Shown: piece by piece, positions 1 through 64,000 of the stretch
Layout of the letters: every line of letters starts with the position of its first letter
Numbering within the stretch: position 1 is the stretch's first letter
Source: a virus
Lineage: Duplodnaviria > Caudoviricetes
DNA length: 64,000 nucleotides
Virus record (IMG/VR): IMGVR_UViG_3300009979_000004
Coordinates: 24,837 to 88,836 of that record
Direction: 5' to 3' (one strand)
The notes under the pieces: generated by a model
Told to the model about the DNA's origin: nothing
Databases searched by the model: none
The model's input: only the letters and a program-made list of their open reading frames with translations
Made by a program: the position numbers and the translations under genes

Positions 1-2
1 TT

Positions 3-128
3 ACAAATTTTCAGAAAGGGGTTTTATTCCTCTCTGTTTCTACCAGGCTGAACAGGTCTATAAGACAGTATCTTGAATTCCTTGAGGAAGAAGCCGTGAG
101 GAATTTGTTCAAATCTGATCACAACTAA
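3..128 (+). CDS. 3' end of a gene truncated by the window edge
   Basis: Frame 3 is open from the window start to TAA at 126-128 and precedes an A-rich spacer and the next + strand gene. Confidence 0.4.
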   Translation, partial: TNFQKGVLFLSVSTRLNRSIRQYLEFLEEEAVRNLFKSDHN

Positions 129-163
129 GCAAACTATTTATTCACACTATAAAATCTCAGACA

Positions 164-421
164 ATGAAACACATTACAATCACACTTTTGCTAGTGGTAT
201 CATCCATACTAGCTTTTTCTCAAACTTCAGTAAAAGTTGGAGAAAACAATCTATTGGTTAAAATCGAAAAGCCCAAGGTAGAGATTCCTACTCCTTACAA
301 ATTTGAAGTTAAGGGAACGGAATATCCTGTATTCAAAACAGACAAGGGCAAGTATTTCATTACTCTTTTCTCTGAAAAGACCCAGAAGAAATACAGAAGG
401 TATTTAAAGCTGGTAGATTAA
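164..421 (+). CDS. small secreted protein with Sec signal peptide
   Basis: N-terminus MKHITITLLLVVSSILAFS-Q: basic residue, hydrophobic core, A-x-S cleavage site followed by Gln, typical of Bacteroidota. Confidence 0.75.
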   Translation: MKHITITLLLVVSSILAFSQTSVKVGENNLLVKIEKPKVEIPTPYKFEVKGTEYPVFKTDKGKYFITLFSEKTQKKYRRYLKLVD

Positions 422-546
422 TCCAGCTGCTAAGATAAAGGAGCGGCCTGTGGGGTTTTATAATACAATTGCTGTTTATAGATACACAGTGTCCGCTCCT
501 CTTTTTTCTCGTCTCTATTTTTTATCACCTACAAAACTTAAAGACA

Positions 547-1110
547 ATGAAACTCATTATCATAATACTAGGCGCACTGCTTGGTACATCACTTTATTTC
601 AACCTGTCTTCTCCGGTAGCTGTTACATACTATGATGGAGAAGGAAACGTTATTCCTGACAGGGCTGTTGAACTGCTTGTAGAAGCCCAATTCGTAGCCA
701 TGACTAAAGAAGAGCTTGATGAGATCAGAAAATATTTCTATTTTTATGAGAATATACTGATACCGGATGGAATTACTTCTGATAGTACCCATCCAGATAT
801 ACTAACTGCATATAAGGATTCAACGGGGTCAGTGGATCTCAGATTGCTAAAACCGGGAACAAAGGAGTTCACTCTTACAATGACAGGTACTCCTGCATTC
901 AACGGTACACACCCTGAGATTGATCTCATATCTAATGATACAATCTATGTAAATTGGTATAGTGATAAGCCGATGAAGAAAGTAACCGAGACCAGAGTAC
1001 CACCATTAGAGCACAGATGTACAGAGGATGATATCGAAGGAAATCAGTGCAGGAACTGGTCAAGAACAGACTCAGAATACTGCTGGGAGCATGGATACGG
1101 CAGCAACTAG
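547..1110 (+). CDS. membrane-anchored protein with C-terminal CCCH-type zinc finger
   Basis: ATG at 547 (MKLIIIILGALLG) is a better start than 469; C-terminus RC-x9-C-x9-YCWEH. Confidence 0.7.
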   Translation: MKLIIIILGALLGTSLYFNLSSPVAVTYYDGEGNVIPDRAVELLVEAQFVAMTKEELDEIRKYFYFYENILIPDGITSDSTHPDILTAYKDSTGSVDLRLLKPGTKEFTLTMTGTPAFNGTHPEIDLISNDTIYVNWYSDKPMKKVTETRVPPLEHRCTEDDIEGNQCRNWSRTDSEYCWEHGYGSN

Positions 1111-1128
1111 TTTATAAAACCTAAACCC

Positions 1129-1260
1129 ATGAAATATTTAATCTGGATGCCAGTGCTGGGAATCATTCCTTACTCTTTGGGATACTGTCCTTTAAAGAGA
1201 GAGTCAGTGCTCCTGGCCTGGCACTTAATAACGACTATGGCCTTGTGTGTACTCACATGA
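1129..1260 (+). CDS. 43-aa hydrophobic protein
   Basis: Translated by eye: MKYLIWMPVLGIIPYSLGYC...ALCVLT; A-rich leader. Confidence 0.55.
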   Translation: MKYLIWMPVLGIIPYSLGYCPLKRESVLLAWHLITTMALCVLT

Positions 1261-1349
1261 TCTAAGTCATAAAACAATTTGAAAAATATAATTAGCTTTA
1301 TATTGGGGTAGGGCAAATATCCCTCTAAAGAATAAACTACAATAAGAAC

Positions 1350-2078
1350 ATGAAATACTTTATAGACACAGAATTCTTAGAGGGATTCTACAAACCTGTA
1401 TTCGGAAAGCGCCGGCATTTTATAGACCTTATATCTATTGGTGTCGTGTCAGAAGATGGTAGAGAATACTATGCTATCAGCAATGAGTTCAATCCAAAAG
1501 ATGCAAATATTTGGGTAAGAGAAAACGTAATTGATAAGATAGAAGTAGCGCTATTTCAACAACAACCGCCTTTTGCTAAATCTCATTTTAATTTTAGTTT
1601 GAAGGAATTACTGAAACAATATGGTAAATCCAATAAGCAAATAGCAAGAGAAATACAGGATTTTATATACAAGCCTTATAAAGTAAAATGGGTAAAAGAA
1701 ACTGTTTCTGAAATATGTGGATTTAAAGATTTCCTAAAAAGGAAAGAACCTATTGAGTTTTATGGTTATTATTCAGACTATGACTGGGTGTTATTCTGTT
1801 CTTTATTCGGGAGAATGACTGATCTTCCAAAAGGATTTCCTATGTATTGTAGGGATTTGAAACAGATGTTAGATGAGAAAGAAACTTCTCTAAGAAATAA
1901 GGATGGTCTTATACAACTTAGTACTCCCTATGAAGTAAATGGAGAAGAAGTGGGCCTGACTGCTATGTTTAATAATCTTATGGAGCTAGCGGATTATCCA
2001 GAGCAGGTTAATGAACACAATGCCTTGGAAGATGCAAAGTGGAACAGGAGATTTTATGAATTTTTACAAACTTTATAA
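1350..2078 (+). CDS. DEDDh 3'-5' exoribonuclease (Rv2179c/RNase AS-like)
   Basis: FIDTEF, LISIGVVSEDGREYYA, YYSDYDWV and HNALEDAKW motifs. Confidence 0.85.
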   Translation: MKYFIDTEFLEGFYKPVFGKRRHFIDLISIGVVSEDGREYYAISNEFNPKDANIWVRENVIDKIEVALFQQQPPFAKSHFNFSLKELLKQYGKSNKQIAREIQDFIYKPYKVKWVKETVSEICGFKDFLKRKEPIEFYGYYSDYDWVLFCSLFGRMTDLPKGFPMYCRDLKQMLDEKETSLRNKDGLIQLSTPYEVNGEEVGLTAMFNNLMELADYPEQVNEHNALEDAKWNRRFYEFLQTL

Positions 2079-2080
2079 CT

Positions 2081-2305
2081 ATGATGATACAATTGAACCC
2101 AACTATAGCAGTATGCTGTAGAGATCACGGAGATGGTGAAGCCATCCTGGTAATAGATTATGGACTAAACGTGAATACAGTATGGGTAGTTCGACTCTTT
2201 GGTGGAGCTATCAAGCACTTCTATTCTGATGATATCAGGATCTATGGTAATCCAATGGATGGCAATGGCTGGGATATAGATGATTTTAAAACTGAAACTA
2301 AATGA
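2081..2305 (+). CDS. hypothetical phage protein
   Basis: ORF tightly packed in the + strand operon. Confidence 0.7.
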   Translation: MMIQLNPTIAVCCRDHGDGEAILVIDYGLNVNTVWVVRLFGGAIKHFYSDDIRIYGNPMDGNGWDIDDFKTETK

Positions 2306-2499
2306 GACAACTATTTGAAATTGCTATGTCTATTGTCTTAACTACTGTAATAATCTTCACTCCTATATACTTGTTGGGAGCATTCTACAATGTTTCTTTC
2401 AACATAGCAAAGTGGTCTATAGAATCTAGGGGTTTGGTTGCTATCATAGGATTGGCTAGCGTTATAGGATCAATGATAGCTGTAATAAAAGACGAATAA
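2302..2499 (+). CDS. small two-TM membrane protein
   Basis: Two hydrophobic segments; ATGA overlap with the upstream gene. Confidence 0.7.
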   Translation: MRQLFEIAMSIVLTTVIIFTPIYLLGAFYNVSFNIAKWSIESRGLVAIIGLASVIGSMIAVIKDE

Positions 2500-2506
2500 T
2501 TTAATC

Positions 2507-2866
2507 ATGAAACAAAAGACTTACATACTACAAAAAGATTTGCCTTATACAAAAGCTGGAACTGAATATTTTAAAAATACTGATTTTGATAACAGAGTAG
2601 ATAGAAATAGCTATTTCCCAAATAAAGTAGGATCAAGATGTGAAAGATTTGCTATACATGCTGATTATGTTGAAAACAATCCTGAATGGTTTAAACTAAA
2701 GGAAGAAAAAAAGCAAGAAATAAATCTTGTTTTGTCTACTTATAAAAATTCAATGACAGGAGTTACCATATATAACTACCAAATTAACTTACATGAACGT
2801 CTTTCAGATAATGTTGTAAATAAAATTCAAGAAGCCATACAAAAAATAGTTAATGACGAAAACTAA
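2507..2866 (+). CDS. hypothetical phage protein
   Basis: ORF in operon; begins with a YILQKDLP...AGT motif. Confidence 0.7.
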   Translation: MKQKTYILQKDLPYTKAGTEYFKNTDFDNRVDRNSYFPNKVGSRCERFAIHADYVENNPEWFKLKEEKKQEINLVLSTYKNSMTGVTIYNYQINLHERLSDNVVNKIQEAIQKIVNDEN

Positions 2867-2983
2867 AGAAGAAATATTACAAAAATCAGTAAGTGGACTG
2901 AAGTGTCGAGGGGTCTGGCTGCTGTATTAGGACTAGTTGGTGTTATAGCAGGAGCAGCAATAGTCGTAGCAAAAGAAGAATAA
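2853..2983 (+). pseudogene. frameshifted small membrane-protein gene, or a sequencing error
   Basis: MTKTKEEILQK continues in the -1 frame after CAAAAA as ISKWTEVSRGLAAVLGLVGVIAGAAIVVAKEE*. Confidence 0.4.
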
Positions 2984-2994
2984 AACCTAAACAA

Positions 2995-3168
2995 ATGATA
3001 CGCACATTTAAAACTGTTCTGGACAGTTTACAACATTCTTACACAGAAGTAAGGATATCCAGAAGAAAAACTGGTAAGCATATTGTTACACTGCAAATGA
3101 GAGACAAGTACGTTCTTATTGGTTCTGCAATAGTGTACTTAGTATTCTCGTTGTCTAAATTATTATGA
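2995..3168 (+). CDS. 57-aa protein with C-terminal TM segment
   Basis: Translated by eye: MIRTFKTVLDS...VLIGSAIVYLVFSLSKLL; overlaps the next start. Confidence 0.55.
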   Translation: MIRTFKTVLDSLQHSYTEVRISRRKTGKHIVTLQMRDKYVLIGSAIVYLVFSLSKLL

Positions 3169-3383
3169 TGAGTATACAGGAAGTCGTAGAAATCATAGTC
3201 GAGCATCCACCAATACTGTTTCCACTATTCATATTGTTGATACAGTGGGGCAGCCGTTCGTTGTACCGTAAGAAAGGACCAGACATTTCTGTCTTTATCA
3301 TGATTCTTATAGGTGTACTTGTTCAGATGTTTCTGGCGGTAGGACTGTTGATATGGGTACTGGCATATAGTGAAATCTGTTAA
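3165..3383 (+). CDS. small two-TM membrane protein
   Basis: Two hydrophobic stretches. Confidence 0.65.
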   Translation: MMSIQEVVEIIVEHPPILFPLFILLIQWGSRSLYRKKGPDISVFIMILIGVLVQMFLAVGLLIWVLAYSEIC

Positions 3384-3399
3384 CTAAATAAATCATGAC

Positions 3400-3894
3400 A
3401 TGAATACAACTCTTACTAAAGAGCAGGAGACTGCTTTTAGCAAAGTTCAGGATACGGAACTTGATGATCTGCTCCAGGAGATAAGGGACAAGTTTGATAA
3501 CAGGTGGTTCATACAGTCTGAAACTGTTACCAGGACTAACTGGATTGGAAAAAAGGAAAGTAGTACACTTTACACACTGTACAATAAAATCTCTGAGACT
3601 GAGGCTATCAAGGTAAAGTTCAAGAGGAAATCTACTGTCTATACACTCGTTCCCAAACATTATATAATGATATATCTTTACGGAATGTTGGAGGGCAATA
3701 AGAAGCGGGAAATGGAAAGAGACCATAGCTCCTATCTCATGGGAGTCTGCGAAATGAAAGCGAAGATGGAAAGGGAAAAGGAAGATCTGTTGGATTGGGT
3801 GTTTGAAGAACCTCAGTGGACTCAATGGTCTCAGGGTAAATTAGATTCCAAAGCTCTCATTGAACAGTTTGACAAAGTAAAATACGAATTATAA
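3400..3894 (+). CDS. hypothetical phage protein
   Basis: 164-aa ORF in operon. Confidence 0.7.
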   Translation: MNTTLTKEQETAFSKVQDTELDDLLQEIRDKFDNRWFIQSETVTRTNWIGKKESSTLYTLYNKISETEAIKVKFKRKSTVYTLVPKHYIMIYLYGMLEGNKKREMERDHSSYLMGVCEMKAKMEREKEDLLDWVFEEPQWTQWSQGKLDSKALIEQFDKVKYEL

Positions 3895-4076
3895 TGACTA
3901 TGCAATCCGAAAGATTAGGTCAACTAATAGATGAGCTGGATAATCTGGCACATGGGTTACAGATACCGTTAGCTCCTAAGATTCATGTAAAGAATCTAAG
4001 TGTTATATTGCCTGAGCTGGTAAATAAATTCAAGGGATCATTTGTGGAAATCACAGGAGAGAATCCCTGGAAATAA
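3894..4076 (+). CDS. hypothetical phage protein
   Basis: 60-aa ORF coupled to the upstream stop. Confidence 0.7.
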   Translation: MTMQSERLGQLIDELDNLAHGLQIPLAPKIHVKNLSVILPELVNKFKGSFVEITGENPWK

Positions 4077-4425
4077 GGTACTTGGACAGAACCTGTAAGA
4101 TGGTATGCCGGGAAGAGGCAGAATGCAGGAGCTCGCCTTTGGCCAAAGGAAAACCCTGGATGTCCAGGTTAATGCACCATAACTCACGTAGATATGAAGA
4201 CTTCTTACAGGAGGGCAGGCATATTGAGCCTGCGAGGCTCCTGGATCTATCTCAGGAAAGGATGTAGGATGTGAAACTACCTGACTAGCTTAACATGCCT
4301 GCTGGGCTTAGTCAGCTCCCAAGGGTGAGCAGTTGCAGTAGACCAGAAAGTGAACCACCATACTGGGATAAATAGTAAACTATTGCAGCTGAGTGCAGAG
4401 GGAACTAAAATTAGTGAGCCTAAAT
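4077..4425 (+). ncRNA. candidate ~350-nt structured RNA with a pseudoknot, family unknown
   Basis: Many complementary pairs, e.g. 4092-4100/4203-4211, 4215-4222/4295-4302, 4281-4286/4310-4315 and 4330-4341/4380-4391; more G/C-rich than the flanks; no convincing ORF. Strand assumed from the surrounding genes. Confidence 0.65.
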
Positions 4426-4438
4426 AAATCTTAACACT

Positions 4439-4651
4439 ATGCGATATAAAAGACCAACTCATAAAAGACTATCAGACCTCAGTGTTGTTATCAGAAAGAA
4501 TACCAGGAAAGTAAAATGCCTGGAGACAGGAAAAGAGTATGGTTCTATTAAAGAAGCATCTTACTACACAGGAGTCTCTTCAACTTTGATTTCCAGATCC
4601 TGCATACGGGGAGAAACTATAAAAGGATTTACATTTGAATATCTCAACTAA
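4439..4651 (+). CDS. stand-alone NUMOD1/IENR1-type DNA-binding domain protein
   Basis: RKVKCLETGKEYGSIKEAS..TGVS...ISRSC...KGFTFEY matches the NUMOD1 HTH of homing endonucleases; no nuclease domain. Confidence 0.75.
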   Translation: MRYKRPTHKRLSDLSVVIRKNTRKVKCLETGKEYGSIKEASYYTGVSSTLISRSCIRGETIKGFTFEYLN

Positions 4652-4663
4652 AAACTCATTTCA

Positions 4664-4927
4664 ATGAAAATAACATCAGAAGAATTTCTGGAAAAGTATG
4701 GAAATGTAAAAGTAGCTTTTCAGAGCTATTATAAATACATATTCACTTTCACCGGTACAACACAAGAGGGATACGATATTTCTGTATCTGCAGGAGGATC
4801 AGAAGAATCCATCTATATATTTGCTGTAGAGTCTGATTCCCATTATCAAATAAGGGATCTTAGTCCTTACTGTGGAGAAGTGAAAGACAGAGAGGGTCGT
4901 ACTATAGAGGATTTCTTTGACCTCTAA
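4664..4927 (+). CDS. hypothetical phage protein
   Basis: 87-aa ORF in operon. Confidence 0.7.
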   Translation: MKITSEEFLEKYGNVKVAFQSYYKYIFTFTGTTQEGYDISVSAGGSEESIYIFAVESDSHYQIRDLSPYCGEVKDREGRTIEDFFDL

Positions 4928-4939
4928 AACTCAATTATA

Positions 4940-5338
4940 ATGAAGTTCCTTACAGCAGAAGAACTTGCTAAAGCTCCTGATATAATACAGTTTATATACA
5001 TCAACTCTGCGGCAGAGCATCCTGTAGGATACTCGGTGTATGAAGAAGCAATAAATGCCTACCCAGAATATTTTCCTGAAGAGGTAGAGTATAGGAAAAA
5101 ATGGGAGTCAGTCCCACGGGAAGTAAAGGATGCTTTTGAGGAAGAGTTTGATCAAAGGGATCAGGAGCTTAGAAAAAAGTATCTGAAAACTGAAAACAAA
5201 GGGCTACTATACTGGATATCAAATTCTGAACATCATAAGTTGTACCGTGAAGAATATGCCCTCTATTATCCTGAGCGTGTAAAGCTGGAAGAGCAATTGT
5301 ATAGGAAATATTATACCAGGTTTGGTATTAAAAGATAG
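4940..5338 (+). CDS. hypothetical phage protein
   Basis: 132-aa charged ORF. Confidence 0.7.
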   Translation: MKFLTAEELAKAPDIIQFIYINSAAEHPVGYSVYEEAINAYPEYFPEEVEYRKKWESVPREVKDAFEEEFDQRDQELRKKYLKTENKGLLYWISNSEHHKLYREEYALYYPERVKLEEQLYRKYYTRFGIKR

Positions 5339-5399
5339 TGTACATCTTTAGTTCAAATGTATACTAATAACAGAGTTAGTAACAATATAAAACTTGTAA

Positions 5400-5747
5400 A
5401 TGCAGACGAGAACTATTACAGAAGTATTGGTCTATAAGCTTGTTCTCAATAATATGAGATCCAATACAGAATCCAGGACCATAGTAGCAGTGTCTACTGA
5501 ACGACAAAATCTAATTGACTGGTACAACGATCAACTGGCACCAGAGCCTTACTACTCAGAAGGTAGTCCAAGCTTTGACTGTCATGGAAATTCTCATACA
5601 TGGTATAAGGTATTTAAAGAGGGAAGTGAGCTGGAGTGGTATAACCCCTGTTATTCAGACTTTGAGCCAGACCATTGTGGACATGGTATTTCCTCTGTGT
5701 GGATCAATGAATCAGAATTGTATAATCATTCGTATAGAATAGTATAA
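5400..5747 (+). CDS. hypothetical phage protein
   Basis: 115-aa ORF. Confidence 0.7.
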   Translation: MQTRTITEVLVYKLVLNNMRSNTESRTIVAVSTERQNLIDWYNDQLAPEPYYSEGSPSFDCHGNSHTWYKVFKEGSELEWYNPCYSDFEPDHCGHGISSVWINESELYNHSYRIV

Positions 5748-5748
5748 T

Positions 5749-6090
5749 ATGCAGAAAGAAAAAATAGTAGAAGGAAACAAATTGATAGCAAAATTCATGT
5801 CGAACTTTGATGACTATCATAAAAGGAATCATGACAAAACAGATAGATGGTTCTTTCACATTTCTTGGAATGTGCTGATGCCGGTAGTTGAAAAAATAGC
5901 TGAGAATTATAATATTAATCTTCATTCATTCGATGGGAACTGGACCTGTTATATACTAAAAAGAAACCTCGAGGATACAGAGATATCAAGCTTTGGAAAC
6001 TTTAATCCACCTATAGTGAATATTTGGTTAGCAGTGGTAAAATTCATACAGTACTATAACCAATTGACTCCTTATGAAAAGGAAAAATGA
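5749..6090 (+). CDS. hypothetical protein, possibly phage ABA-sandwich-like
   Basis: GNKLIAKFM and SWNVLMPVVEKI motifs recall a common Bacteroidota phage family. Confidence 0.6.
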   Translation: MQKEKIVEGNKLIAKFMSNFDDYHKRNHDKTDRWFFHISWNVLMPVVEKIAENYNINLHSFDGNWTCYILKRNLEDTEISSFGNFNPPIVNIWLAVVKFIQYYNQLTPYEKEK

Positions 6091-6177
6091 AGATGGAAAA
6101 TCTATTTGTATTAATAGCGCTCCTTTTAGTAATTCTAATCGGAGCTTTCACTAAAGAGAAATAAATTATGGAATCGA

Positions 6178-6549
6178 ATGATGCAGACACTAACACTTAA
6201 TAACCAGCAACTACTCTTTGTAAGAGTGCCTATGGAAGCAGGAAGCGTTCTATTGGATTCAATGGGCGGCATTAGTGCTCTTATTTATCGCTCTGGCCAT
6301 GTTATGAATAAATATATGGCTAGCAATTCAATTTGGTTGCCCAAAGGAGAATACGAACTCCTAGGCACAATACAAAAGTCAAATGGAGTAGTAAGCACTA
6401 CTATACCTGATGAAGTACTAGCGGAATTGACGGGCAATAGCAGGTTAGGGCAGTTGACTGGAAACTTATCAGTACTATTAATATATATGGACGATAGAGG
6501 ATTGATCCTTCAAGAGGATGATAAATATGTAATACTAAAAACAGAATAA
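6178..6549 (+). CDS. hypothetical phage protein
   Basis: 123-aa ORF. Confidence 0.65.
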   Translation: MMQTLTLNNQQLLFVRVPMEAGSVLLDSMGGISALIYRSGHVMNKYMASNSIWLPKGEYELLGTIQKSNGVVSTTIPDEVLAELTGNSRLGQLTGNLSVLLIYMDDRGLILQEDDKYVILKTE

Positions 6550-6550
6550 A

Positions 6551-6775
6551 ATGATACTAGAACTGAACAATATTAAAGAGGTAGTGATTGAGAAGAAGCT
6601 GGAGTATAAGTACTTTATGCTATTCTTGTACAATCCTAAAGCAGAACATCTGAATGGGAAATATTATCTAGTGGCTCAGGGTCCTGCTATTGAAGAAATT
6701 GAAGGCGTGATGAGAAACTGGGAGCTTGGGGATGGTGACGTGTTCAGGATCTTTTCTATCATGCTTCCTGCTTAA
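6551..6775 (+). CDS. hypothetical phage protein
   Basis: 74-aa ORF coupled to the upstream gene. Confidence 0.65.
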   Translation: MILELNNIKEVVIEKKLEYKYFMLFLYNPKAEHLNGKYYLVAQGPAIEEIEGVMRNWELGDGDVFRIFSIMLPA

Positions 6776-6804
6776 TGTACTGGGTTTTTCCTTCTCTGTG
6801 TGTG

Positions 6805-6956
6805 TATGTGGTGGCGGAAATTAGACGCTAAATATGGAAAGTCCTACGTGTAGTGTGGAAACTACGTAATAGCCTTAGCAGCTATATGATGAGCGTGGCC
6901 CAGCTGAAAAGCTAACGCCTTATGACCATTACAGGTATCGAATCCTGTCCACAAAA
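6805..6956 (+). ncRNA. tRNA-Leu(UAG)-like RNA with large insertions around the anticodon arm
   Basis: Acceptor TATGTGG/CCACAAA (6 of 7 paired); Leu-type D arm TG-GCG-GAAATTAGA-CGC; ATAGC-CTTAGCA-GCTAT stem-loop; T arm ACAGG-TATCGAAT-CCTGT. Confidence 0.7.
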
Positions 6957-6993
6957 GCACACAGAGAATGAAGAAATAAAAATCAATATGCAC

Positions 6994-7093
6994 AGTTGTA
7001 GTGGGGGACGGAAATTCTAAACCGGATTGCAGTAACTCAATTGAGTGGGGCTAAGTCGGAAAAGTTACAAGAACCTGCTCTCCCCCTACAATT
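6994..7093 (+). ncRNA. candidate 100-nt structured RNA
   Basis: Ends pair (TTGTAG/CTACAA, GGGGA/TCCCC); internal CGG/CCG, GCAG/CTGC and TAACT/AGTTA stems. Confidence 0.55.
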
Positions 7094-7135
7094 AGCAAAA
7101 GCAAAGAAAGAACGAAGGATATAAACTATCAAAAT

Positions 7136-7396
7136 ATGGAAAATAAAGTGATACACACGCTAAAGAAAATTCTTGTAGTTTCCATGCTCTCTTATCTGAG
7201 TTGTATACTGGCATTGGTTTACTATTGTGGTATAACGGGAAAGACGGCATTTCTGGAAAGCTATTTTTCACTCCCATTGCACACACCAGGTTTTATAATT
7301 GTAACAGTGATGCTTCTGTTACCTGTTGCCATTCTGGGACTTATCTATAATTTCGCAGACTGGATTTTCGGGAATGATAAAAACTGTAAGACATGA
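7136..7396 (+). CDS. two-TM membrane protein
   Basis: Two long hydrophobic segments. Confidence 0.7.
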   Translation: MENKVIHTLKKILVVSMLSYLSCILALVYYCGITGKTAFLESYFSLPLHTPGFIIVTVMLLLPVAILGLIYNFADWIFGNDKNCKT

Positions 7397-7500
7397 ATAT
7401 AATTAAAAAGATAAGAGAAGATTTAGGATCAAGCCCAAATAACACAAAACTCCTTATTAGCAGCAATGGCAAGTGTTCACGTTGCAACAAAATTTAAAAT

Positions 7501-7827
7501 ATGCTTACAGAAATATTACACCACGCAGATTTATTCAGAACACAAGTAGCTAATCTGAAAAACAAAGCTCCAATGTATCCTAAAGTTTATTTTGAGGATA
7601 AAGGTGGTTGTCAATGGGTAACGACAATGGTAGAGTTTAAATATAATGGTGTACGATACAAAAGGCATCATGTAGAAAGTATTGTACCTAACAAAAATGT
7701 AGGAACAAACGACTTGTATAATAAACTTATTGATGCCGCCGAAATGTGTATTAAGATGGCTGTACCTTGTCAATTTGATGAAATTATAGGACTTGTTAAT
7801 CCCGATGAATTAAAGACTATAGTGTAG
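7501..7827 (+). CDS. hypothetical phage protein
   Basis: 108-aa ORF. Confidence 0.7.
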   Translation: MLTEILHHADLFRTQVANLKNKAPMYPKVYFEDKGGCQWVTTMVEFKYNGVRYKRHHVESIVPNKNVGTNDLYNKLIDAAEMCIKMAVPCQFDEIIGLVNPDELKTIV

Positions 7828-7874
7828 CCGTCAAATAATCTATAACACTTTAGATAAACTATAAAGAGACTACG

Positions 7875-8090
7875 ATGCTTGACAACACAGTAATTGTTAT
7901 TGATCTCAGTACTTATAAAGTAGAGCATCAGGAGCCAGTTCCCTTTAAGGCTATAGTCTTAAATAAGTACGATAATGAATTAGAGGTAAGATCACTGGCT
8001 ACAAATAAAGAGTATGAGATATACTACTCTCAAATATTGGAAGGACTGGATATTGAAGAGATCTTAAAACTGATAAACCTTAAAGGATGA
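7875..8090 (+). CDS. hypothetical phage protein
   Basis: 71-aa ORF. Confidence 0.65.
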   Translation: MLDNTVIVIDLSTYKVEHQEPVPFKAIVLNKYDNELEVRSLATNKEYEIYYSQILEGLDIEEILKLINLKG

Positions 8091-8302
8091 CTCACTTACC
8101 ACCGGTATATGCTATATACAAGAATCCATCAGACTATCCCAATAGATTTGTACTAAGGAGATGGATCGGTACAATGCCAGATGATGAACCATTAGCTGTA
8201 GAAGATGACCTGGATAGTTGTAGGGATAAATTACCAGAAGGACTGGTAAAAATGAAACCAGATTATTTCGAGGATCCTGTAATTTTGGAAGTCTGGATGT
8301 AA
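8087..8302 (+). CDS. hypothetical phage protein
   Basis: ATGA overlap; YKNPSDYPNRFVLRRW motif. Confidence 0.7.
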   Translation: MTHLPPVYAIYKNPSDYPNRFVLRRWIGTMPDDEPLAVEDDLDSCRDKLPEGLVKMKPDYFEDPVILEVWM

Positions 8303-8339
8303 AATAGGAATCTACATTTATAACACTAAAACATACCAC

Positions 8340-8501
8340 ATGTCAAAATTTGCAACTCTATTTGTTATATGGATCGTAGTGAACATAGGAATACTGATAG
8401 GACTGAAATTATTATCCAGCTTTAGCAACATTGATATATTGTTGTTGTCCAGCATTAACTCCTTGGCAATACTGTACATCGCTAACGAATCAAAAAGATA
8501 A
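8340..8501 (+). CDS. 53-aa membrane protein
   Basis: Translated by eye: MSKFATLFVIWIVVNIGILIGLKLL...NESKR. Confidence 0.6.
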   Translation: MSKFATLFVIWIVVNIGILIGLKLLSSFSNIDILLLSSINSLAILYIANESKR

Positions 8502-8502
8502 T

Positions 8503-8868
8503 ATGGATATGAAATACTTATTTGTACCGTATCATCTGGCAGTATTGGCTAGAGATAATGGGTTTGATGAAAAGTGCCTGGCAACTTTTGAGAGAAAAGA
8601 TTACGGTCTGGAAGAGGTATCAGAAGAACCCGTTTTAGAAAATCATAACAGCGAATTGTATGAGTGTGATGCACCACTATATCAACAACTGGTACACTGG
8701 TTCAGGAAGAAGTATAATATCCATATTCATTGCTCTTATCTGTATGGATCAGCAAGTGTAGAATATTGGTATTTTATGTGTGATGCGAATAATAGCATGA
8801 AGCAAATCCAATGTGATACCATGATTGAAGCTCTTGAAAGAGCCTTTAAACTAATACAAAATGGATAG
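8503..8868 (+). CDS. hypothetical Bacteroidota phage protein
   Basis: ATG at 8503 follows the stop of the 8340 gene; FVPYHLA..GFDEKC and APLYQQLVHWFRKKYNIHI motifs. Confidence 0.7.
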   Translation: MDMKYLFVPYHLAVLARDNGFDEKCLATFERKDYGLEEVSEEPVLENHNSELYECDAPLYQQLVHWFRKKYNIHIHCSYLYGSASVEYWYFMCDANNSMKQIQCDTMIEALERAFKLIQNG

Positions 8869-9169
8869 CAATCAAATCTCAGAACTGGTCTATAAACTAT
8901 TTGTATCAATGCTTTTCCTCGCATTCATAGTGCTAAAGTTATGCCAGGTAATCAACTGGTCCTGGTGGTGGGTTACAAGCCCGGTATGGATCAACTTTCT
9001 TCTAATTGTTCTTATCGAGATAACTGTACGATTATTCAAAAGAGAAGAAGAGCAGGAAGATGCAATTGAAAACAATGAGCTTGAAAAAGATAAGTACAGG
9101 CTATATATTCATACAAAGAATTATAAGCAAATCAGAAAAGAAATAGAGAAGAAAAATATAAACCCATAG
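8861..9169 (+). CDS. small phage membrane protein
   Basis: FIVLKL..VINWSWWWVTSPVW membrane motif. Confidence 0.75.
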   Translation: MDSNQISELVYKLFVSMLFLAFIVLKLCQVINWSWWWVTSPVWINFLLIVLIEITVRLFKREEEQEDAIENNELEKDKYRLYIHTKNYKQIRKEIEKKNINP

Positions 9170-9173
9170 TTCT

Positions 9174-9431
9174 ATGCAAAAAGGAGAAAATAAAATACCG
9201 ATAGCAGAAGAGTTCGCTAAGTCTAAAGGCTTGTTAAAGTCATCAATATTAAGTATAAAAGGAGAATATTCTAATTATGATGCAATGATAGAGTTTGCAA
9301 AACTTCATGTAGAAGCTGCTTTGAAAAACGCAGGTGATAAGTATATCAATGCAGAAACTCATGAAAGTGATAACTCCGAATACTTAAAGGAAGTTATTAT
9401 AAACGCTTACCCTTTAACAAACATTATATGA
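9174..9431 (+). CDS. hypothetical phage protein
   Basis: MIEFAKLHVEAALK...IINAYPLTNI motif; in operon. Confidence 0.7.
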   Translation: MQKGENKIPIAEEFAKSKGLLKSSILSIKGEYSNYDAMIEFAKLHVEAALKNAGDKYINAETHESDNSEYLKEVIINAYPLTNII

Positions 9432-9712
9432 AACCAGGAGAATACATAGTAATTAAAGTAGCTGATATAGAGGAGAAGATAAAAATGTTAGATGATGCAA
9501 TAAAAAGTAAAAAGTTCAATGTTCAAAATACCTGTAATATGATAGGAGGTATAGTTGCCCTTTCTGATATACTCTCCAATCCCAAAGACCTTTATGATGT
9601 AATAGAAGATTCTTTCTATGCTGGTAGACTTGAAGAAGAAAATACTCCTATCATATCAACAGGTCTACAATATGAATTAGCTAAAGACTATCTAAAAAAC
9701 CTAGAAATATGA
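9428..9712 (+). CDS. hypothetical phage protein
   Basis: ATGA overlap. Confidence 0.7.
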   Translation: MKPGEYIVIKVADIEEKIKMLDDAIKSKKFNVQNTCNMIGGIVALSDILSNPKDLYDVIEDSFYAGRLEEENTPIISTGLQYELAKDYLKNLEI

Positions 9713-9906
9713 ATCAAAAATTGAGTGAAGATCTTACAGAAGCCAGAAGAAAGTTAAGCAGATCAATTGCTAACTGTGAAGACATTAATGTGAAGCTTGA
9801 TTATCTGACTTATGATTTTATCCTTATGAACTTTCTTGACTTTGTGAATAAAGGAGTAGATGATATGAGTACTGAAATTCTACGTCTTAGGAAAAAACTA
9901 CAATAA
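9709..9906 (+). CDS. hypothetical helical protein
   Basis: ATGA overlap. Confidence 0.65.
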   Translation: MNQKLSEDLTEARRKLSRSIANCEDINVKLDYLTYDFILMNFLDFVNKGVDDMSTEILRLRKKLQ

Positions 9907-9914
9907 TACAAACT

Positions 9915-10208
9915 ATGAGAAAAGCAAAGAATATAACACAAGCCTGGGACCTTGAGATAAATACTAAGGCCTCTGCTCACAATGAACCTCGTGCTATTAT
10001 TAACTGGAAAGCAACTAATGTATGTATGGATGTATATTGTAAGTGTGGGACCAGATTCCATATAGATAGTGATTTCTGCTACGCAGTACAATGTCCTAAA
10101 TGTGCAACCTTCTACGCATGTGGGAGCAGGATTGAACTCATAGAACTGGAAGAGAATCCTGGAAACTTTTGTACCGATAACCATTGGGTAGACTACGATA
10201 AACTCTAA
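9915..10208 (+). CDS. zinc-ribbon protein
   Basis: CKCG and CPKC pairs. Confidence 0.7.
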   Translation: MRKAKNITQAWDLEINTKASAHNEPRAIINWKATNVCMDVYCKCGTRFHIDSDFCYAVQCPKCATFYACGSRIELIELEENPGNFCTDNHWVDYDKL

Positions 10209-10218
10209 AATCATCATA

Positions 10219-10410
10219 ATGTCAACATTTCGCAAAGAACTGGAAGAAGTGATCAATAAGTACTCTAAGGAGAGTGACAGCAATACACCTGATTTCATCC
10301 TTGCAGAGTATCTGAATAATTGTCTTAATGCCTACAATTTAGCAGTACTGAAAAGACATCAGTGGCATGGACAAAAGGAATCAGATATATTTCCTAAATT
10401 GCAGGCCTAA
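10219..10410 (+). CDS. hypothetical phage protein
   Basis: SNTPDFILAEYL motif. Confidence 0.7.
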   Translation: MSTFRKELEEVINKYSKESDSNTPDFILAEYLNNCLNAYNLAVLKRHQWHGQKESDIFPKLQA

Positions 10411-10419
10411 ACAAAATCT

Positions 10420-10698
10420 ATGTCAGTAATCATCGAACCACTATTAGAAACAGAATGGGATTATGCAGTCCTGCACAGACAAAGTGGACCACCACTCCTG
10501 TTAGAGAGAAAAAGTTCCAGGATAAATGTATCGCTGGGAAGTTCCATAATAGAGATATGTGTGAAAAAATGTCCACATCCCATTCAAAAAGACAAGCTAG
10601 CTTCTGTAATGCACATGATTCCCATCTCAGATGTTTCCGGAGCATCTTACTATACAGAATCAATGATTGAAGAAGCTAAAACTCTAACAGCAGTATGA
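10420..10698 (+). CDS. hypothetical phage protein
   Basis: 92-aa ORF in operon. Confidence 0.6.
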   Translation: MSVIIEPLLETEWDYAVLHRQSGPPLLLERKSSRINVSLGSSIIEICVKKCPHPIQKDKLASVMHMIPISDVSGASYYTESMIEEAKTLTAV

Positions 10699-10919
10699 TT
10701 TTGATACAATATACAGATGGGATCAGTCCCGATGATTTCAAGATAGAAGTAGATCTTACACAGGTTGGATTTTCCACAGAAGAATATTCTGGAAAGAAAT
10801 TTGTGGTAATGATCAGAGATGGCAATTACCAGGTTGAAGACAGGGAAACGAACTCCATTATTTTAGGGCGGTTTCCAATTTCAGCTTCCATATTCCTCGA
10901 TAAAAGAACTGATACTTAA
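10695..10919 (+). CDS. hypothetical phage protein
   Basis: ATGA overlap. Confidence 0.65.
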   Translation: MILIQYTDGISPDDFKIEVDLTQVGFSTEEYSGKKFVVMIRDGNYQVEDRETNSIILGRFPISASIFLDKRTDT

Positions 10920-10931
10920 AACTATTTAAAC

Positions 10932-11453
10932 ATGGATCGCAGCGAATTGACCTATCACAGATCTCCAAGATTTGTTCTTAAGAGCAGTAACATCAAACGG
11001 TACATTGATATCCTTATAGGAGATTATAAATTTCATGGTGACGAACAAGCGGGCAGCCCTCTTCTGGTTGTACTGGATGGTTTCACAGTGGCTTCGGAAA
11101 AGCAGTCTCAGGTAAGAACTTTCCTGATGGAAGAACCAGGAATAGAATTTTTCAACTGGTATATGAATCTGCATAAGGTCTTCGTACAGGTTATGCTGGA
11201 AGATAAATTCAGGACTTATAATCTGAGTAACTACGAGATCTACGTTTATAATAAACTCCTGATGATAGAAGGAAGGATTTATACACTGGATCAAATCAAG
11301 GGATTCATAGATCATTATACCAAGTATGATATTGTACAGGCACCTATAGAACCTATAGAGGATATGTCTGTATTCAAGATTGGATGTATTACTGTTTCTA
11401 TACAAGATATTAGAAAATTAGTGGCGTTTGCCGAGAAAGAGGGAGACCTCTAG
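10932..11453 (+). CDS. hypothetical phage protein
   Basis: 173-aa ORF with A-rich leader. Confidence 0.7.
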   Translation: MDRSELTYHRSPRFVLKSSNIKRYIDILIGDYKFHGDEQAGSPLLVVLDGFTVASEKQSQVRTFLMEEPGIEFFNWYMNLHKVFVQVMLEDKFRTYNLSNYEIYVYNKLLMIEGRIYTLDQIKGFIDHYTKYDIVQAPIEPIEDMSVFKIGCITVSIQDIRKLVAFAEKEGDL

Positions 11454-11536
11454 TCTGGTGTAGTTCAAGTTAGAACCCTGTATAGGTCCTGTAAAAAGGC
11501 TTCAGGCGGTTGGCAGTGCAAGTCTGCTCACCAGAA
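11454..11536 (+). ncRNA. tRNA-like RNA with an elongated anticodon arm (Tyr-GUA-like loop)
   Basis: Perfect 7-bp acceptor TCTGGTG/CACCAGA; D arm GTTC-AAGTTA-GAAC; T arm GGCAG-TGCAAGT-CTGCT; anticodon arm CCTG-tat-AGGTC-[CTGTAAAAA]-GGCTT-CAGG. Confidence 0.75.
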
Positions 11537-11558
11537 CTTAATATAAAAACTATATACA

Positions 11559-11816
11559 ATGTCAGAAAGAAAAGATGGTGCCCAGGTAAATGAAGAACTA
11601 ACCTTTGGACAAAAAGCTGTTGGCCTCACATTTAATCCAGGAGGTAATCCTTCTGTAAACAAGATCAAGAAACTATACGCAGATGTGATTGATGAACTGA
11701 ATGAAGAAAGAGAGAGAACAGAAAATCCTGAAGCTAAGAGACAACTGTCAGTAGCTATTACAGAAGCCCAGACATCTCAGATGTGGGCTGTGAAAGCTGT
11801 TACATGGCAATATTAA
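11559..11816 (+). CDS. Acb2/Tad1-like helical-hairpin protein (putative nucleotide-signal sponge)
   Basis: FGQKAVGLTFNP followed by RQLSVAITEAQTSQMWAVKAVTW, resembling the conserved second helix of Acb2/Vs.4/Tad1. Confidence 0.6.
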   Translation: MSERKDGAQVNEELTFGQKAVGLTFNPGGNPSVNKIKKLYADVIDELNEERERTENPEAKRQLSVAITEAQTSQMWAVKAVTWQY

Positions 11817-11924
11817 TATTTACTCATACAATCTAAAGTATAGAATCCTCGCTAGGTGTCTACCTTATGAGGTTTTTAGACGTAAAGAAATCAGAACACA
11901 CTTTTTGCCCTACAACACAACCTG

Positions 11925-11959
11925 GACCTCTTTTGATTTCTATCAGGAAGAGGTCTTTT
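11925..11959 (+). terminator. probable intrinsic terminator
   Basis: GACCTCTT...GAAGAGGTC hairpin followed by TTTT. Confidence 0.5.
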
Positions 11960-11969
11960 GTTATAAACT

Positions 11970-12275
11970 ATGAAGCGTAAGACATATAAGGATACTACAC
12001 AGTACAAACATCTCGCTGAGGGCGTTGTCAACTATCGTAATAAACTCTTACAATCTATCATTATGTATAAAGCAATTTGTAGAGTTATCTACAAGGAAGG
12101 TCCGTATTCTGTGACCAAGCAAATCTCTACTTTGGAGACCTACTATATGGTTTCTGACGGGATATATGTTTTCACTACCAGGGAATGCCCTGAGCTTACA
12201 CTTGAGGCCATACAGGCCGAAATGGAAGAATATAAATTCATGAGAAGAGAAAAGATCCGTGAAGATTCTGAATAA
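11970..12275 (+). CDS. hypothetical phage protein
   Basis: 101-aa ORF. Confidence 0.65.
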   Translation: MKRKTYKDTTQYKHLAEGVVNYRNKLLQSIIMYKAICRVIYKEGPYSVTKQISTLETYYMVSDGIYVFTTRECPELTLEAIQAEMEEYKFMRREKIREDSE

Positions 12276-12295
12276 AAACTCAATCAAATAATAAT

Positions 12296-12577
12296 ATGGC
12301 TAAATCAACAAAAGAAACCGTTCCAGAACTTATAAAAGAGATAGAGGATCTCCGAAAGGAGAACGCAAGGTTGGAAAACACCTTACAGGATATATACGCC
12401 AAGGAGCTGTCAGGCAGAGTAGAAGAACAAAAAACTATAAATAATGTTATTGAAGATTCCCTATTTGAGATAAAAGCTGCCAATAATGCTATAGTAGAAG
12501 CTATGCAAAATCTTGCAAGATTATTACATGCTAATGATCAACACCTGACATTAGTTATGACAGCCATGCAAAGCTAA
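12296..12577 (+). CDS. coiled-coil protein
   Basis: Heptad-like, charged sequence. Confidence 0.7.
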   Translation: MAKSTKETVPELIKEIEDLRKENARLENTLQDIYAKELSGRVEEQKTINNVIEDSLFEIKAANNAIVEAMQNLARLLHANDQHLTLVMTAMQS

Positions 12578-12594
12578 GGGTAGGCAAGCCCACG

Positions 12595-12621
12595 AGCCGT
12601 ACTTCACAGTGCGGCTTTTTT
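12595..12621 (+). terminator. intrinsic terminator
   Basis: AGCCGTAC-TTCACA-GTGCGGCT followed by a T run. Confidence 0.75.
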
Positions 12622-12651
12622 ATTCTATATTGCAACGAAACACACAACATT

Positions 12652-13110
12652 ATGACGCTTGAACAACAGAGAAAATCATTTGATGATTTCGTTTACAAAA
12701 TGCATACAGTCATGCTGAAGAAAGGAGATGACTATTCTAACGAAGACCGTTTATCCAACTTCAAGCTTGCAGGAAATATTTGTGGAATTAAGCCAGAGCT
12801 TAATTGTCTCAATCTTATTGCTACTAAAGTGGCTCGTCTGGGAGTGCTTTTGAACTCACAAAGCAGTCCACAGAATGAAAGTATACAGGATTCCCTGCTC
12901 GATCTTGCAAATTATACAATTCTATTAAGCATGCTATTGGAAGATACGAGATCAATGACTGTCAACTTAGAATGTAATTCGGGACTAAATATATTTCCTG
13001 ACAAACTGCGGGAGATAAAGATGACGAAGATTAAAGAAGAAGATCTTCATCCTCTAGGAGAGCAACCAGACCCCAATCAGCTCTATGGAAACAAGTCTAT
13101 GCCATTTTGA
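12652..13110 (+). CDS. DUF1599/Nmad1-like all-alpha nucleotide pyrophosphatase-fold protein
   Basis: KKGDDYS, ATKVARL and ESIQDSLLDLANYTIL motifs. Confidence 0.65.
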   Translation: MTLEQQRKSFDDFVYKMHTVMLKKGDDYSNEDRLSNFKLAGNICGIKPELNCLNLIATKVARLGVLLNSQSSPQNESIQDSLLDLANYTILLSMLLEDTRSMTVNLECNSGLNIFPDKLREIKMTKIKEEDLHPLGEQPDPNQLYGNKSMPF

Positions 13111-13141
13111 AAACAATTCTATGACATTTTAAAGATTACAC

Positions 13142-13369
13142 GTGAAAAAGAGTATAGTAGGCTACGTATGGTTTACCTCGACCAACTGTGTAGGCATCGT
13201 GCTAACCAGGACAGAGCAGGAAGAGTATAAAGCATTTATAGGACTGGCATCTGGCAAGAATATCCAAAGGGATATCAGGCAAATAGCGGACTGGGGAGCA
13301 AAGTTTCCTTATAGAGAAGCTATAAGCCTGATTACACAATTTGGCACCTGGATATCTCCTAAAGATTGA
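13142..13369 (+). CDS. hypothetical phage protein
   Basis: VWFT..NCVGIV and DI.QIADWGAKFP motifs; GTG start. Confidence 0.65.
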   Translation: MKKSIVGYVWFTSTNCVGIVLTRTEQEEYKAFIGLASGKNIQRDIRQIADWGAKFPYREAISLITQFGTWISPKD

Positions 13370-13405
13370 CAGAAATTATTTATATTTAAATCACAAATTC
13401 CCTAT

Positions 13406-13618
13406 ATGATAGAAGGCACTACAATAAAAAATGGCACCCTAAAGTTGATTCTTACCGGTACAGACGAGATTGACCGGGAGATTCTAAAGAAACTGAATGG
13501 CGCTACCTGCAAGTTGGTTAGTGACAATTTTAAAGTAGGAGACCGCTCTATAGCAGAAGGACTGCTTATAGAACTTGTTACTACTCCTACAGAGAGATCT
13601 AGAACAGAGAAAGATTAA
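13406..13618 (+). CDS. hypothetical phage protein
   Basis: 70-aa ORF. Confidence 0.65.
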   Translation: MIEGTTIKNGTLKLILTGTDEIDREILKKLNGATCKLVSDNFKVGDRSIAEGLLIELVTTPTERSRTEKD

Positions 13619-13623
13619 ATATA

Positions 13624-14289
13624 ATGAACCTTAAGGAAGAGTTAGGAGAATGGTATGAATTACTATCTCCTGAATTCAAGAAACCGTATATGGTAAAGAT
13701 CGGAAAGCAAATAACGCTTGATCTTTCCAGGATACAGCCAGCCTTATCAGATATACTCAGGGTATATAGAGAATGTCCACCTGCTGGAGTGAAGGTGGTC
13801 ATCATGGGACAAGATCCCTATTACAATGGAACTGCTGATGGATTTGCCTTTAGCACAAGAGCCAAAACTATTCCTGCTTCTTTAAGAGTGATCTTTAAGG
13901 AACTGGAGAGAACAGGGTATGGCTTAAGGACTAATGCAGATCTTACAGACTGGGTTAGTCAGGGAGTGTTTCTGCTCAATGCTTCGCTAACCACTACATC
14001 AGGAGTTGCAGGCGCTCATAAGAGTTTAGGATGGGAAAAATTCATACAGGCTACTCTTGCTCATATTATAAACAGAGATCAGCCTTATGTATTTATAGCA
14101 TGGGGCAGAGATGCTCAGAATATAATTGATAAAGCTACTGTATCCAAGAGTAGTAATTGGATGATCCTCAAAGGAATTCATCCTGCAGCAACACTCTATA
14201 ATCCAACACTGTCATTCGATACTAACCATTTCAATCTGACAAATGAGTATCTTGTACGTAACAATAAAACTCCTATCAAATGGGTATAA
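13624..14289 (+). CDS. ung: uracil-DNA glycosylase, family 1
   Basis: VKVVIMGQDPYY, QGVFLLNASLT, FIAWG and HPA motifs. Confidence 0.92.
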   Translation: MNLKEELGEWYELLSPEFKKPYMVKIGKQITLDLSRIQPALSDILRVYRECPPAGVKVVIMGQDPYYNGTADGFAFSTRAKTIPASLRVIFKELERTGYGLRTNADLTDWVSQGVFLLNASLTTTSGVAGAHKSLGWEKFIQATLAHIINRDQPYVFIAWGRDAQNIIDKATVSKSSNWMILKGIHPAATLYNPTLSFDTNHFNLTNEYLVRNNKTPIKWV

Positions 14290-14297
14290 TAAAACGT

Positions 14298-14459
14298 ATG
14301 AGGAACTTTTTGCGAAGTAAAAAAGTTATAAACACTCAGCTTTTTGCAGAACCAACTTCTAAGCCGGAGCGAAGCAACTCGGCTCCAAAAGCAATCGTAC
14401 CACCTTTTGGTTATGGTGGAGAAGGTCCGGAAAGCGCTGAGGAAATGAGAGCACTATGA
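14298..14459 (+). CDS. 53-aa ORF coupled to the DNA polymerase start
   Basis: Translated by eye: MRNFLRSKKVINTQLFAEP...EEMRAL; ATGA overlap with the polymerase gene. Confidence 0.45.
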   Translation: MRNFLRSKKVINTQLFAEPTSKPERSNSAPKAIVPPFGYGGEGPESAEEMRAL

Positions 14460-16627
14460 ACAACAAGATATATGTATTAGGACAGGCTCCTGAAGATGAA
14501 CGCTATGAAAACAGCTTATGGGAGAACTTTGTCCAGTGGGCATCATCTCTTAGAGAATTCCAGTTGGATATAGAGACTGATATCACCAAAGACTGGTGTA
14601 CCCGAAAGTTGATTACTATCCAGTTTGGGTCTTGTGATTGCTACGATAAAGTACAGTGGGTTATCCAGTGGAGTTCTCTGTCTGAAGAACAACAGCAATG
14701 GCTTAAGGTGTACCTGGAAGACAGTAGCAGAAAGAAGCTGATCCATAATGCTGCCTATGAGTATATCGTTCTTCGCTTTCATGGAATAGAAATTGATAAC
14801 ATCTATGACACCATGCTGGTAGAGAAGATCCTCAATGGTGGTATAGAGAATGAAAATTATGCACTGGCAGATATTTCTTACAAGTATGTAAACGTGAAGC
14901 TCGACAAGACAGAACAGAAAAACTTTGGAGACGATATTCTTACTGCTGACAAAGTGATCTATGCAGCTACTGATGTTACCTTTCTGGATTGTATTCGCAG
15001 AATGCAGCTTCCCGAGGTAGGAAGATGGAATCTTTATGCAGTGGTTGCTTTAGAAAATGATGTAGTGACTGCCTTTAGTGAAATCACTTATCATGGGCTG
15101 GTTATGGATGTTGCAAAGTGGAAAGAGAATGAATCGCTGGCACAGCCAATTGTAGACCAGGCTCTTCTAAGATTGAATGAATGGCTATTGAAGGATGAGA
15201 AGCTAAATACCAAAGCACATGAACTTGGATATCTGAGTAAAGAAGACCGGCTATTATACAATATGAATGCCCCTCAGCAAAAACGTGAGCTGCTTAGTCT
15301 GCTCTTTCCAAATATTCCCGGGGCCACTAAAATCATTCTAAAGAAATATCTATCAGAAAATCAACTCTCTGATGAGGATAGGGCACTGCTGGAAGGAGTC
15401 CAGGAGAAGAATTACATGCTACTGAATGAGCGTGTCATGAAACATCATAGGCAGTATCTTATAGAAAAGGACTGGCTGATTCCTGCCAATCAGGTGAAGC
15501 TCAACTGGAATAGTACTACTCAGGTACTTCCTCTTCTAAAAGCTGTTCATCCAAGGCTCAGGGATCTGTCGGAACAATCTGTTGCTAAGACAACCCACCC
15601 GGTATTTGCTGACCTCTCTGAATACAAGGATAGTCTGAAGCTTATTAGTACCTATGGACAGAAATTCATAGACGATCATTTGGAGTGTGATGGAAGAGTT
15701 AGAACTGAGTTTAATCAGATTGTCAGTACAGGTAGGGTAAGTTCCAAGAGACCAAACTTCCAGAATATCCCTGCTAAGAAATCTGTCGGTACACGTTATC
15801 GTAATGCGTTTGTATACGAGCCAGGATGGGTATTCGTAGATAGTGATTACATCAGCCAGGAACTAGTGCTAATAGCTTATGCTTCCAAAGATCCGGTATG
15901 GATGGAAGCTATAGAAAAAGGACAGGATCTTCACAGCGTATGTGCAGAACTTGTATATAAGAATAAGTGGAAAGATGCTGCAGATAATAACTGTGATTAC
16001 TATACGAAGGGAAAGCAAAAGTGTAACTGTAGTCGGCATAAAACCCTTAGGGATTCTGTAAAGACCGTGAATTTCGGTCTGGCTTATGGGATGAGTGAAA
16101 TGAAACTCTCTGCTACTACCAAGACTTCTATACATGAAGCTGCTGCACTTATTGAAGAATACTTCAGGGTATTTCCAAATATTGGCAGGACATTAAAATA
16201 TTTTGGTACCTTCGGAGTTCAGAGAGGTTATATACAAACGCTTCCACCATTTCTTAGAAAGAGATGGTTCCCATACTGGAAGCTAAGTAGGGCAAACATA
16301 GAAACTCATCTCAGGGGAGTTGATTATGATCATAATCTTGGAGCAATAGAAAGGCAGTCTAAGAATCTTCCGATACAGGGAGCAGCTGCGGATATTACCA
16401 AGACTGCTATGGTTATGATCTATCAATATATCAGAGAACATGGTATGAAAGACAAGGTACACATAGTAGCTCAGGTACATGATCAGATTACTACTGTATG
16501 CCGGGAAGAAATCAAGGAAGAATGGAAAAGTTCCCTGGATAAACTCATGTGTGATGCAGCTAAATTTGTCATACCTACCGGAATCTTAAAAGCGGACACT
16601 AATATCTCAACCACATGGACCAAGTAA
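14456..16627 (+). CDS. polA: family A DNA polymerase with 3'-5' exonuclease
   Basis: Exo motifs LDIETD, HNAAYE, YAATDV; polymerase motif A DSDYISQEL, motif B KTVNFGLAYG, motif C QVHDQ; NLPIQGAAADITK. Confidence 0.95.
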   Translation: MNNKIYVLGQAPEDERYENSLWENFVQWASSLREFQLDIETDITKDWCTRKLITIQFGSCDCYDKVQWVIQWSSLSEEQQQWLKVYLEDSSRKKLIHNAAYEYIVLRFHGIEIDNIYDTMLVEKILNGGIENENYALADISYKYVNVKLDKTEQKNFGDDILTADKVIYAATDVTFLDCIRRMQLPEVGRWNLYAVVALENDVVTAFSEITYHGLVMDVAKWKENESLAQPIVDQALLRLNEWLLKDEKLNTKAHELGYLSKEDRLLYNMNAPQQKRELLSLLFPNIPGATKIILKKYLSENQLSDEDRALLEGVQEKNYMLLNERVMKHHRQYLIEKDWLIPANQVKLNWNSTTQVLPLLKAVHPRLRDLSEQSVAKTTHPVFADLSEYKDSLKLISTYGQKFIDDHLECDGRVRTEFNQIVSTGRVSSKRPNFQNIPAKKSVGTRYRNAFVYEPGWVFVDSDYISQELVLIAYASKDPVWMEAIEKGQDLHSVCAELVYKNKWKDAADNNCDYYTKGKQKCNCSRHKTLRDSVKTVNFGLAYGMSEMKLSATTKTSIHEAAALIEEYFRVFPNIGRTLKYFGTFGVQRGYIQTLPPFLRKRWFPYWKLSRANIETHLRGVDYDHNLGAIERQSKNLPIQGAAADITKTAMVMIYQYIREHGMKDKVHIVAQVHDQITTVCREEIKEEWKSSLDKLMCDAAKFVIPTGILKADTNISTTWTK

Positions 16628-17196
16628 AAGATAAGACATGTACACGTTGCCATAAAGCATTCCCAAGAAATACGTTTCCAAAGAATTCTCATAACAAAGA
16701 CGGATATAACTCCTGGTGTTCTAAATGCAGTACTTCTCATGGATCCGAAATCCGGAGACTGCAGAGAGCAAAGATGCTTTCCAATGTTTCTCCTTATGCT
16801 ATTCCGGGAGTCCATATTAAGACTATTGGACCTTCTGGTTCAAATGGATCTCCATTAATAGAAAGAATCAAGGAAGCTATTTCCAAAGTCACAGGGCTAA
16901 CCTGGGATGAGATATTGAACACCAGGAAACTTAAAAGTGGACCACGTGCTACAGCCAGGGCAAGACATCTATTTGCCTACATTACAAAAGTGATGGCACC
17001 ACATCTGTCTCTTAATGAAATTGGAAAACTGATGGGAGGCAACCATCATACTACTGTTATGTATGGGATCAATACTATTGAAGGATACATCAGCATCAAT
17101 GATGATGAAACCATGCAGCAAATTCAGCAGTTGAAACTATTATTTTCAAATATTAAACTCTCAGACAATGCAACAAAACCCACCAACCCTGTTTAA
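16615..17196 (+). CDS. zinc ribbon fused to a DnaA domain IV-like HTH
   Basis: CTRC...WCSKC N-terminus; ARARHLFAY...LSLNEIGKLMGGNHHTTVMYG resembles the DnaA C-terminal domain. Confidence 0.75.
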   Translation: MDQVKDKTCTRCHKAFPRNTFPKNSHNKDGYNSWCSKCSTSHGSEIRRLQRAKMLSNVSPYAIPGVHIKTIGPSGSNGSPLIERIKEAISKVTGLTWDEILNTRKLKSGPRATARARHLFAYITKVMAPHLSLNEIGKLMGGNHHTTVMYGINTIEGYISINDDETMQQIQQLKLLFSNIKLSDNATKPTNPV

Positions 17197-17755
17197 CCGG
17201 GAAGTGAAGAATTTCTCCAAGACGATCGAAGAGCTGACCTACAATGATGTAGCCAGGACACTCTTCTTTACCAGGATCGCCAGTCTACAGCTAAGAGCTC
17301 TGAGCAGGTCTCAGATTATCTCTGACGGTATCAGGAACATGATCTATTATACACTGGATACTATCCGTAAGTGTGACTATAGAATGGTTTCTGCTATTGG
17401 AAAGGATAGGGAAGCCCTCTTATGGAAAGAACTGAAAAAGGACAAAGTCTATGACATTGGAAACCTCGTAGAAAGCATGATGATAATCTCTAATGATGAA
17501 TCTCATTCTACTTATGAGGAACAATTAGGACTTGTTACCACATGGATAGAAGCTATAACCAAGATGCAAAAAAAGAATCGTAAAGTAGATATTAGAAAGT
17601 ATGCAGCTATGATACAGTTTATGTTGGAAGAAATGAAAGCTGAAGCTGAAGGCGGTATTACTTCAGTGGTCTACGATTCTCAGACAAATGAATTAAATTT
17701 CAAACTAGTACAGCCTAATAGCAATGTACCTGTTCAACCAACTATCACTAAATAA
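17168..17755 (+). CDS. hypothetical phage protein
   Basis: 195-aa ORF in the replication operon. Confidence 0.75.
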   Translation: MQQNPPTLFNREVKNFSKTIEELTYNDVARTLFFTRIASLQLRALSRSQIISDGIRNMIYYTLDTIRKCDYRMVSAIGKDREALLWKELKKDKVYDIGNLVESMMIISNDESHSTYEEQLGLVTTWIEAITKMQKKNRKVDIRKYAAMIQFMLEEMKAEAEGGITSVVYDSQTNELNFKLVQPNSNVPVQPTITK

Positions 17756-17761
17756 AAGACT

Positions 17762-19324
17762 ATGCAACTCTCTGTAGACACAGGGTTTGAGCTTAACAAG
17801 GACCAATCAGAGGCCTTTGAATCTCTTACCCGTATGGTTCTTGATAAAGACAAGACTTCTATTGCAGTCTTGATAGGCTATGCAGGCACAGGAAAGAGCT
17901 ATACGATCAACAGAGTTGTAGAACATTGCCTTTCTGTAATGCCTATTCTGAGATTTGCTATGACTGCTCCGACACATAAAGCAGTAAGGGTATTGAAAGC
18001 AACTTCAGAAAATCCTGATGATTTCTTATTCTCTACTATTCATTCCCTACTGGGATTACAACAGGATGTAACTTCCAAAGGAAAAGTGATCTATACCCGT
18101 GATCCACTATCTATTCCGGACAAGATCAGAAATGTAGACATCCTGATAGTTGATGAAGCAAGCATGCTGAATGCAGAGCTATTCGATCACCTGATTAATT
18201 TTCAAAAGAGGCTTTCATTCAAGCTTATCTTTGTAGGAGATGCGAAACAGATCAATCCTATAGGAGAAGAAAAATCCAATCCATTCATTTCCACGGTACA
18301 ACAAAAGCATGATATGAAAGTCATCACACTTTCAAAGATTGTAAGACAGGCTGGTGAGAATCCCATCATAGATTATGCTACTGCTATCCGAAGCAACCAG
18401 AAGTATGACCTCAACTCTGCCGATAAAGGAGATACTGGTATTTCCTGTATTGGTAAAACGATGTTCGCTCTTGCTCCTATACTGGAGAAATACTTTCTAA
18501 GTGAAGAGTTTAAAGCTAATCCAGACTATGTTAAAATTATAGCCTGGAGAAATCAGACAGTAGATGAATTCAATCGTGTAGTAAGACAGATGGTCTATAA
18601 AAAGAAAGTCCTTCCCAAAATACTAGAAGGAGAATATCTGGTTGCAGATAAACCTATAGTAAAGTGGGATGTCAAAGCAAACAGGTGGGCAAGCATTATT
18701 AATACTAATGAGGAGATGACAGTTACCAGGATTCATGGAGTTATTGATTATCCAATTACTTATAAGCTGTATGAACTTGTCAAGAAAGTCTTTTCTACGA
18801 GGGAACATGCCATTAGCTATATAGAGAATGAAACTTCTATCTCTCAAAAAGGAAGAGACTTCTGGTCAACCAAGCTTGCTCTTCATGACTTTGCCAATGG
18901 GCCATTTTCTATGAGGTACAGGATCTGGAACAGGTATGAAACTTGCGTAAAAGTGTATCGTTGTACTGTGAGACTGGCACAGGGCTGTAGTAACTTTTTA
19001 GATCATACAATAGATATTCTCCATGAATCTTCTGAAGGAGAATTTGAAGATGTCTTAAAGCAAATCAAGCAGTGTGCTTTATCTGTCACAGATGACCTGA
19101 TCCGCAGGCAGGTATGGGTAGGCTATTATAATATACAGAATCATTTTGCCTATACAAAGTATAACTATGCTTTAACCTCTCACAAGTCTCAGGGATCTAC
19201 CTATGAATACGCTATCATTCATGATTGGGATATCAATCTTAACACGAATGAAGAAGAGAAAAACCGGATCAAGTATGTGGCTGTTACAAGAGCTAGAAAC
19301 AAATTATTCATTGTAAAAGAATAG
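17762..19324 (+). CDS. dda: Dda/RecD-like SF1B DNA helicase
   Basis: GYAGTGKS, TAPTHKA, IVDEASM, VGDAKQ, IVRQ, YALTSHKSQGSTY and YVAVTRA motifs. Confidence 0.9.
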   Translation: MQLSVDTGFELNKDQSEAFESLTRMVLDKDKTSIAVLIGYAGTGKSYTINRVVEHCLSVMPILRFAMTAPTHKAVRVLKATSENPDDFLFSTIHSLLGLQQDVTSKGKVIYTRDPLSIPDKIRNVDILIVDEASMLNAELFDHLINFQKRLSFKLIFVGDAKQINPIGEEKSNPFISTVQQKHDMKVITLSKIVRQAGENPIIDYATAIRSNQKYDLNSADKGDTGISCIGKTMFALAPILEKYFLSEEFKANPDYVKIIAWRNQTVDEFNRVVRQMVYKKKVLPKILEGEYLVADKPIVKWDVKANRWASIINTNEEMTVTRIHGVIDYPITYKLYELVKKVFSTREHAISYIENETSISQKGRDFWSTKLALHDFANGPFSMRYRIWNRYETCVKVYRCTVRLAQGCSNFLDHTIDILHESSEGEFEDVLKQIKQCALSVTDDLIRRQVWVGYYNIQNHFAYTKYNYALTSHKSQGSTYEYAIIHDWDINLNTNEEEKNRIKYVAVTRARNKLFIVKE

Positions 19325-19326
19325 AT

Positions 19327-19608
19327 ATGAAATTAGAAATGACTCAGGAGAGCTATAAGTCAGAGATCCGTTTGGAAGACATCCTGATAAAATGTTCTCA
19401 TACTAAGAGAAGGGCTCAGATAGAAGCTCTTGTTGACAACCAGGATGTAGATGCTTTGCTGGAGATGATGAAGCAGATAACCGAGCAGGCATATATTGCA
19501 GGACTCAACAGGATCAGCCTGGATAATATACAGCTGGATCATCAGGGGTATACCGGGGATCTGGCAGTACTCGTAAAGAACTTCTTAAAAGACAAAGGGC
19601 TATGTTAA
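19327..19608 (+). CDS. hypothetical phage protein
   Basis: 93-aa ORF in operon. Confidence 0.7.
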   Translation: MKLEMTQESYKSEIRLEDILIKCSHTKRRAQIEALVDNQDVDALLEMMKQITEQAYIAGLNRISLDNIQLDHQGYTGDLAVLVKNFLKDKGLC

Positions 19609-19823
19609 AGGAGACAGATATTCAAAAAGTAGATAAACTCAGGAAACAACTCAGTGATATGTTTAATTCACTGGACTTTGCAAAGGCATTTATGAGAGAT
19701 GCTATTTATTGTAGTGAAGACTTATATAACAAACATTGTTTGAGTTTGGAACGTATCAAAGGACTGCTGGCTAATATCAATACACAACTCTTAAAAGATG
19801 GTATAGCCATCATAGAACCATGA
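19602..19823 (+). CDS. hypothetical phage protein
   Basis: 73-aa ORF overlapping its neighbours. Confidence 0.65.
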   Translation: MLKETDIQKVDKLRKQLSDMFNSLDFAKAFMRDAIYCSEDLYNKHCLSLERIKGLLANINTQLLKDGIAIIEP

Positions 19824-21001
19824 GTATAGAAAACAAAATCAGAATACAGAAAGAAGGCAAAGAAGCATGGTTTGCAAACTATTGCAAAGGGACTCTTGCA
19901 TGGGCTACCGGAGTTGGAAAGACGAAGGCAGCACTGGATATCATAGAACAACTTCGGCATGACTATCTTCAGAGATATGGAGAAGGTATGCCTCAAGGCT
20001 TGATCGTAACTCCTACGGAAGAGATGAGGGATAATGACTGGCCAGATGAGTTCAGGCGCTGGTATGTAGGTACTGAAGGAATAAAGTTGATTTGCTATGC
20101 TTCTCTTGCAAAAGAGAATCTCTCCAAGTATGATTTTATCGTTTATGATGAATGCCACCGTATCACGCTGAAGAATCTTCAAAAGCAAAAAGAAGCTAAC
20201 GTTCCTGCACTCGGGCTAACAGCTACTTATCCCAGAGCAAGATATGAAGATGACAAGCCTAGAATAGATTTACTCTATGAAGTGCTTCCACCGGTACACT
20301 ACATGAAGACAGACGATGCAGTAGATTTGGGACTCATATCCAATTTTGAGATTGTAGTCCTGAAGTTTGAACTGGATACCGTGAATAAGAATGTCAGAGG
20401 CGGGACAAAGGCAAAGCCATTCATGACTACAGAGAAGGCATCTTATGATTACTATACCAAGAGTATACGGTCTGCTGCTATGAAGAGCATAGATTCTCTG
20501 AAATTTGCTTACGTTAGTAAGAGAGCTCAGTTGATCTACAATCTTCCCTCTCGTCTAAGACTTGCCCAACAATGTTTGGAAAGGCTTCATCAACCTGGAA
20601 AGCGCACGCTGGTATTCTCAGGATCTATCGAACAGGCTAATGCTCTCTGTGGAGATAATGTATATCACTCAAAGTCGGATGACAGTGCTCTGAAAGCGTT
20701 TCAGAATAGAGAGATTGACATACTGGGAGCAGTGAAAGCGCTTAATGAGGGAAAGAACCTGACAGCTCCGGATCAGTCCCTGATTGCCAACATAGATGGG
20801 GTAGAAAGAAACCTTGTCCAGAGAATCGGAAGAGCTATCAGGAGAAGAGAAGATAACCTGGAGTTTACTGCCAAGATCGTTATTCTGGTTGCTATGGGAA
20901 CAGCTGATGAAGAGTGGTATAAGACTTCTATCCGGGACTTCGATTCCAGTAGAATCAAAGAATACAAGGTCAAGGTTCCAGAGTTGACAATGGTCTCCTA
21001 A
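19820..21001 (+). CDS. SF2 helicase (UvsW/ResIII-like)
   Basis: ATGVGKT, YDECH, GLTAT, LNEG and QRIGRAIR motifs. Confidence 0.88.
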   Translation: MSIENKIRIQKEGKEAWFANYCKGTLAWATGVGKTKAALDIIEQLRHDYLQRYGEGMPQGLIVTPTEEMRDNDWPDEFRRWYVGTEGIKLICYASLAKENLSKYDFIVYDECHRITLKNLQKQKEANVPALGLTATYPRARYEDDKPRIDLLYEVLPPVHYMKTDDAVDLGLISNFEIVVLKFELDTVNKNVRGGTKAKPFMTTEKASYDYYTKSIRSAAMKSIDSLKFAYVSKRAQLIYNLPSRLRLAQQCLERLHQPGKRTLVFSGSIEQANALCGDNVYHSKSDDSALKAFQNREIDILGAVKALNEGKNLTAPDQSLIANIDGVERNLVQRIGRAIRRREDNLEFTAKIVILVAMGTADEEWYKTSIRDFDSSRIKEYKVKVPELTMVS

Positions 21002-21017
21002 AATGTGGAAAACAGAT

Positions 21018-21048
21018 CTTGTAGGGTATCATAAATTCCTTAACTTCA
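21018..21048 (+). promoter_or_regulatory. possible Bacteroidota sigma-A-type promoter
   Basis: CTTG-N19-TAACTTCA in an intergenic gap, against the consensus TTTG-N19-21-TAnnTTTG. Confidence 0.35.
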
Positions 21049-21061
21049 CAACCCTTTTATT

Positions 21062-21625
21062 ATGCAATTGAAGCAAGTTCTTGAATGGCTAATAACTAAT
21101 GGCTTAGTACAGAATCAACAGGGCAAATTCAAATTCACGAACAAATTCTATAAGCAGTTAACAGAGGAACATCATCCGGTTTCAGAGACTGGTTTAATGG
21201 TTGTCAGTACACAGCAGGAGTTAGCAATACCAGATGTGACTAACTACCATACGTACCGGTACGAGGACTGGGTAAATTTATATCAGGGCTTCATAATGCA
21301 GTGTAAGATTCCAGCTAAGATGGAGAGTAGTAACGGTAACGTATATTCGGGAAATAAATATAGCGAAGATGGAATGAAGGCTTTTCAAAAAGCAATACGT
21401 GACGGATACCGCTATGATGTACTCAGAGTAGCTATAAGCCTTTACTATGCTTCTGGAATACGCTGGAAAAAAGCCATCGGGTCCTACATGACTAGCGGAG
21501 AATGGAGAAGTGATTATGCTTCTCTGCTAAGTGAAGCCAGTAAAGGTGAGCAGTCTTTGAATCAACATATTAAACGTAGTATAGATGACAGAACAGGAGC
21601 AGGAACTCATTACGAATTGGGATAA
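21062..21625 (+). CDS. hypothetical protein upstream of the replicative helicase
   Basis: 187-aa ORF overlapping dnaB. Confidence 0.75.
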   Translation: MQLKQVLEWLITNGLVQNQQGKFKFTNKFYKQLTEEHHPVSETGLMVVSTQQELAIPDVTNYHTYRYEDWVNLYQGFIMQCKIPAKMESSNGNVYSGNKYSEDGMKAFQKAIRDGYRYDVLRVAISLYYASGIRWKKAIGSYMTSGEWRSDYASLLSEASKGEQSLNQHIKRSIDDRTGAGTHYELG

Positions 21626-22781
21626 CTGGAAAGATCTGGAGCCTAATAGTTTCATCTATCAGGTACAAAAAGGAAGAGATGGTTTCAATACCGGACTGGA
21701 AAATGGTCTGGTCACTCTGAATAAATATATCTACGGAACACAGAGAGGAAGGTATTATCTCATTGGTGGAGACAGTGGAACTGGCAAGACGACCATAACT
21801 GACTTCATGTTTATTCTTAACTCTTGGGAATCAGCGAAGCTCAGAGATATTCCCATCAGGATATTCTATTGCAGCTTTGAGATTTCGAGGCTGGAAAAAG
21901 AAGCCAAGTGGGTAAGCTACTATATCTATCTACGAGAAGGAAAGTGCATTCCTTCAGATTATATATTAGGTAGAATACCTGGAAGACTTCTTAGCGAAGA
22001 AGATCAGGAAATTGTAAAGAAGGCTTACCACTGTGTAAAGGTCATCATGCAGGATATCATCTTTATGGAAGATGCAGTCCATCCTACTGCTATCTTTGAG
22101 AGCATCATCCAGAACCACTATGAGAACTATGGTATCGTCAAGAGATCTCCAGTGGCCGAAGCAGACAAGAAAAAGGGGAAAAAAGGAAGGATACTCGGTT
22201 ATGTACCGAAAGAACCTGATATGTATACGATCCTGGTAGTAGATCATCTTGCTCTGTTGCAATCAGAGATGGGATTGAATCTCAAAGGCACCATGGATAA
22301 AATGAGCCGGTATGCTGTTATATTACGGAATATGTTTCAGTGTACCTGTGTATTCATCCAACAGTTCAGCGCCGATATGCTACAGCATAAGAGAACCAGT
22401 ATGAGGTATCTTGCCGGTACAAAAAAAGAGTCTGCCATCGTTCCAAGTCGCTTAGATTTCGGAGATAGTAAAGCTACTTTCAGAGATTGTGACATTGCTC
22501 TTGGGATTGTAAAACCTTTTCAGTTTGAACTTGAAAGCTACTGTGATATCAACACATCCAAGATTTCTCTGGGAGGTCTGGGAGATTTTATGGTTCTTAT
22601 GACACTTATGAAGAACCGGTATGGTACTACTAACCGAAACATACCAATGTATTTCAATCCCATAGCAGGGATTGTAGAGGAACTGCCTTCTCTCAAACTG
22701 GATCCCAATGCAGCGGATCCCTGGTATGACAAGGCAACACACTTAGATAAAATATGTCAGCTCTATTTTCCTCAGAGCTGA
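21585..22781 (+). CDS. dnaB: DnaB-family replicative helicase
   Basis: Walker A GDSGTGKT, FEIS, VVDHL, IQQF and KNRYG motifs. Confidence 0.9.
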   Translation: MTEQEQELITNWDNWKDLEPNSFIYQVQKGRDGFNTGLENGLVTLNKYIYGTQRGRYYLIGGDSGTGKTTITDFMFILNSWESAKLRDIPIRIFYCSFEISRLEKEAKWVSYYIYLREGKCIPSDYILGRIPGRLLSEEDQEIVKKAYHCVKVIMQDIIFMEDAVHPTAIFESIIQNHYENYGIVKRSPVAEADKKKGKKGRILGYVPKEPDMYTILVVDHLALLQSEMGLNLKGTMDKMSRYAVILRNMFQCTCVFIQQFSADMLQHKRTSMRYLAGTKKESAIVPSRLDFGDSKATFRDCDIALGIVKPFQFELESYCDINTSKISLGGLGDFMVLMTLMKNRYGTTNRNIPMYFNPIAGIVEELPSLKLDPNAADPWYDKATHLDKICQLYFPQS

Positions 22782-22798
22782 TGACTAAATTCATTTAC

Positions 22799-23491
22799 AT
22801 GGCAAAACTCATAGCTATTGTTGGGGACACTGGTACTGGTAAAAGTACCTCTATCGAGAAGCTCGATCCCAAAGAGACCTTCGTGGTCAACTGTATGGGT
22901 AAACCATTACCCTTCAAAGGCAGCTCAAAGAGTTACTCTACAGAGCAGAAAAATAGTATGAGTACGACTCAGGCTGCCAGTATCCTGGCTCTTATGGAAA
23001 AGATCCACAAAGAGGCAGCGCATATAAAGAACCTAATCATTGATGATTCCGGGTTCATAATGACAGATCTGTTCTTCGCAAAGGCTATGGAGACAGGATA
23101 TACTAAATTCACCGAGATTGCCAAGGCTTATCAGTCTATGTTGAGCAAAGCCAAATCTCTCAGAAACGATCTTAATGTAGTATTAATGCTGCATGAAGAT
23201 GATGAGGTTAGCAACTCTACCAAGGTGAAGAAGAAAGTAAAGACAATCGGAAAGTTACTGGATGACCAGTATAGTCCGCTGTCAGCTGTGTCTATAGCTC
23301 TATTTACTGCTGTAACGTATGACAAAGAAGGACAGCCTGTCTACAACTTTATTACCAATAGGACTTCTATTAATGGAGTAGAAATACCTGCAAAAAGCCC
23401 TAAAGGCATGTTCAAAGAATTATATATTCCAAACGATCTTTCCCTGGTATTCAAACAAGCTGATGAATACTACTTAGGAGAGAATATTTAA
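22799..23491 (+). CDS. AAA ATPase (Sak4-like/AAA_24)
   Basis: MAKLIAIVGDTGTGKST, LIIDD and PAKSPKGMF; start placed at 22799. Confidence 0.8.
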   Translation: MAKLIAIVGDTGTGKSTSIEKLDPKETFVVNCMGKPLPFKGSSKSYSTEQKNSMSTTQAASILALMEKIHKEAAHIKNLIIDDSGFIMTDLFFAKAMETGYTKFTEIAKAYQSMLSKAKSLRNDLNVVLMLHEDDEVSNSTKVKKKVKTIGKLLDDQYSPLSAVSIALFTAVTYDKEGQPVYNFITNRTSINGVEIPAKSPKGMFKELYIPNDLSLVFKQADEYYLGENI

Positions 23492-23502
23492 AACACACTT
23501 AT

Positions 23503-24168
23503 ATGAGTTTTTTAGATTTTCTAAAAGATGTAACACTTGAAGAAATTCCTGTGAGTATTAAATCACAGGCTGTTGCTAAGAAGCAATACAATCCGGATGA
23601 ATCAGTTCTGGCAATCCGTGTCTGGAAAGATGGGGAGATTTATCCATCCAAAGCGCTGGTAGATCAGTTCTGCCTTGAGTATCCTAAAGCCACGATTCTT
23701 ACAGAAGTAGATGAGAATGGCAAGGAAAAGAAGACTTATACATTTGCAGATAAAAGCAATGGGTTTGATGTCATCGACAGCCGTCTGTGGGGACAATGCA
23801 AGGGTGCTGCCAAAGATTTCATAGCAGTTGCTATCGTAGATAAAGAGCTTCCTAAAGTAGATCTGTTTGCCAATGTGAAATATAATGATGATGGCAGCCC
23901 GATTTCCAGCGTACTGTCACAGGGAGCTGCTACTTTTGGTAGTAAAACTCTTCTTCCTATGATTAAAGAGATCTATGATGTGGAACCAAATGAAGAAGGA
24001 TATATAGATCTTATTATAGATACTTCAAAGAATCTGAAGTCTATATCTACTAATGGATTATTCAATTTTCCAAAGAAGGTTTCTCGTGGAAAACATCAAG
24101 GAACAGAGACCTATGAGAGAAGAGAAAATGTAGATATATTTGCTCTTATCCCAGCACAGCTCGTTTAA
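23503..24168 (+). CDS. hypothetical replication-region protein
   Basis: 221-aa ORF. Confidence 0.75.
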   Translation: MSFLDFLKDVTLEEIPVSIKSQAVAKKQYNPDESVLAIRVWKDGEIYPSKALVDQFCLEYPKATILTEVDENGKEKKTYTFADKSNGFDVIDSRLWGQCKGAAKDFIAVAIVDKELPKVDLFANVKYNDDGSPISSVLSQGAATFGSKTLLPMIKEIYDVEPNEEGYIDLIIDTSKNLKSISTNGLFNFPKKVSRGKHQGTETYERRENVDIFALIPAQLV

Positions 24169-24202
24169 AATAATCTATTCTAATCACTAAATATAAACAA
24201 CT

Positions 24203-24925
24203 ATGATGACTGTAGGAATCAATGAAAATCTGATTCTGTCGAAAGCAGAACTATTTACAGAGACAAATGTATATCTGGCTCTTTCGTTCAGAGAACGCTC
24301 TGGTGAAGCCTTGAGCGATTTTGCTCAACTAACTTCCGGTGGAGAAGTAGATACTGGTAATCCAATGGATCTGGCTCAAAAACTCTGGTGTCCTAAAGCT
24401 CCAAAAGATACTAAGCAGAATGGAGATACAAAGACTAAAGCAGAAAAGGTAAAAGAAGCCAGAGACGGATTGGGAGAAATTCAGAATACTTTAGTAGGAT
24501 TTCTCAAATGCTATACTACTACAGATAAGATCAAACTCAATCCTTTCAAAGGAATGGAAGATGTTATCAGTGAAGCCAATTATGAAGAGAAAATTGTTGA
24601 AGAGTATGTGCTACACAAAGCCTTCATTAATCTCTGTACTCAGTTCATTGAGCAGGTACAACCGTTCCTAAATAAAGATGAGTTCCCTATAAGGCTATTG
24701 TTGCTTCGTCAGAAAGACAAGCATTTCTTGGAGTTGAGAAGAAGATTTATCAAAGATAATCCCATAGTAGAACCTATGAGCATTCCAAGGGCCCAGACCA
24801 AGCTCAAATTCACCAAGCGTGAGATTGAGAATGGACAGGACAAGATGGAATATCTTACTCAAAGTGATGCAGATCAAGTTCCTCTGGAAAGTGGAGAAGT
24901 GAATGACATCTTCAATGAGAATTAA
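24203..24925 (+). CDS. hypothetical protein, possible ssDNA-binding protein
   Basis: Acidic tail ending DIF; lies between the ATPase and the primase. Confidence 0.45.
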   Translation: MMTVGINENLILSKAELFTETNVYLALSFRERSGEALSDFAQLTSGGEVDTGNPMDLAQKLWCPKAPKDTKQNGDTKTKAEKVKEARDGLGEIQNTLVGFLKCYTTTDKIKLNPFKGMEDVISEANYEEKIVEEYVLHKAFINLCTQFIEQVQPFLNKDEFPIRLLLLRQKDKHFLELRRRFIKDNPIVEPMSIPRAQTKLKFTKREIENGQDKMEYLTQSDADQVPLESGEVNDIFNEN

Positions 24926-24948
24926 AGATCACTCATAACTAACTGACT

Positions 24949-25941
24949 ATGCAAGAATATATGTCCTATACGGATAGCGACATATTGGAGCGAGTAGATG
25001 AATACTCGCTCTTTTGTCACTATCTTGAATTTGAACCTTTGTTGGGGAGAAAGTATTCTTCACCACTAAGAAGCGGAGATAATGATCCATCCTTTGGAAT
25101 ATTTGAAAGGAAGAATAAATGTATGCTTCCCAATGAATATATGTGGAAGGATCAGGCTCATCCCGTTAAACAACACGGAGATATTTTTGATCTGGTCCAA
25201 CTATTATATAATCTTTCTTCCAGGGTTAAAGCCTGCTGGAAGATTTGTTCAGACTTTGGTCTTGGGGGATGTCAATCCAGCATCCATAGTAAACTGGTCT
25301 ATAAGGAGATTCGCTATTTTGCTGCTACCAATATAAAGATAGTCAGCAGGCCATTCTCTTTACAAGATCTTTCTTACTGGGATCAGTATGGCATCTCACA
25401 GGAGATTCTAAACCGGTACAACGTAAGCTCTATAAAAGCTTACTGGCTTCATGAAGAAGACAAATTTCCGTCTTATCCCAATGGATTGGGATATGCTTAT
25501 AGAATCAATAGTCGCTACCAGTTATACTTCCCAAAAGCTCAGAAGAGAAGGAAGTTTAAAAACAATTGGAACTATAGCAACGTTCCTGGTCTTCAACAGT
25601 TAGAATATAATTCCAAGATGCTGATTATTACTAAAGCTATGAAGGATGTAATGTGTCTCAGATCCATGGGTTATGAAGCAATTGCTCCAAGAGGGGAAGG
25701 GATTCTCTTACCTGCAGAATGTATAGAATATGTGAAACGGAAATACAGGAATATTGTCGTATTATTTGATAACGACAACAAGCATAGAGGAAATGAATAT
25801 CCTTTCCCCAGAATAGAGCTTCCATTGGAAGATGGTAAAAAAGACATTACAGATTATTACGCACACTATGGAAGAGAGAATACTTCTCTAGTCCTCAAAC
25901 AATTGTTATATGAATGTATCCAGCAACAAGCTTCAGTTTAG
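24949..25941 (+). CDS. dnaG: DnaG-like primase
   Basis: SPLRSGDNDPSF, WKD, GDIFDLV N-terminal domain; TOPRIM ITKAMKDV, APRGE and LFDND. Confidence 0.88.
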   Translation: MQEYMSYTDSDILERVDEYSLFCHYLEFEPLLGRKYSSPLRSGDNDPSFGIFERKNKCMLPNEYMWKDQAHPVKQHGDIFDLVQLLYNLSSRVKACWKICSDFGLGGCQSSIHSKLVYKEIRYFAATNIKIVSRPFSLQDLSYWDQYGISQEILNRYNVSSIKAYWLHEEDKFPSYPNGLGYAYRINSRYQLYFPKAQKRRKFKNNWNYSNVPGLQQLEYNSKMLIITKAMKDVMCLRSMGYEAIAPRGEGILLPAECIEYVKRKYRNIVVLFDNDNKHRGNEYPFPRIELPLEDGKKDITDYYAHYGRENTSLVLKQLLYECIQQQASV

Positions 25942-26170
25942 AAGTGTAAAAGAAGCAGAAGACTTTTTAGAATCTACTTATCTCAATAAGGTTATACAAT
26001 TTGAGCAATATGCCGCTCATTCTACTAAACTTATTGCAGGAAAGGTGGACAGGATAGCACTGGATATAGCCACTAAAAGTCCTGGTGTAGTGATAATCAT
26101 ACTTAATGATGGCATGAGGTATGAGATAGAGAAAGATATGTTTTTCAGCATGGTAAAACTACTTAATTAA
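25910..26170 (+). CDS. hypothetical phage protein
   Basis: 86-aa ORF. Confidence 0.65.
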   Translation: MNVSSNKLQFRSVKEAEDFLESTYLNKVIQFEQYAAHSTKLIAGKVDRIALDIATKSPGVVIIILNDGMRYEIEKDMFFSMVKLLN

Positions 26171-28872
26171 TGGCAATACATGTAGAAGCTCAAACCCAGG
26201 TAGAGGGGGGATTTGAGAAAGAAATAGAAAAATCCTCTGTAGGGATGATGCTGGATATTCTTCAGAAATACCAGTATCAATATCCGATTCGTTCAATTAT
26301 AAGAGAGCTGGTGTCAAATGGTATTGATGCTATTTATGAAAGAGAAGCAGCTCTTTCTATATTGAGGGAAGAAAGTAAAGTAGAAGACCACTATTCCACT
26401 ATAGAAGGATCTTTATATGAAGATAGCAAGTTTGATCCTTCTTATTACAATCCCGATTATCTGTCTGCCGAGAACCGTGTGTTTATAGATTATTATCAGT
26501 CTAATATGGAAAAGGACTATATTACTATTACAGATAATGGTGTTGGATTGGGTGGCAAGAGGTTACAGAAATATTTCAATCCTGGTTATTCGACCAAGCG
26601 GCTTAATAAAGCAGCGATAGGAAAATTCGGATTGGGCAATAAGAGTCCTTTATCCATTGGACCATTTTATACGGTTGAAAGCCGGTATAACGGGAATCTA
26701 TTCAGATTCAATGTATATGACGGAAGGGTAGAAAGTCTGATTCCACGATTCAATTTGGAAACCGAACAAGAGAATGCTTCTATTGTATTTGACAATGGGT
26801 ACAGGTTGTATTGTGAGAAAACTTCTTTACCTAATGGTGTAGAGATAAGGATAGAATGCAAGAAGCATCACAGGCAACAGTATATAGAGGCTGTTAAGAA
26901 TCAATTGCTTTACTTCGATAACATCTCCTTAGTTGTACATGGTGAAGATGGACACATGGAAAGGGTAGAGTATCGAGCAAGGATATTCTATGAAGATGAC
27001 CATATTATTCTGTCTGATAACAGCTATTGGGCAAAGCCTCACCTGCTGATCAATCGGGTGAATTACGGATTCATAGACTTTGCAGAGCTGGAGCTTGAAC
27101 AGAAGTTTGGAAATATTGGTATCAAGATGGATCCGGAGATGTTGGACATTAATCCTTCCCGGGAAGCTGTCAGATGGAGTGAGAAAACCAAGAATGTTGT
27201 ACTGGAGAAATTCAGAGATGTAGTAAAGATGGCTACTAAATTAGTACAGGAAGAGTTGAAGGAATTCGACTTTATTAAGTGGGTTAAGAATTGCTATCAG
27301 CTTTCTGTGAGATACAACAGCTCTCATAAAGATACTGTGCTCACCAGGCTTGCAGGAATCATAGATCTCTCTGAAATAGAACCTCACTTTCCTGGAGATA
27401 AAACCATTCGTTTCAATCCCAATTTGTTTGACTATTTTTCATGCAGAGAAATTATACAGTCTGTTACGTTTAAGGGTGGAAAGAAGATTACAAAGATTAT
27501 CAGAAATGATTTGAAACATGGATTAGGCAACTATACGCATCTTCCCATTGTGATCAGTGATGAACGGACTTCACCCAGAAAAGACAAGTACCTTTTATCC
27601 CAGTACACCGAAGGAGCTTTCATAGTTATCAAACCACCTGTATGGTTATCTGAGGAAAAGATTAATCTCACGGAGACTATTGCAGAGATTGGAAGAGAAG
27701 ATTACGATAAGATAAAGCCTCTCACGACTGCTATCTGGAAAGCTTTGAATAATTCCTCTGAGGTTACACTTTATTCTGAAGTTGTTGTACCAGAAGATTT
27801 CATAGCCACTGAATCTGAGGAGGAAGAAGAAATTGTAAATGAGGAACAGGCAAAACAGATAGACATAACTCACGAGGAGAGAAGAAAGCTTGAAGGTAAA
27901 ACAGTGATACATACTCCCAGAGTAATTCATCATACCTCTTACAGGTCTCAGGATGTCAAGTTATTTGAGTGGCAAAAGCTGGAAGTTCCTATACAAGAGA
28001 TTAACGATTGGGATGAAGAGGAAATATTTTATGGCAATGATGAAGATGATGAACTCCTGCATCTTGCAGCTTTCATATCCAGGGATGGCCGTAACACTAT
28101 GCGTGACCCGAGAAGATATAATTTCTATGCTTGGAAAAGTAGTCTGTATGATGCTAAGAAGCATACTCAAATAGAAAAGCTTTGTACGTTAGAAGAAGCT
28201 TATCGCTGTTATACTTTCTTTGACAATCCTGAGATCAAGATTATAAAAGTTGCCAAGACTGTCAATAAGTTATATCGGGACTTTAAGCATATCAAACAAT
28301 TCTTCTTAGACATAAGGAATAAAACTATAACAATGTCAAACGTTTTAATAAAGTGGAATACTGCTCGTCAGATAAAACCATTTCTTCATAAGCTACATTT
28401 CCTCTATAACTTTCCATTCGATCCAAACAAGCAGAATACGTTTCGGGCATTGATGGAATATGTACAGGAAAACGGTAAGATTATCGAGCCTGGCTCTCAT
28501 AGGTATTATTCCATAACTCCGGAAGCTATTACTGACTTAGAAGTGCACATAGAGAAAGTACAGAACTTTCAACTCTTTGTTAACCAATGTCAGGACCCGG
28601 CAAAAATTGCTGAAGTGGCTAAAGACCTATGGGGGAATGAATCCATAACTGACGGACAGGCTATAGACTTGAAGCTCTGGAATAGCTTCAAAGAACTACT
28701 GGATTGGGCTGAACCCATACAATCTTTGCTCAATAGTATTTGTCTTCTTACAGGACATGACAGATCCAGTATTGACGAATTTAGTGAACATAGAAATCCA
28801 GAAGAAAACGAAATTCCCGATGATGTGTACCGTGAAGTACAACAGTATCTTCAGTGGAAAAATGTATCTTAG
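26170..28872 (+). CDS. rIIA: rIIA-like protein with a GHKL ATPase N-terminus
   Basis: IRELVSNGIDA, ITDNGVGL, STKR, GKFGLGNKSP; adjacent to an rIIB-like gene. Confidence 0.85.
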   Translation: MAIHVEAQTQVEGGFEKEIEKSSVGMMLDILQKYQYQYPIRSIIRELVSNGIDAIYEREAALSILREESKVEDHYSTIEGSLYEDSKFDPSYYNPDYLSAENRVFIDYYQSNMEKDYITITDNGVGLGGKRLQKYFNPGYSTKRLNKAAIGKFGLGNKSPLSIGPFYTVESRYNGNLFRFNVYDGRVESLIPRFNLETEQENASIVFDNGYRLYCEKTSLPNGVEIRIECKKHHRQQYIEAVKNQLLYFDNISLVVHGEDGHMERVEYRARIFYEDDHIILSDNSYWAKPHLLINRVNYGFIDFAELELEQKFGNIGIKMDPEMLDINPSREAVRWSEKTKNVVLEKFRDVVKMATKLVQEELKEFDFIKWVKNCYQLSVRYNSSHKDTVLTRLAGIIDLSEIEPHFPGDKTIRFNPNLFDYFSCREIIQSVTFKGGKKITKIIRNDLKHGLGNYTHLPIVISDERTSPRKDKYLLSQYTEGAFIVIKPPVWLSEEKINLTETIAEIGREDYDKIKPLTTAIWKALNNSSEVTLYSEVVVPEDFIATESEEEEEIVNEEQAKQIDITHEERRKLEGKTVIHTPRVIHHTSYRSQDVKLFEWQKLEVPIQEINDWDEEEIFYGNDEDDELLHLAAFISRDGRNTMRDPRRYNFYAWKSSLYDAKKHTQIEKLCTLEEAYRCYTFFDNPEIKIIKVAKTVNKLYRDFKHIKQFFLDIRNKTITMSNVLIKWNTARQIKPFLHKLHFLYNFPFDPNKQNTFRALMEYVQENGKIIEPGSHRYYSITPEAITDLEVHIEKVQNFQLFVNQCQDPAKIAEVAKDLWGNESITDGQAIDLKLWNSFKELLDWAEPIQSLLNSICLLTGHDRSSIDEFSEHRNPEENEIPDDVYREVQQYLQWKNVS

Positions 28873-28904
28873 CTCTGTGAAGAGTTGTAAATTATAAACA
28901 CAAC

Positions 28905-30089
28905 ATGATGATAAATGTAAACAGGACTGAGTCTGTTATTTCAGGCTCAGTAAATGGCAAACCTTTCAGCGTTACTTTCAATGAAGGAAAGTATTCATTG
29001 ATGAAAAGCCTGGAAGCAAAGTCTGCAGCTGCTCAAACGATGGATGAGCTAAAGGCTATAGTAGAGGAATTTGAACCTCTCACCAAAGAGTCCTACAAAG
29101 AAATTGTAGAGACTGCATCTCCTTATTTATTCGTGAATAAGGCGACTAACAGATTCTATTTGAAATACAATAATGTAATATCTTCTAAAGCTGTTCCACA
29201 GGCTTTAGTAGATCGTATCTTAATATCCGTGGAAAAGAACATTGATATTACTCCTCTGATAAAGTGCTGGGTAAGATTCTTGAGGAATCCTAATTTCTCA
29301 AACGAAAAAGCAGACCTATTTGCCAAGTACATCAATTCAGAGTATGTAAATTATGAGAGAGTAACAGAATTAATGGAAACTGAAGGCCTTAGTGAAGAAG
29401 CTGCCATACGTCTTTCCACAACTCCACAAGTAGCTATTACTTTGGAAGGATTGATTGTAGGCTATAAAGTATCCGAGGAAGTGAGAGAACGTTATGATCT
29501 TAATGAGCAGGAAGAAGTAATCACTAAAAGCAGGTACAAGAAAACTGTTGATCCTGATACAGGAATGGTTACTTACGCCGAACCAGAGTATGTGGAAGAG
29601 AGATTATTTATTCCTGCAGTACAACGCATGAGTGGAGATGAATTCTGGAGTGTAGGAGTTGATGTAAACAATCAGCACTATTCTAAGAAAGGACATCATA
29701 TCCGTGTAGGTGCTTCTCATTTTCTTGATAGCTGGGACCAAGTAGACTGTAACGATAACAGAACTTGTGTAAAAGGTCTTCACATAGGTGGATTATCCTA
29801 CATTCATGGATATCAGAATGAAGGTACAGTAACTCATAACATTCTTGTAGATCCAGCCGATATTGGAGCTGTATGCAATATAGACCACAGTGATGGAGCT
29901 ATGAGAGTTAAACGATATTTCGTTCACTCTTCTTTTGCCGGAGTTAACAAAAACATCTATCACAGCAGCAAGTATGCAGCGATGAATGATGCAGAGTACA
30001 GAAAATCTCTTGAAGAGGTAGTTACCAAGACTCAAATGGCCAAGGAAGAACTAGATAAAAATCTTGCGGAAGCAAGTTCATTAGTCTGA
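28905..30089 (+). CDS. rIIB: rIIB-like protein
   Basis: FLRNPN, GLIVGYK, VDCNDNRTCVKGLHIG and ILVDPADIGAV motifs. Confidence 0.82.
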   Translation: MMINVNRTESVISGSVNGKPFSVTFNEGKYSLMKSLEAKSAAAQTMDELKAIVEEFEPLTKESYKEIVETASPYLFVNKATNRFYLKYNNVISSKAVPQALVDRILISVEKNIDITPLIKCWVRFLRNPNFSNEKADLFAKYINSEYVNYERVTELMETEGLSEEAAIRLSTTPQVAITLEGLIVGYKVSEEVRERYDLNEQEEVITKSRYKKTVDPDTGMVTYAEPEYVEERLFIPAVQRMSGDEFWSVGVDVNNQHYSKKGHHIRVGASHFLDSWDQVDCNDNRTCVKGLHIGGLSYIHGYQNEGTVTHNILVDPADIGAVCNIDHSDGAMRVKRYFVHSSFAGVNKNIYHSSKYAAMNDAEYRKSLEEVVTKTQMAKEELDKNLAEASSLV

Positions 30090-30098
30090 TGAATTACC

Positions 30099-30130
30099 AG
30101 AAGAGATGTGTAGGTGCATCTCTTCTTTTT
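30099..30130 (+). terminator. intrinsic terminator
   Basis: AGAAGAGATG...CATCTCTTCT followed by a T run. Confidence 0.75.
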
Positions 30131-30140
30131 ATAACCTTAT

Positions 30141-30569
30141 ATGACTACAAACGGAAAAAGAAACAGAGCAGTAGGACATAACTACGAAAGAGTGGTCGCT
30201 GAATCTTTCAGGAAACTGGGGTTCAGACATGTTATTACTTCCAGGAATGGAAACAGAGACAGGGATGGGCAGAAAGTAGATCTCGTGAACAGGGATGAAC
30301 TAGTGAATGGAAGATTCCCTTACAATGTACAGTGTAAATGTACTACCAAAGCACTTGCTTACCCAAAGCTTCTCAAACAGTTGCCAAGAGTAGATGGTGT
30401 GATGAATGTAATCTTTCACAAACAGACTAAGAAATGTAAGTCGAAATTCATGCCCTCTGACAGATTTGTAATATTATATGAGAAAGATTTTCTTGAGATA
30501 GTTTCAAGGCTTGATAAACCACCTCTCACAGCAAAACTATTTGTACAATCCTCTAATTCCAAATCATGA
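30141..30569 (+). CDS. PD-(D/E)xK nuclease, probable Holliday junction resolvase
   Basis: KRNRAVGHNYER, KVDL and NVQCK motifs. Confidence 0.7.
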   Translation: MTTNGKRNRAVGHNYERVVAESFRKLGFRHVITSRNGNRDRDGQKVDLVNRDELVNGRFPYNVQCKCTTKALAYPKLLKQLPRVDGVMNVIFHKQTKKCKSKFMPSDRFVILYEKDFLEIVSRLDKPPLTAKLFVQSSNSKS

Positions 30570-31342
30570 CAGCACTCATAGATGCAGACAGTATCGTATA
30601 TATAGTAGCCTGGCATCACAAAGAATTGGCAGATGAATTTTCTGAACAGCTGGTAAGGAATTCCTGTGACCAAATAGTACAGAATATCTTATCTGCGTGT
30701 AATGCAACCCGTTATCTGGGAAGTTTTTCTTCCTCACCCAACTTTAGACATGAACATTACAAGTTTGCTCCCTATAAAGGCACTCGTAAAGAGAAAGCTG
30801 AATGGGTGATACGGTGGGAAGGAGTTATCAAACGTCATCTGTGCACCAAATGGAAATTCTTCATACCCATAGGGATTGAAGCTGATGATGTCCTTAGTGG
30901 AGCCTGGCATCTGATAAATGGAGAATCAGAGTGTGTCGTATGTAGCCCTGACAAAGACCTTATACAGATACCAGGGTATTACTATGATTATCACAAAGCT
31001 GAAGGAATGAGACTCATTAGTGAACAGGAAGCTTCTGGGCATCTGTGTAAACAAATGCTTACAGGTGATGTGACAGATAACATCAAAGGAATCCCTGGTA
31101 TAGGAGATGTAAAAGCAGATTCTATGTTGAGTGGAAAAGAAGATGGTATACAGTGTGTAAAGACTGCTTACTACAAACATTTTGGAGAATATTATGGAGA
31201 TATTATCTACCGGGAAACGGTGATAGCTCTTCAATTGCTTTGTCCTACTCATCCATTGTGGGAAGAGTATAAGCAGTTCATAGAAGGGATAGTAAAGATT
31301 CACGTTCATCCTGTCGTGATAGAAGTTGAGCAGAGTATCTAG
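30566..31342 (+). CDS. 5'-3' exonuclease (T7 gp6/T5 D15-like, FEN fold)
   Basis: LIDADS, YKGTR, EADD, SPDKDL and GDVTDNIKGIPGIG motifs. Confidence 0.9.
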   Translation: MTALIDADSIVYIVAWHHKELADEFSEQLVRNSCDQIVQNILSACNATRYLGSFSSSPNFRHEHYKFAPYKGTRKEKAEWVIRWEGVIKRHLCTKWKFFIPIGIEADDVLSGAWHLINGESECVVCSPDKDLIQIPGYYYDYHKAEGMRLISEQEASGHLCKQMLTGDVTDNIKGIPGIGDVKADSMLSGKEDGIQCVKTAYYKHFGEYYGDIIYRETVIALQLLCPTHPLWEEYKQFIEGIVKIHVHPVVIEVEQSI

Positions 31343-31371
31343 CAAAGAACAATATATCTAAATAAGTAACT

Positions 31372-31938
31372 ATGAATATACAGAACATAGTAAAAGAGCT
31401 TCATAAAGACAATCTATGCACTTATTTTGTTCTTCCTATGTTAAAGCTCAACAAGTTTAGATTCATTGCAGATTTTAACTTTGTAAACAGCTTTCTGTCC
31501 AGGGACAGAAGATTGATAGTGGTACAGGTTTTAGAGACACTCTTCTTTGAGCACAAGCTTTCACAGCATCCAAATTACAGGGGATTATATAAGGATGAAT
31601 TCAACAACAGATTCATCGTGTATGCTATCCCGATATTCTTTAAACGTGATGTGGAGTTATTCTGTAATGGAAGGTATAGCAGCATGTCTGATAAAGCTAA
31701 GGAACTCATCAGGCAATATTCCGGTTTGCTGTACCGTTCTATGAATACAGATGGACAGCTTGTTACCGATATACGCCTATTGGCTCTGGAGAAATCCAAG
31801 TCAGTCAGGAGTATGTGGGAAGATGTTCTTGACTGTACACTGGAAGAGAATCAGGAATTATTATCTATCCCTAAAGAGGATAGTTTCATGAGTATAGAAG
31901 ATTATAGTGTGATAAGTATGGACAACAAGGGCGGGTAG
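31372..31938 (+). CDS. hypothetical phage protein
   Basis: 188-aa last gene of the + strand arm. Confidence 0.75.
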   Translation: MNIQNIVKELHKDNLCTYFVLPMLKLNKFRFIADFNFVNSFLSRDRRLIVVQVLETLFFEHKLSQHPNYRGLYKDEFNNRFIVYAIPIFFKRDVELFCNGRYSSMSDKAKELIRQYSGLLYRSMNTDGQLVTDIRLLALEKSKSVRSMWEDVLDCTLEENQELLSIPKEDSFMSIEDYSVISMDNKGG

Positions 31939-31957
31939 CTTCGGCTATCCGCTTTTT
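31931..31957. terminator. terminator between the converging arms
   Basis: GCGGGTAGC-TTCG-GCTATCCGC followed by TTTTT, where + and - strand operons meet. Confidence 0.85.
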
Positions 31958-31969
31958 CTTTTCATTAGC

Positions 31970-32125
31970 CTATAACTTTTTGATTACCTTATCAGCAGCT
32001 TCTTTCCCTTTAGCCTCTACAATGGTCTTTACTACTCCAAGGATTTGTTTCATCCACCATCTCTTGAATAGTGGGGCTCTTTTCTTTTTCTCCTCCAGGT
32101 GTTCAATGAGTTCTTGTGCTTGCAT
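31970..32125 (-). CDS. 51-aa basic amphipathic protein in the lysis cassette
   Basis: Translated by eye: MQAQELIEHLEEKKKRAPLFKRWWMKQILGVVKTIVEAKG...VIKKL. Confidence 0.6.
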   Translation of the reverse strand: MQAQELIEHLEEKKKRAPLFKRWWMKQILGVVKTIVEAKGKEAADKVIKKL

Positions 32126-32126
32126 A

Positions 32127-32417
32127 TTATTGAGGTTTAGTTTCTGTTTCAGTATGTGCTGTAATATTTATGTCAGCAGTAGAGTTGCCTGGTACAGTCC
32201 TATTGGCTCTTGTGCTAGCACTGCTACCAAGTAAATACCCTATTCCACCACCCACTGCCGTTGACAACCAGAAAATCATTGAAGAATCTGCTACTCTCTT
32301 TGAGTCTTCTTCGGGGAGATAGATGATCAGGAACACAGTCAGCATAGCTCCAAAGCTGGTTAGAGATACTATGAACCAAAATATTTTGTCAAAGTGCGGA
32401 TCAGCAGATTTTGGCAT
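32127..32417 (-). CDS. putative holin (two TM segments)
   Basis: Two TM helices with ..GYLLGSSAS motif, next to the putative lysin. Confidence 0.6.
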   Translation of the reverse strand: MPKSADPHFDKIFWFIVSLTSFGAMLTVFLIIYLPEEDSKRVADSSMIFWLSTAVGGGIGYLLGSSASTRANRTVPGNSTADINITAHTETETKPQ

Positions 32418-32453
32418 AACAGGTACTTATACCCTAAAGATAAGGAATAATCC

Positions 32454-33023
32454 CTATATCTGGCCAGTATTGTCAATGAGCAGATAGGGGACTACGGCTT
32501 TATTCCAATTTTTTTCAAAGAGCCTTATCTGCTCACTCTTAGCCAGATTATAAAAGGCATCCCATTGGTCAGGGTGGATTGTCTGACATCCTTCTGAAGA
32601 AGTACTCTTGTAACTCCCCTTGTGGATATTGATTCCAAACATTCCTGTCCTTTCTCCAACTCCATCCCGTAATACTGTAACAGGTCCCAGTCTCTGGCAG
32701 ATTGCCGGATACTGAGATTTTGTACCTCGATGAGTGTCAAACTTGTGAACGAAATAGAGACCTGGTTTTAGTACTGCAATTCCTTTACGGTAGATACTGG
32801 GATCTGTATTGGCATTGAAAGCAGCTGTTACATTAGGAGTATCTATGAACATGGCATCATCATAAATACCTCTGTCATTCTTTCCTTTCTTTCCCATTGT
32901 ATTAAGGTAGTAAGCTCGTATTCCTACTAATACTAATGGATAAGTCTTCCTGGAGAGCTTTCCTTTACTGTATTCGTTGATTAATGCCTGTATCTTTTCT
33001 TTGGAGAGTCTGGGAGCAGTCAT
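32454..33023 (-). CDS. putative endolysin with an L,D-transpeptidase (YkuD/Tlde1)-like catalytic motif
   Basis: [17 protein letters not shown] (HxG...SxGC); start placed at MTAPRL (33023). Confidence 0.6.
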
Positions 33024-33091
33024 AATTGGAGCTTTTAAACATTTGCACATTTGCAAGAGCCTATATACATCTGCAAATCTGCAAAAGTGAT

Positions 33092-33364
33092 TTATGTACC
33101 GGCAATATCCCACTTTCCTATGGGACAAGAGCTGCTGGGGTCTGCTGTCTTGGCGCTTAGAGGACAATTGCATTTTCCACACTTGTAGAGTGAGCCATCT
33201 TCATTAATCATCCTGACAATCTTTTTACCGGCAGCATTTAGCTGTTGTTTGTAAGAACACGAATCACATATCTCCAAACGCTGGCTCATCAGCTCTCTTA
33301 TATAAGGTGTTGCTTTTGAGAAATTATACCATCCCCTGGCGATATGTGATAATGCTTTTAGCAT
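33092..33364 (-). CDS. Cys-rich zinc-binding protein
   Basis: CDSC, CGKCNCP and CPIGKW motifs. Confidence 0.7.
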
Positions 33365-33368
33365 ATAG

Positions 33369-33761
33369 TTATGCTACTTTCTTAGTTTCTTTCAGTAGAT
33401 ACTCGTAGATCTTTGGATAATTGTTCTTGGAAACAATAGAGTTGATAATGGTGTCCTCAATCTCAGGACACTCTGTAAGGTTTACCAGGACTCCTGTAAC
33501 TTCTTTATAATCATCCAAGAATTCTTTGATCTTGGGATTGTCCTTTCCATCTTCCAACTTTGCTTTGATCTCATTGCCACCATCAGCATGTTTACGTATC
33601 AGCTCTTCTCTCATCTTCATAGTGGGCTCGATGTGAGAGTTTAACTGCTTTAAAAAAACAGTCAGCTTGTACTTTAAGCCTAAGTTGATTGGTTCTGCCA
33701 GGAATGCACCTAGCTCTGCATTAAGTTGTAGAATGTCTTCTACTTTCATTGAACAGGTCAT
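33369..33761 (-). CDS. hypothetical late protein
   Basis: 130-aa ORF in the - strand operon. Confidence 0.7.
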   Translation of the reverse strand: MTCSMKVEDILQLNAELGAFLAEPINLGLKYKLTVFLKQLNSHIEPTMKMREELIRKHADGGNEIKAKLEDGKDNPKIKEFLDDYKEVTGVLVNLTECPEIEDTIINSIVSKNNYPKIYEYLLKETKKVA

Positions 33762-33789
33762 GTGTGTTGATTTGATGTAAATATAGGGA

Positions 33790-34065
33790 TTATTCTTTAT
33801 CTTTCTTAGACTGTAGCAGTCCTTCTATCCGGTGAGCCACTTTGGAAAGTTCATCCAGTTTCTCATTCGTTACCTTGCGGTCGTTCTCCAGTTCATTGAT
33901 CCTGGTCTCATGGTTGCTTAGAATCTTACCCAGTTCCAATTTCTTTAAATCTTTTATATCATCCTGTGCCATATCAAGCCTACTTTCATGTTTGAATAAT
34001 TTTACAACTATCCAGGTGAAAAATGCTATAACAAAGGGTATCGCAGAATAAAATACAGTCGTCAT
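33790..34065 (-). CDS. TM plus coiled-coil protein (holin- or spanin-like)
   Basis: N-terminal TM then HETRINELE coiled coil. Confidence 0.6.
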   Translation of the reverse strand: MTTVFYSAIPFVIAFFTWIVVKLFKHESRLDMAQDDIKDLKKLELGKILSNHETRINELENDRKVTNEKLDELSKVAHRIEGLLQSKKDKE

Positions 34066-34490
34066 TGCTTTCTCTTAAAGTCTAAATCAAAGATTAAGTC
34101 AACCACTGCAAATATAGTTATAACAATGTAGAATACGATATAAGGCGTATGCGATTGCCTGAAGTCATACCAGTACATGAAAAGGTCCAAAACCCTATAT
34201 ACCAGATGAATAATCAACAGCTTTCTTATCTCATACGTATCCCTTACCAGTATAACTATCAGCAAGACGATAATCCATACCAGGAGCTGTGCTGTATCAT
34301 GAACATACCATGCAACAGTTTGTTCCTTCCTGGAATTCATAAACAACGATACCTTCTTGACAGTAGGTTTGGTACATACTGTGTCATTGACAACAGTGGC
34401 ACTTTGCACTAATGGAGCCGGCACTAAGTTGTGTAGCTCCATTAATGTAAAAGTGAATAATAGCAGAAGAACGTAACCAATTCTTTTCAT
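34062..34490 (-). CDS. multi-TM membrane protein
   Basis: Four hydrophobic segments. Confidence 0.7.
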   Translation of the reverse strand: MKRIGYVLLLLFTFTLMELHNLVPAPLVQSATVVNDTVCTKPTVKKVSLFMNSRKEQTVAWYVHDTAQLLVWIIVLLIVILVRDTYEIRKLLIIHLVYRVLDLFMYWYDFRQSHTPYIVFYIVITIFAVVDLIFDLDFKRKQ

Positions 34491-34500
34491 GAATCATTTT

Positions 34501-34647
34501 TTATGGTTCATCCGGGCGGTCTTCAATTGGTGGAGTAGTCTCCATAGTTTCAGACTTTTCCAGTTCGCTTAGTTCGTCTTCTACACTTGTAACCATCTTT
34601 TTAAGATCTTCCAAGAGACATTCCAAAAACTTTTGCTTTTTCTTCAT
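34501..34647 (-). CDS. 48-aa hypothetical protein
   Basis: Translated by eye: MKKKQKFLECLLEDLKKMV...DRPDEP. Confidence 0.5.
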   Translation of the reverse strand: MKKKQKFLECLLEDLKKMVTSVEDELSELEKSETMETTPPIEDRPDEP

Positions 34648-34688
34648 TGTGAAAGTTTTAAGGGTGAGTTAATGGCCCCAAAACTACA

Positions 34689-35891
34689 CTATTTTTTCAA
34701 TCTCAATATGAATTTGCCTTCTATAGGATTCAGTGCACCATTTGTATAGTTGCTATAGCGAACAGTGACTTTACCTGGAGCAGAAACCCATGCTGAAAAT
34801 TCTCCCATCAGGTTCTGTCTCACAGCAGCATCTATACTCACATCCAGGAAGTCTCCCTTCTCAGCTTGCGGTACATCCACTACTATTTCAGATTTTGAAA
34901 AAGCCCAAGTCTGTGGAAAATCTAAAAGATATGCCATCTGTTGTTTGTAACTCTTAATGTTTCCTGTAATGTCTGCAAAATTACCATCTACCGAATAAGG
35001 AAGATTGATAGTTCCACCGTAGTCAGGAATCTGTATAACAAGTGCACTGGCAAGATTATCTATTCTAATCTCAACTACATCTTCCAGTGCACTCTTTCCA
35101 AGCCTTAAGTAAGGAGCTCCAAATATAGTATTCAGAGATGCAATAGCATCCTGTGCCTGATTCATCACTCCTATAAATTTATTATCTCCGAAGCTCATCA
35201 TATTGTTAGTAGTCTTCCATCCCACATCGGTTGTTTGTTGCAGGTCCTGACCACCCATATTTTGCACAACTATATTTCCATTTTCATCAGCATAGTTTCC
35301 ATTTACTGATAATGTGAGAGTGGGATTCTGAATCTGAGCATTGGGATATTGTACCTGTTTGTGCCCACTGATGTTATCTCCTCTTAATGTAATGCTATTC
35401 AAGTCTGCATTCCACTTTAATTTAGTATAAGGCATTCCATCTACGTCAGTTCCAATAGAAGAGACACCTTGTCCAACACCTGAATCATCAGCAGCAGCCA
35501 GGAACTTATTTGTCTTGTTTACTATTATACTATTGGAAGTTTGATTACCGTTGTTAGTAATATCCTGTAAGGTAGGAAAGCTGTTGGAAGTGGATATTCT
35601 TCTCCAGACCGGATCTGGTTTTGTTCCTTCATTGACGTACACTCCCGGACCATTTGGAAACTCTACATCGTTTGCAGAAGTATTCCAGATGAGAAGGCCT
35701 TTCTCAGGTTCAATTATTGTGTTTTCATCTAGCGTATCTTGTAGCTCTACCTTTGGTAAAAGGAAGCCTTTGCTGTTGGACGATAGCTGAAGAATAGCTG
35801 ATAGGTCCGGAGTCTGTGTACCAATGCCTACTCCCTGAGAGTAAGCAGCTGAAATCTTTAATAGAACTAATAGAATAGTTAATCGCATCAT
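34689..35891 (-). CDS. signal-peptide protein built from tail-fibre modules
   Basis: MMRLTILLVLLKISAAYS-QGVGIGTQTPDLSAILQLSS; C-terminus similar to that of the 503-aa fibre. Confidence 0.75.
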   Translation of the reverse strand: MMRLTILLVLLKISAAYSQGVGIGTQTPDLSAILQLSSNSKGFLLPKVELQDTLDENTIIEPEKGLLIWNTSANDVEFPNGPGVYVNEGTKPDPVWRRISTSNSFPTLQDITNNGNQTSNSIIVNKTNKFLAAADDSGVGQGVSSIGTDVDGMPYTKLKWNADLNSITLRGDNISGHKQVQYPNAQIQNPTLTLSVNGNYADENGNIVVQNMGGQDLQQTTDVGWKTTNNMMSFGDNKFIGVMNQAQDAIASLNTIFGAPYLRLGKSALEDVVEIRIDNLASALVIQIPDYGGTINLPYSVDGNFADITGNIKSYKQQMAYLLDFPQTWAFSKSEIVVDVPQAEKGDFLDVSIDAAVRQNLMGEFSAWVSAPGKVTVRYSNYTNGALNPIEGKFILRLKK

Positions 35892-35949
35892 GCTATTATA
35901 TAATATTTAAATGGTTACAAGCGTTATAAGTGCGATAGTAAAATTACGG

Positions 35950-35980
35950 CAAATATAGTACTTCTACTCATTTAAACAAA
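35950..35980 (-). promoter_or_regulatory. consensus Bacteroidota housekeeping promoter
   Basis: Minus strand reads TTTG-N19-TATATTTG, an exact match to the -33/-7 consensus, about 60 nt upstream of the 35891 start. Confidence 0.75.
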
Positions 35981-36001
35981 CTATCCTATTAAACTACTAG
36001 A

Positions 36002-36310
36002 TTATGTTTCAGTTATTTTAACTCCGGCTATATCATTAAATACAGATGCTGCCATGAATTCTAAATCACCATCCTGTGAAGCCAGACTAATATCTGTATT
36101 TGCAGATACGATAGCTTCTGCAAATACTTTAGTCATATCACCATTTAGTATCTGATATCCTAATTTATGTCTCTTGTCTCCCAACTCTATCTTGTCAGGA
36201 TTAAGGGCTTCACCGACTACATTTACTGCTGTCTTCTTCACTGCTATTTTTACTCTCTTCATAAAGTCTTCTACTTCAAGAAGATTTGCTTGTTCTAAAA
36301 AGTTTCCCAT
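36002..36310 (-). CDS. hypothetical tail-associated protein
   Basis: 102-aa ORF after the fibre genes. Confidence 0.7.
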   Translation of the reverse strand: MGNFLEQANLLEVEDFMKRVKIAVKKTAVNVVGEALNPDKIELGDKRHKLGYQILNGDMTKVFAEAIVSANTDISLASQDGDLEFMAASVFNDIAGVKITET

Positions 36311-36343
36311 TGATTGTATTATTTAGTTTTTATAGAATCTCCC

Positions 36344-37855
36344 TTACAGATTCTTAATTACTGTTACTTTAAAAGTTCCACTGGGAGGGTCATCTGCTAC
36401 CAGTCCGGCATTAAAATATCTAACTGTTACCGTATTGGCGTTGGATACCCAGGCAAACCATCCAGCACATTTAGTTGGCACTGATCCATTAGGAATGCCT
36501 AAGGCAACACAGTCTCCCAGGGCTGCTCCTGTCAGTGTCATTGTCAGATCACTATAAGTCTGGGCCAGTGTATTTGGAAAGTTAAGTATCGCAGATGCAG
36601 TCAAAATCTTTGCTACTTGGAATCTTGCTCCATTTGTACAGCAATAAAAGTTGGTTCCGTCAAAACTTCCGAACTCTCCGTTTTCAATATCTCCCAAAGT
36701 ACCAGAGTTGATCTTTAAAGAAGCTCCAGATGCTCCTGCAACACATCCGGTTAAATGTAAAAATGCGGTAGCTGCTGCTCCTGTTCCTATACTAACCTTA
36801 TTGGCTGTGCTTAGTCTTATTGTTTCAGTCCCATTGGATCGAAGAACTAAAGAACTACCAGCTGTTGCTCCAAAAAACCCAACATTCGCCGCTTGATAGC
36901 CTCCACTTATTGTATAGTTTGTTCCATCTGTATACCTAAATGCTCCAGTATTTGCTGCCGAGGTTGTAACTGAAAGCTGTGCACTCGTGTTATCTGTTGG
37001 CCCTACTGTTAATGCTCCATTGATATAGGAATTGCCTACTACACTAAAGGGCTTACCCGGAGACATATTGTTGATACCAACATCTCCACTCTGAGTAATC
37101 CATATCTGTGGAGTGGTTGTTCCAAATATTCCTGCTCTTAATCCTGCTCCTTTTTGACCATAACACTCAATCTGATCCGTGTCTGCTCCTGTATACTCTC
37201 TTACACATACATAAGGTGTTGTTGCATCAAACCTATCTCCAAATGCTAATACTGCACCTGCTCCAGTTCCGAATAGATGAAGTCCAAAATCAGCTGTACC
37301 AGTTGATCCCCTTCTCAGGTAACCGTTTGTTCCATCGAATACCCATCTGTCACTATTGCCTAATTTTACTGTAACATCCTGACCACCTACAGTAGTACCA
37401 AAAGAGAAGGCAACGGTATCTCCACCTTTTGTGACCTTGTTATTTATCTGAGTCTGAATAGGAGCTGTTACATTCTTTAAATTAGCCAGCTCTGTTAAGT
37501 TAGGATATGTCGCAGTATCAGCAGCAGAGATAAATCCTGATGCATTGGTGATGACTATTCTATTAGCTGTTAAAGCAGCTAACTTGCTTACAGAAATTCC
37601 AGCAGCTGCATTAACGTCTGCATCTATTATTACTCCTGCACTTATAGCTGCTATTCCTGTATTACCTATAGTAATATCTCCACTTATAGTCTGTATCTGA
37701 GGACGATTTCCTAAGTCACCTATCCATATTGATCCATTGGTCAGTTCTGGAAGATCCTCTGTTACTGCTACTCTGAATCCTGGAATATCAGGACCTCCTA
37801 ATGCAGGACCTGCTAGTATCTTATTTGCTGCCTGTTTTATATTATCGTTAGCCAT
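36344..37855 (-). CDS. tail fibre / receptor-binding protein
   Basis: Gly/Thr/Ala-rich; fibre-type GDVGI and VSIGT repeats; C-terminal ..AWVS..NTVTVRY beta domain. Confidence 0.75.
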   Translation of the reverse strand: MANDNIKQAANKILAGPALGGPDIPGFRVAVTEDLPELTNGSIWIGDLGNRPQIQTISGDITIGNTGIAAISAGVIIDADVNAAAGISVSKLAALTANRIVITNASGFISAADTATYPNLTELANLKNVTAPIQTQINNKVTKGGDTVAFSFGTTVGGQDVTVKLGNSDRWVFDGTNGYLRRGSTGTADFGLHLFGTGAGAVLAFGDRFDATTPYVCVREYTGADTDQIECYGQKGAGLRAGIFGTTTPQIWITQSGDVGINNMSPGKPFSVVGNSYINGALTVGPTDNTSAQLSVTTSAANTGAFRYTDGTNYTISGGYQAANVGFFGATAGSSLVLRSNGTETIRLSTANKVSIGTGAAATAFLHLTGCVAGASGASLKINSGTLGDIENGEFGSFDGTNFYCCTNGARFQVAKILTASAILNFPNTLAQTYSDLTMTLTGAALGDCVALGIPNGSVPTKCAGWFAWVSNANTVTVRYFNAGLVADDPPSGTFKVTVIKNL

Positions 37856-40800
37856 TATGGTAAAGTTGTTATTAGTAGATAAATGTCTACAGAGCCGGCA
37901 CCTGCTGCATTCAGATTAGCTCCTGTAGAAACAGCCTGCATCCTTATAGAAGTAGCTGCTCCAAAATTCTCAGGAGTCTTCTCTTTAAATGATGGAGAAT
38001 ATCCAAACACAGTGTTTCCAGCTGCCTGAAATACATCAAATGGATCAATGTACCGTGTAAAGTCTGCAACCAGTCCTAGTGACAATGTGTAAGTTGCTAT
38101 TGCTCCACCTGTAAATGAAGCTGTATGTTTTATAATAGCAGATTGAATCATTGCTCTGGCTGGAAGACTGTAGATCTCAATATCGTTATTTGTAGCAGCT
38201 GCTGAGAAGTCTGCAAAAGTCTTGGTAATCTTAATCCACTGACCAGCTCCGTCTCCCCATGAAGATACTCCATTGGCATCTGACACAAGAACCTTACCCA
38301 ATCCCTCAGTTCCATTCACTAGTCTGAATTGTCCTACCACATGAAGTCTCTCTGTAGGTATAGTGATACCAATACCTACTTTGGTGTCAGTCAGAGCAGT
38401 ATTCACTCCATTTATAGATCCTAATACCATGCAGTCGCTCGCTCCCACGTATGCTTTATATCCAATAGCAGTAGCGTTGGTCAGGTTATTAACACCTACA
38501 TCCGCCTGATATCCCAAAGCTGTATTAGCACTTCCCGTGGTATTAGTTCCAAGAGATATACCCCCTATTGCTGTATTTTCAGAACCTGTAGTATTGTTCT
38601 GCAAAGTACTACTACCTATACAGGTGTTAGAACTTCCGGTAGTATTAGTATCAAGAGCTGAGTATCCTACTGCTGTGTTGAATCCTCCGGAAGTGGTTGC
38701 AATCATTGTCTCTCTTCCTATTGCAATGTTACCACTTGCTTCTGCTATCATAAGGGCAGCGCTTCCCACTGCTACGTTATAATTTCCCGTAATATTACCG
38801 CCAAGGGCTAGTACACCTATACCGATATTTGCTTCTCCAGTCATGTTGGCAGTAAGAGCCAGTGCTCCAAATGCAGTGTTTCCTGATCCAGTAGTATTAG
38901 CAGTGAGAGCAGAAGCTCCTACAGCTGTTCCTCTTGTAGCAGTTGTAACTAATAATGCCTGATACCCAATGGCCGTACATTCTATTGCTGTAAGATTTGC
39001 AAATAGAGCGGACTTTCCTACAGCCGTATTTCTCAAACCAGTAGTGTTAGACCTCATAGCCTGATATCCAACTGCAGTATTATCATTTACTGTATTCGAG
39101 AATAAGGCTTCTAAGCCTATTGCCGTATTATTATTCCCGGTAGAATTATTGCTGAGGGATTGATATCCTAGAGCAGTATTGGCGATACCAGTTGTGTTGG
39201 TAGCCATTGAAATGGCTCCAATAGCTGTATTGGTGTTACCCGCTGCATTGTTTAGCAGTGCCTGATGACCTATGCCTGTATTGCTTGTGCCTACATTCAC
39301 ATTTCCTGCCTGATAACCTAACAATACTACTCCATTAGGCCTGTCTATTCTACCAGCTTTCTGATTGTTAATTCTTATATTAAAGGCTACATCATCTGTA
39401 GTTCCTATAAAGTTTGTGCCATCTATTGTTCCTGCGTTTCCTAGCAGTTTCCAGTCATTTCCCTCATCTATTGGAATTACAATTTCTCCTTGGGCATTAG
39501 CTACTACACCATTAACAGAAATTGGAATAGTGAGATTGTTTAACACAGAATCAGGCATTTGAAACACTCTTACTTCAGTCAGATTATCTATTCTTAACTC
39601 AATAGAATCTTCTGCTGCATCCTTATTCATATAGATATAAGGGAGTCCAGCAGCATCTGTCTTAATAATTATACCTGCATCATTAGCTGTATTACGAATT
39701 AATATTCCAAATAGATCATTGCTAATTAGAATATTTCCATTGTGTATGTGTAATTTCTCTTCTGGTAAAGTTATTCCGATACCAACTTGAGTATCTGTTA
39801 AAGCTCCGTTTATTCCATTAATTGATCCTAATATTAATGTATCATTTGCGCCTGCAAAAGCCTTTGCACCAATAGCGGTAGCATTAGACATTCCAATTGC
39901 ACTTGAGCTCTGATACCCAACGTAGGTATTTTCTGTACCTGTTGTAACCAAGAATCCTGATAAAAATCCTATGGCAGTGTTACTATTACCAGTAGTTTTT
40001 GATTGCATGGCATTACTACCAACTGCTGTATTCTGTCCAGCATTATTAAGAGTAAATAAGGCGTTTACACCAACTGCAGTATTATCAGTTCCTAATGCTG
40101 CTGTGAACAATGCTTCAAATCCAATAGCTGTATTTTCAGATGTCAGGTTTCCTGCAAAGCCTGCTCTTGATCCCAAGAAAGTATTTGCTGTGTCTATATC
40201 TATTCTACCAGCAGGAAGATTATTCACTCTGAAATTCATAGGCACATTATCTGTTGTACCCAAGAAATTAGTTCCGTCTATAGTACCAGCATTTCCTAGC
40301 AATGCCCATGCATCAGGGATTATGGCTCCTACGTCCTGCCATTCACCTACACCATTTGCATCTGATGTCCATATCTTGTTAAGACCTTCGTTACCTGTAG
40401 TAAACCTTGGATTACCTGCGTGCACATGGAGCTTTTCTGTTGGTATAGTTATACCTATACCTATAAATGTATCTGCAGTTGCTCCATTTGTACCATTAAT
40501 TGATCCGAGGACCATTGAATTGTCTGCTTCTACATAGGCGTTAGCTCCTATCGCTGTAGCATTCTCTAGTTGAGGATCTCCTACATCGGCAGATTTTCCA
40601 AGTCCAGTATTGCTAAGTCCATCAGCATTTGAAAGAAGGGCCAGATGTCCTACTGCTGTATTACCCCCACCATGTATATTACTGCTAAGTGCAAAGTATC
40701 CTACAGCTGTATTATTATTGCCATCCTGGCTGTTTCCTAATGAAGATACACCTACAGCAACGTTTCCTGATCCTTCTGAATTGGTTATGAGTGCATTGGA

Positions 40801-42369
40801 TCCGAACGCTGAGTTATCTATACCAACTCCTGTTCCTGCCATGGCATTATAACCAAAAGCTGAATTTCCGGTACCACCACCAATGATGGCTCCTGCAAGA
40901 TAGCCGAATAGCGTATTTGCGTTTATATGATCTATCTCTCCTGAGAAGATATTATTTACCCTGAACCTCAACTGAGCATTGTCCGTTGTACCTAGGAAAT
41001 TAATGAGTGGATTTGTTCCTGCATTTCCTAAGAGCAGCCATGCGTTGTTTGGTCCTATGATTGCTGCTATGGGAGAAGAGAACAACTCTCCATTGTTTCC
41101 AGTATGCAAAAAGTTTGTAGGAACTACCCCATCATCTCTTACTGAAGGATACGTAGGAAACCAGATTTCCTGTGGTTGAGCAAATGTGTTCACCTGGAAG
41201 TAAGGGTCTACCTGAGTTCCCATTCGTATTCCAAAGTGATCCAGTAAGATGGAAGCAGTGCCCTGTATGTCATCAATTACTGTCCACTGTATGGACTTCC
41301 AAGATTGGTCTGCTATTGTTTGTCTTGTATTTAGTTTAATAGCAGTTACTATAAACTTATTGTCGTTTGGAGAATCTTCTAAAAGGACATCTGTTGTTAC
41401 AAGTGCTCCATTGTTAACTGACTCAAACAGTAGCTTGAAATCTCCGGTAGTTACTGCAGTACTTTCTATGAGTGGTCCACCCAGCTTCACAAATCCACCA
41501 TCCAAATGCAGGCCATTATTTGCCAGTACACCGGACTGGTTTACCATCGTCCACTGAACTCCATCCCATCCAAGCACCTGACCAACTACTGCATTGGTAT
41601 CTACAAGATCATCTACGTTACTTAATTCTCCCAACGTATGAGTATGAGGTGGGACTTCATTATTAAAAGGAATAGCTACTTCTTCTATGGCTACAATTCT
41701 ACCATATTGATCTACTGTTATCTTTGGTACCAGCAATGCGTTTCCATAGATTCCTGGAACAAGTCCCGGTATGATAGCAAGGTCTATGATGGTAGGATTG
41801 GCTACTGCATCCTGATTCGTTAAAACTATTCGACCGTTAGAACCAAAAATGGATCTGAATACCCACGTATTGGGAGCTGTCTTTACTAGGTATCCTGTAC
41901 CATCTAAATCTGCTATTGCCTGAAGGTCAGGATCCAAAGCATTATTAGCTATCTCCTGTACATCTATATTGGTAATGTGTCCCCACTGATCAACTGTTAT
42001 TATGGGGAAATGAGTTGCATCTCCATAAGTGCCTGCTACTATTCCTGATACTGCATGAGATATTACTCCATTGGGAGTATCATACTCAATTGGAAGCACT
42101 GCAGAAATAGATTCACGGGCCCGTTGTACTGTGAAGTACAGATTGATATTGCCTTCAGGAATATCATCTGTATTTAGAAGAACTACTCCGTCTTTTCCGT
42201 TTACTGATATTACACAACACCCCTTCTGATTCTCAGGCAGTACTTCATCTTCTTTAGATTCCAATACCAGTCCTCCATTTGTGCAAATGCAGTTATCAGA
42301 GATAACCTCTTCCAGATTGAAAGGGTTATTGATACTTATGTCTCCGCATCCGCAATTGTTGTCAGCCAT
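37855..42369 (-). CDS. long tail fibre with YadA/Hep_Hag-like repeats
   Basis: Many NTA(V/I)G..AL repeats; three W.LLGNAGT...NF.GTTD modules; TVDQ.G.I neck repeats. Confidence 0.82.
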   Translation of the reverse strand: MADNNCGCGDISINNPFNLEEVISDNCICTNGGLVLESKEDEVLPENQKGCCVISVNGKDGVVLLNTDDIPEGNINLYFTVQRARESISAVLPIEYDTPNGVISHAVSGIVAGTYGDATHFPIITVDQWGHITNIDVQEIANNALDPDLQAIADLDGTGYLVKTAPNTWVFRSIFGSNGRIVLTNQDAVANPTIIDLAIIPGLVPGIYGNALLVPKITVDQYGRIVAIEEVAIPFNNEVPPHTHTLGELSNVDDLVDTNAVVGQVLGWDGVQWTMVNQSGVLANNGLHLDGGFVKLGGPLIESTAVTTGDFKLLFESVNNGALVTTDVLLEDSPNDNKFIVTAIKLNTRQTIADQSWKSIQWTVIDDIQGTASILLDHFGIRMGTQVDPYFQVNTFAQPQEIWFPTYPSVRDDGVVPTNFLHTGNNGELFSSPIAAIIGPNNAWLLLGNAGTNPLINFLGTTDNAQLRFRVNNIFSGEIDHINANTLFGYLAGAIIGGGTGNSAFGYNAMAGTGVGIDNSAFGSNALITNSEGSGNVAVGVSSLGNSQDGNNNTAVGYFALSSNIHGGGNTAVGHLALLSNADGLSNTGLGKSADVGDPQLENATAIGANAYVEADNSMVLGSINGTNGATADTFIGIGITIPTEKLHVHAGNPRFTTGNEGLNKIWTSDANGVGEWQDVGAIIPDAWALLGNAGTIDGTNFLGTTDNVPMNFRVNNLPAGRIDIDTANTFLGSRAGFAGNLTSENTAIGFEALFTAALGTDNTAVGVNALFTLNNAGQNTAVGSNAMQSKTTGNSNTAIGFLSGFLVTTGTENTYVGYQSSSAIGMSNATAIGAKAFAGANDTLILGSINGINGALTDTQVGIGITLPEEKLHIHNGNILISNDLFGILIRNTANDAGIIIKTDAAGLPYIYMNKDAAEDSIELRIDNLTEVRVFQMPDSVLNNLTIPISVNGVVANAQGEIVIPIDEGNDWKLLGNAGTIDGTNFIGTTDDVAFNIRINNQKAGRIDRPNGVVLLGYQAGNVNVGTSNTGIGHQALLNNAAGNTNTAIGAISMATNTTGIANTALGYQSLSNNSTGNNNTAIGLEALFSNTVNDNTAVGYQAMRSNTTGLRNTAVGKSALFANLTAIECTAIGYQALLVTTATRGTAVGASALTANTTGSGNTAFGALALTANMTGEANIGIGVLALGGNITGNYNVAVGSAALMIAEASGNIAIGRETMIATTSGGFNTAVGYSALDTNTTGSSNTCIGSSTLQNNTTGSENTAIGGISLGTNTTGSANTALGYQADVGVNNLTNATAIGYKAYVGASDCMVLGSINGVNTALTDTKVGIGITIPTERLHVVGQFRLVNGTEGLGKVLVSDANGVSSWGDGAGQWIKITKTFADFSAAATNNDIEIYSLPARAMIQSAIIKHTASFTGGAIATYTLSLGLVADFTRYIDPFDVFQAAGNTVFGYSPSFKEKTPENFGAATSIRMQAVSTGANLNAAGAGSVDIYLLITTLP

Positions 42370-42381
42370 TTTTGATTTGTT

Positions 42382-42696
42382 TTAGATATTTGGGTTACAA
42401 CATACTATCTGAAGCTCTTCTACTTTTCCTATAATTGCAATCAGATCTTTTTCTGTCAGGTAATTACAGGATTCCTCGTCACAGCACCAGGTACTGAGAG
42501 CATACAAATACAGGTACAGGCATTTGGTCTTCAGTGTATTACCAGGTACGTCTTTACAGGTACTCTTTGCTATTCCATATAATTTCAAGTACTCGTTTTC
42601 CAGTATCAAATCACTGAGCGTCAAGAGCCCTTTATTATATGCCGACTTTATCTCTTCTTCAGAAATACTGTTTAACAGGTTGCACATGGTTTGCAA
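42382..42696 (-). CDS. Cys-rich putative structural protein
   Basis: 104-aa ORF in the tail operon. Confidence 0.65.
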   Translation of the reverse strand: MQTMCNLLNSISEEEIKSAYNKGLLTLSDLILENEYLKLYGIAKSTCKDVPGNTLKTKCLYLYLYALSTWCCDEESCNYLTEKDLIAIIGKVEELQIVCCNPNI

Positions 42697-43430
42697 TTTT
42701 TGTTTTTACCATTCAATAGAATAGCTATATTATGAGCCTGAATATAATTTCCGCAACTGAATTTTATCTGAGCTGCAAGTTTCAACAATACTTTATCCAT
42801 TAGAGGATTGGCAGTGCAATCATCACATCCACAATCTGTATGTGCCATAGCTCCTATTTCTTTAACCAGTAAACTTTCTGCTGTATTTAATACAAGGATT
42901 TTGGTAGAAGCAGTATACCACTTTATAAGAGTCATTGGATCAACTGCTTCCCATGCAGTAAACAGCTCTAACTGTCCCAGGGTGCTATTCTTGCTCTTGA
43001 TCTTGAATAACTTGGTAGGATCACTTGGATCTGATACATAGGTCACGTTTCCGAATGCTTCATCAAAAGCAGCGTCTACAATGCCTACATCCAGTTTCAG
43101 ATTGTCTGAGTTTGGAACTATTGACCATACTAATAAGGTATTCACTCCATATTGCACATATATATTGAATACTCCATCTTTCAACTGAGCTGTAGCTTTT
43201 AAGCCTGTATCCATTGTACCTTCTGTAGAAGCAACTTCCTTGACGGCTTCTCCGAGATATTGATATTGTGGAACAAAATAATCTACATCTGCATAGTTGG
43301 CAGGTCCTCCGGGAGCTCCGTATCCTCCAGGATTTGTATTAACGTCATAAGGTTCCGTGGCATCTTTTACAATAAAGTAAGAGCTGTCCTTCGGAACCTC
43401 TACAATGGTTATCTTGGGCTGAAATGACAT
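42672..43430 (-). CDS. putative tail/structural protein
   Basis: NPGGYGAPGGP motif and Cys-rich C-terminus; lies between the RNAP and fibre genes. Confidence 0.65.
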   Translation of the reverse strand: MSFQPKITIVEVPKDSSYFIVKDATEPYDVNTNPGGYGAPGGPANYADVDYFVPQYQYLGEAVKEVASTEGTMDTGLKATAQLKDGVFNIYVQYGVNTLLVWSIVPNSDNLKLDVGIVDAAFDEAFGNVTYVSDPSDPTKLFKIKSKNSTLGQLELFTAWEAVDPMTLIKWYTASTKILVLNTAESLLVKEIGAMAHTDCGCDDCTANPLMDKVLLKLAAQIKFSCGNYIQAHNIAILLNGKNKNCKPCATC

Positions 43431-43503
43431 ATTAGTATGTTATTCGGTAAAAATACTCATAAGATGAGAATTCTTATCCGAATCATTTCTTACTGTGTAG
43501 CTT

Positions 43504-46500
43504 CTATCGTGCTATAGTACTGATGTCTCTTTCGCTCATGTATTGTATCTTTGGGATTAGATTTACTATTGGAATTGCTCTAAAGACTTTCTTCACAGCT
43601 TTAGTACCCGCATCTTTCTTTTCATAGTCCCTGTCGCTCATAAAGGGAAGTTTTCCTACTGCCTTTATTGCCCTACCTATATCCATCGGTACATTGACAG
43701 AGGGAACCAAGTTACCCAACACCTGATCAAATACTTCAGGACTGCTATATAGTGCCAGATCCTGGTAACTCCTTGTAAGCATGTTCAGGATAAGCATATT
43801 GGTGTTCACTGCATCTTTTCCCTGTCTTCTCCTTCTTCTCTTTTCTTCCTCGTCCGGGCCCATCAACTTTAGTGCCATAATAGCTCCCAGGAACATAGAG
43901 GTATAAGTTATACCGGCAAGATTCTTTCTCATGTTTTCCTTGTCTACATCACTTAATTCATTTCCATCTTTCTTTAGTGTACCGGCAAAAGGGTCTGACT
44001 TTGTGAATACTGACATTATCTGCCTCAACAGAGTTTTTGCTGATGCAGGTATTCCTAACTCTTTCATTGTTCTCCATCTTCCTTTAACCCATCTGCCCAG
44101 TTGTTCATCGTAATACTCCTTACCCCATCTGGTATTGATACCCTCCGGAAGCCATGATAGCCTGAACTGTCCTATAAGTCTTCCCAGCATATATTTCTTA
44201 GCAAGCAGTGGCTGGTTCTTATCCTGGTTACCGAATACTATGGTGGAAACTTTTCTGGATTTATCCCTGAATTTATTCCACTCTGTTTGTTCTTCTATAT
44301 TTTCAGCGGACCATAGTCTATTCTCTCCATACTTCTCCTCATTCCATTCTCCGTTTTCATTGATCGCTTCGTATAGTGGTATCATCTTTTTCTGACCATC
44401 AATTTCTACTTCAACCTGTCTGTTTCTCATCATGGCTAAGACCATAGCTCCCTTAGTCAGATAGTCACCACTCTTTTGCCAGCCAAACGGATCTATGATT
44501 TTTCTGAAGCCAGATTTCTGTTTTGATTGCAGATTGGATTTTCCATACATGGTTTCCAGGATCTCACTTATCACACCTATGCGATCCATTATGTTTCTAA
44601 CCTTCTTTGATTCTCCAACTTCCACAGAGTTGAACGCATAAGATCTTGCAATACTTCCTCTCATTTTCTTTAGTCCCCAACGGTAGTCTGCAGGAGTATA
44701 ATCAACTTTTCCATAAGCATGAATAAATCCACTCATTACACCGAATGTAAGGTTATTGATAGCAGAGAAAGGGTTAAATGAAAGCGCCTTTAGCTGATTG
44801 ATTCCGATCATCACATCAGCAGCTTTACTCCCGGTTAGGTACCTGGCATTGTCTTCATACTTCTTTAATTCTGTTTCAAGTTCGTCTATTCGTTGCTGTG
44901 AGTTAGATATTATTATATTTCCTTCTTCATCAAATAGTTCTTCTTCTCCTTTCAATTTATCCAATTCCTTTTTAATCTCTACCACTCTTTTCTCTATCTT
45001 CTTATTCTTCATGGGGTTAAGATCGTATATAGGATGCTCGGAGACCATTTCCAGCTTCTTCGGCTTCTTGAATACCAACATGTCTTTGTAGAATTTTATA
45101 GACTCACTTAGATGTTTCAGAGACTCTTCTTCATTCCCCAGCTTACGTTGTACATCTACATCGTGTACCAATCTTTCTACAGTTTCTACTACTTCCTGAA
45201 CTGGTCTCATATTCTTATAATGAATAGCCATGTTTCCAAACATCTCAAATATCTTTGGCAGGTCCCTGCTCAGATCCTCTGTATCTTTTCTACCCTTGTT
45301 CAAAAAGTTTATAGGAATTTCGTCTATAGCTACACGATCCTTATCAGATTGAGACACTGAAAAAGCGTTTAGAACTTTCTGTCTTGCTTCAGAGATTGAG
45401 AACTTCGTCAGCATACTGTAGAAGTTGTTCACGTCCTGAGTTGTAACGATAGGCAGGAAGTTATCTCTTAGCTTCTTACTTTCATTCGGTGGTAGGTAAT
45501 CTCTGAAAGTTTCACTCATGTCTACAAACTCTTTGTAAACTTCTTTCAGCTTCTCATCTTTCTGAATCTCCTGGTACTTAGTATCAAACCACTTCTCATT
45601 TTTTCTAGGAACAAATTGTGGTAAGAACTCCAAATTATGACTAAATTTAGAATCTCCGGAACTACGAGTTTGTGTACCGATGAAAGAGGCAGGAGAGTTT
45701 CTATGTATCCATAGGGCTTTGTATTGTTCAATCTTTTTCTTTAGTGCTTCTTTCTTCAGCTTGTCCAATTCTTTTGCCTGATCTTCTTCAGACATTGTGC
45801 CCTTTTGTTCTGATGTTAGCTGAATCTTTGATAAGTCTTTCTCACTTAACTCTGTTTCATCCAGAGCTTCAAATGCTGTAGACTTATGCTCCAGGTATTC
45901 CTGGTATTCACTTAATGCTTTCTCAACAGCTTTATCTACCACATCTTTGTCTCCTGATATGTTCAGCAATCTCTCATATTCTGCAGTTGACATTTCATTG
46001 TTCAATCTTTCTCCTGTATCCAGATCTATCAATTTTCGGATATCTATAACCGTTCCATATTTATTTATAGTTTCCCAATACTTTGAGAAAGCTTTCTTCT
46101 TGTCTTCTTTTTTAGCAGCCTCAAAAGCTATGCTTCCTTTTGTATCCTCAGCATTGTTAATCCTGGTATTGATTCTCTTAATAGTATTGCTGAGATCATA
46201 CCGGGCTTTGCTGGTACTCCTATACCATTCTACACTTAAAGGTTGCACTAGACCAAAGGATTTTCCATCTTCTGATTCCTGGATAAATTTGTTCCAGATC
46301 TTATCTACGTTTTTGCTGCTACCAGCAATTTTCAAGACATCTTTTTCAATTTTATCCAGTCTCTTCTTTAACCTATTTTGTTCTTCATCACTATTATTAG
46401 CACCTTGTTGTCCGATAGATGTCATTAACTGGATGGCTGGATTTCTATCCCTGGACAGAGTTAATGCATACTTCCCTAAACCAGAGTTAGCCTTGAGATT

Positions 46501-49500
46501 AGAGTTTAAATCTTTTGGATCTATTCTAACTCCCTTATCTCTTCCAAAGTTTAAAATTGCTTTCTCACGGAGACGCATAAGCGTATTATTCATATCGGTC
46601 GCATTACCCTGTAACTCGTTAACCAGTTTCTTGAACTCCAGATTAACAGTTTCCATGTCCTTATCATAGATGGTATTGTTCACATCCACCCACATATCCA
46701 ATATATTAGAAGCAAGAGTTATCTCCTGTATGAGAGGTTCAGGCTTACTGATAATCTTTTTAACCCACTCTAATTGTTTTTGTCCAACATCTGTTATAGC
46801 CATAAGGTCTCTTTGCTGAGTCATATCTTCTATATCTGCCTGGATTTCTTTTCTCATGGCTTCTACTCTGATTCTTCTTTTCTTATCCTGATCCGAGGTA
46901 ATCCTGGTAGATAGTATCTTGTTCAAGTCTGCTACCTGCAATTCCATTTTCTTCACGATCCTAGACACAGTATCTCCCAGTACAACGTTGGAGCTTACAT
47001 CGAGCCTTTTGTTTTTAATATCCAAATGCCATCTAACTCCATCAGTGCCTTTTTGTATCTGTTGGTTATAGGAGCTTTCAATAATATCTGATACCTGATC
47101 TGCCTTAGCTTCTGTAAGAGTAGTAATCTCTCCTGCAATTTTATCCTGCATGATGGTTACTCCAAGACTTTCTGTAGTAGAGAGATTATTGACATGCAAT
47201 GTAAGCATCAGAGCTTCCTTTAAAAGACTCTTATCCTTTACATTAGTCCCAAGGAATTCTCCAACCTGTATCAGTATGTCTGTTAGCAGATCCCAAATTT
47301 TTTGAACGATAGTTTTATTTTCATCAGCTTCCAGTGTATTAAGGAAAGTCATGGTTTCCTTATTAGTCCACACATGTGCAAGAAACTCCTGCAGGTTTGA
47401 TAGTCCATAATATATTCTATGGTTCTCTGATTTCAACTTACCAGATTCTACTTCTGAGATAATTTGTGTCAGATCATATCCACCTTCAGACATTCTCTTC
47501 TGAAATTTTTGCAATGCTTCGTAGCGTATAGAATCTAATCTCTTGAACTTGCTATGAAGTTCCGGATGCTTATTTCTGTACTTCTCTACAACTTCTTCTA
47601 CTTCTTTTCTAATCTCTTTAGAGAATGTGTTGAGATATTTTTCATCTATGTATCCCATTGCAGCAGCAATAGCAGCAGTTCTCTGATGAGACATTTCATG
47701 AAGAATTGTCTCGGCGGCTTTGATTTTATTTCCAATTGGTCTAAGCTTTAGTAATCCTAAAGAGGCTACATAAGATCCTAATTCAGGAATATTCTCATCT
47801 ACTTCAAATCGAAACTTTTTCTGCTTTATCTCAGCAGCCTCTAATGCATCTCTTTCCTGCAGGGTCTGAGAGGAAGAGCTTATAAGGTCTGCTACTGTTC
47901 TTATATATTGTGGTAGCTCTCTATCCTGAGACATTTGTTTCAATGCCTTATTTATTTCCAACATGCTTCCCTTCTTAGGCAACCCCCAATTTGCATATTG
48001 GTTGTCTTTGTTCTCTGTTTCTCCAAGCATCCTATCTATCTGATTAGTGAGTGCTTGTTGCATTGTAATAGCAGGAGTCCATTCTACCATTGCTCTATTC
48101 TCTGGAAAGATGCTTCTTACGGTAGAAGTTGTATTAGCATTGTACTCAGTTTTATCACTCTTCCCCAGAGTATCTATTCTCTGATAAACTATGCTGGCAC
48201 CTTCACTTTTTTTCTTATATAGAATATTCTGACCATACCTTCTACTGAAGTATCTTAAGAAGTCTGTATACTTAGTTGCAGCATTTCCGTCTTCCTCAAC
48301 TACAGAAACCTTCAGTTCATTATTTGTATCAGCATCAAACATAAACCATTCTGGAAAGTCCTGTCCCTCTGAGAGATAATTGGTAAATAGAGCTGCATTA
48401 GCTTCTAGTGCAAGATTGGGATTATGTTGATATAGCTGAGTTACAAAGACTTCACTCTGAGTATGAAACTCCAGATTGTTCATAGTAGTTTGCATGTCTT
48501 TTGCAAAGGAAGTAGCTACCAGGTACGAGGTAGGAATATGTCTTATGAAAGATGTTGGACCATTCTGAGGGTTTAGCAGATATGTGTATCGAATAAGATC
48601 CTCTGCCAGCAGTTGTACTTCTTTGTCTGAAGAACTGAGCATATCCATGAATGCTGTTACATTCTTCTCGTCGTCTAGCCTGATGGTCTTTGCATTCTCA
48701 TAGTTTACAAAGTCTGGTCCATTACCCAGTACACTTATGTTTGTGCTAAGACGCTGAATGAAATAATTGTTCTTCAACTTATTTCTTTTCGCTTCCTCAA
48801 CTCTCACAGCCAGAGATTTTGTAACAGATGTGGTATTTAATAATCGTACTCTTTCTACATCAGGATTCTGACCAAATACAGTAGTTCCTGTGACTGCATA
48901 ACTTCTTAAACTTCTTATAATAGATCTCTGCTGATCTATGGGAATATCCGTAAGCTGTTTACCAGTCTGTTGTACTACTGCATTGATTGCGTTGTACATG
49001 GAGCTGATAGGGAATAGTTCATTAGAGAGCTGCAGTGAAAAGGGTATCAGCTTTTCAAAAAAGTATCCCTGCTCTGTACTTCCATTCCTCGATATTTCAG
49101 ATTCTCCCAGAAGTAATTTATTGGCAGATCTCTTATACAAGTTGCTGTAATTCTCCTGCTGCTGTATAGCATACAGTATATTAGGGCCTGCACCATTGGT
49201 ATCTTGATTAAATGTCTTCTGTAATACTGATAATCTTTCTCCATAGTTATGAAGCTTTTCAAATATATTCAGTATGGCTAGCTGAGTAGCTGCAAATTCA
49301 GGACTGCTTTCAGCGCTGGTTCCATTCTGGAATTTTGTCCACTCCTTAGAAAGATTCTCTGGAGATATCGTAAAGTCTACTTTGGTTTCTCCTGCCAGTC
49401 TTTCATACTTTTCTCTTAGCTTACTGGTCACATGTGCTTTTAGATTTGGTATGAACTGATTGCTCATGCTGTCATTTCCCTGCCTCATCTCTTTTGAGAA

Positions 49501-52500
49501 TTCCCAGATGATAGGTTGTACCGTTAAAGCTGTACTTAGGTCCAGGTTGACTATCTTTCCGTCTTCAGTTTGCAACTGATGTAATGCAGCAATAGCTGGA
49601 TAAGTAGCCAGTCCTATATTCAAACTGTCTAACGTTTTGTCTTTGGCATTGTCTACAGCTGCTGACTGTATCGTAGTTAGATTGTCGTGTTTTGTCCTAA
49701 TCTCATCTCCATATACATTTGTTCCATTACCAGACATTGTATTCAGCTTCAGCCTTTCTCCTTTATATTCTACTTCTATAAAGTCTTCTACTTCTTTCAT
49801 CGAGGAAGTTTCTTCATCCCATTCGTAGCTTCCCAATTTTATATCTTTATCCTGTATAACACTATTGAAAGTAACAGATAGAGAGCTCAGACCTACTAAT
49901 GTCTTAGCATCTTTACCACTCTGAAATTCACTAAGTTGAGATATTACATCAAAGTAATTATAAAACTGAGGAGCTGCAGCTTTATATTTCTTGTTCATAT
50001 CCTTTAGATCCTTCTTATCCAATGGATTCATTACCTTACGGTACATATCCTTGTTGGTAAGCACTGCCCAATGTACATCAAAGTATGAACTCTCTAAAGA
50101 AGGTTCTGGAGAGAACTTATTCTCTGACTCTACGTAAGATCTCTTATAAGTGAATAATTTATCCACGTCAAAGTCAGATCCCATCTGTCCGGTGATAGCT
50201 GAAGGCACTATTATAATATCTCCCATTTGTTCCGGGGTGAAACCTACTATTTCCATAGCCATCATAGAATTGTGTCCCTGGTTGGGAATACGAGCTCCAA
50301 TAAGTTGAAGTAATTCTTTAGGAATCCTTTCCATATCGAGAATCTTTTTACCATCCTGCATAATAGTAAAATCATCTATGTTAGCTTTTCTTCCATCACT
50401 GTAGAAGAAGTTGAAAGGCATTATCACCTGAGCTGGTACAACCTGATCTCCTATAAGTTGTTGATGTCTTAAAGGCATGGATGGATTGTAGTCTCCTACC
50501 CATGTTATATTAGTGGTACTTATATCTTCTTTCTTCTTTATTACGTATCCGACACTGCTGGCTTGTACATAAGATTTTCCAGGCATCTTTGCTTCAGAAG
50601 CCTTTCTTACCATGCTCATGATTAGGCTCTCGAATTTCTCTACACTGGGATGAAGGAATAATGGTACCTCAAATGTACCTTCATCAGTGAGATATCTAAG
50701 CACTTCTATCTCGTTATCACTGTATCCTCTTGCTTCTGCCTCTTCCTGAAGTACTCTTGCTATTTTACGAATATCAAATCCTGAATAGCTGCCATCAGGG
50801 AGTTGTTTTACTCCAAGCTTTTGAAAAAGTTTATCCATACTCTTATTGAGCATTTCTCTTCTCAAATTTTCTTTATGGGCTCTAAGCTCTTCAGAATTCA
50901 TTTGTGTACCGTCAGGTAGTATGAATGTAGTATCTACTCCTGATAATCCCTCTACGATCAACTTGTTCATTTGAGACACAATCTTGATGCTCTCTTTTTC
51001 TTCATCATAGGGAACATCCTGTTGTATCCTGAAACCATTCCTAGAAAGTGTTTGTACTGATCTTTGTATCTCAGGACCTCCCTTCCAGTGACCATCCTTT
51101 GTAAATACCGTAGCTACATGTGTAGGCTGTCCAACCTTCTTAGCACTTTCAAAGTTTGTTCTCTGTACATTGTTTCTTTCCATCCAGTCTCTCAGGTTAT
51201 CAATCTCCAGTCCTTTTGTAAACTGTGGCAACAATGGATAAGAAGATGACTTTATATAGTCATACAACATCACTCCATTAAGTGCTTTTCTAAAACCTGC
51301 ATAGACAGGCTTCATTGGTTGTAGGATTATGTCCAGTTGGTCTTTGGAGAATTGATAGTATTCTCCATCAGCATCTCTTATGACCTGACTTAATTCACTA
51401 TGCTTGTCTCTAGATATTACTCCTCCTGCATACATTACATCTAGATGTTCCTGCACAGTAGTAAGCTCTTGAGCATCCGTACCATTAGATTCGTTGTTTA
51501 TTCCCAAATCTGTAATATACTTTTCACTAATCTTTACATCTTTCAGAGTTATTGTATTATAGCTGCTGTTTTCCGGAAATGCAAGATCTTGTCCCGGAGC
51601 TATATCCTTAGCTAGTCTCTTAGCATACTCAACCATGGTAGCTGGTACACTTCCTTTCCATTCCTGGGCAGGATCTCCAAAGAACAACATGCTTAGATTT
51701 GTGTTCCATAAGTAATGGTTGAATGCATACTTTCTGGCTTCCGATTCAAATATCAATCTATTCTTTTCTTCCGGAGACAATTCCGACTGTAAGATTCTGT
51801 TGTAGCTATCTACTACTCTTTTATCAAACAGCTTTGTGGTAATCGAATTTTCATTCCAAGTCTTGACGGTGTTGTTAGCCAGATTATGTATAAAATCAAC
51901 CAGATAAGCGTCCAGTATTTGTTTGAACTGGTCGGTATTTGGTTTTATAGAGCCATCTTCATTCCATAACTTATTGATCTCTTTCTGAGTTAGTCTGATA
52001 TTAGTTCCTGGTATCACAGTACCTAATTGTTCCAGCATGGCTTCCTTATTGAACTGTGGTAAAAAGTAGAAATACTTTTTCCCAATATCGTAAGCCTTGT
52101 CTCCGGAACTGTCTTTTTGCAGAGAGATTCTTCTGTGTTCAGCATAGAATATTTGTCTGAGTTCATCTACTGCCTGCTTTTCCAGCAACTCTATTCCTGT
52201 TTCTATCTTCGGTACATTATATCCTACCGGAGTCATTGTCTTGTCAGAGTGTGTCAGTGATAAGAAATGACCTGTATTCTTATTGCCATTCTGAAAAGCT
52301 GCTATAGACATTAGTAATTGTTCCCGGTCACTCATCTTATCTCTTACTACTCCCTTGTTCCTGTTTCCAAAGTTCAATCCTTCCATGTAGTAAAGAGAGA
52401 AATTATTCCACTCTCTTGGATTGCTTTTCCAGTATCGCAGGTAAAAGCTCCCATCACTAATGGTTCCATCTTTTGAGATTAGATCTGTATCATTATAGTC

Positions 52501-55005
52501 CTGTACTGTTGCATCAAAGTCATTCTTTAACAGCTGTAATCTTTTGCTTAAGGCTGTATTTTGAGAGAAGTCCCAAATTTTCTTTCCTTCTATAGATTTG
52601 TGAGTAGAAGAAAATAATGATGGTGTATAATTGGCTGCTACTTTGGCAAGAGCACTTACAGTAGTACTCTCTGTCCATAATGGATTATTGAGCGTTGCCT
52701 GCTCTATTCCTTCTTCCAATTCAGTTTCATCTATATCCATGTCACTGTTCAAACCAGCAGCCTTCATAAAGAATATAGAAAATAGTCCATTAGGTCTTCC
52801 ATCTTGCGTAATAGAAAATGCTTGAGAAAGATTTCCTTCCCGTCTTGTTCCTTTAGTTAACTTCTCTAAATTCCCTAGCCCAAAGATTCCTTCAAGCATG
52901 TCATCTGTTAGTTCTATTCCGTACTCTGAGAATATATTCTTGAATCTGTTCTTTAAATAAGTCCTTGACCCATTGAAATCATTTATGGTCTCTTCTATAG
53001 TCAGGTTCCAGGTAAGGGGTTTAAGCAGGGAACTGAGTGTATTTGTTAAAGATGCGTAATCCTCTGTATTCTTGGGATAACGTGGTATAAGATTTGCTAT
53101 TATATTATAAGCCTGTACTACAGGTAAATGCTTCCCCCTTGCCCGTTTTACGTCCAGTGCCTTACTACCATCTTCCTTCACTATCATCATGTCTGATAGC
53201 TTATTAGCTTCCTGCCACTGCTTTACTATCGTTTGAATCTGAGAACTCCTTTGAGCATTTATCAGTCTTACTTCCGTATAATCCTGTCCTTTGCTGTCGG
53301 TTTTCTCTTTTGCCAATACAGTCAGGAATGGATTATACTGCTTGGAAAATACCTTTATGAACTCATTCTGTAATTGTGTATCCTGATTAGTTGCTGGTTT
53401 ACCTGGCACTTTTCCGGTGAGTTTATTTACAAGAGCTCTTAGGTCCGGGTTTCCTGATTCTCTTAGAATTCTTGTATAATTTTCTATAGTCTGGTCACTC
53501 TGATTGGCTAACTTATTTAGTGCTAGCTCAAACAGATTATCAAAATCTACTAACTGTGGTAATCCTAGAGAATTTCTAAGAGGTAATATCTGATATTCCT
53601 GGTTCAGATATTGGATAATTTCTGAGCCTAGTTTCTTATCGTCATGCCATATCAATTTACCATTTGCCTGTTGGGCTATAGCAGTATTAATTTCGGTAAC
53701 AGACTTAACTTTGGATAGATCCAGTGCATCTTCTTTGGAAGTAGCTTCTTTATATTTTCCATTGATGCTTTTCTCAATAGTACTCATAAAGACTTTCATC
53801 CTTGTAGAGGCAGTATCCCTCTGATCTATTTCAAAGCTAACTGAAGACCAATCCTCAGCTCCTCTTCCTAGTGAAGCATCAGAGTTGAAAGTACTTTCTT
53901 CTAATGAAGGTTCTTCTTCTTTGTTTTCTTCTATAGAAGTTGTTAACTGATCTTGTGGTGTACCATTGAATGTGGCCGTGTCGTTAGGTGTTTCATAGAT
54001 ATTCTTGTAGCTATCCAGGAAATCCAATATCTTGTTTTTAGTGCTTGGATCTATATTATATCCCAACTGCTTAAGGGCTTCAAAAGTATTGGTAGCAAAT
54101 GAAGGCCTCTCATCTCTTGAATTGAATGAAAAGCTTCTTACTATGTTCCTGAATTTCTCCTGTAACTGACCAGTAGCTTTTGTCTCTGCTTTCTGAAAAA
54201 AGTTTAGAACTCTGTGCAGTACCTTTACGACTGGTTCATTTGGAGATCTTACCAGAGAAGTGTACACTGCATATAGTACCGCCTGTTCAGCTTCTTCCTG
54301 TTCTATTTCATTAAAGAATCCTGTAGAACTGTTGGTCTCATCTACTATTGGAATGGTCATCCGGATCTTCTGCGCTGTCATTAGATTTCCGTCCATGTTT
54401 ACAGGAACTCTTAGCTCCTGGTTCTCTATCAGTCTTTCCAGGTTCCTGGATATTCTTGCAGGGTTATTATCCATAGCAGACTTGAATGCTGCAGAGAATA
54501 TAATATTATCCGGGATCTCTTCCCTCAGTTCATCCAGTAGCTGTGCATACTCTCTTAGAGTATATCCACTATTCTGGGTGTACCTGGAGCTTAAGTCCGG
54601 ATAGTTTAGAAAGAATTGTGTGTTAGGAGATTTCTTTGCTACTTCAATTAGTTCCTTTCTGATTTGAGCCTGTAGCTTCTCCTTGGATATTCTGTCTGCT
54701 TTCTTTATCCTGGTAGAAGGTTCTGATAGCGCAATAGCTTTTTGCTCTACCTTTGCGCTTTGTTTCGGGGATTCTATCTGTAACTTATTTTCTATCCACT
54801 CAATAGTAGGCTCCTTAGCTATGGTATCTACTGGTACACTGGAAGCGTTTGATTTCCAGTCTCCGTATTTTACTGTGAAGTCATCACTGTATATATAAGA
54901 CATTACCCGGTCAGTCAGTGCCGGGTTGCTATATTTATCAGTAAGCTGTTGTGCCAATACAGATTTCTCTCCATTCCAGGAGATATGAGAGCATATTAGT
55001 GCCAT
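43504..55005 (-). CDS. giant virion-packaged two-barrel RNA polymerase (crAss/phi14:2 gp66-like) with a zincin-like domain
   Basis: RIPNQG and QMGSDFDVDKLF catalytic motifs (about 50155-50295); HEMSH plus downstream EFLA (about 47700-47380); 3833 aa. Confidence 0.88.
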   Translation of the reverse strand: MALICSHISWNGEKSVLAQQLTDKYSNPALTDRVMSYIYSDDFTVKYGDWKSNASSVPVDTIAKEPTIEWIENKLQIESPKQSAKVEQKAIALSEPSTRIKKADRISKEKLQAQIRKELIEVAKKSPNTQFFLNYPDLSSRYTQNSGYTLREYAQLLDELREEIPDNIIFSAAFKSAMDNNPARISRNLERLIENQELRVPVNMDGNLMTAQKIRMTIPIVDETNSSTGFFNEIEQEEAEQAVLYAVYTSLVRSPNEPVVKVLHRVLNFFQKAETKATGQLQEKFRNIVRSFSFNSRDERPSFATNTFEALKQLGYNIDPSTKNKILDFLDSYKNIYETPNDTATFNGTPQDQLTTSIEENKEEEPSLEESTFNSDASLGRGAEDWSSVSFEIDQRDTASTRMKVFMSTIEKSINGKYKEATSKEDALDLSKVKSVTEINTAIAQQANGKLIWHDDKKLGSEIIQYLNQEYQILPLRNSLGLPQLVDFDNLFELALNKLANQSDQTIENYTRILRESGNPDLRALVNKLTGKVPGKPATNQDTQLQNEFIKVFSKQYNPFLTVLAKEKTDSKGQDYTEVRLINAQRSSQIQTIVKQWQEANKLSDMMIVKEDGSKALDVKRARGKHLPVVQAYNIIANLIPRYPKNTEDYASLTNTLSSLLKPLTWNLTIEETINDFNGSRTYLKNRFKNIFSEYGIELTDDMLEGIFGLGNLEKLTKGTRREGNLSQAFSITQDGRPNGLFSIFFMKAAGLNSDMDIDETELEEGIEQATLNNPLWTESTTVSALAKVAANYTPSLFSSTHKSIEGKKIWDFSQNTALSKRLQLLKNDFDATVQDYNDTDLISKDGTISDGSFYLRYWKSNPREWNNFSLYYMEGLNFGNRNKGVVRDKMSDREQLLMSIAAFQNGNKNTGHFLSLTHSDKTMTPVGYNVPKIETGIELLEKQAVDELRQIFYAEHRRISLQKDSSGDKAYDIGKKYFYFLPQFNKEAMLEQLGTVIPGTNIRLTQKEINKLWNEDGSIKPNTDQFKQILDAYLVDFIHNLANNTVKTWNENSITTKLFDKRVVDSYNRILQSELSPEEKNRLIFESEARKYAFNHYLWNTNLSMLFFGDPAQEWKGSVPATMVEYAKRLAKDIAPGQDLAFPENSSYNTITLKDVKISEKYITDLGINNESNGTDAQELTTVQEHLDVMYAGGVISRDKHSELSQVIRDADGEYYQFSKDQLDIILQPMKPVYAGFRKALNGVMLYDYIKSSSYPLLPQFTKGLEIDNLRDWMERNNVQRTNFESAKKVGQPTHVATVFTKDGHWKGGPEIQRSVQTLSRNGFRIQQDVPYDEEKESIKIVSQMNKLIVEGLSGVDTTFILPDGTQMNSEELRAHKENLRREMLNKSMDKLFQKLGVKQLPDGSYSGFDIRKIARVLQEEAEARGYSDNEIEVLRYLTDEGTFEVPLFLHPSVEKFESLIMSMVRKASEAKMPGKSYVQASSVGYVIKKKEDISTTNITWVGDYNPSMPLRHQQLIGDQVVPAQVIMPFNFFYSDGRKANIDDFTIMQDGKKILDMERIPKELLQLIGARIPNQGHNSMMAMEIVGFTPEQMGDIIIVPSAITGQMGSDFDVDKLFTYKRSYVESENKFSPEPSLESSYFDVHWAVLTNKDMYRKVMNPLDKKDLKDMNKKYKAAAPQFYNYFDVISQLSEFQSGKDAKTLVGLSSLSVTFNSVIQDKDIKLGSYEWDEETSSMKEVEDFIEVEYKGERLKLNTMSGNGTNVYGDEIRTKHDNLTTIQSAAVDNAKDKTLDSLNIGLATYPAIAALHQLQTEDGKIVNLDLSTALTVQPIIWEFSKEMRQGNDSMSNQFIPNLKAHVTSKLREKYERLAGETKVDFTISPENLSKEWTKFQNGTSAESSPEFAATQLAILNIFEKLHNYGERLSVLQKTFNQDTNGAGPNILYAIQQQENYSNLYKRSANKLLLGESEISRNGSTEQGYFFEKLIPFSLQLSNELFPISSMYNAINAVVQQTGKQLTDIPIDQQRSIIRSLRSYAVTGTTVFGQNPDVERVRLLNTTSVTKSLAVRVEEAKRNKLKNNYFIQRLSTNISVLGNGPDFVNYENAKTIRLDDEKNVTAFMDMLSSSDKEVQLLAEDLIRYTYLLNPQNGPTSFIRHIPTSYLVATSFAKDMQTTMNNLEFHTQSEVFVTQLYQHNPNLALEANAALFTNYLSEGQDFPEWFMFDADTNNELKVSVVEEDGNAATKYTDFLRYFSRRYGQNILYKKKSEGASIVYQRIDTLGKSDKTEYNANTTSTVRSIFPENRAMVEWTPAITMQQALTNQIDRMLGETENKDNQYANWGLPKKGSMLEINKALKQMSQDRELPQYIRTVADLISSSSQTLQERDALEAAEIKQKKFRFEVDENIPELGSYVASLGLLKLRPIGNKIKAAETILHEMSHQRTAAIAAAMGYIDEKYLNTFSKEIRKEVEEVVEKYRNKHPELHSKFKRLDSIRYEALQKFQKRMSEGGYDLTQIISEVESGKLKSENHRIYYGLSNLQEFLAHVWTNKETMTFLNTLEADENKTIVQKIWDLLTDILIQVGEFLGTNVKDKSLLKEALMLTLHVNNLSTTESLGVTIMQDKIAGEITTLTEAKADQVSDIIESSYNQQIQKGTDGVRWHLDIKNKRLDVSSNVVLGDTVSRIVKKMELQVADLNKILSTRITSDQDKKRRIRVEAMRKEIQADIEDMTQQRDLMAITDVGQKQLEWVKKIISKPEPLIQEITLASNILDMWVDVNNTIYDKDMETVNLEFKKLVNELQGNATDMNNTLMRLREKAILNFGRDKGVRIDPKDLNSNLKANSGLGKYALTLSRDRNPAIQLMTSIGQQGANNSDEEQNRLKKRLDKIEKDVLKIAGSSKNVDKIWNKFIQESEDGKSFGLVQPLSVEWYRSTSKARYDLSNTIKRINTRINNAEDTKGSIAFEAAKKEDKKKAFSKYWETINKYGTVIDIRKLIDLDTGERLNNEMSTAEYERLLNISGDKDVVDKAVEKALSEYQEYLEHKSTAFEALDETELSEKDLSKIQLTSEQKGTMSEEDQAKELDKLKKEALKKKIEQYKALWIHRNSPASFIGTQTRSSGDSKFSHNLEFLPQFVPRKNEKWFDTKYQEIQKDEKLKEVYKEFVDMSETFRDYLPPNESKKLRDNFLPIVTTQDVNNFYSMLTKFSISEARQKVLNAFSVSQSDKDRVAIDEIPINFLNKGRKDTEDLSRDLPKIFEMFGNMAIHYKNMRPVQEVVETVERLVHDVDVQRKLGNEEESLKHLSESIKFYKDMLVFKKPKKLEMVSEHPIYDLNPMKNKKIEKRVVEIKKELDKLKGEEELFDEEGNIIISNSQQRIDELETELKKYEDNARYLTGSKAADVMIGINQLKALSFNPFSAINNLTFGVMSGFIHAYGKVDYTPADYRWGLKKMRGSIARSYAFNSVEVGESKKVRNIMDRIGVISEILETMYGKSNLQSKQKSGFRKIIDPFGWQKSGDYLTKGAMVLAMMRNRQVEVEIDGQKKMIPLYEAINENGEWNEEKYGENRLWSAENIEEQTEWNKFRDKSRKVSTIVFGNQDKNQPLLAKKYMLGRLIGQFRLSWLPEGINTRWGKEYYDEQLGRWVKGRWRTMKELGIPASAKTLLRQIMSVFTKSDPFAGTLKKDGNELSDVDKENMRKNLAGITYTSMFLGAIMALKLMGPDEEEKRRRRRQGKDAVNTNMLILNMLTRSYQDLALYSSPEVFDQVLGNLVPSVNVPMDIGRAIKAVGKLPFMSDRDYEKKDAGTKAVKKVFRAIPIVNLIPKIQYMSERDISTIAR

Positions 55006-55007
55006 AG

Positions 55008-58000
55008 TTATTTACATTTAGAGAAGGGATTGAATCCGTCGTAGAGATTGGTAATTCCGTTATCTAGCAGGTAGGTATATACTTCTTCTACGCTTTTTCC
55101 ATTCCTGTCTTCTTGCTGGGTAAAGTTATACAATTTGTATAGATTCTCTAGGGTTACCTCTCTTCCCTCTATGTATCCTGCCACAGGTACTATCGGGCTG
55201 GAAGTAGGAAGCAGGTTGTTTATCATAGAGTCGAACAGATCCTGTATGGACGTATCAGAATCTTCCAGTTTTTCTTCTTTTGGTTCTACCAGTACAGTAT
55301 CTCTGGTACTGGCTGTCATTATGGGACTTTCCAGGATTGTATCAGTACTATATTCCAACTTTGGATTGACTGCGTATACATAGGTCTCTTTTACTCTACC
55401 TCGTCTATCTTTGGTTTGTATCTTGTTGGTTCCGTTTACATTTACCAGCAAGTTCTTCTTGATGTACTCGTTGTAATTTCTATGCTCTATAAAACTAAAG
55501 TTTCCTTTAGAGTCGGCTCTTGGCTCAATGAATCTGGCTTCTTCTGTAACCTGTTCATTGATACCCCTGATCCTCATATCCGGATTAGAAAATACTATGT
55601 TCTTTAGTCTTCCTGCAAGAAAAGTCTTTAGAGATTCTTTAAACTCAGGACTGAGCTTTCCTCTTACAAGAGAAGCTATTTCATAACTGGGGCCGGCAAC
55701 TGATACAGTTCCTATAAGTACTTTACTATTGAACTCTCCTCTAAGAGGTGGGATCACATCCAGGATAGCTATCTCTTTACTGGGTGGAGTTCTTACAGCA
55801 GTATTCCAATTGGTTGTATAGGTAAAGTATTGATTGATGAATGCTTTCAAATCTTCTGGTTTTCTCACATCAAATCCTGTTCTGTCAAGCAGCTTGTTTG
55901 CTGCTTCACTATCTGCGTTATTTTCCAGATGTAATTCTATGGCTCTGGTAATGGTATTCAGGGCCACATTATTATCCATAAGGTTAATTCCCTTTGCTAT
56001 AGTAGCATGATATTTTCCATTGTTTCCTGGGAGCAGAAATACGGCTCTGTTCTGAAGATAGTCCGGGATCTGGGTTACTACTTCTTTGTCGAATTCGGTA
56101 TTCCCTCTATCCACAAGGATCTTCTTATTCTGATAGATTCCTATCTGTAGAGAGTTATCAGGTAATAGCTTGCTTGCCCTATCCCATACTATGTCTCCTT
56201 CTTCTCCTACTATATTGGAAATTTCTCTGTTCAGCATTATATTGCCAGCACCCTTTGAAGTGACTTCTGTTGGGAATCCTGTTTTCTCTCCTCTGTTGTA
56301 CCGGTCAATGAGGTTCTGACGGATTTTCAAGAGAAGAGATGCCTGTCTCATTACATTTCCTGGTGGTATATCTCCTTCCTCTGTTGATCCGTCATAGACG
56401 TTTCTATAACCTTCTGGTCCTGCTGTAGCATCATACTTGGTTGTTATCCAATCGGTCTTTCTAAGGTATCCAACTGTATTGCCTACCTGATCTGTAATCT
56501 TAATTGGAACATTCCCTATAGACTGTGTATCTGTTTTTATCCTTCCCTGTTCATCAGTGTAGTCTTCAAACTTCTCTGATCCAAGAACTCTGTGTCCGTA
56601 TTCATCTTCTGTATGCCTGGATGTAATATTTTTTGCTCCGTCATAATTCTCATCTATCGTTATGAAGAGCTTAGTGCCTGGCTGAAGTTTTGCTGAGTCG
56701 AATAGATCTTTATTCGCTTTATCATTTATATATCCTAAGCCAATCTTTACATAGGAATTCTTTTCCGGGTTGAATACCTCATCATATTCTTCTCCCATAT
56801 TGGCAATGCTATTATAAGCATTGATTGTCTTTCTTCCGGAGAATATTCTATCTTCTATCGTAGGAAGCAGATTAATTTGTATATCTGTATTATCTGTTAC
56901 CAGACTATCGTGCACAGGCTTTGAGAGATTTTCTACCGGTATATCTTCTACTACCTGCATAGGTGGAATCTCTGTCTGTAGAATATCGTTGATAACAGCT
57001 GGATCAACTCCATCGTCTTGAAGCGTTGAAGCGTAGCTATCTATAAATTCTTTTAGCGCTTGTAACGTTGATGTAGCTTGCTGTTGTGTTATATTATTTT
57101 TTAGCACCTCTGGAGCCAGTACATCATAGCTGAACTCTGCTTCACCTAGCTTGAGTTGAAGTTCATAGTCTTTTACCTTCTGTTGTATACTTACAGGGAG
57201 TGTTTCTAAAAGAGACTGATAACTTTCTAACGGCACGGTATCAGGGACTGGTGCTACATCTTCTTCCGGTACACCATCAGCTATTTCTATCGTTGGATCG
57301 TCTGGAACCGATTCATCCGGAAATACACTATCATCGTCTTCTTCAAAATTAGCAGGAGCATCTTCTTGCAGTACTGAGTCATCTGAAATCTCTGCATCGG
57401 AATCTACTTCCATAATATTCTGTTGGTTCTCTAAGTAAAGAGATTGTAGCGTATTGAATCGTTCTGTAAGAGATTGTAACGTATTAGTTAGTTGTGCTTT
57501 CTCTGTTAGATATTGTTCCCATTTTTTTATTCTCTTCTTTGAGCTTAAGGCTTTAATCTCTTCAGACGTTTCAAAGTTTTGAATCTTCTGATCCAGCTTA
57601 CTAATCTCTTCAGTAAGACTTGCAATCTGTTCCTGTACATCATGCATTTCTAAAACGTACTGATTGCTGAGTTCCTTTAATCTGGCATAGTCCAGCTTCT
57701 CTTGAAGGGCTATATTTTCTTTGAGATTATCTATCCTAGTCTTTTGTGCTTCAAGGAACTCTTTACGTTCGTTGGCCAGCTTCTCCCACCAATTCTTAGT
57801 GACTTTAACGATACGATTCATCGTTCTGGCAGTTTCTATCTCTCTAAGATTTTCAGCGTTTACAGTTATTCTATTCTTGAGATCTTCTAAATTAGTTCTT
57901 AGAAATTTTTCTTCATGTCCAAGAGCATACTTTCTGTTGACTTCCTTCTGGTAATCTATGAAAGACTTCGATGGATTTTTAGAAACCCATGTGGTGTACC

Positions 58001-60326
58001 CAGATGAATTCAATATCTTTTCATCTTCTTCCAGTAGTCTACTGTTAATACCTTCTCCCAGACGCTTTATTCTTTTTCTTGTATCTCTTATAGCCTTTGG
58101 AGTATCTTCATCAGTAACTCCTATAGCTCCATATTTCTCAAGGATTCTATTAGCCGCAATTGTATTCTGAGGGGTAGGAAATTTTTCAGCCTGCTCTAAA
58201 ATTTTATCTTCTTCTACCAATTTTGTATGAGCTCCTACCAGACCAGTTCTTAGTTTCTCGTATTCCTTTTGTTCTGTAATATGTTCTTCTAATTCATTTC
58301 CTCCCAGTACCTGCTCTAAAGAAAATTGTTCAGTAGAAATCTCTCCAAGCCTTTGCTCCCATTCAGCTGCTTTCTTTCTTTGGAGTTTCAAAGAAGCATA
58401 ACGATCAAAGATAAAGTCTGCAAGATGTACTTTTAGAGGATCTTCTGAATCTCTTTGGTCTACAGCATACTTCTTCATCACACTTTTATGAAGATCCTGT
58501 AGTTCCTCCAATGTTTTAATTGCATCTTTGGCTTTCTGTTGATAAGAGTTGTCTTCCAAAGATCCTGTAAATCCATTTCTTATAGCTTCAGTCTGTTCAG
58601 GAGATTCCTGATATTGTTTCTTTAAAACTTCCAGTTCAGCTTCTAATTGAGTTGTACTGGCACCAGAGCTTTTAGCTTCTTGTAGTTGGCCTTCCAGTTC
58701 ACTGATCTGCGGCAATAACACCTGATCTCTCTCTATAATAGTATTATCCATAGAAGCAATCTGGTTGTAAGTTTCTTTCAGGTTTTCTGCATATCCCAAT
58801 TGGACTGCTCTTCTATTGTTCAGATTGAATAGTTCCTCCTTGATGCGATCTGCTTCTGAGGAGTTTCCCTGAGAAGCTGCAATCTTTATATCATTATGTT
58901 TATCCTGATAGAATTTTATATCTTCTTGTATAGCCTCCTTTATATTATTGAAGTAATTCGTATTGCCAAACTTATTCTTCGCCCGGCTGGTCATCAGCTT
59001 ATAGTTCGCTTTAGCTTCTCCTGTACCAGGATCTATAACGGGAGTTCCATCCTCTGCGGTCTCTACTCCTACTTGTACCTTATGTATTGGAATATTTGTA
59101 GTAACTACATTAGTCATAGGACCAGCTATTGCTCCCATCACAAAATTCAAAGCGCCTTCACTGTCCAGAGTCCTGTCAAAATATTTACTCAGTTGGTTAA
59201 GTTGTCCCAATATTCCATGTACACTGCCCTTGTTTCCTTCTTCCTTACCAGTTCTTTCAGCAAACTGATTTGTCATCTCCTCTACACCTTCTGCTACTGC
59301 TTCACGAATCATAGCAGGTATCCCTTGAGATTTGAATGCCTGGTTCTTAAAAGTATCCACACTGTATTCTCCTACTCTCTTTCCCCAATCATCTACACTT
59401 TCACCAGCCTTCTGAAAGAAATTCTTGCCAGCAATTCTCTCTATGGCATTTTGCTCGTGATTAAAGAATGGAAGAACACTCCACATATTCATCCCGGTAT
59501 TCAACATTGTATTTAGTTGAACACTGGTAGCAGCGGATTGAGCTGCAACATGCTTGGCTTTTTGATGAGCCTCATCCGGATCTTCTCCATTAGCCAGATT
59601 CTTTTGCAGGTTGGTCTGATAGACTTCATCAAATACCCCTTTCCCCATCATTGCTCCTTCCTGATAAGCTAGGGCCCCAGCAGTCAATAGCCTGCTAGTT
59701 TGCTGTCCTAGTTTCAGTCCTCCTGATAGTATCTCAGATGCTTTAGCTAAACCACTTACCTTTCCAGCTAGTCCAACCCCTTTAGCAACCCCTGTACCAG
59801 CTACTGCGAAGGAAGCCAGGCTGCTTACCAGGCCCTCTGCATTGTTTAGCCACCAGCCAAGGTCTCCCAGTCCCCAAGTCTTGTTTGTCGTTCTATAGAT
59901 CGGAAGATTTTCATCCAGCCACTGATTGGTAGATCTCATGGATTCAGTTAACCCGTTACTATAGTCCCTATCATCTCCCCACTCAGTAAGAAGTGATCCT
60001 GCATAGCCAATACCTTCAACTATGCCTGTAGCTGTTTTGGCTAAAGTCCTGCCAACGAAGTTTCCCCATTTATCCCAGGAAGACTGATTTTCTCCACGTA
60101 TGGCATTAATATCTCTGCTTGGATATACTCCTTCTGTGTTATATCCTTTATAAGGTTCTATATCTATCGGAGAAGTTTCTCCAAACTTTGCACTTCTGGA
60201 AGTTACATCTTCTCTAAGACTTCTTTGGAAGTCTTCTATCTTCATAGGTTTAGGCTTAGGCACTGGATCACCTGGCCCATCTACTCCCTGATCGTATATA
60301 TTATTTAGTTCCTCAATAGTTAACAT
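55008..60326 (-). CDS. large virion cargo/ejection protein
   Basis: 1772 aa; Gly/Ala-rich hydrophobic N-terminal segment and coiled coils; directly upstream of the vRNAP. Confidence 0.72.
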   Translation of the reverse strand: MLTIEELNNIYDQGVDGPGDPVPKPKPMKIEDFQRSLREDVTSRSAKFGETSPIDIEPYKGYNTEGVYPSRDINAIRGENQSSWDKWGNFVGRTLAKTATGIVEGIGYAGSLLTEWGDDRDYSNGLTESMRSTNQWLDENLPIYRTTNKTWGLGDLGWWLNNAEGLVSSLASFAVAGTGVAKGVGLAGKVSGLAKASEILSGGLKLGQQTSRLLTAGALAYQEGAMMGKGVFDEVYQTNLQKNLANGEDPDEAHQKAKHVAAQSAATSVQLNTMLNTGMNMWSVLPFFNHEQNAIERIAGKNFFQKAGESVDDWGKRVGEYSVDTFKNQAFKSQGIPAMIREAVAEGVEEMTNQFAERTGKEEGNKGSVHGILGQLNQLSKYFDRTLDSEGALNFVMGAIAGPMTNVVTTNIPIHKVQVGVETAEDGTPVIDPGTGEAKANYKLMTSRAKNKFGNTNYFNNIKEAIQEDIKFYQDKHNDIKIAASQGNSSEADRIKEELFNLNNRRAVQLGYAENLKETYNQIASMDNTIIERDQVLLPQISELEGQLQEAKSSGASTTQLEAELEVLKKQYQESPEQTEAIRNGFTGSLEDNSYQQKAKDAIKTLEELQDLHKSVMKKYAVDQRDSEDPLKVHLADFIFDRYASLKLQRKKAAEWEQRLGEISTEQFSLEQVLGGNELEEHITEQKEYEKLRTGLVGAHTKLVEEDKILEQAEKFPTPQNTIAANRILEKYGAIGVTDEDTPKAIRDTRKRIKRLGEGINSRLLEEDEKILNSSGYTTWVSKNPSKSFIDYQKEVNRKYALGHEEKFLRTNLEDLKNRITVNAENLREIETARTMNRIVKVTKNWWEKLANERKEFLEAQKTRIDNLKENIALQEKLDYARLKELSNQYVLEMHDVQEQIASLTEEISKLDQKIQNFETSEEIKALSSKKRIKKWEQYLTEKAQLTNTLQSLTERFNTLQSLYLENQQNIMEVDSDAEISDDSVLQEDAPANFEEDDDSVFPDESVPDDPTIEIADGVPEEDVAPVPDTVPLESYQSLLETLPVSIQQKVKDYELQLKLGEAEFSYDVLAPEVLKNNITQQQATSTLQALKEFIDSYASTLQDDGVDPAVINDILQTEIPPMQVVEDIPVENLSKPVHDSLVTDNTDIQINLLPTIEDRIFSGRKTINAYNSIANMGEEYDEVFNPEKNSYVKIGLGYINDKANKDLFDSAKLQPGTKLFITIDENYDGAKNITSRHTEDEYGHRVLGSEKFEDYTDEQGRIKTDTQSIGNVPIKITDQVGNTVGYLRKTDWITTKYDATAGPEGYRNVYDGSTEEGDIPPGNVMRQASLLLKIRQNLIDRYNRGEKTGFPTEVTSKGAGNIMLNREISNIVGEEGDIVWDRASKLLPDNSLQIGIYQNKKILVDRGNTEFDKEVVTQIPDYLQNRAVFLLPGNNGKYHATIAKGINLMDNNVALNTITRAIELHLENNADSEAANKLLDRTGFDVRKPEDLKAFINQYFTYTTNWNTAVRTPPSKEIAILDVIPPLRGEFNSKVLIGTVSVAGPSYEIASLVRGKLSPEFKESLKTFLAGRLKNIVFSNPDMRIRGINEQVTEEARFIEPRADSKGNFSFIEHRNYNEYIKKNLLVNVNGTNKIQTKDRRGRVKETYVYAVNPKLEYSTDTILESPIMTASTRDTVLVEPKEEKLEDSDTSIQDLFDSMINNLLPTSSPIVPVAGYIEGREVTLENLYKLYNFTQQEDRNGKSVEEVYTYLLDNGITNLYDGFNPFSKCK

Positions 60327-62682
60327 CGCTTATAGTTGTAGATACCGTTTTAGATGATTTAGTAGTTGTAGACTTCAGTCTCTTTTTCGGATTAAGATAT
60401 GGTGGAAGATTATCCATTCCAGTAAACTTGTCTATCCACAATCCAGCTTCAGAAGATGAATTAGTGCTCTGTAATATATTACCCTTGTTATCGTAAAGCT
60501 TGTAACTAACGCTATTGTCAGGATTTCGTATAGGTTGTACCGTAAGATCAGATACAGTGCCATCTGCCAGTTGGGCTGATCCTATTACTTTCTTATCTCC
60601 TACTGCCATAGAATTTATAATTCTTGCTCCTGATCCAGGTCTGATTGTTCTTGCAGCTAAGGTTGCTTCCGGAGCTCCACTATTTTCCCAACGGTATGCA
60701 AGGCTCTTCTGAACATTGACATCATTGGTTCTAATATCATATGTCTTACCGGTTGGATTTCCTTTTTCATCAAGCCCTTCAGCCCTAACTGTTACCATAT
60801 CTCCTACTCCCTGTGATCCCATTCCAACTATCTTAAAGTTCTCAGGTCTGTTGGATTCAGATATAGGTTGAGCCTGTCCTGGTTCATAGAATTCCAATCC
60901 TCCCAGACTGCCTTTGAACGTTCTGGTCAGATCAGCACTTTCTTTTTCACTGATACCAATTGTTTCACTTCTTAAAGAGAAGTCTTTTACATTTGATGTA
61001 TAGTTGTCTCTGAACTTCTTATTGAATTCATTGAGCCTGTTCTGATTGCTTATACTACTTTGCTCATAGAGAGATTTCAGTTTCTCTGCACCACTGTTAA
61101 GAGTTACGAATACTTTGCCGTCTTTTGTATCCAATGTTACTCCGGTTAGCTTATCTCGTGCTATACCACCTCCAGGAATATTCTGAATGGTAGATATAGC
61201 ATTTGGTGTAACTTTTCTTTCTACGATAAGCTTGGAAATCTCCTGTGGACTAATTGTCTTTCCAGACTTGGTCTTCAATCCATCCGGATACATCTTCTGT
61301 ACTTCAGGAAGTAACTTGTTAGCTTCAGCATTAAGCAACTGCTCATATCCTCCTGCATAGCCCATTTCCTGAGCTGTTCTATTTCTGGAATAATTAAGCA
61401 ACTGTTCATTGCGGTTCAAGGCTCCATTAACTCCGGTAAGCCTGCTTTTTGCATTATCAAGATTAGATTGTATTTGTACTCTCTTCTCTGGAGAAAGGCT
61501 GCCACTACCAAGTTGGTTCTCGTATAACTTGATCTCAGATTCTATAGTGCTCTTTTGCTCTCCCAGTTTAGAATTATTCTGTAAAACTTTGTCAGGATTT
61601 TTCTCATCATCTGTTAGTTTCACATTCGGACCTGCAATGATATAAGGATTAACATTATCCATTTTCTCCCACTGGCGCTTGAGAGATTCCATATCCTTAT
61701 TCAGGTTATGTTGATAGTCCATCTTATAAATAGAAGAATATTCCTGATCTGTTGATCTATCATATTCGTTATAAGCTTTAGCTTCTCCATAACCGTACAC
61801 GGCTGACCGTTGCTCCTCTTTTACCTGTTGAGCAACCAGGCGCTCTGCAATATCTCTAGGAGATATTCCCTTTTGCAAAGCCTGAGTGGCTAATTGCTTG
61901 GTAGGACTTTCTGGTAACCCATCTATAAATTTGAGTGCTGTATTATCATCCAGATTCTTTGTGCGCCTAAAGGTTTCTAAAGAAGTCTGCTGATCTGTAT
62001 GAGCCTTCCATTCCAGATCATTTGCATAAGCAAAATCCAGTGCTCTTCTGATATCTTCTTTCTTGATTCCTACCCAACCATCCTTCGTCTTCCATCTCCA
62101 CATTCCATTCTCTCCTCCAGATCCCTCTACAATGCTATTAGGATGCATGATGCTCAGTGCCTTTCTAATAGTCTCATTCACATCTACATTTTTATCTGCA
62201 GGTCTTCCGGTGTACTGGCCAAAGCCACGACCTGTTTCATCAAACTGGACTCCTTTGTAAGCTCTATCAGACATTTCTAGTAGAGTCTTCTTATCAAGTT
62301 CTGTCAGACCCAGGTCCTTGCTATCCAGGGACTTTGCATACTCTGTTCTCTTCTGAACAGATTCTACGATAGGTTTTAACCTACTAGCTACTACTCTCGC
62401 TTTTCTTTGAACATCTGGCAAGAGGTTTTCATAATCTCCTCTGCTACTCCAATCTTCCAGATCTTTATCTGCATTCTGTTTGATCTTGCCCCATGTAGGA
62501 GCATCTGCTGCAAGGAATGGAGCATTGGTAACTGTCTCTCCAATTCCTATGGCTCCCTGGCTGGCAGCATCATAACGTTCTTGAGCCAATTCTACAGATC
62601 TTGCAAATTCCGGAAGAGCAGATCCCACGTATTGAGGAATCTGAGTAGAATTAGCTAACTGATATTTATCGTATAATCCCAT
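60313..62682 (-). CDS. virion cargo/ejection protein
   Basis: 789 aa; position in the crAss-like cargo block. Confidence 0.65.
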   Translation of the reverse strand: MGLYDKYQLANSTQIPQYVGSALPEFARSVELAQERYDAASQGAIGIGETVTNAPFLAADAPTWGKIKQNADKDLEDWSSRGDYENLLPDVQRKARVVASRLKPIVESVQKRTEYAKSLDSKDLGLTELDKKTLLEMSDRAYKGVQFDETGRGFGQYTGRPADKNVDVNETIRKALSIMHPNSIVEGSGGENGMWRWKTKDGWVGIKKEDIRRALDFAYANDLEWKAHTDQQTSLETFRRTKNLDDNTALKFIDGLPESPTKQLATQALQKGISPRDIAERLVAQQVKEEQRSAVYGYGEAKAYNEYDRSTDQEYSSIYKMDYQHNLNKDMESLKRQWEKMDNVNPYIIAGPNVKLTDDEKNPDKVLQNNSKLGEQKSTIESEIKLYENQLGSGSLSPEKRVQIQSNLDNAKSRLTGVNGALNRNEQLLNYSRNRTAQEMGYAGGYEQLLNAEANKLLPEVQKMYPDGLKTKSGKTISPQEISKLIVERKVTPNAISTIQNIPGGGIARDKLTGVTLDTKDGKVFVTLNSGAEKLKSLYEQSSISNQNRLNEFNKKFRDNYTSNVKDFSLRSETIGISEKESADLTRTFKGSLGGLEFYEPGQAQPISESNRPENFKIVGMGSQGVGDMVTVRAEGLDEKGNPTGKTYDIRTNDVNVQKSLAYRWENSGAPEATLAARTIRPGSGARIINSMAVGDKKVIGSAQLADGTVSDLTVQPIRNPDNSVSYKLYDNKGNILQSTNSSSEAGLWIDKFTGMDNLPPYLNPKKRLKSTTTKSSKTVSTTISDVNY

Positions 62683-62693
62683 AGTGAATTAGT

Positions 62694-63887
62694 TTATTTT
62701 CTTCCCCCAAAATTTTTAGCAAAGTTTGCGCGCTTGACAATTGTTGAGGAGTAATCATCTTTATTAGCCATCACATGACTGGCAGCTTCCTGTACACCCA
62801 TATCGTGTGCCTTAGCCCAGGCAGTGAACTTTCCTTTATTCTCTGGTTTAATCATGATGCCTCCTGATCCAAATACTCTCATCATTCCACCAGTAGAATA
62901 CTTGATGGATCCACCACTTTGTTTCTTTTTGGTAATGAGAAAATCGTTGTTATCTTCTTTCCATTTTTTCTTACGTTCTGCTTCACGTTTCTTATATTCT
63001 TCCTGTACCTTCTTTCCTATATCCACTTGAGTCTTCCCAGCTTTATTGTTATAGAATTCAGCTCCCAAGGGATCATTCATTATTTCATTTAGTCCCGCTA
63101 TCTCCCTGCCTGCTACCCCTTCTCTGTTATATGCCCTGGCAAGGATAGCAAATTTCTTTAAGTCCAGGTTAGCCTTAGACTTCTCATTATCAATCATGAT
63201 TTTCTTGTCTACTGCATTTGCTATATTCTCAGCGCTCTCACGTTGCATTGCTAATCTTCTCTCTACATTTGACTCTGCCATCTTATCCAGCTTTGCATTG
63301 TTAGATGATTTGATACCTGCATTGGTCAATACTTCCTTATTGCTAATTTCCAGGTTCTGGTTTCTCTCCGCCTGGTTAACAGCAGACAATTGATTAAATC
63401 TCTGAGCAAGATTGTATCCGGTTATGGCAGTAGCTGTATTTTCATCTAAGTTCCTGTAAGCATTCAGATTTGCTCCCCGTATTCCTTTCTCTACCTCATA
63501 ACGATCATTATCATAGTTCACTTTCTGAAGGGTAACCAGAGGATCCAGATTTGGCATGGGAACTTTAGGAGGAGTCCTGAATGCATTGACAATATTGCTG
63601 GCGTATGGTAGTATAGATTTTCCAGCTTCATTGGCTTTTGATAATACCTTTTGAAATTTCTCTCCTTTTACTTTCTTTGTTACAAGTTCTGTGTTGCTCA
63701 CTCTTGGAGTCCTATTAGACATAAGAGTGGTAGTTGAAGATATAGAAGGCCTGGCCACTGGTATAGGCTCTGCTATGAAGGGTTGATTTTCCAGGTACTC
63801 CAGATTGTCTGGAAGTATTGGGCCTATAAATCCTTTCTTCTTATAGTAAGGTTCAGGACCATCGAAGTTTATCTTTTGAAGTGCCAT
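62694..63887 (-). CDS. crAss-like structural/cargo protein
   Basis: C-terminal GGIMIKPENKGKFTAWAK...KRANFAKN motif, recalled from crAss-like structural proteins. Confidence 0.65.
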   Translation of the reverse strand: MALQKINFDGPEPYYKKKGFIGPILPDNLEYLENQPFIAEPIPVARPSISSTTTLMSNRTPRVSNTELVTKKVKGEKFQKVLSKANEAGKSILPYASNIVNAFRTPPKVPMPNLDPLVTLQKVNYDNDRYEVEKGIRGANLNAYRNLDENTATAITGYNLAQRFNQLSAVNQAERNQNLEISNKEVLTNAGIKSSNNAKLDKMAESNVERRLAMQRESAENIANAVDKKIMIDNEKSKANLDLKKFAILARAYNREGVAGREIAGLNEIMNDPLGAEFYNNKAGKTQVDIGKKVQEEYKKREAERKKKWKEDNNDFLITKKKQSGGSIKYSTGGMMRVFGSGGIMIKPENKGKFTAWAKAHDMGVQEAASHVMANKDDYSSTIVKRANFAKNFGGRK

Positions 63888-63896
63888 AATTTGAAA

Positions 63897-63998
63897 TTAA
63901 TTAGTGATACCATTCTTCCATTTGAAGTATTCCTGTGCAAGCTTCAGATTATTCTCCTGCTGATTCAATAAGTTGATGGAGTTCATTCTTTCTCTGGT
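63897..63998 (-). CDS. 3' end of a gene truncated by the window edge
   Basis: Open frame TRERMNSINLLNQQENNLKLAQEYFKWKNGITN*, ending just upstream of the 63887 start. Confidence 0.55.
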   Translation of the reverse strand, partial: TRERMNSINLLNQQENNLKLAQEYFKWKNGITN

Positions 63999-64000
63999 AA

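Follow-up and report, generated by a model that had tools for sequence, protein, structure and literature searches.

Self-cleaving ribozymes are common near phage genes, where their roles are mostly obscure, and processing of polycistronic transcripts has already been proposed for bacterial and phage-linked twisters and for hammerheads near phage genes (PMC6765202). The locus described here comes from an IMG/VR phage record of 88.8 kb. The final 64,000 nt of that record are called the window, and positions are counted from the first letter of this whole stretch. Its closest described counterpart is the type-P1 twister (Osa-1-4; Roth et al. 2014, as presented in PMC6154101 and PMC5113685; RF03160), in which the structural elements follow one another in the same order. 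Common to both are the L4 sequence UCCCAAG, a G-A step before GGG and a covarying T1 pseudoknot between the CCC of L4 and the 3' GGG. The guanine at the base of P2, in the G-A step 3' of P2b, is implicated in catalysis, and twisters can reportedly do without P1 (PMC6154101, PMC5113685). The lineage to which our locus belongs has no P3 and carries P5 at the position of the optional P5 of twister (PMC6154101); some 1% of known twisters reportedly have a P5, whereas here it is always present and measures 45-75 nt or more. Further differences are a P1 that is short or absent, a fifth P2 pair that replaces the counterpart of the T2 pair G13-C31, and the lack of any score with the Rfam models. The expanded subfamily that includes the window also has two extra helices between P4 and L4. 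We know of no natural twister to which a regulatory or docking domain has been added, and a literature search gave no description of expanded twisters in phages.

Twister-sister (RF02681) resembles the locus in its multi-helix junction and its L4-like loop sequence, but according to a review it does not adopt the double-pseudoknot fold and is cut in another sequence context (PMC6154101). In the window the 3-bp T1 covaries and the cleavage-site context is the U-A-A of twister; RF02681 gave no hit. On the protein side, the NUMOD1 and I-HmuI NUMOD-like modules of GIY-YIG and HNH homing endonucleases match residues 20-69 of the 70-aa ORF that follows the RNA. Unlike those endonucleases, this ORF has one module only and no nuclease domain.

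Results

A non-coding gap with a weak folding signal of its own

The 362-nt gap at 4077-4438 sits in a long run of small co-directional genes on the + strand. The upstream 60-aa ORF stops at 4076 and the ORFs flanking the gap are separate, in agreement with the first-pass annotation, which had described a structured non-coding RNA that does not interrupt a gene. The G+C content of the gap is 0.47-0.49, against about 0.35 in the flanks, and ARAGORN found neither a tRNA nor a tmRNA at the locus. The family-A DNA polymerase of this phage is about 25% identical to that of crAss001-type phages, and the same phage carries rIIA/rIIB-like genes and giant minus-strand ORFs; because of these features it looks like a distant crAss-like phage. 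The stretch was found in a single sequencing run, a plant metagenome, from which it probably derives.

The folding signal obtained from this single sequence was weak, with minimum free energy z-scores of -1.89 for the + strand and -0.81 for the - strand of the gap. A sequence check that listed exact complements recovered every string from which the first-pass annotation had built its helices, each where it had been placed. Two exact complements of at least 8 nt were observed in the 362 nt, against 0.76 expected from dinucleotide shuffles; 19% of the shuffles reached at least two such complements and 17% held a run of at least 9. Given these counts, the proposed 9-bp "closing helix" and 8-bp "pseudoknot" do not exceed chance when the whole region is considered.

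Searches of the 64-kb window with Rfam gave no match to a known family at gathering thresholds, and at E ≤ 10 the matches were at chance level only. The twister models RF03160, RF03154 and RF02684 did not score at E ≤ 10 in the window or the whole genome, nor did the twister models score in the loci of twelve relatives or in a 126-nt compact member searched alone. The best resemblance at E ≤ 10 was between 4203-4269 and the 2'-dG-I aptamer (22.3 bits, E 0.099). This segment can be drawn, like the purine/2'-dG-I aptamer (RF01510), as a three-way junction with two hairpins; membership was rejected on the score (22.3 bits against 51), three missing J2-3 positions and the member-specific nature of the region. 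A group I intron and an HDV-like fold, both suggested by the crossing helices, were likewise rejected (no Rfam hit at E ≤ 10, no equivalent of P8 or P3-P4, no split gene). A homing-endonuclease gene in decay was rejected too, since none of the three reading frames across the gap showed a catalytic motif.

Relatives of the RNA form a lineage in phage DNA

The small neighbouring proteins and the 70-aa ORF were singletons and offered no route to relatives of the RNA; the polymerase alone and blastn against GenBank phages also found none. The polymerase itself had many relatives at 50-72% identity, the closest (72%) on an 87.6-kb contig, and their alignment (A1) was used to fetch 80 IMG/VR loci. 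Comparison of the gap with these loci by blastn and nhmmer gave one collinear match, L075. The element was present in only two of the 80 loci, complete in L075 and cut at the locus end in L024.

The RNA of L075 is compact, with the block order U/AA, UGCAC, C, ACAA, CUCAU, U, UCCCAAGG, GUGAG, 12-bp helix, A, GUGCA, GAGGG. The window has the same set of blocks, with 129 nt separating the 5' ones (4170-4187) from UCCCAAGG (4317) further downstream. A twister register starting from UAACAUGCC at 4291 was rejected, as L075 places the 5' half at 4170-4187.

IMG/VR was then scanned with three patterns: a 25-base pattern across L4, P4b and P2b-GAGGG (73 stretches), a pattern whose sole fixed parts were P4, two As of the loop and the beginning of P5 (at least 120 matches), and an insert-specific pattern (27 stretches). 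A metagenome scan added four further expanded members, none close to the window, and a metagenome scan with a window-specific 21-mer returned nothing. Among 185,579 prokaryote species, each represented by one genome, there was one match, on a 3.8-kb MAG contig. Judged by this distribution, the lineage is a resident of phage DNA, since phage contigs match and prokaryote genomes almost never do. From the matches listed, 120 non-redundant elements were parsed by a procedure that presupposed neither the P2 nor the T1 pairing; 98 were compact and 22 expanded. A few clearly decayed copies, in which GAGGG is lost, also occur in the family.

A covariance model (R1) built from a 46-sequence compact alignment (A2) matched the window once, at 39 bits (E 7.5e-8), with the 5' half aligned off-register because of the insert. 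Over the 88.8-kb genome R1 detected no second element; its other match was to this element's own 5' half, which the insert displaces.

Table 1. Features of the ribozyme locus in the window
Feature	Position	Strand	Remarks
Leader	4077-4154	+	Between the 60-aa ORF stop and the ribozyme; holds CCTGTAAGA (4092-4100) and a palindrome (4137-4150)
Putative twister-type ribozyme	4155-4406	+	About 250 nt conserved; architecture, key bases, covariation
P0-like hairpin, CCUGG-AUGU-CCAGG	4155-4168	+	Two bases before the predicted cut
Predicted cleavage site U4170/A4171, then A4172	4170-4172	+	UAA before P2 in the family
P2 5' strand, UGCAC	4173-4177	+	Pairs with GUGCA, 4393-4397
Invariant C	4178	+	Candidate T2 partner of G4323; C in 120/120
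P4 5' strand, CUCAC	4183-4187	+	Pairs with 4325-4329
Insert arm A	4188-4280	+	Delimited by parsing the expanded members into blocks
Arm A base helix	4188-4191/4277-4280	+	4 bp, directly after P4a
Arm A asymmetric internal loop	4192-4199/4273-4276	+	Conserved AUAU(A/G)AAG opposite GAAA
Arm A helix with conserved U-U mismatch	4200-4209/4263-4272	+	Family form ACUUCUUA/UAAGAUGU
Arm A three-way tip	4210-4262	+	Member-specific, variable
Insert arm B	4281-4315	+	CTGACTA 4281-4287/TAGTCAG 4309-4315; 16-nt loop holds ATGCCTGC
L4 strand, UCCCAAGG	4317-4324	+	CCC is the T1 5' strand; G4323 is the candidate T2 base
P4 3' strand, GUGAG	4325-4329	+	Pairs with 4183-4187
P5	4330-4391	+	12-bp stem 4330-4341/4380-4391 (two G-U pairs) and 38-nt tip
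P2 3' strand GUGCA, G-A step, T1 3' strand GGG	4393-4402	+	4393-4397, G4398-A4399 and 4400-4402
Weak P1 3' strand	4404-4406	+	At most 3 pairs with 4167-4169, judged by eye
70-aa ORF	4439-4651	+	Single NUMOD-type helix-turn-helix module; neighbour, not conserved partner
9-nt complement CCTGTAAGA/TCTTACAGG	4092-4100/4203-4211	+	Leader against arm A
8-nt complement GCAGGCAT/ATGCCTGC	4215-4222/4295-4302	+	Arm A tip against arm B loop

The conserved core has the architecture of a twister

The blocks of the family follow the twister order: UAA, P2a, C, P4a, UCCCAAGG, P4b, P5, P2b, GAGGG and, where formed, P1b. Numbering of Osa-1-4 was checked against PMC5113685 at residues A7, G13, C14, C25, C26, G30, C31, A40, A46, G48 and G54, and with this numbering UCCCAAGG matches U24-C31 except for its last base. 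The predicted cleavage site (Table 1) corresponds to U6-A7 (PMC6154101, PMC5113685). Identical counterparts were found for the key Osa-1-4 residues A7 (A4171), C14 (C4178), C25-C27 (4318-4320), G30 (G4323), A46 and G48, the last two lying within G45-A46 (G4398-A4399) and G47-G49 (4400-4402). A28 and A29 correspond to 4321 and 4322.

Among the 120 elements, the base preceding the predicted cut was U in 117, the L4 position matching G4323 was G in 118, the two bases 3' of P2b were GA in 114 and P4 was identical in 115, with a CUCAU/GUGAG wobble in three and a compensatory CUCAU/AUGAG in one; the invariance of much of the core is partly imposed by the search patterns, and the AA is required by the parse. 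Kinship among members inflates the cell counts, and the number of distinct pair types was therefore given the weight. P2, read as UGCAC/GUGCA in 107 of the 120, was replaced by UGUAC/GUACA in four and by UGCAU/AUGCA, UGUAU/AUACA and UACAU/AUGUG in one each. The T1 pseudoknot (4318-4320/4400-4402) was CCC/GGG in 98 elements, CCA/UGG in 11, CAC/GUG in one and CCU/AGG in one. In the 46 compact relatives, P5 showed changes on both sides at 10 of its 12 pairs, with 87.5% of cells paired; P1 showed them at all five of its pairs, yet just 65-66% of its cells pair. None of 500 shuffles was as good as the observed covariation of P5 and P1 in these relatives, and slid controls paired in 33-47% of cells. 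Covariation in the relatives thus extends to P1, P2, P5, T1 and both insert arms.

The counterpart of Osa-1-4 G13 is C4177, which covaries with G4393, the base at the 5' end of P2b, changing from C-G to U-A in three elements. P2 therefore has five pairs, and T2 is reduced to at most the candidate C4178-G4323 pair; G4324 varies across the 120 elements without a change in any partner. In Osa-1-4 the A40C substitution, thought to extend P2 in the same way, is strongly deleterious (PMC5113685), so the lineage is a real structural variant.

Architecture, conserved bases and covariation establish, at the level of sequence comparison, that the family belongs to the twister class. The first-pass annotation had called the RNA unrecognised and had listed a ribozyme among several options. 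Rfam indeed has no match for it, but the class is not an unrecognised one: the architecture, key bases and covarying pseudoknot identify the RNA as a twister; the ribozyme option fits this class assignment, with catalysis a prediction from it. As judged by these comparisons, the RNA is real, its catalytic class is already known, and its enlarged form is missing from the catalogue.

The conserved part of the RNA covers about 250 nt (approximately 4155-4406) rather than the roughly 350 nt given earlier. Relatives show no conservation ahead of the cleavage site (columns 1-10 of alignments A2 and A3). The leader (4077-4154) lies outside the conserved RNA, and its fold, with a z-score of -1.21, has no notable structure. 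Many relatives have a non-homologous hairpin at the same spot as that of the window, just upstream of the cut, which we provisionally name P0.

A two-arm insert opens the loop between P4 and L4

In the window, a 129-nt insert (4188-4316) opens the loop between P4 and L4. One insert plan is common to the expanded members, recognised in 13 of them and later in 22-28, with insert sizes across the lineage of 60 to more than 200 nt. Both arms covary among these members. The base helix of arm A occurs as GUGG/CCAC, GUAG/CUAC (the window) and GCAG/CUGC. Arm B has a conserved 8-bp stem with changes on both sides at six of its eight pairs (variants CUGAUUAA/UUAAUCAG, CUGAUUAG/CUAAUCAG and AUGAUUAA/UUAAUCAU); it closes a second variable tip and is followed by 1-3 bases and then UCCCAAGG.

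These alignments changed the fold proposed by the first-pass annotation. Two of its helices stand, the CTGACT hairpin as arm B and the 12-bp helix as P5, both conserved with compensatory changes; the remaining fold is largely wrong. The enclosing helix 4092-4100/4203-4211 was overturned because 4203-4209 belongs to the arm A helix conserved across the expanded subfamily: TCTTACA (4203-4209) pairs with TGTAGGA (4263-4269), and the enclosing helix would break this pairing. The proposed 8-bp pseudoknot between 4215 and 4295 is an exact complement, but one expected by chance, located in member-specific arm tips and absent from most relatives.

Tested against its partner segment alone, a complement as good was found in 0.1% of shuffles for leader and arm A (9 nt) and in 0.3% for the arm A tip and arm B loop (8 nt), both pairings having been chosen after the fact. 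In other expanded members the nearest inter-arm complements were one of 8 nt in L125, equalled by 2% of shuffles, and one of 7 nt in L122, equalled by 20%; an upstream complement like 4092-4100/4203-4211 occurred in no other expanded member. The nested comparative fold of 4160-4414 had a free energy of -66.5 kcal/mol and the unconstrained minimum, which uses 4215-4222/4295-4302, -75.3 kcal/mol; pseudoknots and tertiary contacts lie outside both values.

The downstream NUMOD-type gene is a neighbour rather than a partner

The 70-aa ORF scored below the cut-off against PF22083 (19.6 bits, cut-off 27, E 6.7e-4). Its residues 20-69 matched a module of about 50 aa, with 849 HMMER hits at E ≤ 1e-3; this module is repeated 2-14 times in hundreds of larger proteins, and the proteins hit carry NUMOD1, I-HmuI NUMOD-like, I-TevI DNA-binding and GIY-YIG domains. 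On the strength of these HMMER hits to NUMOD-bearing proteins, and not of the Pfam score, we assign the ORF as a genuine stand-alone NUMOD-type module, as had been suggested from its sequence before.

The pairing of this protein with the RNA, also claimed by the first-pass annotation, did not hold. Across 68 non-redundant members, phmmer at E ≤ 10 found none of the 64 other downstream ORFs to be like the 70-aa protein. Pfam, run on 65 downstream ORFs, placed NUMOD solely in the window's ORF and otherwise returned seven unrelated families, with one member each. The adjacency of the ribozyme and the NUMOD-type gene therefore looks incidental, and an RNA-protein module is not indicated since none of the 64 other downstream genes resembles this ORF. 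What recurs is the spacing: 32 of 65 members have, 25-50 nt past the ribozyme, an ATG in the same orientation that starts an ORF of 50 codons or more. In the window this distance is 36 nt.

The 3' half of the window's ribozyme, including the P5 tip, is 93.6% identical over 94 nt to that of L099, a compact relative with a single U where the window has 4188-4316, and the remaining 14 kb of L099 has nothing detectably in common with the window. This confinement of the identity to the ribozyme points to exchange as a module, and the ribozyme looks exchangeable between phages; flanking direct repeats that would mark a cassette were not found.

Discussion

We propose that 4155-4406 is probably a cis-acting ribozyme of the type-P1 twister class, without P3, with an obligatory long P5 and with a 129-nt two-arm insert. 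We hypothesize that it is transcribed together with the co-directional early genes and most likely severs the polycistronic early RNA some 270 nt before the first codon of the 70-aa ORF. The RNA would fold through P2, P4 and the T1 (possibly also T2) pseudoknots and cut itself between U4170 and A4171. This would leave an upstream message whose end, right after the hairpin, bears a 2',3'-cyclic phosphate. The downstream message would carry a 5'-OH and have the compact body of the ribozyme at its head, 36 nt before the start codon of the NUMOD-type ORF. A likely effect is that the stability and translation of the two halves would be set independently.

A twister-derived RNA that no longer cleaves, serving as a stable structured 5' leader or as a protein-binding scaffold for the downstream gene, seems unlikely to us. 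Such a loss of activity would be in keeping with a P1 that is almost absent, with the replacement of the T2 pair equivalent to G13-C31 by an extended P2 (compare A40C, PMC5113685), with 129 nt inserted in the loop that makes both pseudoknots, and with the silence of the Rfam models. Against it, the counterparts of the essential bases (A7, G30, A46, G48 and the T1 pairs) are kept across 120 elements, compensatory changes maintain a T1 that would be pointless without the catalytic fold, P1 is reportedly dispensable (PMC6154101, PMC5113685), and the decayed copies, with GAGGG lost, look different. The idea that the gap is coding, with the 61-aa ORF at 4082-4267 (TTG start) as the functional element, has practically no chance of being right: the frame is open, but it has no Pfam match, it spans the non-conserved leader, the 5' half of the ribozyme and a variable arm tip, and the relatives keep base pairs there rather than codons.

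It is improbable that the window holds a switchable twister in which 4092-4100/4203-4211, 4215-4222/4295-4302 or the arm A tip gates cleavage, perhaps through a ligand or the NUMOD protein. Both complements are unusual against their own partner segments, the unconstrained minimum uses the second of them and lies 8.8 kcal/mol below the nested comparative fold, and the arm A tip aligns weakly to the 2'-dG-I aptamer. The pairings, however, are post hoc and runs of such length are expected region-wide; most expanded members have no comparable complement, L125 and L122 being the sole approaches; the aptamer match is far under the gathering score of 51 and without the J2-3 core; and the arm tips are variable filler in relatives. 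We give even less credence to a more elaborate arrangement in which arm A would be masked by a rival structure made by the leader (4092-4100) and the arm tips (4215-4222/4295-4302), gating both cleavage and expression of the NUMOD-type gene; more broadly, the two-arm insert with its invariant internal loop would be a regulatory or docking domain. Such a structure would hold the two cleavage products together or block folding, and the gate on cleavage could be a ligand, the protein or the timing of transcription. The model of the first-pass annotation, in which a new pseudoknotted RNA works with a NUMOD1-only protein, the pair being either an RNA-protein module or what is left of a mobile intron, is very improbable. 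In its favour, the RNA and the gene are neighbours at a distance of 36 nt, the protein is a DNA-binding module of the homing-endonuclease type, and the ribozyme module is common to otherwise dissimilar phage DNA. Set against this are the downstream genes of the relatives (0 of 64 similar, NUMOD in the window only), the absence of a group I or group II Rfam match and of a catalytic endonuclease remnant in the three frames of the gap, and the fact that a known class already explains the RNA.

As a probable twister, the locus is part of a large, phage-restricted twister lineage that is invisible to the reference catalogue. Rfam 15 is blind to this lineage, and Rfam-based surveys therefore undercount phage twisters. 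The comparisons also indicate that a domain of two helices, from 60 to more than 200 nt long, can be accommodated by the twister fold in the loop that makes both pseudoknots, a tolerance that may help in engineering ribozymes and in explaining how this fold comes together. The placement of these elements 25-50 nt before small early genes provides a testable model for the processing of polycistronic transcripts in phages.

Twister variants and the arm A internal loop

In expanded twisters, which carry a two-arm insert (arms A and B) between P4a and L4, arm A contains an internal loop with AUAUGAAG opposite GAAA that is near-invariant among these members. The loop is not known to match any named motif and may act as a tertiary docking site. 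The expanded twister L264 lies on the IMG/VR contig encoding the closest relative in that collection of the window phage's family-A DNA polymerase (57% identity; locus L012 is on the same contig). It is a sub-variant, UGCAC-UAA-CUCAC, in which the invariant C is missing. Odd elements arranged as tandem pairs were found at L102 and L086. In both pairs, P4a and a normal L4 are missing from the first copy, which contains the cleavage site, P2a, P5 and GAGGG; the second contains arm B, L4, P4b, P5 and GAGGG and lacks the 5' half. These pairs could represent rearranged, split or decayed twisters.

Coordinates of RNA elements and junction motifs (L-numbers are loci on other phage or metagenome contigs)
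Feature	Sequence	Positions
Arm A internal loop	window	4192-4199 with 4273-4276
Expanded twister, sub-variant	L264	660-1010
Tandem pair	L102	614-988
Tandem pair	L086	618-1047
Pistol match	L088	1398-1457
Insert-bearing tRNA match	L144	635-755
Insert-bearing tRNA match	L144	1002-1117
Insert-bearing tRNA match	L122	940-1062
Insert-bearing tRNA match	L084	481-597
tRNA-like RNAs	window	6792-11537
tRNA-Thr (GGT)	window	11454-11537
Recurrent junction motifs	window	3887-3897 / 4933-4943; 4651-4661 / 4926-4936
Compact twister	L099	9534-9660
Twister copy	L116	13810-13937
Twister copy	L117	516-642

Other RNA elements and gene-junction motifs

A pistol ribozyme match slightly below threshold (33.9 bits vs 34.5) was located approximately 1.3 kb upstream of a twister on the same phage contig. 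The Rfam tRNA model matched phage tRNA genes whose anticodon region is enlarged by an insert of about 50 nt (51 nt in one alignment). These genes may be related to the tRNA-like RNAs with enlarged anticodon domains described in the first-pass annotation of the window. ARAGORN calls a single tRNA in the window, the tRNA-Thr (GGT). Gene junctions in the window carry repeated copies of two short motifs, AATTATAATGA and AAAACTCAWTT, which are probably translation-initiation or junction signals that the early genes share.

Repeated and shared twister modules

Two twister copies on a single 86.7-kb contig (L116 and L117) are identical over at least 45 bases on their upstream side, but the downstream sequence differs directly after the ribozyme. 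The ribozyme may lie at the boundary of a repeat or of a recombination event. The compact twister L099 has a P5 tip near-identical to that of the window ribozyme (93.6% over 94 nt), but the surrounding DNA is otherwise unrelated, which suggests that ribozyme modules are exchanged between phages.

Follow-up and report, generated by a model that had tools for sequence, protein, structure and literature searches.

A tRNA-shaped element with an over-long anticodon arm in the early gene array of an apparent crAss-like phage

We analysed the final 64 kb (hereafter the window) of an 88,836-bp IMG/VR virus record with a completeness rating of 97%, and found that positions 11454-11536 on the + strand hold a tRNA cloverleaf that is real and beyond chance. 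We put at about even the chance that this 83-nt element, with the discriminator A counted in, is a selected, non-decoding tRNA look-alike that is cut from an early polycistronic transcript. That it is under selection appears probable from the comparisons with related phages given below. A tRNA look-alike of this sort is a barely described kind. The parts of the element and the two genes that flank it are as follows.

10932-11453, + strand: upstream gene, 173 aa, family unassigned; its TAG stop (11451-11453) abuts the RNA
11454-11460, + strand: acceptor 5' strand UCUGGUG, pairing perfectly with 11529-11535 (inverted repeat)
11461-11462, + strand: U8 A9, preceding the D arm
11463-11476, + strand: D arm, 4-bp stem GUUC/GAAC and a 6-nt loop AAGUUA without GG
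11477-11506, + strand: enlarged anticodon arm, 30 nt, from the MFE fold and pair probabilities
11477-11480/11503-11506, + strand: basal helix of the arm, CCUG/CAGG (favoured register)
11481-11483, + strand: bulge UAU of the arm (favoured register)
11484-11486/11500-11502, + strand: arm helix AGG/CUU (favoured register)
11487, + strand: bulged U of the arm (favoured register)
11488-11490/11497-11499, + strand: arm helix CCU/AGG (favoured register)
11491-11496, + strand: 6-nt arm loop GUAAAA (favoured register)
11489-11497, + strand: 9-nt loop CUGUAAAAA (minor register)
11507-11511, + strand: variable loop CGGUU of class I size, from the fold
11512-11528, + strand: T arm, stem GGCAG/CUGCU and loop UGCAAGU, with the G53-C61 closing pair
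11529-11536, + strand: acceptor 3' strand CACCAGA and discriminator A; no CCA is encoded and CUUAA follows
11559-11816, + strand: downstream Acb2/Tad1-like gene, 85 aa; Pfam PF24729 (Acb2_Tad1_hairpin), phrog_717

The original prediction, which was made from the letters of the DNA alone, had placed a tRNA-like RNA with a lengthened anticodon arm at these coordinates, and both the place and the general description hold. The first base of the element immediately follows the TAG of the 173-aa ORF, the element is called as a tRNA gene by ARAGORN at default settings, its unconstrained minimum-free-energy fold is the cloverleaf, and its arm measures 30 nt instead of the normal 17 nt, an excess of ~12-13 nt. 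As predicted, the acceptor consists of 7 and the D stem of 4 Watson-Crick pairs. The T stem, which had been described as perfect, does form its five pairs, one of which is however G-U. The scaffold made of the acceptor, D and T stems has 16/16 pairs intact, all of them standard, in the layout of a cloverleaf (7-bp acceptor, D stem within the usual 3-4 bp, 5-bp T stem joined to the acceptor). In addition, U8, A14, A21 and a G46-type variable loop are all present. The upper body of a tRNA is thus retained in the form of the 12-bp acceptor/T coaxial stack, the T-loop motif and the D arm. These are also the parts of a processed tRNA-like module, namely an acceptor/T stack and a T-loop motif (U54-A58 and G53-C61 are present) at a position inside what would be a longer transcript. 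The T loop keeps U54, C56, A57 and A58, while G replaces U55, and this UGCAAGU loop with G55 is unique among the 58 tRNA-shaped elements of the clade described below. The 6-nt D loop contains a single G.

The arm can pair in more than one register, and its loop size depends on the register, being 6 nt in the favoured one and 8 or 9 nt in the alternatives. The favoured register has a free energy of -25.7 kcal/mol and a pair probability of ~0.93, whereas the 9-nt-loop register has -23.2 kcal/mol and ~0.05. Hence the loop that had been read as the canonical Tyr loop plus two As belongs to a minor register, and the upper helix AGGUC/GGCUU of that register contains two G-U pairs rather than the three that had been counted. 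From the D stem to the loop, the favoured fold stacks ~14 pairs with two bulges, compared with 10 pairs in a tRNA, i.e., four extra pairs. Folded alone, the arm has an MFE of -7.6 against -4.1 +/- 1.8 in shuffles and does better than 96% of them, which is only modest support for the arm structure. Inside the arm, the direct repeat CCTGTA occurs at 11477 and 11488 (11-nt spacing), and the 12-13-nt excess is about one repeat unit, so that a slipped duplication is a plausible origin of the extra length. A fold with two mini-hairpins was rejected at -21.4 kcal/mol against -25.7 for the favoured one, as was an archaeal bulge-helix-bulge motif, since inspection gives just one 3-nt bulge and no inner helix.

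We next compared the element with shuffled sequences. ARAGORN was run at default settings on dinucleotide shuffles of the whole 88.8-kb genome and made no call in one set of 100 and 4 in another of 500, corresponding to ~0.007 per genome, and a stem-pattern scan written for this analysis gave 0 matches in 1.33 Mb of shuffles. The original prediction had named assembly errors in the arm, seen in reads, as something that would refute it. There is no sign of such an error: the Logan assembly of the one run with this sequence is identical over 11000-12000, at a k-mer depth of ~23. Note that this run is a plant metagenome and probably the source sample, so that the comparison is with a separate assembly but not with independent DNA. 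Among the public sequencing runs, this DNA was found in that one plant-metagenome DNA run, and no RNA run was among them.

The element does not fit any ordinary class of tRNA that we considered. The Rfam tRNA model RF00005 gave no match at the gathering score, nor at E<=10 when 301 nt were searched. A canonical anticodon arm (5-bp stem, 7-nt loop, U33 and a purine at 37) is lacking, and so is a canonical elbow (G18-G19 with U54 U55 C56), as is evident from the D loop AAGUUA and the T loop UGCAAGU. The default ARAGORN reading, a tRNA-Thr(GGU) with a long variable region, was rejected because it folds at -12.9 kcal/mol against -25.7. Bacterial tRNA-Tyr is marked by G1-C72, A73, a long variable arm and a GUA anticodon in a 7-nt loop. 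The element has U1-A72 and a 5-nt variable loop, so that A73 alone fits a Tyr body, and GUA is exposed only in the minor 9-nt-loop register. A tmRNA was also rejected, as ARAGORN -m finds none, position 3-70 is U-A and not G3-U70, and there is no Rfam match. Furthermore, all single excisions in the 35-nt middle were enumerated exhaustively in 12 layouts that differ in junction and variable-loop length, with a fully paired 5-bp stem, U33 and a purine at 37 asked for, and none yields a canonical arm.

Judged by its sequence, the source genome is a distant, environmental, uncultured crAss-like phage. The nearest cultured or deposited phages to its family-A DNA polymerase are of the crAss001 type at ~25% identity, and hundreds of uncultured relatives share 45-72% identity. 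A 3,833-aa ORF is present whose size is that of the crAss-type giant virion RNA polymerases. The element lies on the + strand in an early/middle gene array, 3 kb upstream of the polymerase gene. The genes around it are on the same strand and tightly packed, and the element fills the one 105-nt gap on the coding strand, starting 0 nt after the upstream stop and ending 22 nt before the ATG of the 85-aa ORF. Because that gene starts 22 nt after the RNA, the RNA and the Acb2/Tad1-like gene must be co-transcribed. The 85-aa protein matches PF24729 with an E value of 3.3e-11 and 43.6 bits, above the curated cutoff of 27, and is a candidate sponge for CBASS or Thoeris immune signalling nucleotides. 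A homologue of its gene is found in a related crAss-like locus (L003:1224-1484). Two genes upstream of this homologue, an ordinary tRNA(UCA) takes a similar slot that leaves 6 nt to the preceding stop and 13 nt to the following start. For the upstream 173-aa protein, a collection of 15 billion proteins yielded only four relatives.

A promoter and terminator scan of the locus found nothing above the shuffle level with a sigma-70 model, outside which Bacteroidota and virion-polymerase promoters lie. When 30 ORFs were scanned for RNA ligase, splicing endonuclease and tRNA enzymes, none was found, and the proteins identified were only replication/repair proteins, an Rv2179c-like exonuclease and the Acb2-like protein. 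Rfam at the gathering score gave no match anywhere in the window, positions 4092-4391 included. In addition, the six bases UAUACA at 11553-11558, directly before the AUG of the Acb2-like gene, have their complement, UGUAUA, around the bulge of the long arm (11479-11484). Such pairing could in principle mask the start region of this gene. It is probably due to chance, as about one or two such 6-mers are estimated in 121 nt.

To place the element among its relatives, we scanned 80 loci around related polymerase genes (1.26 Mb), which contain 58 tRNA-shaped elements, 53 of them distinct. A canonical anticodon arm is found in 29/53 of the distinct elements and a non-canonical one in 24/53 (~45%), and in 14 elements the D and T arms are 52-162 nt apart. 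With introns allowed, ARAGORN reports ten long-middle tRNA-shaped genes in the loci and 0 in 100 shuffles. Nine distinct sequences form a family with a tRNA-Leu-like scaffold, AGUCAGG-UG-GCGGAAUUGGUAGACGC ... ACAGGUUCGAAUCCUGU-CCUGACU-A (in DNA form, AGTCAGG-TG-GCGGAATTGGTAGACGC ... ACAGGTTCGAATCCTGT-CCTGACT-A), for which we found no description in the literature searched. All acceptor and T-stem pairs of this family are kept through compensatory changes, the anticodon/variable middle ranges from 36 to 162 nt, and three members pass the Rfam tRNA threshold. The studied element was rejected as a further member, since its D arm, T arm and acceptor differ. The members and a third tRNA-shaped element of the studied genome are listed below.

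G000 24437-24561: Leu-like family member in the same genome as the studied element, just before the window
L004:344-555: Leu-like family member
L021:2078-2182: Leu-like family member
L024:304-390: Leu-like family member
L028:4181-4287: Leu-like family member
L035:3152-3321: Leu-like family member
L075:5422-5537: Leu-like family member
L014:6183-6313: Leu-like family member
L059:12834-12967: Leu-like family member
window ~6805-6955 (G000 31641-31791), + strand: third tRNA-shaped element of the genome, with a Leu-type D arm

The third element has an 8-nt T loop (TATCGAAT) and ~100 nt that separate its D and T arms and contain a 5-bp/7-nt hairpin with CUUAGCA, and flanking CTCTGTGTG/CACACAGAG repeats extend its closing helix. 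No canonical tRNA was found in the studied genome, which has three aberrant tRNA-shaped elements in all. The part of the tRNA that selection holds in this clade is its upper half.

Several other features of the related loci were observed. Otherwise normal-looking tRNAs with 6-nt or 8-nt anticodon loops are reported by ARAGORN as 'tRNA-???' at the following positions.

L012:959-1583: odd-loop tRNA
L005:21825-21899: odd-loop tRNA
L028:4898-4973: odd-loop tRNA
L007:2395-2468: odd-loop tRNA
L029:3081-3152: odd-loop tRNA

Suppressor tRNAs of the opal (UCA) and amber (CUA) kinds are present in L003, L009, L012, L024 and L029. Rfam group I intron matches were obtained in related crAss-like contigs at L014:18524-18785 (82.8 bits) and L015:11887-12162 (58.7 bits), the latter inside the region that matches the DNA polymerase. 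A 20-tRNA cluster includes a 77-nt tRNA-shaped element without an ARAGORN call (L005:19944-20020), whose acceptor and T arm are the closest to those of the studied element among the loci (25/34 scaffold positions) and whose anticodon region is unpaired.

Conservation of the studied element itself was judged through the protein collection, from one 11-residue read-through peptide. In the lineage of P0122, P0126 and P0127, the protein corresponding to the upstream one is 70% identical and its stop codon is replaced by a Leu codon, so that the ORF runs on into the element as L-SGVVQERTPL. When the window is read through its TAG, the peptide is SGVVQVRTLYR. SGVVQ, which covers the acceptor 5' strand, U8 A9 and the 5' side of the D stem, is identical, and R-T is common to both over the D-stem 3' strand, whereas the D loop encodes V in one and E in the other and the first bases of the anticodon arm differ. 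The match of the read-through peptides implies that the nucleotides are near-identical over the acceptor 5' strand and the D stem. This pattern, short and indirect as it is, fits an RNA with a held scaffold and drifting loops and does not fit neutral decay, although part of the 11-residue match could reflect a translated tail. Homologous DNA of the element was not recovered by exact and gapped pattern searches of viral, metagenome and genome contigs, by protein-anchored scans with the upstream gene and an alignment of its relatives, by blastn and nhmmer against the 80 related loci, or by blastn against GenBank phages.

On the reading that we prefer, the element would be transcribed as part of a polycistronic early RNA. 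Host RNase P would cleave it at the 5' end, immediately behind the upstream stop codon, and RNase Z or a similar 3' activity would cut after A73, freeing a stable ~83-nt RNA that is possibly CCA-tailed. Such an excision would separate the upstream message from the Acb2/Tad1-like message and set the 5' end of the latter. The over-long arm, perhaps derived from a slipped duplication of CCUGUA(N)AGG, would bar the RNA from the ribosome. Once freed, the RNA may be a mere by-product of mRNA punctuation; alternatively, it may stand in for a tRNA and occupy a host factor, e.g., a tRNA-directed defence nuclease, and we favour neither of the two. Recognition by RNase P, RNase Z and the CCA-adding enzyme is assumed here, because the elbow is non-canonical and the Rfam tRNA model misses the element. 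An argument against excision is that the upstream message would have no 3' tail if it were cut right behind its stop codon.

The best-surviving alternative, in itself unlikely, is that the element is a decaying tRNA pseudogene, i.e., a former phage tRNA that underwent a slipped 11-12-nt duplication in the arm and loop mutations, lost its function and has not yet been purged. The CCTGTA repeat and an excess of about one repeat unit would be accounted for by this, as would G55 in the T loop, the D loop without GG, the failure of the Rfam tRNA model and a genome that is devoid of canonical tRNA and carries only this and two other aberrant elements. However, decay is hard to reconcile with a scaffold in which no pair has been lost and an arm that is well paired, and removing 11-14 nt anywhere in the middle restores no canonical arm. 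Moreover, a lineage in which the flanking protein is down to 70% identity still retains the 5' half, and aberrant anticodon domains on conserved, covarying scaffolds recur across the clade, which argues for selection over decay.

The decoy proposed in the original prediction fared partly well, in that a non-decoding or decoy role for the RNA is viable. Its specific form, in which the arm tip shows a tRNA-Tyr-like C-U-G-U-A-A-A and soaks up a tRNA-cutting nuclease or a tRNA-modifying enzyme, is a doubtful proposition that we rate just below the pseudogene. CUGUAAA does stand at the arm tip, and the decoy idea is attractive because the neighbour gene is anti-defence: the element lies 22 nt upstream of, and co-transcribed with, the Acb2/Tad1-like sponge gene. 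tRNA-directed defences and phage counter-measures to them are established, and the tRNAs of phage T5 counter the PARIS and retron defences. Cas12a3 cuts tRNA tails (PMC12851939). On the other hand, the register with the Tyr-like loop accounts for 5% of the pairing and its loop is then 9 nt and not 7, and the anticodon domains of the clade, including the middles of the sister elements, are hypervariable, which is a poor fit to mimicry of one fixed loop. No experimentally shown decoy RNA of this kind was found in the literature, as far as it was searched. An even more tentative extension is that the RNA belongs to a hitherto unrecognised class of phage non-decoding tRNA mimics with a counter-defence task. 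On this view a stable tRNA body, excluded from the ribosome by its long arm, would be made alongside the Acb2/Tad1-like protein and would titrate a host tRNA-targeting immune nuclease or sensor, so that an RNA sponge would accompany a protein sponge.

It is very improbable that the element is a working decoder, whether a frameshift-suppressing or an otherwise unusual tRNA with an enlarged anticodon loop. Its 9-nt-loop register offers a U in a U33-like place, GUA and a purine where position 37 would be, and tRNAs with 6-nt or 8-nt loops and suppressor anticodons are numerous in the relatives. Frameshift-suppressor tRNAs, however, have a normal 5-bp anticodon stem and an 8-nt loop. The four additional stacked pairs and the two bulges of the arm make decoding and frameshift suppression by the element unlikely, and judging from tRNA geometry the loop would be unable to reach the decoding centre with the 3' end placed in the peptidyl-transferase centre. 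The longest anticodon stems in known decoders are of 6 bp, in tRNA-Sec, tRNA-Pyl and mitochondrial tRNA-Ser (PMC7609411), and the arm exceeds any of them by ~4 stacked pairs. In addition, the body is not of the Tyr type and the elbow is altered. The long ORFs of the phage are all open in the standard code, and among them no split gene that obviously needs frameshifting was seen. The frameshifting tRNA that had been proposed is unlikely, and the nuclease-resistant tRNA proposed beside it presumes a working decoder, which the element probably is not.

A chance cloverleaf in an intergenic regulatory region is just as improbable. The lack of an Rfam match, a whole-sequence fold z-score of only -1.87 and the rare false calls that ARAGORN makes (4 in 600 shuffles in all) leave some room for it, but the low number of calls expected per genome, the exact position of the element in the one gap on the coding strand and the retention of its 5' half in a relative (P0122) speak against it. 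The least probable reading is a short-intron tRNA that is spliced to a normal one. ARAGORN with introns allowed does propose a tRNA-Pro(AGG) with a 13-nt intron, and Lak phages of Bacteroidota hosts do have tRNA genes with unexplained inserts, Tyr(GTA) included (PMC6784885), but the proposed product has a U-U stem mismatch, C37 and an A34 anticodon, the exhaustive single excisions give no suitable arm, and neither an RNA ligase nor a splicing endonuclease was found among the 30 scanned ORFs.

Should the RNA be expressed and processed, then crAss-like phages maintain tRNA bodies for a purpose besides decoding. This could be the punctuation of early polycistronic messages by host tRNA-trimming enzymes or a disturbance of tRNA-directed host functions, and either would be a first for phages. 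The under-counting and mis-naming of such genes by standard tRNA finders would be explained as well. Taken by itself, the element is one sparsely conserved example whose weight comes mainly from the clade pattern. In a survey of crAss-like phages (PMC7886860), suppressor tRNAs are mentioned, as are divergent tRNAs that may escape detection, but elements of this sort do not appear.

Among known systems, the nearest published case is that of the Lak megaphages of Prevotella, with "enigmatic introns" in their tRNA genes (Devoto et al. 2019, PMC6784885). Both have Bacteroidota-type hosts and tRNA-shaped genes that are over-long in the anticodon region, and in both the top half is intact and a known splicing route is absent. 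However, the Lak inserts are interpreted as introns, with a named tRNA left after their removal, whereas no excision gives the element a canonical arm, and the element differs further in an excess of only 12-13 nt and in its non-canonical elbow loops. The YrlA-type bacterial and phage Y RNAs are also non-decoding tRNA mimics (Chen et al. 2014, PMC4201824). They have a long Ro-binding stem formed from their ends and lie next to rsr, whereas the element has a plain 7-bp acceptor, no rsr gene was seen and there is no Rfam match.

With canonical class I tRNAs (RF00005), the element shares the 7-bp acceptor, the 5-bp T stem and the 4-bp D stem, G53-C61, U54, C56, A58, U8, A14 and A21, the 5-nt variable loop, the discriminator A and a tRNA-type slot between early genes; it differs from them in the 30-nt arm in place of 17 nt, in G55, in the lack of G18-G19 and in having no readable anticodon. 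Frameshift suppressors of the sufD/sufJ type have a loop of more than 7 nt, as the element does in one register, but they combine it with a 5-bp stem and a canonical body, whereas the element has a lengthened, bulged stem and a loop of 6, 8 or 9 nt. The mascRNA of MALAT1, the tRNA-like TMER units of gammaherpesvirus 68 and the tRNA punctuation of mitochondria are non-decoding processing modules cut by RNase P and RNase Z, and in terms of function such eukaryotic, viral and organellar modules are the closest analogues. We know of no comparable tRNA-like processing module shown in a phage operon. As in the element, an altered anticodon arm is joined to a cloverleaf whose acceptor/T stack is intact. 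These modules lie within longer transcripts and their excision defines the ends of neighbouring RNAs, a processing that we only infer for the element, and they are eukaryotic or organellar, whereas the element belongs to a phage operon.
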